This document shows positions 1 through 31,381 of a stretch of DNA of 31,381 nucleotides, in pieces. Numbering within the stretch: the first letter of the stretch is position 1; the number at the start of each line of letters is the position of its first letter. The DNA is from a virus. Its lineage: Duplodnaviria; Caudoviricetes. The stretch spans positions 1 through 31,381 of IMG/VR virus record IMGVR_UViG_3300046000_001751; one strand, 5' to 3'. The notes under the pieces are model-generated. The model searched no databases and was not told the origin of the DNA. It saw only the letters and a list, made by a program, of their open reading frames with translations. Made by a program: the position numbers and the translations under genes.

Positions 1-2005
1 GGATGTTTGCACCCTTACCGACACGAACTCTTGTAGACCAAATCTTACCCTTGACTAAATCCCAAGGATTGCGACCACGTGCAAGGTAGAACATATCGTC
101 TTCGATAGAGTTACGGATAGCAAAGCGTGGACCGGCAAGAGTCAAGAATGACCAACCAGATGTAACTTTATCTATCCACTTGTTGTGTGAAACTCCAACG
201 AGTCTGGATACTATGCCCTGACGTGCAGTCAGTCTATCTAAGTCAACAACAGATGGAATAACCATTGCTGTAGAAAGTTGGTATGGGAACAATGCAAGTT
301 GTTCACCATTAAATTCTGCTGGGTTGCCAAGGCGTTCGCCTGATACAACGATATCTGCAGCGTAGCGCTTTTCTAAGCCCTTGCCTGCAAACTCCTCCAT
401 AAAGGATCTTCCTGGATCACCCTTCTTTACACCACGTGTAGTAAAGATTGTGTTCCAAAGACCTTTAGTAATCTGCATACGCTGACCTTCATCGCCTGCA
501 GCAAATGCCTCAGCGATAATCTTGCTGTGATAGCGAGAGTTAGTCAGACGTGCGGTGCGATAGATTTCATCTACTGCGTTGTCACCCATTACATCAAATA
601 CCTTAGATGTTGGGTTAGGAACCTTTGTAAACTTACGAGCAAAGCGGTCAATGCGTCCCTGGATCTGATTCTCAGTAAAACGTACTGCACCATCTGGACC
701 CTTAATGCGTCCTACTTGCTTCTCAAGTCCAGCAATTTCTTCTGAACGAGTAGTAATGCCAGTAAGAATGTCATCAAACTGCGGAGCAGTTCCGTACATA
801 GCCTGTACTAGCTTCTGTCCTACTTTGTCAACGTTAAGTACTTTATTGCCTGTAGTAAGTGCTGCGATACGAGCCTTACGACCTGCAGTCAAACGTGGAA
901 TAAGTGGGGTATCACGAGCCGCTTGGCCCTTAAGAATACCTTGCACATCTACGCTGTTCTGAAAGTACTGCTTTGCATTGTCTGCATTAGTAACTCCAGC
1001 TGCAATAAACTCATCAATAGCAGCAGGGCCAAACTCAGGAGCAATGCGACGTAGATTAGTTGATGCTTTTTCTGCAGCAACAATGTCTTTTGCTTTACGA
1101 GCCTTGGCTAGAGTATCTAGTTCAGAACCGTATGAGTTAAAAAAGTTGACAACCTTTGGGTTGTTGAAAGCTGCATCTAACTTCTTTGGATCTCCAGCAA
1201 TCTTAATGATTGCATAGTTAGCAGCATCGTAGGCCTTCTTAGCCTTACCAAGAATAATGGTTGGATCTGCAAAGATACGGAAGGCAGCATCTGCAGTTCC
1301 CGATATACCCTTGTATAGAAAACCTGTGCCTTCTAGTGACTCAGGTAGAAGTGTATTTCCAAGTGCGCGACCTGGTGAATACTTAGCAGCAACTACTGCA
1401 TCGTAGGCATCCTGCCATAGTGGGTCTTCGCCCTTAGCAGCAAGACGTGCAATCTGCTTTTCTTCTTCAGTTCCAGTTGCAATAATATCTGAAAGTGAAG
1501 TACCTGTAGAAACCTTTTGTGCTAAACCGACATAGTTGTTGCCGTACTTCTTGATGGCATTGTTGATACGTGGCTCGTTGTAGACAAGCTCGCCGTTATC
1601 TCCAGACTTCTTCCAAGCCTCAGAGATAACAGACCAGTTCTTAGGTAGGTAGTATTCAGCACTACCCAATGGGATCTGCTCGTTAGCGATAAGTCCTGTA
1701 CGACCAACGCGAGTCATAAAGTCAGATACTTCTGTCAGTGCGCCAACTACAGCACCGCCTGTATAGTGCCAAGCACTACCTAACCAACCACGCTTTTGCT
1801 GTTCTGGCTGTGTGCCAAAGGTTTGCTTTAGTGATTGTTGTTGATCTGCTGGCAAAGTCTGAAACTTTGTTCGAGCTTCAGCTACTGGCATATCAAGTAA
1901 ACTCTTATGAGTGGTTAAAGACTTTGATAGTGAGTCAATTCTGTCTTTATCTGTCGGGCTTAGCCCTGCTTGGGCCGCAGCAATCTTAAGATTCTTCTCC
2001 GACAC
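1..2005 (-). CDS. Large virion (probably internal/ejected) protein, truncated by the window edge
   Basis: Missing from the ORF track. GTG at 2003-2005 overlaps the upstream TAG. Reads MSEKNLKIAAAQAGLSPTDKDRID... and stays open to position 1 (>660 aa, Ala/Lys-rich). Function inferred from position after the portal. Confidence 0.75.
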   Translation of the reverse strand, partial: MSEKNLKIAAAQAGLSPTDKDRIDSLSKSLTTHKSLLDMPVAEARTKFQTLPADQQQSLKQTFGTQPEQQKRGWLGSAWHYTGGAVVGALTEVSDFMTRVGRTGLIANEQIPLGSAEYYLPKNWSVISEAWKKSGDNGELVYNEPRINNAIKKYGNNYVGLAQKVSTGTSLSDIIATGTEEEKQIARLAAKGEDPLWQDAYDAVVAAKYSPGRALGNTLLPESLEGTGFLYKGISGTADAAFRIFADPTIILGKAKKAYDAANYAIIKIAGDPKKLDAAFNNPKVVNFFNSYGSELDTLAKARKAKDIVAAEKASTNLRRIAPEFGPAAIDEFIAAGVTNADNAKQYFQNSVDVQGILKGQAARDTPLIPRLTAGRKARIAALTTGNKVLNVDKVGQKLVQAMYGTAPQFDDILTGITTRSEEIAGLEKQVGRIKGPDGAVRFTENQIQGRIDRFARKFTKVPNPTSKVFDVMGDNAVDEIYRTARLTNSRYHSKIIAEAFAAGDEGQRMQITKGLWNTIFTTRGVKKGDPGRSFMEEFAGKGLEKRYAADIVVSGERLGNPAEFNGEQLALFPYQLSTAMVIPSVVDLDRLTARQGIVSRLVGVSHNKWIDKVTSGWSFLTLAGPRFAIRNSIEDDMFYLARGRNPWDLVKGKIWSTRVRVGKGANI

Positions 2006-2418
2006 TACATACCTCGCGCAAGCATATCCTGATACAGAATCGTAATCTCGCCTGATTCATCGTATGGCAATAACTTTGCCAATGTATCGGAATACTTCTC
2101 TGTCATTTGCTGACGCATAACTAATGCTTCTGGTCCTGGACCTGCACCCATTGCAACACCTGCAGTGATTGGTTCGTTAGGACGCTGTGTTGGTTCAAAT
2201 AATCCTGTTACGGGCGCTTGTGTAGCTGCCTCGCGTACATCACCAGCACGTGCTGGACGTACATCAGGTGTAACACCTAGCGGAGCACCAGACTTAATAG
2301 CCTCTGTCTCAACGCCTTCGCCGTAACCTGTAGAACCCATTGAGAGTTTATCGCTGCGTACAGCGTACTTACCTGGACCTGACGCACCTGCAAGTGGGTT
2401 CATTGGTGCAGTTGTCAT
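2005..2418 (-). CDS. Hypothetical head-module protein (Pro/Gly/Ala-rich)
   Basis: Start moved to ATG 2418 (MTTAPMNP), which has a GGAGG SD and an ATGA overlap with the upstream gene. Confidence 0.75.
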   Translation of the reverse strand: MTTAPMNPLAGASGPGKYAVRSDKLSMGSTGYGEGVETEAIKSGAPLGVTPDVRPARAGDVREAATQAPVTGLFEPTQRPNEPITAGVAMGAGPGPEALVMRQQMTEKYSDTLAKLLPYDESGEITILYQDMLARGM

Positions 2419-2639
2419 TTGTCCTCCTCTAACGTCTCTAAATCTTGTGCCATATCTTCCCAAGCCTTATTGACTTTGGTTTTCTGATTGGCGTGGTAAA
2501 TCGAAAGTTCATAAACTTCCGACATAAGTGTTTCTACGCATTGTGTTAGGTTGTAGAAGAACCCAATAATAATTACTGCAAAGTCTGTCCGGCGTACAGG
2601 GCGTGGAATCCTATCGTTATCGTTCAACACCCTGTACAC
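2415..2639 (-). CDS. Hypothetical protein
   Basis: 74-aa ORF coupled to the next gene. Start may be the GTG at 2630. Confidence 0.6.
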   Translation of the reverse strand: MYRVLNDNDRIPRPVRRTDFAVIIIGFFYNLTQCVETLMSEVYELSIYHANQKTKVNKAWEDMAQDLETLEEDK

Positions 2640-2653
2640 CTTTCAGTAGTTAC

Positions 2654-2785
2654 TTAAGCCTTCTTGCCTTTGCGAGCTGTTCCGGCATAACCGAAGTCAA
2701 CCTTACCGCCCTTAGGCTTTGAAGTATCCTTCTTGCCCTCAGTTGGCTTTTGCATTGAAGCCTTTGCCTGTGATCCCTTATTCAT
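2654..2785 (-). CDS. Small Lys-rich basic protein (43 aa)
   Basis: MNKGSQAKASMQKPTEGKKDTSKPKGGKVDFGYAGTARKGKKA, with a strong GAAGGAGG SD, directly after the portal. Confidence 0.75.
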   Translation of the reverse strand: MNKGSQAKASMQKPTEGKKDTSKPKGGKVDFGYAGTARKGKKA

Positions 2786-2802
2786 ATTTGCACCTCCTTC
2801 GG

Positions 2803-4551
2803 TTATGCTGCACCGCCGGTTAGTCCGGCGAGTAGTTGTGCTATATCGGGTTTTTGACCAGCAGCAGGGGCCATACCAGCTTGTTCTTGTGGAGGTTGCT
2901 GCGAGGCAGGAGCGGTGGCCGCGCCTGCTGCTGGAAGTTCTTGACCAACTGGCACCATAGGTGCCTCTGGTGGTGGTTCTGGAGCGAATGCTTTTTCTAC
3001 GATTGTCTCTAAGGCCATACCCTTTTGACGACCCTTAATAACTTCTGCAATACGCGAGACGATAAGTGATGGGTCTTGTCCTTGCGCTGCAAGCGCTGGG
3101 ATAGCTTGTGCGTACTGTGCCACTGAGACACGAAGAGCATCACGCATTTCTTCAATATCAACACGTTGTTCCTCCTGTGAGACGTTAAGGTCCATAGGAA
3201 TCTCACGGCGTACATAGTCACGAGATACTAGCTTGTCTGAACGCATCTGTAGCAATGCAATGATTGCACGTGATGGATCCATACCAGACATAATGCCGTA
3301 GCGAACATCTACGCCATACTCGCCCTTAATGTCACGACCAGGTGTGTACTTAAGAACATAAGGTGTACCGTCGTCGGTTCCACGAATTGTCTTTTGTACA
3401 TTGCTGAATAGTTTTTCGTCTACTTCAAAGCAGAGCCCAATAAGATCAGCGAACATTCTAGCAAATTGTGATTGTGCTGATTTGATTTGAGTATCAAAAC
3501 CAGCTTGCAACTCCTGAACGCCACGACCAGTAATAACACTTGCACTGGTATTTCCGGATCGGGTTTCAGGGTAACGAGCGCCAAGCCGTAGTTCACGTTC
3601 TAGCACTCCTGACTCTGTGAAGACTCCTGGTGGTAGGTCTAAGCCTACACGACGGATGTTCTGTGGCTGAGAAGAACGCATAATAGAATCTGGACCAAGA
3701 GCAAGTTCTTGCACATCTTGTGGGATAGCAATAGGTGCTTGGATAGATTTTTCTGCAGCCTGAATCTGAAGGATTGCAAAGCGAGCACGAGCGAGTTGGA
3801 CTGCCAAGACATCGTCATACTGACCACGTGCTTCGCCGTCAAGAGAAGGTCGCTGTGCTACACGTACAAGACACTTACCGATTGGGTTAGGTGTACGTAC
3901 TAAAGTTAAGTTCTGACGCTCTGGTAAGTAGATAAGATCCTGCTCAGCATCGTGGTAGCGCACCATCGTGATAGATGGGCTACCTTGCTGGTAGTTGTTC
4001 TTCTTTAAGATCTGCTCTGCAAACTCTGGGTACTTAGAGATCAGTGTCTCTGCATCAGTGTTTAACACCTGAGTTAGAGAAACTGTACGACCAAAGCGGT
4101 CTACCTCTGGGTAGCAACCCCAAGGGTTAAGTAGGCGCATACGTGGGTTGTTGGAGTCATAATCCATCTCCACCATACCTACCATCATTCCGTAGGTGTT
4201 GTACCAGTCTGCACCCTGATACATCTGTAGCTGCATTTCAGCAACTGAGATGTAGAAGTTTGCAATACGTGTACGCATATCTGCCATCTTGCGTGCAGAG
4301 TCTGAAACCATATTTGTAGCTTGGCAGTTAAATGATGGCAGTGGTGCCATCGCTTCTGCTAGATCTCGTGCTGCAACGTCGATGAAGTTAGCCACCAGTG
4401 GCTTTGGGTATTCATCGGAGAACATCGAAGGATAGACCTTAGATAGATCTCCTTGACGCACCGAAAGCACATCACGCATACGCTGATCGCGTGCAGCGAA
4501 TTTGGTCTGCAAGCGACCTAACTTATCGTTGACTTCTTTTGGTGTTAACAC
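2803..4551 (-). CDS. Portal protein
   Basis: 582 aa downstream of the terminase, portal-like size, Gln/Pro/Ala-rich C-terminal tail. Confidence 0.8.
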   Translation of the reverse strand: MLTPKEVNDKLGRLQTKFAARDQRMRDVLSVRQGDLSKVYPSMFSDEYPKPLVANFIDVAARDLAEAMAPLPSFNCQATNMVSDSARKMADMRTRIANFYISVAEMQLQMYQGADWYNTYGMMVGMVEMDYDSNNPRMRLLNPWGCYPEVDRFGRTVSLTQVLNTDAETLISKYPEFAEQILKKNNYQQGSPSITMVRYHDAEQDLIYLPERQNLTLVRTPNPIGKCLVRVAQRPSLDGEARGQYDDVLAVQLARARFAILQIQAAEKSIQAPIAIPQDVQELALGPDSIMRSSQPQNIRRVGLDLPPGVFTESGVLERELRLGARYPETRSGNTSASVITGRGVQELQAGFDTQIKSAQSQFARMFADLIGLCFEVDEKLFSNVQKTIRGTDDGTPYVLKYTPGRDIKGEYGVDVRYGIMSGMDPSRAIIALLQMRSDKLVSRDYVRREIPMDLNVSQEEQRVDIEEMRDALRVSVAQYAQAIPALAAQGQDPSLIVSRIAEVIKGRQKGMALETIVEKAFAPEPPPEAPMVPVGQELPAAGAATAPASQQPPQEQAGMAPAAGQKPDIAQLLAGLTGGAA

Positions 4552-4563
4552 TGGGGTTTGTCC

Positions 4564-4851
4564 TTACTTAGACTTTTTAGTTAATCCTGGGTACTTCTTA
4601 GCGATGGCCTTCTTTGCTTCCATCTCTGCCTTCTTTACACCTGCTGGTGATACGCGATCTTGGATCGCCTTAATTGCTGCAGGTCCTGTAAGTTCTTTAG
4701 CCTTTGTTGTCTTCTTAGGCGCTGGCTTTGCAGTTGCCTTCTTGCCGCCAACTAGCTCTTTAGGAGTCATCAACTTAACGTTGTATGGCTTTGTGTTTGA
4801 GCCATTGCCTGTCTTCTTAGCTGTTGGCTTTTCATTCTTCATATTAGGCAT
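4564..4851 (-). CDS. Lys/Ala-rich basic protein
   Basis: 95 aa, AGGAG SD, lies between terminase and portal. Confidence 0.75.
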   Translation of the reverse strand: MPNMKNEKPTAKKTGNGSNTKPYNVKLMTPKELVGGKKATAKPAPKKTTKAKELTGPAAIKAIQDRVSPAGVKKAEMEAKKAIAKKYPGLTKKSK

Positions 4852-4860
4852 TATGTCTCC

Positions 4861-6720
4861 CTAGATAAATTGTTTGTTTTGATCTGCGATTAACTGGTCA
4901 ATGTTGACCACTACACGCTTTCGTTTCTCAGCTGATGTAAGAAACGGATTCTTTAGATGGTGTGAGTTGTACTGACCGTAGTTGAGCATCTCACGTGCTC
5001 GGATCTCGCAGAACCACAACGCCATTACTAAGTCTGTCTTACCCTTAGTAGTAGGTGTCCAAGTGATTAACTGTTCGATTAACGCCTTAACGTTTTCAGT
5101 TTGGTCACTAGGTAAGTGAATAAGGTTGTCTCTGTGGTGCTTGCCATCGTGTTGCTTGGTGCCGAACAGAGTTGACATTGACGCGACACCAAAGCCTGCA
5201 TCCCACTTGTTGTTGCCTGTATGGTGTTCCCGCAGTAACACTCCGCGTGATGCCAAGTGTTGTCTGATTCCTTCATCTTGTGTGAGGAAAGACTGGAACG
5301 CATTACGTTCAACAATCCACTCAGACGGGCCGTATAGGGAAGTCCAATTAAATATAAGGTCACGAATATCGGCAGGAGACGGTCTAGTAATCTTGATAGC
5401 ATCTACTATGTACCTCTTGTTGCTATTGCGATCTACTGCATAACAAATAGCTGCAGTATCACCAATCATCGCAGGGTCAAGTCCACAGATAATTGAGTAG
5501 CCACCTAAGTCACGTGGGTGACCAGGGTTACCAGCTACCAATGGACCGGCCTTACGCATTCCATCAATGGAGCCGCGTACACAGACTGGATCAAAGGCAG
5601 AGTTCTCCGATACATCTTGCTGTTGATAGACTAGCGCCCAGGTGGATGTATCCATCGCTTGGCGTTCGTTGTAAAGGTTACGTCCAGACCAGCGTGGATA
5701 TAGACCGTCTTCATCTTTGTCAGCTTCTTCTTGTCCATCAAATGGAGCATCTGACTTAGGCCAAAGCGTTACCCACTTGTCAGGGTCTTCATCAGTTTCT
5801 AAAAGTGCTGGCATTGCAAGATAGGTCCAAGGGACAAGGCCACCTGGGTATCTATCCTCTTGGCGAAGCTCACGGTACAAGTCAACGCTTGCTACACGAG
5901 TTCCAATAATAATAAGTTTACCTGTTGGGTTAAGACGAGAACGTACGTCCTGGGTTAACCACTTGATCTGACGCTCAAAGTCATTGGCGTTAGATAGAGT
6001 CACCGCATCATCTACGATAATCATATCTGCACGCTTACCGTAGATCTGACCGCCGATACCGACGGCTTCGATGTTTGGGTCCTTTTCGCTGGACTCACGT
6101 AGCTCATCACCGAAGGTGACGCGGGTAGCCTGCCACGAGGCTGTCTTAGAGTTAAACCCTACGCCAGCAGCGTACGCACTTTGTAGTTCTTCATAAACTG
6201 GGTGTGTAAGGCGTTGCTTGATGGCGTAGAGAAAGTCTGCTGCTAGTCGCTGAGTTTGGGAAACAATCAGGACTCTAAAGTTGGGGTTGCGTGCAACCAT
6301 CCAGGTTACGTAGTCCACAGTGATTGTGATGGACTTGGCGTGGTTGGGCGGAATGTTGACAAGGATACGGTTATTAGCCAGACCCTTTTCAAACTTCATA
6401 GCCGGATGTAGCCAGCCGGGTTCGCGGCCTTCGATTACATCTACGATGTTCTTCTGATGGGCAAAAGTTTCTGAGTGTAGGAAGCGTTTGCGGAATTCGA
6501 CGAAGTCGATGTCGTGGACATCGCCACCTGCAAACTGCTTATCCTTAAGACCGAGCCTGGTTCGGTCTACCTTGTCTGCAAAAATCTTATCTGTGCGACG
6601 GTAGTACTCATAAGTCTTGATGGATTTGCCAGCAGAAGCCGTAGCGGCTTCAATGGTCATACCCTCTGCAACGCAGCCAAGGATAATACGCTTGGCAATA
6701 TCTGCTGAATTTTCAGCCAC
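4861..6720 (-). CDS. terL: Terminase large subunit with an N-terminal HTH-like extension
   Basis: Walker A-like NIPPNHAKS, G-x-RAD-IIVDD Walker B, IIGTR coupling motif, nuclease GLDPA and D-x-VMA motifs, AGGAG SD. Confidence 0.92.
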   Translation of the reverse strand: MAENSADIAKRIILGCVAEGMTIEAATASAGKSIKTYEYYRRTDKIFADKVDRTRLGLKDKQFAGGDVHDIDFVEFRKRFLHSETFAHQKNIVDVIEGREPGWLHPAMKFEKGLANNRILVNIPPNHAKSITITVDYVTWMVARNPNFRVLIVSQTQRLAADFLYAIKQRLTHPVYEELQSAYAAGVGFNSKTASWQATRVTFGDELRESSEKDPNIEAVGIGGQIYGKRADMIIVDDAVTLSNANDFERQIKWLTQDVRSRLNPTGKLIIIGTRVASVDLYRELRQEDRYPGGLVPWTYLAMPALLETDEDPDKWVTLWPKSDAPFDGQEEADKDEDGLYPRWSGRNLYNERQAMDTSTWALVYQQQDVSENSAFDPVCVRGSIDGMRKAGPLVAGNPGHPRDLGGYSIICGLDPAMIGDTAAICYAVDRNSNKRYIVDAIKITRPSPADIRDLIFNWTSLYGPSEWIVERNAFQSFLTQDEGIRQHLASRGVLLREHHTGNNKWDAGFGVASMSTLFGTKQHDGKHHRDNLIHLPSDQTENVKALIEQLITWTPTTKGKTDLVMALWFCEIRAREMLNYGQYNSHHLKNPFLTSAEKRKRVVVNIDQLIADQNKQFI

Positions 6721-6794
6721 GTAATCTCCTAAATGTTATGGGGGACGGGCCGAGATCGATTTAATTAGCTGCGTCGGAATATTCGATTAGCTGT

Positions 6795-6952
6795 CAAGTT
6801 GATAGAACTATCCCAACTAAAAGCACCGCTAGTGTCGGGCTTAGCGCCCGAACGAGCCACAGCGAAGTGAGGGGTAAGTCAGCGCTCGTCCTAGGGGACT
6901 CGCGAAGGGTAACCGTAGCGAGCTGGACGGGGCTATCTCAATTACCGCCCCT
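6795..6952 (-). ncRNA. Candidate structured leader RNA or structured DNA element upstream of terminase
   Basis: At least five adjacent or nested stems: 6929-33/6947-51, 6899-6903/6918-22, 6888-91/6925-28, 6852-57/6884-89, 6835-40/6846-51. Preceded by an AT-rich TTATATACAGT. Confidence 0.45.
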
Positions 6953-6996
6953 ACTGTATATAAGGCAGGAAATTTTATCGATTTCTCGTTTTCACA

Positions 6997-7014
6997 ATGT
7001 GACGTTAGTCACAT
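6997..7014. promoter_or_regulatory. CRP/GlxR-type binding site
   Basis: ATGTGAC-GTTA-GTCACAT contains a perfect TGTGA-N6-TCACA. Confidence 0.75.
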
Positions 7015-7158
7015 ACAGTAAAACCGCAGGTCAGAGCTATAATTGGATCTCACTTTAGTCGAAATATTTTGGTACGGTACACAGTACATCCCCCTACTAA
7101 ATTCAACAACCCCGGGTAGGCGTGCCGTGCTGGAGGAGCAGACCCCCACCCCCTGCCC

Positions 7159-7199
7159 TGTGGATAACTGGTCAGACCTGTGGATAAGGTTGTGGATAA
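7159..7199 (-). promoter_or_regulatory. Three perfect DnaA boxes
   Basis: TGTGGATAA (= TTATCCACA) at 7159-7167, 7179-7187 and 7191-7199. Confidence 0.85.
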
Positions 7200-7249
7200 C
7201 TTTTGGGCTGTCTAACCCCTCGGCACTATTTAACAATCCCCTTTCCCTG

Positions 7250-7266
7250 ATTCAGTAACCTCTCAG
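7250..7266 (+). promoter_or_regulatory. MprA-type box 1
   Basis: ATTCAG-TAACC-TCTCAG, close to the mycobacterial MprA repeat TCTCAG-N5-TCTCAG. Confidence 0.5.
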
Positions 7267-7321
7267 GATTCAATAAGCCCTTTACAGTTGGCAAAGCCGT
7301 CACCATTCACAGCAATCTCCC

Positions 7322-7351
7322 AAGTTACTACAGCCCCACACCCAGTAACTT
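7322..7351. repeat. Inverted repeat AAGTTACT-N14-AGTAACTT
   Basis: Perfect 8-bp arms. Confidence 0.6.
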
Positions 7352-7365
7352 AGCACCTCCAACTG

Positions 7366-7379
7366 GTTGAACTTTCAAC
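7366..7379. promoter_or_regulatory. Palindromic operator-like site
   Basis: GTTGAA-CT-TTCAAC. Cognate factor unknown. Confidence 0.5.
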
Positions 7380-7439
7380 TAACTCAACAGCCCGACACCC
7401 TTTGAAATGTCGACTTATCGACTCGGTTATCCCTGTCAT

Positions 7440-7456
7440 TCTCAGGTAAGACTCAG
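7440..7456 (+). promoter_or_regulatory. MprA-type box 2
   Basis: TCTCAG-GTAAG-ACTCAG, 11/12 match to TCTCAG-N5-TCTCAG. Confidence 0.6.
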
Positions 7457-7508
7457 GATTCTGTTATCAAATCTTTACCAAATAAAGGGCAATAAATGCC
7501 CTCAAATG

Positions 7509-7538
7509 TTGTCGGTATAGTCCCGTAGGCATTAGACT
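7509..7538 (+). promoter_or_regulatory. Sigma-A-type early promoter
   Basis: TTGTCG-18 nt-TAGACT, about 55 nt before the first + strand gene. Confidence 0.6.
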
Positions 7539-7592
7539 CAGCACATCAAAGCAAATCGTTTGTTTTGAATTAACCGCAAAGGATGCAAATAA

Positions 7593-7781
7593 ATGGCTAA
7601 ATACACTGTTTCTTTCAAAGTAGATACTGAGTTCCACTATCAATCAAACAGCAATAGAAACCTTAGTGATGCAGAAGTTTTGGAAATTGAAATCAAGGAT
7701 TTGATTCAAACCGCTGTTTTGCCAGCCCTTGACCTTCAACTAGTCCCACTGACTTTCACAGTAAAGAAGGCGAGAAACTAA
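7593..7781 (+). CDS. Early hypothetical protein
   Basis: 62 aa, AAAGGA SD, TAATG coupling to the next gene. Confidence 0.75.
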   Translation: MAKYTVSFKVDTEFHYQSNSNRNLSDAEVLEIEIKDLIQTAVLPALDLQLVPLTFTVKKARN

Positions 7782-7945
7782 TGACACGCAAAGACTATGT
7801 GCTTATCTCTCAACTAATGGAGCAGGCATTCTATTTAGACGACTCACAGCGCGAGACACTTTCAAAGGATTTCGCTGATTTCCTTTCATTAGACAACCCA
7901 CGCTTTGACCGCGCCCGATTCCTTACCGCTTGCGGGGTGAAGTAA
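7781..7945 (+). CDS. Small phage protein of MTRKDY...DNPRFD type (54 aa)
   Basis: MTRKDYVLISQ...DNPRFDRARFLTACGVK, coupled on both sides. Motif pattern familiar from phage early genes. Confidence 0.8.
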   Translation: MTRKDYVLISQLMEQAFYLDDSQRETLSKDFADFLSLDNPRFDRARFLTACGVK

Positions 7946-8028
7946 TGATTGAAACCTACTGTGAAGAGTGCGATAACGGCACCGATACACCTTGCACCGC
8001 CTGCCTATGGGAAGAGGGGGCGAAGTAA
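7945..8028 (+). CDS. CxxC...CxxC microprotein (27 aa)
   Basis: MIETYCEECDNGTDTPCTACLWEEGAK, TAATG overlaps on both sides. Confidence 0.65.
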   Translation: MIETYCEECDNGTDTPCTACLWEEGAK

Positions 8029-8150
8029 TGGACAACGGAACAATGATTGACTTGATTGAGGAAGCAATCCACACCGAGGGCGACCTGCTCAGTGATGAGC
8101 AAGTCCTCGACATCATCGAGGGACTACTGAAGAAGAGAGAGGGCAAATAG
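8028..8150 (+). CDS. Acidic microprotein (40 aa)
   Basis: MDNGTMIDLIEEAIHTEGDLLSDEQVLDIIEGLLKKREGK. Confidence 0.7.
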   Translation: MDNGTMIDLIEEAIHTEGDLLSDEQVLDIIEGLLKKREGK

Positions 8151-8159
8151 TTATCCACA
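8151..8159 (+). promoter_or_regulatory. Perfect DnaA box
   Basis: TTATCCACA, immediately after a stop codon and before the ribozyme. Confidence 0.7.
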
Positions 8160-8170
8160 GCTTTTGAACA

Positions 8171-8222
8171 GACCGAAACACCCGCGAGGGTGTCCATCCG
8201 TGAAGCGGATGCTGATGAGGTC
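8171..8222 (+). ncRNA. Hammerhead ribozyme, type II topology
   Basis: GACC-GAA-[ACACCC gcga GGGTGT]-C^[CATCCG tgaag CGGATG]-CTGATGA-GGTC. All core nucleotides and three perfect stems are present. Predicted cleavage after the GUC at 8194. Confidence 0.95.
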
Positions 8223-8245
8223 AGAACTAGGGAAAGGGTTACAGA

Positions 8246-8614
8246 ATGTGCGATAAATACAATGGCTGGACAAACCGCGAAACGTGGGGGCTAGCGCTCC
8301 ACATTGACAACGACCAAGGGCTACAAGAAACCGCGAGCGAACTAATCGGTCAGGCATTCCTAGAGAACATTGACACCGAGAAAGAGGACGGCTGGCAAGA
8401 TGGGCTTTACGAGGCAGAGAAAGCCCTCGCGGATTGGGCGGATGACATCTTCTCGCCTGAGTATTGGGGGCAAGAGACTCTTTCGGCTGGTCTGCTCTCA
8501 ATGCTGAAAGATGTCGGCTCACTCTACCGCGTGAACTTCCGCGAGATTGCCGAGAGTTGGTTAGAGGATGAGATTCAAGGATTCAAGGACGGAAAGTATA
8601 AGGAAGAGGAATAA
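8246..8614 (+). CDS. Acidic early protein with YNGWTNxETW motif
   Basis: 122 aa, GGAAAGGG SD, N-terminal motif familiar from phage hypotheticals. Confidence 0.85.
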   Translation: MCDKYNGWTNRETWGLALHIDNDQGLQETASELIGQAFLENIDTEKEDGWQDGLYEAEKALADWADDIFSPEYWGQETLSAGLLSMLKDVGSLYRVNFREIAESWLEDEIQGFKDGKYKEEE

Positions 8615-8778
8615 TGGAACTTCAAGAGGTGGACACGCTCAAAGACCTTAAAGAATGGGTGGAGGAGAATATGCAAGGCGCGGAGGTTTACGAGGATATG
8701 TACGGCACGTTAGTAATTCGCACCAACCTAATCACCACTATGGGCGGTTACTTACACGAGAGAGAGGGCGAAGAATGA
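8614..8778 (+). CDS. Hypothetical protein (54 aa)
   Basis: MELQEVDTLKDLKEW...EREGEE, TAATG and ATGA coupling. Confidence 0.75.
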   Translation: MELQEVDTLKDLKEWVEENMQGAEVYEDMYGTLVIRTNLITTMGGYLHEREGEE

Positions 8779-8924
8779 TAGCGGTGGCAGTCTTTTGTGA
8801 GGGTTGCGAGAGAGAGATTGAAACAATGGCAACCTATGAAAGCTTTACAAACTCAGTAAGTTATGTGTGTGCAAATTGTGGAGAGACATCAACCGAGGGC
8901 AACTGGAAAGAGGAGGGCAAGTAA
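8775..8924 (+). CDS. Zn-ribbon microprotein (49 aa)
   Basis: CEGC...CANC. Start moved to the coupled ATG at 8775. Confidence 0.7.
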   Translation: MIAVAVFCEGCEREIETMATYESFTNSVSYVCANCGETSTEGNWKEEGK

Positions 8925-9103
8925 TGGATGACTTCGACAGAATGGTTTACGAGATTGAGATGAACGCTTGGCGCGAGTTAGGCGCACAAAGGGCGAAAGA
9001 GAGAGAAGAGGCTGAAGAAAGGCAAGGAATGAAAGATTATTGTAAAGATTGCGGTCAGGTTGAATGGTTTTGTATCTGCAAGAACGAGAGAGAGGGCAAG
9101 TAA
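8924..9103 (+). CDS. Microprotein with C-terminal CxxC...CxC (59 aa)
   Basis: MDDFDRMV...CKDCGQVEWFCIC, coupled. Confidence 0.7.
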   Translation: MDDFDRMVYEIEMNAWRELGAQRAKEREEAEERQGMKDYCKDCGQVEWFCICKNEREGK

Positions 9104-9324
9104 TGGCAACTTATTATGTATCAAATGAGAACGGCGACTGGTGGACGATTGACACCGCCACCGCGCAAGGAGATACCCTGTTCGTTATCAGCGAGGCAGA
9201 CCTAGCGCGAGCAGTTGCACAGGAAAACCCCGACGAAGATGAGATTGACATTGATGGGTTGGATAAGTTAGAAGATGTTATTCGTGAGTACGGTACGGCT
9301 CAGACTGTGGAGGTAATCGGATGA
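9103..9324 (+). CDS. Acidic hypothetical protein (73 aa)
   Basis: MATYYVSNENGDWW..., coupled start at 9103. Confidence 0.75.
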   Translation: MATYYVSNENGDWWTIDTATAQGDTLFVISEADLARAVAQENPDEDEIDIDGLDKLEDVIREYGTAQTVEVIG

Positions 9325-9488
9325 GTAACTTAACGCTAAGAGGTTGGGTTGTGCTGGTAATTATCCCAAGCTTTTTATTACTGGTAGGAATGTGGCAGGT
9401 GGCGAGCCACCTATGGTATGTAGGAGAGGGCGGCTGGCTTGGCTACTGCTGGGGGACAATGACTGAGTGCTACGAGGGAGGACTATAA
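9321..9488 (+). CDS. Small membrane protein (55 aa)
   Basis: MSNLTLRGWVVLVIIPSFLLLVGMW...GYCWGTMTEC. One TM segment, GGAGG SD. Confidence 0.75.
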   Translation: MSNLTLRGWVVLVIIPSFLLLVGMWQVASHLWYVGEGGWLGYCWGTMTECYEGGL

Positions 9489-9749
9489 ATGGAAATCAAG
9501 GGAGTAACAAAAGAACAGACCGCATACGATAAGCGGATTACATTTGAGAGAGAGGGCGTGGAGTACTCAGTACTCTTGCACTGGGATAGTTATGACGGCT
9601 ATGAATTGCACTTCTTGGATGGCAGAAACTTTATTGCTGACCCTGAGTGGGCTGTTCAATGGCAAGATTCTCAGCAGTATGGAGAAGAGAGCCTTGAATA
9701 CACGCTAGATAGTTTGACCGAGGAAGTATTGGAGGCTTCTTACCTATGA
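9489..9749 (+). CDS. Hypothetical protein (86 aa)
   Basis: GGAGG SD, in operon. Confidence 0.8.
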   Translation: MEIKGVTKEQTAYDKRITFEREGVEYSVLLHWDSYDGYELHFLDGRNFIADPEWAVQWQDSQQYGEESLEYTLDSLTEEVLEASYL

Positions 9750-9889
9750 AAGATAAGTGCAGGTTTTGTGGATTGCGTGGGCTAGTGCTGTCCACCATCA
9801 ATGCAGACTATTCGTGCGAGCATTGTGGAGAATGGCAAGAGGCTGTACTTAATAGCGCGTGGGAGGTAGTGGGCTATGAGCTACGGTAA
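9746..9889 (+). CDS. Zn-ribbon microprotein (47 aa)
   Basis: MKDKCRFCG...YSCEHCGEWQ. Confidence 0.7.
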   Translation: MKDKCRFCGLRGLVLSTINADYSCEHCGEWQEAVLNSAWEVVGYELR

Positions 9890-9995
9890 ATGTTGGGTCT
9901 GCGGTAGAGTAATGTCCGGCGATAGTCAGACGATTGAGGGCAAGGTTAAATGTGATGGCTGTGGCTGGGTATCAGGGAAGGATGGTAGTTACTAA
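9876..9995 (+). CDS. Zn-ribbon microprotein (39 aa)
   Basis: MSYGKCWVCG...KCDGCGWVSG, GGAGG SD. Confidence 0.7.
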   Translation: MSYGKCWVCGRVMSGDSQTIEGKVKCDGCGWVSGKDGSY

Positions 9996-10141
9996 TGGAA
10001 CTGAACGACCCAGTGTTTTATGATGATGCAATTTGGACACAGTGCAATACCTGTGATGAGTACTTTGATGAGAGCAAATACAACTCTCGCACCTGTGCAG
10101 TGTGCGAGGACAAAGAGATAAAGGGAGAGAGTAATGAGTAA
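9995..10141 (+). CDS. Zn-ribbon microprotein (48 aa)
   Basis: MELNDPVFYDD...CNTC...CAVC. Confidence 0.7.
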   Translation: MELNDPVFYDDAIWTQCNTCDEYFDESKYNSRTCAVCEDKEIKGESNE

Positions 10142-10256
10142 GTGTCCAACCTGTCACCGCTGGCAGGGCTATGAATGCCCTGTTAATTGTGGAGAGTTTA
10201 ATTCTGTTGGTGTATGTGAAAACTGTGGACTAAAACATAAAGGAGGAAGCAAGTGA
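10134..10256 (+). CDS. Cys-rich microprotein (40 aa)
   Basis: MSKCPTCHRWQGYECPVNCG...CENCG. Confidence 0.65.
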   Translation: MSKCPTCHRWQGYECPVNCGEFNSVGVCENCGLKHKGGSK

Positions 10257-10471
10257 ATAGAGAGTATTTACAGGCTAAGTTTGACCTGTGCATCAACCAA
10301 GCTGAGAAGGATTTACAGGAGCAGGAGATAGCGCGAGCTATCAAGAACCTACAGCGTGCCAACAGTGCTATGTCTCGCCTGTTTGATTTAGAGGAGGAGG
10401 TTATCTGTACTTTCTGTAACGATAACTCTAAGTCCTGCCGTGCTTGTGATGACAGTTATGAGGGAGAGTAA
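10253..10471 (+). CDS. Helical protein with C-terminal CxxC...CxxC
   Basis: 72 aa, AGGAGG SD, GTGA overlap. Confidence 0.75.
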   Translation: MNREYLQAKFDLCINQAEKDLQEQEIARAIKNLQRANSAMSRLFDLEEEVICTFCNDNSKSCRACDDSYEGE

Positions 10472-10722
10472 TGAGTAACATCTACACCATACACCCACCT
10501 AAGTCAGACTTGATTCTATTCTATGAAGTGGTAGAGCCTGACAACGGCATACGCTGGGGCGGAGGAGATGTTAAGTCTGCTATCCAGTGGCTATACCTAG
10601 CCCCTGTTGGCAGTCGTATACTAGTCTCAGCGTGGGATAGTGACGAAGAGGATGCCCACTTAGTGGGTCAGAGCATTGACATAACCGAGCTGGTTCAGCA
10701 CGCGAGGGAGGTAGGACTATGA
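10471..10722 (+). CDS. Hypothetical protein (83 aa)
   Basis: Coupled, in operon. Confidence 0.8.
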   Translation: MSNIYTIHPPKSDLILFYEVVEPDNGIRWGGGDVKSAIQWLYLAPVGSRILVSAWDSDEEDAHLVGQSIDITELVQHAREVGL

Positions 10723-10802
10723 CCTATGTATTAGGTTTGCTCGTGGTGATGCTGATAGCATACGCCTTGATAGTGTGGGAGGACAAGATAAATGGAGAGT
10801 AA
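10719..10802 (+). CDS. Single-TM microprotein (27 aa)
   Basis: MTYVLGLLVVMLIAYALIVWEDKINGE, GGAGG SD, ATGA overlap. Confidence 0.65.
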   Translation: MTYVLGLLVVMLIAYALIVWEDKINGE

Positions 10803-11079
10803 ACAAGTAAGCGGTAAGCAATCTATTCACTACCGCAACTATCGTAGAGCGAGAGACCGTGCGCTAGTGCGCCTTGCTCACCTGTACCCCGACGATTACA
10901 AGCTGCTGCTTGTGGAAGAGAGAAAGTCAGATGAGCAACAAGGCAAAACTTGGATTGGTGTTACTGATAATACCCGCCTTACTATTACTACACACACACG
11001 GGCGAACGCCGTCCCTACACTTGCCTCACATACCAGTGATGGAAGCGAGAACGAAGGCAACAATGGAGGAGAAGCGTGA
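10792..11079 (+). CDS. Basic hypothetical protein
   Basis: GGAGG SD, YRNYRRARDRALVRLA segment. The 3' half overlaps the SLT gene. Confidence 0.65.
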   Translation: MESKQVSGKQSIHYRNYRRARDRALVRLAHLYPDDYKLLLVEERKSDEQQGKTWIGVTDNTRLTITTHTRANAVPTLASHTSDGSENEGNNGGEA

Positions 11080-11350
11080 GAACAAGGCACTTATCATTAG
11101 TTACCTCAACGCACTCGGTTACAACGACAACCACATCCAATGTGCTATCACCTTATGGACCCGTGAGAGCCGGCTTGACCACCTCGCGGACAACCCAAGA
11201 AGCACAGCTTACGGAATTGCTCAGCTCCTTAGAGAACGTAGTAGCCAACCTGAACTCCAAATCCTCCACGCTGTGCGATACGTTGAGCACCGCTATTCTG
11301 GGAGTTTCTGCCGTGCTCTCCGCCACTCCGACAGGGTCGGCTGGTATTGA
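10931..11350 (+). CDS. Membrane-anchored or secreted SLT/lysozyme-like transglycosylase
   Basis: N-terminal hydrophobic segment, LWTRES (catalytic Glu), STAYGIAQLL, Y-x3-RY and terminal GWY. Confidence 0.85.
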   Translation: MSNKAKLGLVLLIIPALLLLHTHGRTPSLHLPHIPVMEARTKATMEEKRENKALIISYLNALGYNDNHIQCAITLWTRESRLDHLADNPRSTAYGIAQLLRERSSQPELQILHAVRYVEHRYSGSFCRALRHSDRVGWY

Positions 11351-11439
11351 CCAGACCTGTGATGACTGCGGTGGCGACTTAGTGGCAGAGGGAGAGAGTA
11401 AATGTTTGGATTGTTTAGAAGCTATGCTATAGTTTCGAT

Positions 11440-11513
11440 AGAAGGTTTCTAACCCTTTCCTTCTTCGAGCGGAAGACCCCATCAGTAACGGGAACTGGTG
11501 GGGTTTTCTATTT
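11440..11513 (+). ncRNA. Candidate sRNA with an anti-SD loop
   Basis: Extended -10 TGcTATAGT (11425-11433), hairpin AGAAGG/CCTTCT with a pyrimidine loop, followed by an intrinsic terminator. Confidence 0.55.
11472..11513 (+). terminator. Intrinsic terminator of the early operon
   Basis: GAAGACCCCATCAGT-7 nt-ACTGGTGGGGTTTTC, then TATTT. Confidence 0.8.
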
Positions 11514-11521
11514 GCAAAGAC

Positions 11522-11587
11522 AAAAAGCCCTAGCCATTAAAGACTAGAGCTTGTTGCCAGCACTCAACAGGCGGGCGCCTGCCTCGT
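11522..11587 (-). ncRNA. Candidate CGAGGCA sRNA 1, ending in an intrinsic terminator
   Basis: TATAAT (11594-99), taaact, A-CGAGGCA..., hairpin GCTCTAGTC/GGCTAGGGC, then T5. Confidence 0.55.
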
Positions 11588-11594
11588 AGTTTAA

Positions 11595-12179
11595 TTATAG
11601 CTTACGCAACCACACTTGTGAATTGATAGCAAGGGTTTCATACTTACCTGCGTGTCGGTCTAGGAACATAGAGATACCTAGCTTGGGTGCGTGTATCTCC
11701 AACCCATCAGGGTGTGTCCACTCGTAATCATCAATAGCAAGTATGCCGCCTGACTTGAGAAGATCCCAGCTCAGCTCTGAATCTAATAGAGCAGAAGCAC
11801 TGGTGTGGTGTGCATCAACGTAGACAAAGTCAAAGCTGTATAACCTATTGCGTTGCTTTAATAAAAACTCTTGCGTTGTGGTGCGGAAGTGACCCACGTT
11901 ATCGTATGCCTTGACCTTATCAAGATAGGTAGAGTAGACATCTGAGAAGTCCATCTCTTCCTGGATAGGTTCATTAGGCGCACCTTCCCACGTATCTACA
12001 TCAGTCAGGGTAGAACCTTCGCCAGTTAATACGTTCTGCAATAGCCAAAGGCTAGCATCACCGGTGAATGCACCAAGCTGTAAGTAACTCAGCTCAGGCT
12101 TATCAGCTTCGCCTAATAGAAAGTGCTCGAAGTTATACTGAGCAATCTCTTTGAACCAGTTGGGATACTTAACCGCCAT
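11595..12179 (-). CDS. Class I SAM-dependent methyltransferase (Methyltransf_24-like)
   Basis: LQLGAFTG motif I, VDTW, FDFVYVDAHH, LKSGGILAIDDY. Start MAVKYP with GGAGG SD. Confidence 0.85.
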   Translation of the reverse strand: MAVKYPNWFKEIAQYNFEHFLLGEADKPELSYLQLGAFTGDASLWLLQNVLTGEGSTLTDVDTWEGAPNEPIQEEMDFSDVYSTYLDKVKAYDNVGHFRTTTQEFLLKQRNRLYSFDFVYVDAHHTSASALLDSELSWDLLKSGGILAIDDYEWTHPDGLEIHAPKLGISMFLDRHAGKYETLAINSQVWLRKL

Positions 12180-12342
12180 TGGAGTAGAACCCTCCGCCCT
12201 TGAACTGAATAGATGGCGCATCATAGATACGGTTCATAGTTAGGTGACACGGCACGCAAGCAGGTGGCTTGGGTGTCTCGTGGATACTGCGCTCAACGGA
12301 CAGTACTGCTGCACACTGTGGACACTTGTAGTCATAGATCAT
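12169..12342 (-). CDS. FmdB-family zinc-ribbon protein (57 aa)
   Basis: MIYDYKCPQC...CVPC...MNRIYDAPSIQFKGGGFYS. Not in the ORF track. Confidence 0.85.
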   Translation of the reverse strand: MIYDYKCPQCAAVLSVERSIHETPKPPACVPCHLTMNRIYDAPSIQFKGGGFYSNGG

Positions 12343-12565
12343 CTCTACGTTCCTTTCGCACTAGCTTAGCGCCAACGACGCTTGGTGCTTTCTCTTTGAT
12401 TAACTTCTCTACCTCGTGAGACTCATAGCCATACATCATACAAAACATAGCAGTTCTATAAGCCCAAAGACTTTGTAATTGTTTTGCTTCATACATCAAC
12501 TGAATTAACTCGTTAAGCTCTTTGTCTTCCTCGTTAATGTTTTCAATTAGTTTGTCTACGTTCAC
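12332..12565 (-). CDS. Hypothetical protein
   Basis: 77 aa, GTGA coupling. Confidence 0.65.
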   Translation of the reverse strand: MNVDKLIENINEEDKELNELIQLMYEAKQLQSLWAYRTAMFCMMYGYESHEVEKLIKEKAPSVVGAKLVRKERRDDL

Positions 12566-12945
12566 AACTGCACCGCCTCATCAATCGGTAAGTAGCCTAC
12601 TAATTTATCAATCTTATTGTTGCGTGAGAACTCAGTAGTCGCTGGCATCCTATGCGTTAGCCACTCAGGTTCAGGTACATCCATCAGGTCAAAAGAAAAG
12701 ACACCTTTCGGTGTCGAGTTGATGTAGAACGGGATGAGATCTCGCTCAGCAGCCTGCGTTATCAGCTTGCGATACTTCATCTCTTCAATCAGCAAGGTAT
12801 CGTAGTGAGTGTAACGACACTTCAACTCTATGTAATGACCTGCAACAGTACTGATGCAGTCAAAGGCATCATAGATGCCAGGTGCCTTCTCTAAATCTGG
12901 ATACAAACTAGACTTTAAGTAGTCGAACAGGTCTTGTTCTTTCAT
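12562..12945 (-). CDS. PD-(D/E)XK nuclease-like protein
   Basis: E...FD...IELKCR pattern, ATGA overlap with the sigma gene. Confidence 0.65.
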   Translation of the reverse strand: MKEQDLFDYLKSSLYPDLEKAPGIYDAFDCISTVAGHYIELKCRYTHYDTLLIEEMKYRKLITQAAERDLIPFYINSTPKGVFSFDLMDVPEPEWLTHRMPATTEFSRNNKIDKLVGYLPIDEAVQL

Positions 12946-13574
12946 TGCCACGGACTCTGCCCTCCGAGCTGTTCAATCAACTTACGCATAGCGTTGTTGC
13001 ATCTGCGATCTGCTGTTGATACTGCACACTCCATCACCGCTGCAATCTGTTGCAGGGTAGCGCTCTCGTGGTGGCGCAGGCGTAGTAACTTCTGCTCATC
13101 TGCATCTAGCGATAAGTACCCACGCTTGATGTCAATGAGAGTAGCAAGTAGGTTGCCACCTTCTGCTGGACTGGACTTACCTTTAGGTTGTCCATCCTGC
13201 ACCATTTGTTGTACCTGTTCTAATACTGTGCCATCTATGACTGATGCAATAACAAAGGGTAGTAACTGTCCGATACCAGCTGACTCGTAGTAAGCCTCAT
13301 CTGTAGTCTGATAGCCAGACTTAGATGCCTTCTCTTTGCGTGCATAACGTTCTGCTACACGCCTCATCTGGTATGCAATGCGCTGCTCGTTGTGCTTGCG
13401 ACGCTCTTCGTTAGGTTCATTCAACTGCTCAGTGATGTAAGCGTTGCGTGTCATAGCCCAAGCCATACACTCTTGCTTGATGTCATCACGTTCGACGTAG
13501 TTCTTATACCTGCGGTAGATAGTTCCTGCTACCGAAGGTGCTAAGTCGTAGACGACTGGATGTAGTTCAGTCAT
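12942..13574 (-). CDS. Phage sigma-70-family factor
   Basis: Region 2-like ERDDIKQE, region 4 HTH TLQQIAAVMECAVSTADRR. Confidence 0.8.
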   Translation of the reverse strand: MTELHPVVYDLAPSVAGTIYRRYKNYVERDDIKQECMAWAMTRNAYITEQLNEPNEERRKHNEQRIAYQMRRVAERYARKEKASKSGYQTTDEAYYESAGIGQLLPFVIASVIDGTVLEQVQQMVQDGQPKGKSSPAEGGNLLATLIDIKRGYLSLDADEQKLLRLRHHESATLQQIAAVMECAVSTADRRCNNAMRKLIEQLGGQSPWQ

Positions 13575-13956
13575 TTACTTCTGGCCACACACCATCTAGC
13601 ACCATCATTGCGATAGCTGAGTAGTTCAATAAGTCTAAGAAGGAATCACGCAATGACTCGTTGCTGGGTTGTACACCGCTATCAAGTAAGTTATTGATGC
13701 GAGCTATCTTGTCCCACATACGTACACGCAAACCATTAAGTGGTCCACCTGGTGAGTGAGCAATGTTCTTTGGGCCGTAGTCGTGATGCTTACGCACCAG
13801 TAAGTTACCAGCCTGATCCATAATACGCCAGACATCTGCAATGAAGGCCTCGTCTACCTTGCCGGGGTCGGACGCACTAACAAAGTCTCGGTTTCCATAT
13901 TGATCTCTAGGATCTGAAAGCCCATATGCTGCAAAATCTGTACCATCTGTGACCAT
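13567..13956 (-). CDS. Nmad1/DUF1599-like protein
   Basis: KHHDYG...GLRVRMWDKIARINNL...ESLRDSFLDLLNY. Confidence 0.8.
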   Translation of the reverse strand: MVTDGTDFAAYGLSDPRDQYGNRDFVSASDPGKVDEAFIADVWRIMDQAGNLLVRKHHDYGPKNIAHSPGGPLNGLRVRMWDKIARINNLLDSGVQPSNESLRDSFLDLLNYSAIAMMVLDGVWPEVND

Positions 13957-13962
13957 TCAGCC

Positions 13963-14613
13963 TTATCCAATCTGCTCACCTACTAGCAAAGCACGTGTGG
14001 CATCTGCCCCGTGTGCTAGGTAGTAGTCATTGATGTCCATACCTGGTGGTAGTGTAACAATAACTGAGTTCATTACCTCATTAGCCACGCGCTTAGCAAA
14101 CTCAGCACCAGGGTTGGACCCATCCTCTTTGATGTCGTTGTCTCCGACAACATAGATAGTTTCGTAACCATTAAATAGTTTTGGAAAGTGTGGCTTCCAA
14201 GCAGCTACACCTGGCACACCGACAGCTGGGATGCCAAGCACACCGCTAGTAATGACAGCATCTAGTTCACCCTCGCACACAACGATGTGTGGTGAGTCAA
14301 TGGTGATGTCGCATACGTTATACAGGTGTGCCTTCTGCCCTGTAGGTGAGCCGTACTTAGGCTTGCCATCATCTATGCGCCTGAACTTAAAGCCCACGCA
14401 ACTACCACTGGCAGTGATGTATGGAATAGACAGCCAACCCTCGTGCATCTCGTGTCCATTGTGTGGCTCGGTAACTGTACCTAGTTGAAACTTAGCTGCA
14501 ACTAATTCAGATATCCCACGTGCGGCTAGCACGTCTAGCACCTCTGGACTTATTGCCTGTGCGTATCGCTGCGCCGCTTCCAGCAGCAATTTCGACTGCA
14601 CGTTTGAGGCCAT
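13963..14613 (-). CDS. DNA primase, TOPRIM part
   Basis: LSIPY, KFRRI, PKY, VCEGELD, VGDND, DIND. Confidence 0.9.
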   Translation of the reverse strand: MASNVQSKLLLEAAQRYAQAISPEVLDVLAARGISELVAAKFQLGTVTEPHNGHEMHEGWLSIPYITASGSCVGFKFRRIDDGKPKYGSPTGQKAHLYNVCDITIDSPHIVVCEGELDAVITSGVLGIPAVGVPGVAAWKPHFPKLFNGYETIYVVGDNDIKEDGSNPGAEFAKRVANEVMNSVIVTLPPGMDINDYYLAHGADATRALLVGEQIG

Positions 14614-14875
14614 CTATAAACTCCAAGTTCTCTAGGATGCAGACTATGTTGACTGCATTGCCACCCTTACCACAGGTTTGACAGTAGTAAAGGTTGGTAT
14701 CTACGTTCATTGAGGCAGATCTATGTGAGTCATTGTGCATCAAGCACTTGACTCTTATCTCACCGGTGCCACCTCTTGTTTCACCGCCGAAGAAACTTAC
14801 GATTGGTTCTATTGGGATGCTGTTAGCTTGGACTCGGTTACCCTTGTGTGTCCTGGACCAGTCTTGTGTTGACAT
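14507..14875 (-). CDS. DNA primase zinc-binding (CHC2) part
   Basis: CLMHNDSHRS...YYCQTCG. Confidence 0.85.
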   Translation of the reverse strand: MSTQDWSRTHKGNRVQANSIPIEPIVSFFGGETRGGTGEIRVKCLMHNDSHRSASMNVDTNLYYCQTCGKGGNAVNIVCILENLEFIDGLKRAVEIAAGSGAAIRTGNKSRGARRASRTWDI

Positions 14876-14976
14876 ACGCACCCCTTGAAGTCGCACTTAC
14901 CGTGCCAATGGGAGGCACGCTTGAAGTGACTAGCTCTGTTCTCTGCTCCACCCTTAAGACAGTTCTGACAAATCAT
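14809..14976 (-). CDS. Cys/His-rich small protein (55 aa)
   Basis: MICQNC...HGKCDFKGCVCQH, ATGA coupling. Confidence 0.7.
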   Translation of the reverse strand: MICQNCLKGGAENRASHFKRASHWHGKCDFKGCVCQHKTGPGHTRVTESKLTASQ

Positions 14977-15194
14977 TCTGTATCCCATCCATCATAGATG
15001 CCTTCTTGTACAGGCTTCTGTTCTACCTTCTCAAATGCTTCAATGAAATCTGAATAGGAAAGTCTGATCCAAGATGAAGTGTTTTCAAACCCAGTAAAAG
15101 ATAGAGTAACAACGTACTCGCCTGCATCGTTCCATCCATCTCTTACATCAATCTCTTGCCCAGTGACTTTACTCCGCCACTTTGACATCTTCAT
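14973..15194 (-). CDS. Hypothetical protein
   Basis: MKMSKWRSKVTGQEIDV..., GAGG SD. Confidence 0.65.
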   Translation of the reverse strand: MKMSKWRSKVTGQEIDVRDGWNDAGEYVVTLSFTGFENTSSWIRLSYSDFIEAFEKVEQKPVQEGIYDGWDTE

Positions 15195-15297
15195 CTTCCA
15201 CCTCTTCAACTACTTCTTCAACTACCTCTGGTAGTTCCTGCTCAACTGGCGCTTGCCAGATCTCTGTTGTTGTAATTTCTCCACCTGGTACTGGCAT
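15169..15297 (-). CDS. Acidic microprotein (42 aa)
   Basis: MPVPGGEITTTEIW...EEVVEEVEDEDVKVAE, AAGGAG SD, TAATG coupling. Confidence 0.7.
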   Translation of the reverse strand: MPVPGGEITTTEIWQAPVEQELPEVVEEVVEEVEDEDVKVAE

Positions 15298-15647
15298 TAT
15301 TTTTTCTCCTTTAACCATTGATTTAAGTTTTGTATTACCCAAGCATCTTCGATGCTAGCGTTGCGACGCTTAACTACAACGTAGGAAAGAGGCACTTCCC
15401 CAAGACCTCTAGCCTTTGCGTAGTTAAGCGCCTCAACTTGCGCTTCTCTCCAGAACTCTGGAAAGTTTAATTGCTTTCTGTTCTTTAATTCAAGGATGTA
15501 GGTTTCTCCAGATATGATAACAACCATATCTCCCTCATCCTTTGCCCCAGCTTTTGTCAAACGTTCTGCCATAACTCCCGCACCGCGTAGCCATTTCATA
15601 ACATCTGTCTCAAACTGAGAACCCTTGCGTCCGTTCTTATTTGCCAT
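15297..15647 (-). CDS. Holliday junction resolvase (Hjc-like)
   Basis: RKGSQFE...DEGD...LELKN. Confidence 0.85.
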   Translation of the reverse strand: MANKNGRKGSQFETDVMKWLRGAGVMAERLTKAGAKDEGDMVVIISGETYILELKNRKQLNFPEFWREAQVEALNYAKARGLGEVPLSYVVVKRRNASIEDAWVIQNLNQWLKEKK

Positions 15648-15801
15648 CTAGTGCAACCTTGTTGACTGCATAGACTTGCACGCCATCTTCTTCTTTGACC
15701 TCAACGATACCTGCTTGGATAAGTAGCGATGCAAAGGCTGCAAAGTCCTTCTCCAGTTTCTGAATGCGGTTCTTTACATACTGCATCTCTGTATTAGCCA
15801 A
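15637..15801 (-). CDS. Small coiled-coil protein
   Basis: TTG start after GGAGGG, then ANTEMQYVKNRIQKLEKDF. Confidence 0.65.
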   Translation of the reverse strand: MANTEMQYVKNRIQKLEKDFAAFASLLIQAGIVEVKEEDGVQVYAVNKVALDGK

Positions 15802-16645
15802 CGTTGTACCCTCCCTGGTATCCAGCCATTGCATCCTTGCGATACATCCAGCCATATTCATCTTGGTCACCGATCTGACACGCTGCATAGTTTACTAGCA
15901 GTTGTGCATAATCGGAGGCATCTGCTGTGTGTGGACCAAAACGATTCTTAACAGCTGCAACAGATAGTGTTGCTTGGTTGGGATCGTAGCCCAGTGTAAG
16001 TATCAGTGCAGGTAACTGACTGACCTTTCCGTGAATAGACCTACGTGCAGGTGGCTTGGTCGTTGACCCGTACTCTGATTGCTCAGAGACGTGGTGCAAT
16101 ACCATTACACAGGCTTCAGTCTTGCGTGCCATATCGTGCAACTCCATCATAATTGCACGCAGTCCTGACCATTCATTGTCTGTCTCTGCTGCCACGTTCA
16201 TTAGGTTATCTATGATGATGAGTTCAGGTGCCTCGCCGTAGAGTTCTACGTAAGCCCTGATCTCCAGTTCAAGATCATCTATTGTTGGTGACGAATCAAA
16301 GACCCACTTGATGTGGTCAATCTTCTGGAAGTGATGGTCGTAGTAGTGGCTATCACTAGCCAAGTTAGCCTCAACAGTTATCTGTGAGTGGCCTGATGTA
16401 TGCGAAGCTGCTCGCATCATCACAGTAGTAGTGTCAGTATCAGCTGAGAAGAACAGTGTAGGCACCTTTGCTTTGATTGCATAGATCAATGCGAACATTG
16501 ACTTACCAGCATTAGGAGCGGCAGCAACCATACATACCTGCCCACGCCTGAACTTAATCTGTTTGGCTGCCAAGCCAACCCATACGTCAGGCAGTGGTGT
16601 TGCTTTGGTAAGCACACCGCCCCACGCACGGGATAGATTAAGCAA
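15794..16645 (-). CDS. DnaB-like (SF4) helicase
   Basis: Walker A AAPNAGKS, IIIDNL Walker B, VLHH, VKNRFG. Confidence 0.88.
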   Translation of the reverse strand: MLNLSRAWGGVLTKATPLPDVWVGLAAKQIKFRRGQVCMVAAAPNAGKSMFALIYAIKAKVPTLFFSADTDTTTVMMRAASHTSGHSQITVEANLASDSHYYDHHFQKIDHIKWVFDSSPTIDDLELEIRAYVELYGEAPELIIIDNLMNVAAETDNEWSGLRAIMMELHDMARKTEACVMVLHHVSEQSEYGSTTKPPARRSIHGKVSQLPALILTLGYDPNQATLSVAAVKNRFGPHTADASDYAQLLVNYAACQIGDQDEYGWMYRKDAMAGYQGGYNVG

Positions 16646-16901
16646 CGTCTTCCTCCTCGTTAACTCTGATACCTCTTTGACGACGGATAAGTCTGCGGTC
16701 CATATCAGTTAGACCGCCCCAGATACCGAAGTTTTCTTTGTGGATACCCCACTCACCACAATCTATTTTGTGGATGCAAGAAGCACAAATTGCTTTAGCA
16801 AACTGATTCTCATACTTACTGGCATCCTTCTCAGGGAACCAGAAGTCTCCACCTACTGTTGCACAACTTGGCGACTCAAATTCTTCTGGTCGCCGTAGCA
16901 T
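16638..16901 (-). CDS. whiB: WhiB-family Fe-S transcription factor
   Basis: Four Cys (C...CASC...C), WFPE, AKAIC, GIWGGL. Confidence 0.93.
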   Translation of the reverse strand: MLRRPEEFESPSCATVGGDFWFPEKDASKYENQFAKAICASCIHKIDCGEWGIHKENFGIWGGLTDMDRRLIRRQRGIRVNEEEDVA

Positions 16902-17282
16902 TTATCGAACCCAGATAGTGTCGCACTTGTCTGTTGCACCCTTTGGTGCAGCACACATATAGCCCTTCCAAGGTCCTCGCGCTGACGTTCCTTCACGCAG
17001 TGCCATCACACCGTGACGGCAAGTATTGCCACCGCCTGCTGGTGCAGCTGGTGCTGCTACTGGTGTACCACCAAATGCCTGAGCAACTGATGCAACTGTT
17101 GGTGCTGCAACTGGTGCTGCTCCACCTGATAGTTCAAGTCCTGTTGCACGGATGTTCATTGCATTCATAGCAAGGTCTGCAAGACCTGACTCTAGCTCTG
17201 TTACTGATCCTGCATAAAGATTGATAAGTGTTCCATCATTTAACTTGTAATTGATCTGGAACTTTGTACCTTCTGTAGCCAT
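16902..17282 (-). CDS. Replication-module protein with Ala/Pro linker and C-terminal Zn module
   Basis: Start MATEGTKF with GGAGG SD. CRHG...WKGYMC...C at the C-terminus. Confidence 0.75.
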   Translation of the reverse strand: MATEGTKFQINYKLNDGTLINLYAGSVTELESGLADLAMNAMNIRATGLELSGGAAPVAAPTVASVAQAFGGTPVAAPAAPAGGGNTCRHGVMALREGTSARGPWKGYMCAAPKGATDKCDTIWVR

Positions 17283-17283
17283 A

Positions 17284-18231
17284 TTACTTGCCTCCACTTT
17301 GCTTAATTGATAGTCGCTGGCTTTCAGCGCCCACCTTCTTGGGTACAAACCCAAGTAGTTTTTCTACCTCGCTACTGTCAACTGACTCTCGTCCCTTAAC
17401 AGTTGTCCAACTTACTTCGATACCGCTAGGTGTAACACCGAGCAGTCCTTCAAAGCTGGCCTTGAGTGAGTCTTGTTGTTTCTCAAGATCTTTAATCTGT
17501 GCTGCTAACTGTAAGTACAGCAGTGCATTCTTGTCAACATCAACGTCATCAATGATTATATCACTGACTAACGTAAGTTCTTTTTTTAGACCAACGCATC
17601 CCATCTGCCCACTTGCGTCATAGAACTTGCAGTAATGCTGACAGTAACTTGCATCCTTCTCAGGTGCTGGTGCCTCTTTACTTTCCTTAACAGCCGCTAG
17701 CCAACCGAGTGCTTCTAGTGCAATGGACTCATCGTAGTCTTCGGTGTGAACCTTGACATCGCGTTCGTCCCCGTCCCTGGCAATTGCTACCAGTGACACT
17801 CGGTTGACCGCATAGCCGTTATTTGCTAGGAGGTAGCCATAAAGCTGTACCTGCCACCGTTGTTGCAATGATGGGAAGTAAGAAAGGTTCCGGACCTTGC
17901 TTGTCTTCCAGTCAATCACATCACCAGTACCAGGTACAAAGCAGTCAACGTGTGCTTTCATACCGTTGTATTCAACTTCTGTTTCAATCAAAACATCTTT
18001 GTTATCTGCTAGCGCCTTCTCAATTTCTGCGTGGATAGCAGTACCCATAATCGCAGCTAACTTTAATTCGTTGTCATTAGTTTCTGGTTGGTCGTTAAGT
18101 CTGTACCACACCTTACGACGACAGCCACCTACCTCTGATGGTCCGATCTGTACCTGAGTAGATCGTGAACGCTTAGCATCACCTGCCTTAAGAGCAGTCA
18201 GTAGCAGTTCTTTCGGTTCAGTTACTGACAT
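17284..18231 (-). CDS. Cas4/RecB-like PD-(D/E)XK exonuclease
   Basis: IGPSEVGGCRR, GTAIH, IDWKT, QVQLYG, Cys cluster CQHYC...C. Confidence 0.88.
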   Translation of the reverse strand: MSVTEPKELLLTALKAGDAKRSRSTQVQIGPSEVGGCRRKVWYRLNDQPETNDNELKLAAIMGTAIHAEIEKALADNKDVLIETEVEYNGMKAHVDCFVPGTGDVIDWKTSKVRNLSYFPSLQQRWQVQLYGYLLANNGYAVNRVSLVAIARDGDERDVKVHTEDYDESIALEALGWLAAVKESKEAPAPEKDASYCQHYCKFYDASGQMGCVGLKKELTLVSDIIIDDVDVDKNALLYLQLAAQIKDLEKQQDSLKASFEGLLGVTPSGIEVSWTTVKGRESVDSSEVEKLLGFVPKKVGAESQRLSIKQSGGK

Positions 18232-18340
18232 TGGTTTTCTCTTCCTCTAGTTTGTATGCTAGACGACAAGCCATCCAACCCATTTGATAAAAGTAATGAG
18301 CAGCGTATTCATCTGTCATTGGTATTGTCTTCAGTTCCAT
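18218..18340 (-). CDS. Microprotein (40 aa)
   Basis: MELKTIPMTDEYAAHYFYQMGWMACRLAY..., AGGAGGAG SD. Confidence 0.7.
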   Translation of the reverse strand: MELKTIPMTDEYAAHYFYQMGWMACRLAYKLEEEKTNVSN

Positions 18341-18348
18341 AACTCCTC

Positions 18349-18906
18349 CTAGAGTCTTTCTTGTACTACTAACTGTAAAGGCTTACCAGTGTTAGCGTCA
18401 AGTACCGAAGCAATCTCAACAGCTTTACGGGCGTGTCTCTTTGCGTAGGCTAACTCCATATCAGGCTTAATGATTGAAGCAAGATAGCCAAGAGCAAACT
18501 GACCTCCACTACCAATGCCGTACGTTCCGACATCGCTTTGGAAAAAAGAGAGATCGCAAGCAACCCGAAAGATATTACCGTTAAAAGCAATGAGATAATC
18601 AAAACCGTCATCTTTATCCACCTTGTTGTAGTCGTAGTTGTTGTCGTTAAAAGCTGTGTTAATACTGGGGATTACTTTTTTTCCCATAAACTGGACTGGG
18701 TCGTCACCTCTATAGGTCGGTGGCTTCCAGTTGTAGGAAAGGATGTCACCTGGTCTGGTATCACCTGAGATACCCACGAGGAACTTACCTACCTCTACGA
18801 TCTTGGGCGTAGTTATGGCAAGAGTCACGAGATTGTCTTCTGTGATCTGCGAGTCTGCAACTAGCACAGCGTAATCAATACCTTGGATACCTGCGATAGT
18901 TGTCAT
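18349..18906 (-). CDS. HslV/proteasome-beta-like Ntn hydrolase
   Basis: N-terminal MTTI, ADSQIT, KI, GISG, GIGSGGQFALG, D-x-NTG. Confidence 0.85.
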   Translation of the reverse strand: MTTIAGIQGIDYAVLVADSQITEDNLVTLAITTPKIVEVGKFLVGISGDTRPGDILSYNWKPPTYRGDDPVQFMGKKVIPSINTAFNDNNYDYNKVDKDDGFDYLIAFNGNIFRVACDLSFFQSDVGTYGIGSGGQFALGYLASIIKPDMELAYAKRHARKAVEIASVLDANTGKPLQLVVQERL

Positions 18907-18912
18907 AGCTGC

Positions 18913-18968
18913 ATCCTATCATTACTACGGTGTGTCGCACCTGCGACACTATTGGCTGTCGCTACAAT
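18913..18968. promoter_or_regulatory. Bidirectional leaderless promoter with palindromic GACAC sites
   Basis: GTGTCGCA-CC-TGCGACAC. On each strand GACAC lies 13 nt before a -10 (TAGGAT on -, TACAAT on +). Confidence 0.7.
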
Positions 18969-18975
18969 ATGAGCC

Positions 18976-19275
18976 GTGAGGCGAATTAAACAGCAACGGC
19001 GACCCTTAGAGGGTCGCGGTAGCAACGGTACAGTCTACCGCCTGCTCCGTCTACTCACCCTGCAATCCTTACGTCACCGCCACGATAGCCTTCCTGAGCC
19101 TTTTGGCAGCGATTTAAGGGCCTTTGGCCCTATCCACGTCTGTCCGTGTGGGTCCCAAGTCTTCAACGTTATGTGCAGCTTTGATGACTACGAGCTGGTC
19201 TGGTACTTCCTTGATGCTACCTGTGTTAACTGTGGCAATATCGTTACAGTTCCCTGCCCTGTAGACAAAGAATAA
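18976..19275 (+). CDS. Zn-finger protein
   Basis: HVCPCGS...CVNCG...PCP. Start uncertain. Confidence 0.7.
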   Translation: MRRIKQQRRPLEGRGSNGTVYRLLRLLTLQSLRHRHDSLPEPFGSDLRAFGPIHVCPCGSQVFNVMCSFDDYELVWYFLDATCVNCGNIVTVPCPVDKE

Positions 19276-19283
19276 AACGGCAT

Positions 19284-19338
19284 AAAAAAAGAAGCCCCCA
19301 CTCCCAGTTAAGGGAGCAGGGGCTGTGTAGTGCCTCGC
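19284..19338 (-). ncRNA. Candidate CGAGGCA sRNA 2, ending in the late-operon terminator
   Basis: TATAGT (19345-50), attact, G-CGAGGCA, GC-rich hairpin 19294-19323, then T7. Confidence 0.55.
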
Positions 19339-19356
19339 AGTAATACTATAGAAGGA

Positions 19357-19569
19357 TTAAACTTCCTTGTCTAGTACTCTTCCAAACTCTGCTTCTGTCT
19401 TGTCTGCCCACTTGATGGCAGGGGCAGCGACAGCGCCTAGTAAGACTGCGTATTGTGGCGCTAGGTCTGTTAGTAGTGCAATACCCATAGCAACTGCAGC
19501 ACCTGCAATAGCACGTAGGTATGACTTAGCGATTGACTTGTGCTTCTTAGTTAGTTTTAGTTTCATCAT
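19357..19569 (-). CDS. Holin-like membrane protein
   Basis: Basic N-terminus, two hydrophobic segments, follows the endolysin. Confidence 0.65.
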   Translation of the reverse strand: MMKLKLTKKHKSIAKSYLRAIAGAAVAMGIALLTDLAPQYAVLLGAVAAPAIKWADKTEAEFGRVLDKEV

Positions 19570-20033
19570 TTCACTTTCTTCTTAGGGAGTGGCTTTAGTT
19601 TATTGGCTGCTAACCTGGCTTGGTCAGCAGTTGTATACTTTGGTTTGTCTAGCCAGGCAAACCACGGGGAAGTATCGTTGCCACACTTGTCGTTGATTGA
19701 TATATGGATGTGCTTTGTATGCGGGTTAGAACCTGTGTAAACATCAACACCCTTTTCTGGTGTCCAGATTCTGTAGTTAAATATTAAATACTTTACTCGT
19801 GGATCCTTTTGTAACTTCTGGAAGATTAAGTAGCAATCAATCCCATTGGCTTTGTCGTGCGTTAAATCAACAGCAAAGCCTGTGTTGTGGTCAGAGTTGG
19901 GATTCTGACGGATATGCGCTTTGGATGGCAGGAGTCCATCGGATGCTTTCATACGAGATGGAGCTATCGCTGTGGCCTGGCGCAGTACAGCAATAGCGGC
20001 AGGAGTGGCTTTCTTGGCAACAGGTTTCATCAT
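19566..20033 (-). CDS. Endolysin, M15-like Zn peptidase
   Basis: SDHNTGFAVD and HTKHIHIS metal-ligand motifs. Confidence 0.7.
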   Translation of the reverse strand: MMKPVAKKATPAAIAVLRQATAIAPSRMKASDGLLPSKAHIRQNPNSDHNTGFAVDLTHDKANGIDCYLIFQKLQKDPRVKYLIFNYRIWTPEKGVDVYTGSNPHTKHIHISINDKCGNDTSPWFAWLDKPKYTTADQARLAANKLKPLPKKKVK

Positions 20034-20036
20034 TAC

Positions 20037-20231
20037 TCATTTCTCTGCAACCAATCGGTACAGGTCATCTATGCGTTCTTCTAATCTCTTGACTGAATCC
20101 TTCAGGCTTGAACCACCATTAGGCTTAAGTTCATTCAGGTAGTGCTTTACTAGCCAGCGAATAGCTGCTGTAAATCCACCAATAATTGTCATTACTGCAA
20201 CGGCTACTGTTGCGTAATCTTGTGCCTGCAT
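20037..20231 (-). CDS. Lysis-cassette membrane protein
   Basis: One TM segment, ELKPNGGSSLKD, coiled coil. Confidence 0.7.
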   Translation of the reverse strand: MQAQDYATVAVAVMTIIGGFTAAIRWLVKHYLNELKPNGGSSLKDSVKRLEERIDDLYRLVAEK

Positions 20232-22438
20232 TAAACGCTCCGGATGGTTACTAAGAGCAATCCGCCATAGCCGGAGAATCGCTTATCGGTTGGGGTACGG
20301 TTGATGAAATCCATCTCTTCAATCAGGCCGATGTAGTTCTCACCTGTTCTGAAGTCTTCGATACGGATTGTGTCACCAACATTTTCTACTGCTTCAAGCT
20401 GTGACATACGGGCAAATGCTGAGCCTTCGTAGCCAACCTCATTGTTAAACTTATCCATCTCGTGGTCATAGCACATCACTGGATATTGGATAAGGCGCTG
20501 ACGTGGGATAGCAGGTAATGCTTTGATCTGGTATCCAGTAAACAGCGGTCCTTGTGTTGCATCGTTTGTATCACGGTGCATAGTAAAGATAAAGCCGAGG
20601 TACTCTTGAGCACCTACTGGGTAGTTAACGTTGACCTCTGGCACGGTCTGACCTTGTGCAAAGGTACCGATGTCGTAGGTTCCACCTTCTGCTGTAACAG
20701 ACTGCATATCAAAGCCACCGTGTGCTGTGTTGATACGTGCGTTAATCAGCTTGAAGATCTTGCCCTCAAGGGTGTTGTAGCGTACAAAGCCTGTACGCAA
20801 GTAACCTTCTGCAATTAAGTCTGTTGCAGATTCTACGTAGATAGTTCCATCTGCGCCGTTGCCTGCATTACAAAATGCTAGGCGGTTGGTATCTCCCATA
20901 AAGGCAGATGCTGTTGTGTGGTGGCCTAGCGTATCTGCTGGGTCATACAAGTCCCAAGCGTAGGCAAAGATTAACTGGCCGATCTCTTGGCCTAGGTTGA
21001 TACGAGTGACACCTGCTTGTCCGTCAACACCTGTTGCACACCAGATGAACTTATCTCTAAATGCAAAGTCATAGACTGGTTGCTCTGTTTCAAAGATCAG
21101 TGGACCGTAGGCAATAGAGCCATCAGTATCTGATACCTGAGCGATACGTACACCTTGGTTGGTACCGATGCACATATAGCCTAGGTAGTAGGAGATCTTA
21201 AATGTTGTCTCACCTACTGGCAGTTCAGCTGCTGTAATTGCCTGACTGAGCGTAGGCATTGCACCTGATGTATCAAGTGTAAACTTGTAGATGTTTGACT
21301 GGATACCTGCATAACCTGCTACATAGATAGCAGCACCGCTAGATGTGATGCTAGTAAAGATGTGGTCTGGGTCATTGTGTGAATAGACCGCTGTTGGCAT
21401 AGCAGTTGCAGTAGTTGCAAACTCATAGATTTTGTCATTAACACACATCACGATACGCTCTTTGGTGTACTCCATAACAGCGTTGGTTACGGTAATACCG
21501 TTATCGCTAAACATCAGCGTAGGTGATACAGAAGCATCATCAGATAGCAGCTTCTTGTACACTCTCAGGCGTGGGGTACCGCTTGCTAGTACGTTAGTTA
21601 CCCAGAAGGCATAGACACCGTCATCACAGATTGCGTGTACTGGATAGTCTGTACCTGAGATGTAATCTATGAAGTGGATAACCTCAGCCACACCTGTACC
21701 TGCTGGGCTAACAGGTGTAGATGTTACGTTGCTAGCTGTCTTGGCATAGGTAAAGGTTGTAGTGGTAGGTACAGATGTAATGCGGTACTCACCATTAAAG
21801 GTTGCATCCACACCTGAAATAACAATCTGCATACCAATACACAAGCCGTGTACTGCACTTGTTGTCAGCGTTGCAACGTTAGAAGTTAGTGCCTTATTGG
21901 TAATAGATACAGTGATCTTTGGGAACACCTTGTCTACGTCATACTCATCAGATAGCAAGATACCGTTATAGGTAATGCTGCTCTTATCCCATTGGATAGA
22001 ACGGGCATACTGCCACGGACGACCATTGGTTTGAATGCCACCAGTTACTGTGTGTTGGCTGTCTACAGACTTGAGCAAGGTAGCTTGACCTCTAGTCCAG
22101 ACATCTACACCCTTTGAGTTGGTGTACTGAAAGCGAAGCGACTCATCCTGGATTGGTTCAAAGAACTTGATGCCTTGTCCAAAGTGAAATGATGACTGGC
22201 TACGTAGCCACCAACCGGTAAGCGTCTGCTCACCAGGCTCACGGCTCTGGTCAATCTGTTGCTTACGATACTGCGCTGTTACGCGACGATATGGTGAATC
22301 GTCCAGTGGACTAATAAAGAACGGCAGACCTGCTATTGCTATATCGTATGCGTAACCTGTTGCTGTGTAGGCTGTGCTACCAGCTGGGTTGGATAAGACA
22401 AAGGGCAGTCCTTCGGTGATGTCATCGCCATAAGGCAT
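20231..22438 (-). CDS. Large beta-rich tail protein (nozzle/stabilisation-like)
   Basis: 735 aa, beta-rich, last structural gene before lysis. Role inferred. Confidence 0.6.
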   Translation of the reverse strand: MPYGDDITEGLPFVLSNPAGSTAYTATGYAYDIAIAGLPFFISPLDDSPYRRVTAQYRKQQIDQSREPGEQTLTGWWLRSQSSFHFGQGIKFFEPIQDESLRFQYTNSKGVDVWTRGQATLLKSVDSQHTVTGGIQTNGRPWQYARSIQWDKSSITYNGILLSDEYDVDKVFPKITVSITNKALTSNVATLTTSAVHGLCIGMQIVISGVDATFNGEYRITSVPTTTTFTYAKTASNVTSTPVSPAGTGVAEVIHFIDYISGTDYPVHAICDDGVYAFWVTNVLASGTPRLRVYKKLLSDDASVSPTLMFSDNGITVTNAVMEYTKERIVMCVNDKIYEFATTATAMPTAVYSHNDPDHIFTSITSSGAAIYVAGYAGIQSNIYKFTLDTSGAMPTLSQAITAAELPVGETTFKISYYLGYMCIGTNQGVRIAQVSDTDGSIAYGPLIFETEQPVYDFAFRDKFIWCATGVDGQAGVTRINLGQEIGQLIFAYAWDLYDPADTLGHHTTASAFMGDTNRLAFCNAGNGADGTIYVESATDLIAEGYLRTGFVRYNTLEGKIFKLINARINTAHGGFDMQSVTAEGGTYDIGTFAQGQTVPEVNVNYPVGAQEYLGFIFTMHRDTNDATQGPLFTGYQIKALPAIPRQRLIQYPVMCYDHEMDKFNNEVGYEGSAFARMSQLEAVENVGDTIRIEDFRTGENYIGLIEEMDFINRTPTDKRFSGYGGLLLVTIRSV

Positions 22439-22448
22439 TAAAGTATCC

Positions 22449-22673
22449 TTACGCTAGTAGGAGCTTGGCTTCGTCTTCTGTAATTCCTAGTTTGGCTAGT
22501 AGTGCAGCCTTAGCCTCTGCTGCAGCCTGAGCGGCAACTTCCTCTTCGTGTGCCTTTGCTGCTGCAGCCTGAGCATCTGCTTCGCGCTGTGCTAGTTCCT
22601 CGCCTGTCAATGGGATCTCGGCTACTACGCCAGTCTCACAGTTAACGACGATCTTTGTTAGTGTCTCTGACAT
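22449..22673 (-). CDS. Tail-fibre-associated small protein
   Basis: Ala-rich helix ending LLAKLGITEDEAKLLL. Confidence 0.7.
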   Translation of the reverse strand: MSETLTKIVVNCETGVVAEIPLTGEELAQREADAQAAAAKAHEEEVAAQAAAEAKAALLAKLGITEDEAKLLLA

Positions 22674-22963
22674 TAGTTTATCTCCTTGATTGTATGGTCT
22701 TCGTTATTGCAAATCCAAAGGCAGGTTGCCTCATCTAGTACTGCTTCATCGTGGCACTTAGGCGGAATGAACGCATCAAACCCTGGGTCGTATGCGTATC
22801 CAATGCCAGCATAGTTCTTGCGAATGTTGCCGTTGTAACTTGTCTTGACCCAAGTACCGCCAAGTGCGTTAAAGAAGGCTTCGCCTTCATCTCCATAGTT
22901 AGGTCCTACTAGAACCTGTGTGACGATATTGTTCTCGTCTATTTGCGCCCAATGTGACATCAT
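22673..22963 (-). CDS. Tail-fibre-associated (chaperone-like) protein
   Basis: MSHWAQIDENNIV...WVKTSYN...RKNYAGIGY...DAFIPPK. Confidence 0.7.
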   Translation of the reverse strand: MMSHWAQIDENNIVTQVLVGPNYGDEGEAFFNALGGTWVKTSYNGNIRKNYAGIGYAYDPGFDAFIPPKCHDEAVLDEATCLWICNNEDHTIKEIN

Positions 22964-22969
22964 TTCTCC

Positions 22970-24343
22970 TTAAACCGCGTACCGAACAATGACAATACCT
23001 GAACCGCCTGAACCGCCAGCAGGAACACCTGTATTGGGTTCGTATGTACCACCGCCACCGCCACCACCAGTATTTGCAGTTCCGCTTACTCCTGCTGCTT
23101 GTAAACCACCAGCGCCACCGCCGCCATTACCACCAGTACCAACAGAACTAGATGTATTTCTAGTACCACCACCACCACCACCTGCAAACCAATATGTGCC
23201 ACTTACATTTTGACCAGTACCAGTAACACTTCCCCAAGATGAAAATGCAGAAGAACCTGCTCCACCGTTACCGCCTGTGGTTCCATTTCCTGCGGCAGCA
23301 CCAACTGCTGTTGCACCACCACCACCACCAGTAGATTCATTGCCACCAGTTTTTCCACCAGCACCACCAGCATAACCTTCAACTGGTGAATAAGAGCCTG
23401 AGTTACCAGCACCACCTGCTGCAAATGCTAATGAGCCACCACCACCAGAACCGCCAGAATAACCCGCACCACTATTATTTGGCCAAGTATTTCCTTGTCC
23501 ACCACCTGATGCAGATAATGAGTTAAATGAACTATTGGAACCTGCACCTGCAACTGTACTTCCACTTCCAGCACCACCTGCTCCAACGGTTACTGTATAT
23601 CCAGTACCACTTGCAAGTGATTGAGAAGTTGCTGATCGTAAACCGCCAGCACCTCCGCCACCGCCGTAATAACCTGATGAACCGCCGCCACCCGCAACAA
23701 CTAGATAGTCACAAGATAATCCCTTTGCAGGGGTAAATGTTCCTGATGATCTAAATGCGTGGTACCAGTAAGTACCGTCAGTCATAATGGTATCGCCACC
23801 TGTTGCGTATGGCACGATTGCTGGGGTTGTACCTAACTTTGCTACGCCGTAGAGGTAGAAGGTTGAGTATTGAACAAATGGATTTGAATTTGGTGTTATT
23901 GAAATTGATGTAATTGCAGCAGTGCTATTCCAAACACCCGCCCCTAACAGCGCTAATGCCGTCGTTGCGTTATTTTCAGTTACTCCATCAACTGATACGG
24001 ATTTGTAATTTGCGCTTGTGTAATTTGAAATATAAATTTCAGCGTTGCCAAATGTACTTGCTGTAGCAGTACCACCGTTAATAAAAAAATCAATGTTTGT
24101 GTATGTGCCACCGTAGGAACCAGCAGTTGCTCCGTCTCCGTAAAGGTTCTTTCTTGCATAATTACTTCCACTGTCGCCGTTAAATCGCATAAGAGCACTA
24201 TCTTCAAGATAGCCACGAGTTGTTCTTGCGCTCATCTTCACAACCAAATCAGTATAGCCAGTTTGTGGGATACCTGAAAAAGTTACAGAAGATGCCCCCG
24301 CTGCGCCGACGGTGATTTTTTCTAAGAGGACATAGCTAGGCAT
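22970..24343 (-). CDS. Glycine-rich tail fibre/receptor-binding protein
   Basis: N-terminal beta-sandwich-like domain, then YLVVAGGG...GGSGIVIVRY Gly-rich domain. Confidence 0.75.
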   Translation of the reverse strand: MPSYVLLEKITVGAAGASSVTFSGIPQTGYTDLVVKMSARTTRGYLEDSALMRFNGDSGSNYARKNLYGDGATAGSYGGTYTNIDFFINGGTATASTFGNAEIYISNYTSANYKSVSVDGVTENNATTALALLGAGVWNSTAAITSISITPNSNPFVQYSTFYLYGVAKLGTTPAIVPYATGGDTIMTDGTYWYHAFRSSGTFTPAKGLSCDYLVVAGGGGSSGYYGGGGGAGGLRSATSQSLASGTGYTVTVGAGGAGSGSTVAGAGSNSSFNSLSASGGGQGNTWPNNSGAGYSGGSGGGGSLAFAAGGAGNSGSYSPVEGYAGGAGGKTGGNESTGGGGGATAVGAAAGNGTTGGNGGAGSSAFSSWGSVTGTGQNVSGTYWFAGGGGGGTRNTSSSVGTGGNGGGGAGGLQAAGVSGTANTGGGGGGGTYEPNTGVPAGGSGGSGIVIVRYAV

Positions 24344-24908
24344 TGTCTACCACCTTTGCAAGTAACTCAGGAGCGTATAGCTCTAACATCTCTATTGCGT
24401 ATTTCACTTTATCCTCTACTCTCTGACCTGCTGGTTGGGCCTTTGACCAAAGCTCTAGGTTTTCTATGCGGTTATCAGAACGATTACCGTTCTTATGGTG
24501 TACTGATTCATTAGCTTCTAGTTTTCTGCTAATGTGTTCTTCCATTACTAAACGATGCTCATATTCGTAAGCACCTTTTTTCCCATTACCAGTTACTGTT
24601 CTTATCTGGACATAACCACCTTGACCAGTAACAGAACCAGTATTTTTAATTATATTTGGATCTCCATATAAAGAGTTGCGCCTATAGTGCATCTTACAAA
24701 AACCTTTAGCAACAACTCTTTTGGTACAATCTTCAATAGTGCAGTCAGGATTTACTGCCTTAAAATAACCACCACCTCGTGACGGATTATAGGTTAATGG
24801 ATCACCGTTTCTTTTCCATCTAGCCCAATGCTTACTGCACCAACCTTTAGCTTTAACTTGTAGTTCACATCCATCAATACTGCAAGGGTAATAGTTTTTA
24901 TATGGCAT
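24336..24908 (-). CDS. HNH homing endonuclease
   Basis: Two C-x4-C...G-x-C-x2-H repeats, and EHRLVM...VHHKNGNRSDNRIENLELW. Confidence 0.92.
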   Translation of the reverse strand: MPYKNYYPCSIDGCELQVKAKGWCSKHWARWKRNGDPLTYNPSRGGGYFKAVNPDCTIEDCTKRVVAKGFCKMHYRRNSLYGDPNIIKNTGSVTGQGGYVQIRTVTGNGKKGAYEYEHRLVMEEHISRKLEANESVHHKNGNRSDNRIENLELWSKAQPAGQRVEDKVKYAIEMLELYAPELLAKVVDNA

Positions 24909-24919
24909 AGCTTATCCTA

Positions 24920-25432
24920 TCACGCAGAAGATTTAATTCCGTAGAGTGAGAAGGTTGAGCCAGATTTCAAACTACCTGCCGATGGTTTTATTGTTATAGT
25001 CGTAATTGCAGCGGTGCTACGCCATAAACCTACAACCGCACTTGTTCCAGCGTAAGTTGCATCATTGTTATCGTATCTACATAAAGCAGTTTTGTTAGTT
25101 GTAGTATTTGAATAATTCTGAATATTCCATCTCAAAACACCTGAAACTACAGAACTTGGAGCGACATTGTATGCGCCCCAAATGTGGCTAGTATTTGCTA
25201 ATCGGTCAGATGCAGCACTACTCCCAGTTCCATATAAAGAAGTGATTGAATAATTGTTACCAGTATCAGAATTAAATTGCATACCTACTGCATTACCACC
25301 AGTAGTCTGTCCAAATTGAGCAATAATAACTAAATCTGTATATGTGCCACTAATACTAGAAAATGAAATACTTGCGGTATCGCTACCCAAAGTCTGTGTT
25401 GCTAATGCAACGTATGTATTTCCTGCTGGCAT
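24920..25432 (-). CDS. Virion fibre/decoration protein (paralogue family)
   Basis: SFSSISGTYTDL...FNSDTGNNY...FSLYGI. Confidence 0.7.
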   Translation of the reverse strand: MPAGNTYVALATQTLGSDTASISFSSISGTYTDLVIIAQFGQTTGGNAVGMQFNSDTGNNYSITSLYGTGSSAASDRLANTSHIWGAYNVAPSSVVSGVLRWNIQNYSNTTTNKTALCRYDNNDATYAGTSAVVGLWRSTAAITTITIKPSAGSLKSGSTFSLYGIKSSA

Positions 25433-26025
25433 TAGTTTCCTCCCTTGATTCCGTAAAGCGCAAATTGACTATACTCGTTAAATAAAGTTCCAGTAGTTGG
25501 AGTAATAGTAATTGAAGTAACAGCACTTGTAGACATCCAGGCAGCACTTACAAAAAATACCTCACCACTTACAGTGTTCATATCTTGACCACTTAAAGCA
25601 CGAAGTGTTTTATATTTATTTGTATTGGCATAATCTAATATATCTATGACAGAAGTTCCAAAAGAACTAGCCAATGTTGGCGCTCCATCTGCAGTTAGTC
25701 GGTAAATTGTCATCAAGGTTCCTGATGTATTGGCACCTGCATACACAGCACTACCGTTGCCTTGAATGTAATGGTTGGTTACATAGTTAGTTCCAGTATC
25801 AGAATTAAATCTCATATTAAGTGAGTCAATTCCAGCAGTTGAACGATTAGTTCTACCAATTAATCTAATTTGTAAATGCGTATAAGTACTAGGAATAGAA
25901 CTAAATGTAATTGTTCCAGAGCCACCGCTACCAACCGTAGTAGTAGCAATAGAGTCATAGGCACCGCTAGGTGCAAACAGATGGCCTGAAATTTGTGAGG
26001 CGTAGATACCGAGGATAGGTGCCAT
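25432..26025 (-). CDS. Virion fibre/decoration protein (paralogue family)
   Basis: TFSSIPSTYTHL...FNSDTGTNY...FALYGI. Confidence 0.7.
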   Translation of the reverse strand: MAPILGIYASQISGHLFAPSGAYDSIATTTVGSGGSGTITFSSIPSTYTHLQIRLIGRTNRSTAGIDSLNMRFNSDTGTNYVTNHYIQGNGSAVYAGANTSGTLMTIYRLTADGAPTLASSFGTSVIDILDYANTNKYKTLRALSGQDMNTVSGEVFFVSAAWMSTSAVTSITITPTTGTLFNEYSQFALYGIKGGN

Positions 26026-26393
26026 TAACTAATGTCTCCAATCACATACCAAGTATCTGTTGCTACCTTAACTAAGGTTGCAGCCGAGTACTGTGCTCGC
26101 AGTTTTGGAGCAGCAGGTGTACCACCATTAGATAGAACAGTTGTTGTACCGCTAGTTACTGCATTGATTGTTACCTGACCTGCACCGATCTGGATGATGT
26201 TAATTTGGCAACCAATCGGAAATGCAACAGATGCGTTAGTTGGAATTGAGTAAGTCTGAGCAGATGCGTTGCTAGCTGTAATCAGCTCATTATTAGCATC
26301 AGCCAGGACAAAGGTATATGTCGTGCCAGTCTTGGCATCAATAACCAAAGCAGCAGATGCTTGGACTGTACCACCTACAATGTTAATAGCCAT
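26025..26393 (-). CDS. Tail fibre adaptor-like protein
   Basis: TGTTYT...GAGQVTI...LRAQYSAATL, paralogous to the C-terminus of 26713-27534. Confidence 0.65.
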   Translation of the reverse strand: MAINIVGGTVQASAALVIDAKTGTTYTFVLADANNELITASNASAQTYSIPTNASVAFPIGCQINIIQIGAGQVTINAVTSGTTTVLSNGGTPAAPKLRAQYSAATLVKVATDTWYVIGDIS

Positions 26394-26713
26394 TAGTTAC
26401 CCTCACTTCCAAATGCGCTAAATGATGAAGTACCAGTTGTTGAGTACACAGTAATTACATCCGTGTTAGCCAGAGTGATACCACCTTGAATGGAGAAAAC
26501 TCCACCTGATGGAACCTGTACGCCATAGACGATGTAGTGCTGGTTAGCAAGTGATGCACCTGCTGGTCGGACCGCAACTCGAATTAGATCGGCTGCGCCT
26601 CCGATGTTGGCTACGTTAAGAGTAGACACAATCGTTGCATTAGTTGCTGTGTACAGCGTTGTAGCTGTAGCAGCACTAGGTGCAGATTGGGCTAATACTT
26701 TATATGTTGGCAT
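26393..26713 (-). CDS. Small virion beta protein
   Basis: MPTYKVLAQSAP...SFSAFGSE. Confidence 0.7.
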   Translation of the reverse strand: MPTYKVLAQSAPSAATATTLYTATNATIVSTLNVANIGGAADLIRVAVRPAGASLANQHYIVYGVQVPSGGVFSIQGGITLANTDVITVYSTTGTSSFSAFGSEGN

Positions 26714-27534
26714 TAGGCTAGATCCCCGATCACTGTGAAGTTGTTGCTTGATGTACAGATAATGGTTGCTGCACTGAACTGAGCGCGTAGGTTTGGTGCA
26801 GTAGATGTAGCACCAGTTGAGGTAAGAACAGTAGTTCCATCGTTTCTAATCTGCACTGTTCCTGCGCCTAGTTGCTGAATGTTAATCTGCTGACCTGTAG
26901 TAAAGACTCCATTAGGTACAGTCAAAGTTATTGTGCTTGCGTTGCTGAGTGTGACTAACTTGTTAAGATCACCTGCTACCAGCGTGTAGGTAGTTCCAGT
27001 TTGAGCGTTAAATACTATGTTGACATCTGCAGGTGTGGACCACTTAAGTCCCATTGCTGTAGTTGAATCTGCAGTCAGCACCTGCCCGTTAGTTCCAACC
27101 GCAAGGTTATCTGGCACACCTGATGCTGTTGCACCAACGATGTCACCCTTTGCTGTAACCAGCGCCTTTGGAATTGCTGCATCTGCAGTTGCTACTCCTG
27201 CTGTAAAGAATGTTGCATCATCACCGGTAAGTACGTGCTTAACAGTTGCACCTGCAGTGTGAGCGATACCTGACACACCAGCCGTTCCTGTTCCTGCCTG
27301 ACCACGTGAGATTGTGAAGGTGTCTGTTGCTACCTGCGTAATCCAAACAATTTCTTCGTTTTGTGTATCTACATCTAGGGCTACAGCAAACGAGTCAACG
27401 TTGCCTGCTGCAAGGCTAACTCCACCCATCAAGGCAGAACCAGTGCCAGCAGCTACAGTCATAGACGTAGCCGTTGTATTGATGCTAGCCGCAAGGGTTG
27501 TGGCAACCGAAGTCGTACTATATTTTCTGGTCAT
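26713..27534 (-). CDS. Tail fibre-like protein
   Basis: EIV...RG...AHTAGATV, AKGDIV, GTNGQVLTADS...GLKW fibre motifs. Confidence 0.7.
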   Translation of the reverse strand: MTRKYSTTSVATTLAASINTTATSMTVAAGTGSALMGGVSLAAGNVDSFAVALDVDTQNEEIVWITQVATDTFTISRGQAGTGTAGVSGIAHTAGATVKHVLTGDDATFFTAGVATADAAIPKALVTAKGDIVGATASGVPDNLAVGTNGQVLTADSTTAMGLKWSTPADVNIVFNAQTGTTYTLVAGDLNKLVTLSNASTITLTVPNGVFTTGQQINIQQLGAGTVQIRNDGTTVLTSTGATSTAPNLRAQFSAATIICTSSNNFTVIGDLA

Positions 27535-27553
27535 TGTTTATGCTGCCTTTTCT

Positions 27554-28450
27554 TTAACGGGTGAAGTGAACGCGAATTGGGAACTTGTCAGATAGCTTGA
27601 GTGACTCATCCTGCAAGCGCTGTTGATACAGCGCATAGATGTATCTGGAGTTTGTAGAACCAGCTGCCCCTGGAACCTTGCTATCGGCAAGGTCAGATTC
27701 AGCGCTAGTCAAGTTGATACGACCAGGATCCACAAATGAGAGCAGACGATAGGCGGCTCCATAGACAACTACATCTCGGCAAGACTCAGGTAATCCTGTT
27801 ACTGCGCTGAAGTCATCTGTTCCAGATGTCATTGTCTGCGGTGTTGCTGCATACCAAACCTGAATAGTTCTACCAGGCTGTACGTTCTCGTAGATGTTAA
27901 TAGTCTTTTGTGTGTTAAATGTAGCAACGTTAGCCATAAGGTCTGCACGCCACTTCTTGATTGGTAGCCACTCACGGCTAGAACCTGTTGTCTGCCAAGA
28001 CATATACAGAACATTCTGTACATCATCTGGCAAAGCATATGTAACTTGGCTTGCGTTAAAAGTAAACGTGTATGAGTAGACAGCCCACAACTTAGGATAG
28101 ACAGAGTTGATTGTGTCGTTGATAGCCTGCTTGATGTTGGTGCGTGGGTATGACGGGGTTAGAATAACCTGAGAGTTAACAGCGTGTGGTGCAGGAGATG
28201 TACCTTGGTAGCCACGTCCAAAGCCTGGAGCGGCATTCATTGTGTTGTTCTCTTTGGTAAAGTTATCAACCCAGATAAGCTCGTCATCGATTTCGATGAT
28301 GCCCTTAGCCAAGTTGTTAGATGAGCCGATAGGAATAGATGTGCTTGTTGTAGTCAAAGCACTGGTCAGATACGAAATACGATCTTGACGCAGGGTGAAA
28401 CCTGCAAGTGAAGATCTAACTTCACCTATCAGATCATTTAGAGTTGCCAT
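27554..28450 (-). CDS. Virion structural protein (head-tail adaptor-like)
   Basis: 298 aa. IEIDDELI...GRGYQGT domain followed by an adaptor-like region. Role inferred. Confidence 0.55.
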   Translation of the reverse strand: MATLNDLIGEVRSSLAGFTLRQDRISYLTSALTTTSTSIPIGSSNNLAKGIIEIDDELIWVDNFTKENNTMNAAPGFGRGYQGTSPAPHAVNSQVILTPSYPRTNIKQAINDTINSVYPKLWAVYSYTFTFNASQVTYALPDDVQNVLYMSWQTTGSSREWLPIKKWRADLMANVATFNTQKTINIYENVQPGRTIQVWYAATPQTMTSGTDDFSAVTGLPESCRDVVVYGAAYRLLSFVDPGRINLTSAESDLADSKVPGAAGSTNSRYIYALYQQRLQDESLKLSDKFPIRVHFTR

Positions 28451-29491
28451 TCATTTTCTCCTTATAGAACGCAAGGTTCTTTGCCAGTCGCTCATCATTT
28501 GGACTTATCTTTAGTGCTTCTTTACCGTACTTGTATGCCATCTTCCATCGGCCTAATTGCCAGCAACTAATCGCTGCTAGGTCATAACCCATATGTCCCC
28601 ACGCCCAAGACTCTGCTAGAAACTGTGAAGGCTTCTCAGTAAACAACAGTGCTTTCTCAGCAACTAGCAGGCATTCATCCCACATAGCCTTGGTGTAGTA
28701 ATAGTTTGCTAACGCAAGGATTGACTCCCTGCTTGCAAACTCTTCTGTGCCTTTGAGTAACCACTCTTCAGCTTCATCTGGTTCAGCCTTAGCCAAGATG
28801 CGACAGGCTGCAGATCTTTCTTCTGGAAAGATACTTAACTCTAAATACTTCTTCAGCGATTCAGCTGACTTGTCATACTGCTGGTGGTAAGACTGTTCTC
28901 TACCTAAGTAGTACAAGTTTCTAGCATCAGGGTTTTCTTTAACTGCCATCTCTAGCATTGGCAGGTACTGACCACGGGACTTTTCTTTATCCTGCAAGTG
29001 GTGAGTTTCAAAGCCTGTAACAAACTCTTTGACTTCTTCACGCTCGTGGTACCACTGCGGTACTTCGTGAATCGGATAGTGCCAGCGTATTCCTTCTCGC
29101 CTATGCACCTTAAAGCCATTGAACTCTGAGGCAACTGATCCATCTGGATTAAAGGCTTCGATACGTCTGTAGTGCAGACGATCTATTCCTCTAGCAAACG
29201 CTTCCTCAACTGGCTTGCGCCAACCAGGTGTAAGCACCTCATCCATATCTAGTGCGATACAGTAATCAGCATCTTTAGGAACTACGGCAAGCGATGCGTT
29301 CCTCGCGTCATCAAATCTAAATGGGAAAATATGGATCGGGACAACCGTGATGCCAAGACCTCTAGCAATCTCAACGGTTCTGTCTGTTGATCCTGTGTCT
29401 GCGATGACGTGGTAATCAGCTTCCTTGGTGGAGTTGTACCAGCGTTCAACGTGCTTTTCCTCATTCTTTGAAATCGTATAGATTGCTATTT

Positions 29492-29495
<4 letters not shown>
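28434..29495 (-). CDS. GT2-family glycosyltransferase with C-terminal TPR-like repeats
   Basis: ISKNEE, DTGSTDRT, FDDARN, LDMDE, IHE, then helical YYLGRE repeats. Confidence 0.9.
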
Positions 29496-31277
<1,782 letters not shown>

Positions 31278-31278
<1 letters not shown>

Positions 31279-31381
31279 CAAGCACCTTCATCAATGCTTT
31301 GGAGTGCTGCGTTTGCAGTAAGGCGAGTAGTACCAGCGATGCGGTTACATACGCCAGTAAAATCAAGATGATCCGCCGGAT
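31278..31381 (-). CDS. 3' end of a structural-region gene, truncated by the window edge
   Basis: ...LDFTGVCNRIAGTTRLTANAALQSIDEGA*, TGATG coupling to the next gene. Confidence 0.6.

Follow-up and report, generated by a model that had tools for sequence, protein, structure and literature searches.

A conserved hairpin at the end of the early genes in uncultured relatives of Planktophila phages, likely a small RNA that lowers leading early genes

Does a short RNA encoded at the end of a phage's early genes pair with the ribosome-binding site (RBS) at their head, and is that one RBS, lying just behind a ribozyme, its dedicated target? The question is raised by a 31,381-nt stretch of viral DNA (IMG/VR record IMGVR_UViG_3300046000_001751; hereafter the window), in which an earlier, sequence-only reading had proposed a ribozyme-plus-sRNA switch. 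On this contig of a tailed phage, a PHROG scan found genes for terminase, primase, helicase, a sigma factor and the tail; there is also a WhiB gene, for which a scan of our genome collection returned no match. The window is syntenic with F5 and E7, described in the available part of PMC10202952 as isolated Planktophila phages (the SLT-like protein is 46% identical), so that its host is likely a freshwater actinobacterium. A proteasome/HslV-type peptidase gene at 18349-18906 on the - strand is also common to the isolated Planktophila phages.

A rightward block of small genes (7593-11432) and a leftward replication block converge at about 11430-11600. The early genes at issue run from 8246 to 11350 on the + strand, beginning with a DUF7249 gene (8246-8614; Pfam PF23907, E = 2e-9; PHROG 871), the first uncoupled gene past the ribozyme, and ending with an SLT/lysozyme-like gene (11039-11350; PHROG transglycosylase matches). 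They are chained by overlapping or abutting stop and start codons, as had been noted, at 14/14 junctions from 8614 to 10792, and the downstream genes carry SD-like sites of their own. Against cultured phages, tblastn of the DUF7249 protein gave no match and blastn of 11400-11620 gave nothing better than E = 0.7. The non-coding stretch between the terminase and the early genes (7140-7250) holds a GC-rich tract and repeated TGTGGATAA words, which we take to resemble DnaA boxes.

At the end of this chain, all three parts of the proposed RNA were recovered. An extended -10 (TGnTAnnnT, here TGCTATAGT; 11425-11433, + strand), preceded by a weak -35 (TTGGAT, 11406-11411) and overlapping the stop codon of an ORF at 11076-11432, predicts a start near 11440. 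It is followed by the anti-RBS hairpin (11440-11464, + strand), whose 13-nt loop occupies 11446-11458 (TTTCTAACCCTTT), and by an intrinsic terminator-like hairpin (11471-11513, + strand; stem 11471-11509) that would close both the RNA and the early operon and that likewise follows in relatives. The fold of 11440-11513 is more stable than that of shuffled sequences (z = -3.67). A look-up of sequencing runs turned up none on record as RNA, three of them being contig sets that are probably DNA, with small shares. A consensus promoter/terminator scanner run on the window listed neither the extended -10 nor the terminator at this locus, and an Rfam scan found no family for the sRNA at the gathering score, nor at E up to 5 over 6700-11700. 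The terminal part of the ORF overlapped by the -10 (11349-11432) reads as a short peptide rich in Cys, found behind the SLT-like gene in relatives too, and its last codons, to 11432, form the -10 element.

A second candidate small RNA lies convergently at 11520-11622 on the - strand, with a promoter (11/12; 11622-11594), a variable hairpin, a conserved GAGTGCT(A/G)GC and a terminator (11552-11525; fold z = -3.68). It recurs in relatives, in 37/77 of which an extended -10 lies within 230 nt downstream, mostly ~83 nt from the hairpin. Its GAGTGCT motif presumably resembles half of a CIRCE operator. This candidate is not tied to the anti-RBS mechanism.

The partner proposed for the hairpin loop is the RBS of the DUF7249 gene (8229-8241, + strand), the sole member in the window's early region of a phage-specific class of extended RBSs, the GAAAGGGTTA class, which is defined across relatives. 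The complementarity is exact over 11 nt, TAACCCTTTCC at 11450-11460 being the reverse complement of GGAAAGGGTTA at 8231-8241, and the duplex fold contains the 13-bp extension with one G·U pair that the sequence-only reading had described. By itself the 11-nt match proves nothing, because ~1.2 such matches are expected by chance (79 words x 62.7 kb / 4^11, 31 kb on both strands); it is the only match of that length for 11425-11513 elsewhere in the window, where four unrelated 10-mers of the same stretch also find matches. The AGAA letters flanking loop and target read as had been described, but we rejected them as evidence, since the outer flank belongs to the hairpin stem, which varies in relatives, and the match is thus incidental. 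When the loop was scored against 952 candidate start regions, 8246 ranked first (-19.0 vs -16.7 kcal/mol for the next), and the predicted binding gain of the whole RNA on the cleaved leader is about -14.7 kcal/mol.

The cleaved leader would arise from a type II hammerhead ribozyme at 8171-8222 (+ strand; Rfam RF02276, Hammerhead_II 8171-8230; fold z = -3.66). The core (CUGAnGA, GAAA and GUC) and the three stems are present, open at stem II, and across 11 aligned copies the core is invariant and stem II covaries; the score of 31.8 bits (E = 0.0012) falls under the Rfam gathering score of 37. The position of the GUC predicts a cut behind C8194, by which the 8246 mRNA would keep a leader of 51 nt. 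In one relative (L047), two type II hammerheads (1190-1225 and 1482-1519) lie 300 nt apart in a single early region.

If the loop matters, it should be found in relatives. Among 179 loci collected, the hairpin was present in 116, forming 80 groups; since 75 of the stretches had been selected by the loop pattern itself, we took the recurrence figure from loci fetched by the neighboring gene region, where 43/74 groups carry this loop and 31 another loop or none (the latter assigned by eye; 8 further groups did not reach the slot). In 41 distinct hairpins, all with 13-nt loops, longer and shorter loops being left out, 96.9% of the stem cells are paired, and 39 cells carry double changes as compared with 8.5 in shuffles (0/500 shuffles reach this number); the count of stem pairs with a double change (5/7) was reached by 178/500 shuffles. 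The stems also tell the strand: 50 distinct ones contain 25 G·U and 0 A·C pairs when read on the + strand, so that the folded molecule is the + strand RNA. The loop is nearly fixed in sequence while the stem varies, so that a conserved structure exposes a conserved seed, as in trans-acting base-pairing sRNAs. From these comparisons we conclude that the hairpin is a real, uncatalogued + strand phage RNA element. Rfam scans of 13 and 6 relative loci returned nothing apart from one tRNA, and neither the hairpin nor the RBS class occurs in the syntenic Planktophila phages, E7 being covered over its whole genome and F5 over a 14-kb stretch. Six exact matches to the loop pattern in the genome collection were dismissed as chance, there being no such hairpin at these sites.

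These features bear on a reading without any RNA-RNA pairing, in which the hairpin is a mere 3'-end stabilizer or the sequence is a protein-binding site, in DNA or RNA, used in both orientations. A related word, AGGGTTAGAC, does occur on both strands of a non-coding divergent region, and base-level covariation between loop and target is lacking. Yet a stabilizer has no need of a fixed loop, and the G·U bias reflects selection on a + strand RNA fold whose loop is the complement of the RBS and not a copy of it, leaving this reading with a very slight probability.

The sequences preceding the hairpin suggest more than one way of producing the RNA. An extended -10 occurs 3-9 nt before the stem in 16/66 distinct contexts, as compared with a background of 0.5%, and TAnnnT in 27/66 as compared with 10%. 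In the remaining 39/66, which have no TAnnnT at the expected place, a stop codon closely precedes the hairpin, and these copies would be the 3' end of an early mRNA. This arrangement, together with the overlap of the window's -10 with an ORF end and with the lack of any listed + strand terminator from 8246 to the hairpin, speaks for an alternative in cis, which the sequence-only reading had also raised: the early mRNA's 3' end would fold back onto the RBS beside the 5' end that its own ribozyme makes, which would close the mRNA and restrain re-initiation. We consider this very unlikely, for the extended -10 sits at start-site spacing in the 16/66 contexts of this allele and in 29/29 listed loci of another (allele C), one 3' end cannot meet the several targets found per phage, and 1.6-4 kb of translated RNA separates the two sites.

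Relatives that lack this loop carry in the same slot other pyrimidine-rich loops behind the same type of -10, or the terminator alone, and alleles are swapped between close relatives (e.g., L012). The other alleles support a real sRNA gene in the slot, as far as their sequences can tell. Allele C, found directly after the SLT-like gene (L130, L142, L143, L163, L205-L316), has the loop CATCCTCCTTTC, which has 9 nt in common with the 3' tail of 16S in three small actinomycete genomes, and an extended -10 was read by eye in all 29 of its loci listed; a scan for allele E yielded no new family loci and an SLT gene in 2/16. For none of the alleles B-H did we find a long target in the own genome. Could the whole series be general anti-Shine-Dalgarno RNAs, mimics of the 16S tail that reduce translation in the host or serve as decoys for nucleases, with the match to phage RBSs a by-product? 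Allele C, with its promoter, its 16S-like loop and no long phage target, would fit, and alleles B and D-H are pyrimidine-rich too. In the window allele, however, it is the non-16S part of the loop (UUUCUAA) that matches the phage RBSs, and 401 actinomycete genomes, among which the true host may not be included, show no enrichment of the pattern; we therefore hold this explanation to be decidedly unlikely.

That the loop is aimed at this type of RBS and not at SD sequences in general, as the sequence-only reading required, is borne out by the start regions of relatives. The loop matches at least 9 nt in 60/875 distinct early-gene start windows and in 0/306 windows of leftward genes, counts that are not independent, as the windows stem from related phages. 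The matches are restricted to RBSs of uncoupled early genes: 57/60 precede genes with an upstream gap above 20 nt or no called upstream gene, and 504/774 of the poorly matching windows are coupled. With the SD-like core held fixed, the loop's TAAC ranks first of 256 four-mers, and when the loop's 5' part is permuted, only 2/420 arrangements, the real one among them, yield at least as many matches at 9 nt. In six relatives the match is exact over 14 nt, up to the start codon, as compared with 11 nt in the window. The form GAAAGGGTTA-N2-6-ATG was found in 10/401 genomes of the actinomycete class sample as compared with 13 matches for a reversed control; the class is thus at chance level in the actinomycete genomes searched, i.e., private to the phages by this measure, with the proviso that the true host may lie outside the sample.

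Each phage has 1-3 such RBSs, and the genes behind them are unrelated small genes, which does not support a dedicated ribozyme-plus-sRNA switch acting on one RBS. Upstream of 65 targets we found a hammerhead in 9, an extended -10 in 7 and other contexts in 49, many of the latter being folded RNAs without an Rfam match. Nor do ribozyme and sRNA form a fixed unit: in a selection of hammerhead-plus-RBS loci (24 distinct, 19 reaching the slot), 16 carry this loop, 1 has none and 2 have other alleles, so that 3/19 do without it; when the window's near-identical copy is removed, the loop is present in 15/18 as compared with a 58% baseline (p = 0.023, uncorrected). The pairing first proposed is therefore one instance of the element, in which the ribozyme is optional. 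In its core and three stems the window's hammerhead resembles the known type II ribozymes, from which it departs by its sub-gathering score; its self-cleavage is predicted from sequence, and it is an optional neighbor of the target and not of the sRNA. Ribozymes near phage genes are known, and the reason for their presence is described as not known in the available part of PMC10085705.

Two of the other folded elements recur at the hammerhead's position. The first, just upstream of target RBSs in L060, L062, L098, L103, L111, L119, L123 and others, has a possible pseudoknot between an upstream CTAGGT and an ACCTAG in the loop of a GCCGG hairpin; it takes the hammerhead's place, has no Rfam match and is a candidate processing element or ribozyme. 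The second (L013, L017, L041, L057, L065, L096, L117 and L140) consists of TTAGTG, a long hairpin and a TCTTACT hairpin, a set that we take to recall the motifs of the hatchet ribozyme in a different order; Rfam gave no match in L013 or L123.

The position of the targets, at sites of entry that follow ribozymes, promoters or further folded RNAs, would also suit a positive or protective pairing, in which the RNA shields processed 5' ends or helps ribosomes load on the private RBS; for the start-associated repeats of cluster K mycobacteriophages, binding to phage RNA or protein has been proposed with the sign left unknown in the available part of PMC3203893. The duplex, however, covers the SD and the spacer to the start codon, which is the geometry of repression by B11 (PMC10470900, available part), and we give a positive role little chance.

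Loop and target tend to occur together, the target being found in 42/59 phages with this loop as compared with 1/33 without it, while in 17/59 loop-bearing phages the available DNA holds no target of at least 9 nt. Most phages without the loop fall in two clades, and when the comparison was corrected on supported branches of the tree, 6 independent pairs remained, in which the target changes the same way in 3.3 and the opposite way in 0 (sign test, p = 0.25); the presence link is thus not significant after tree correction. At the level of single bases, the compensatory changes between loop and post-ribozyme SD that the sequence-only reading had suggested looking for did not emerge: the target change fits in 3/16 variant loops (L047, L048 and L129; mean quantile 0.52, p = 0.63), which is not above the null, and base-level covariation was rejected. 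The loop tracks the family consensus rather than each phage's own site.

This last pattern raises the possibility that the main target is other phages, i.e., that the RNA serves in exclusion or competition by silencing the early entry genes of co-infecting relatives, its pairing with the own RBS being secondary. The window's loop fits the relatives' RBS in 14/14 positions and its own in only 11, following the family consensus instead of its own target; the 17/59 carriers without a target of their own and the swapping of slot alleles between close relatives (L012 again) point the same way, and there is a precedent in c4 of P1/P7, which underlies heteroimmunity (PMC12197685, available part). On the other hand, the RBS class is rare in phages without the loop (1/33), which fits self-regulation, a carrier would be handicapped by its own target, and a consensus-like loop is explained just as well by mosaic swapping of early cassettes. 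We regard exclusion as the main role as unlikely.

We favor instead, at roughly even chances of being right, a trans-acting sRNA, or an mRNA 3' end, that represses a phage-private class of RBSs. An RNA of about 74 nt would be transcribed from the extended -10, or, in copies without a -10, the hairpin would be exposed at, or released from, the early mRNA's 3' end. Its loop would pair with the phage's own GAAAGGGUUA(GAAA) RBSs at the heads of early gene chains, where a pairing of 10-14 nt would outcompete the roughly 6-7 nt available to the 16S tail at the site; the duplex, covering SD and spacer, would block translation initiation and so repress the gene. Coupled genes downstream would fall too, by a polar effect that may be small because they have SD-like sites of their own. 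Such an RNA could serve as a delayed negative feedback that winds down early expression. The hammerhead would be one of several upstream elements that create an entry point, and not a required partner. Since the RBS class is common to the family, the RNA would also hit co-infecting relatives.

Similar logic is known from two systems, like which the RNA would work, judging from sequence, but to neither of which it belongs. In the 6C/B11 RNAs of actinobacteria, C-rich loops repress several targets in trans by pairing with their RBSs (PMC10470900, available part), and the present RNA shares the C/U-rich hairpin loop directed at RBSs, with repression predicted from sequence. As the same part of that source has it, 6C possesses two loops with C strings and broad host targets, whereas the phage RNA has a single 13-nt loop, with a run of three C, before a terminator, and addresses a phage-private RBS; Rfam gave no 6C match at gathering, nor at E up to 5 over 6700-11700. 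The c4 RNA of P1/P7 is phage-encoded as well; its loops complement an RBS region of the phage and block translation, and differences in its specificity are tied to immunity, but it controls one antirepressor mRNA in temperate coliphages (PMC12197685, available part). In contrast, the present loop is matched to a class of RBSs that precede early genes unrelated to one another and located 1.6-4 kb upstream, the target gene in the window being DUF7249; no antirepressor was found among 41 window proteins scanned, and the Rfam C4 model gave no match at gathering, nor at E up to 5 over 6700-11700. A literature search yielded no description of this RNA; PMC5737381 or PMC10690425 could hold it as an unnamed prediction, and in six supplementary files of the latter there was no match.

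A third parallel comes from the cluster K mycobacteriophages, which carry phage-specific start-associated RBS repeats (SAS) with one reverse copy in K1, a repeat whose partner is left open in the available part of PMC3203893. There too an extended, phage-specific RBS precedes non-structural, uncoupled genes, and the K1 reverse copy, read on the sense strand, falls in the loop of a predicted hairpin; the SAS sequence is different, and its 11-19 copies per genome (same source, available part) compare with 1-3 here. In Anaya (L320:31780-32060) we found the reverse SAS copy in a predicted 10-nt hairpin loop within a conserved intergenic region of several hairpins, matched by 165 records; its local fold is no better than shuffles (z = -0.67), and the anti-SAS loop is kept in 5/11 aligned cluster K genomes, three others having another pyrimidine loop and three none. 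The K1 loop differs from ours in lying inside a folded intergenic region of roughly 270 nt. That region (L320, L322-L330) contains an invariant TAGACT, with the anti-SAS loop in K1 members, and Rfam found no family in it beyond a terminator. We therefore take the parallel as an analogy and a lead and not as homology, and the K1 anti-SAS loop may act in cis.

In broader terms, dozens of uncultured relatives keep this hairpin at the end of their early genes, where, by the sequence evidence, it likely represents a small RNA that lowers the leading early genes. A wider version of this idea, which we put forward as doubtful, is an addressable switch: a private extended RBS would head each early transcription or processing unit, and a single RNA, encoded in a slot whose alleles can be swapped, would shut off the whole class, in the phage itself and in co-infecting kin. 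If true, it would also account for the SAS repeats of cluster K mycobacteriophages and for their single reverse copy in a hairpin loop. The cluster K parallel opens to test, in a phage that can be grown on a laboratory host, the question of the SAS partner left open in PMC3203893 (available part). The loop/RBS pair is short and, as a class, absent from the actinomycete genomes searched, which makes it easy to test and a possible orthogonal regulator. Such control has been described so far mainly for single antirepressor mRNAs; here, an RNA aimed at a phage-only RBS code would set the timing of the early program in phages related to those of the most abundant bacteria in lakes.
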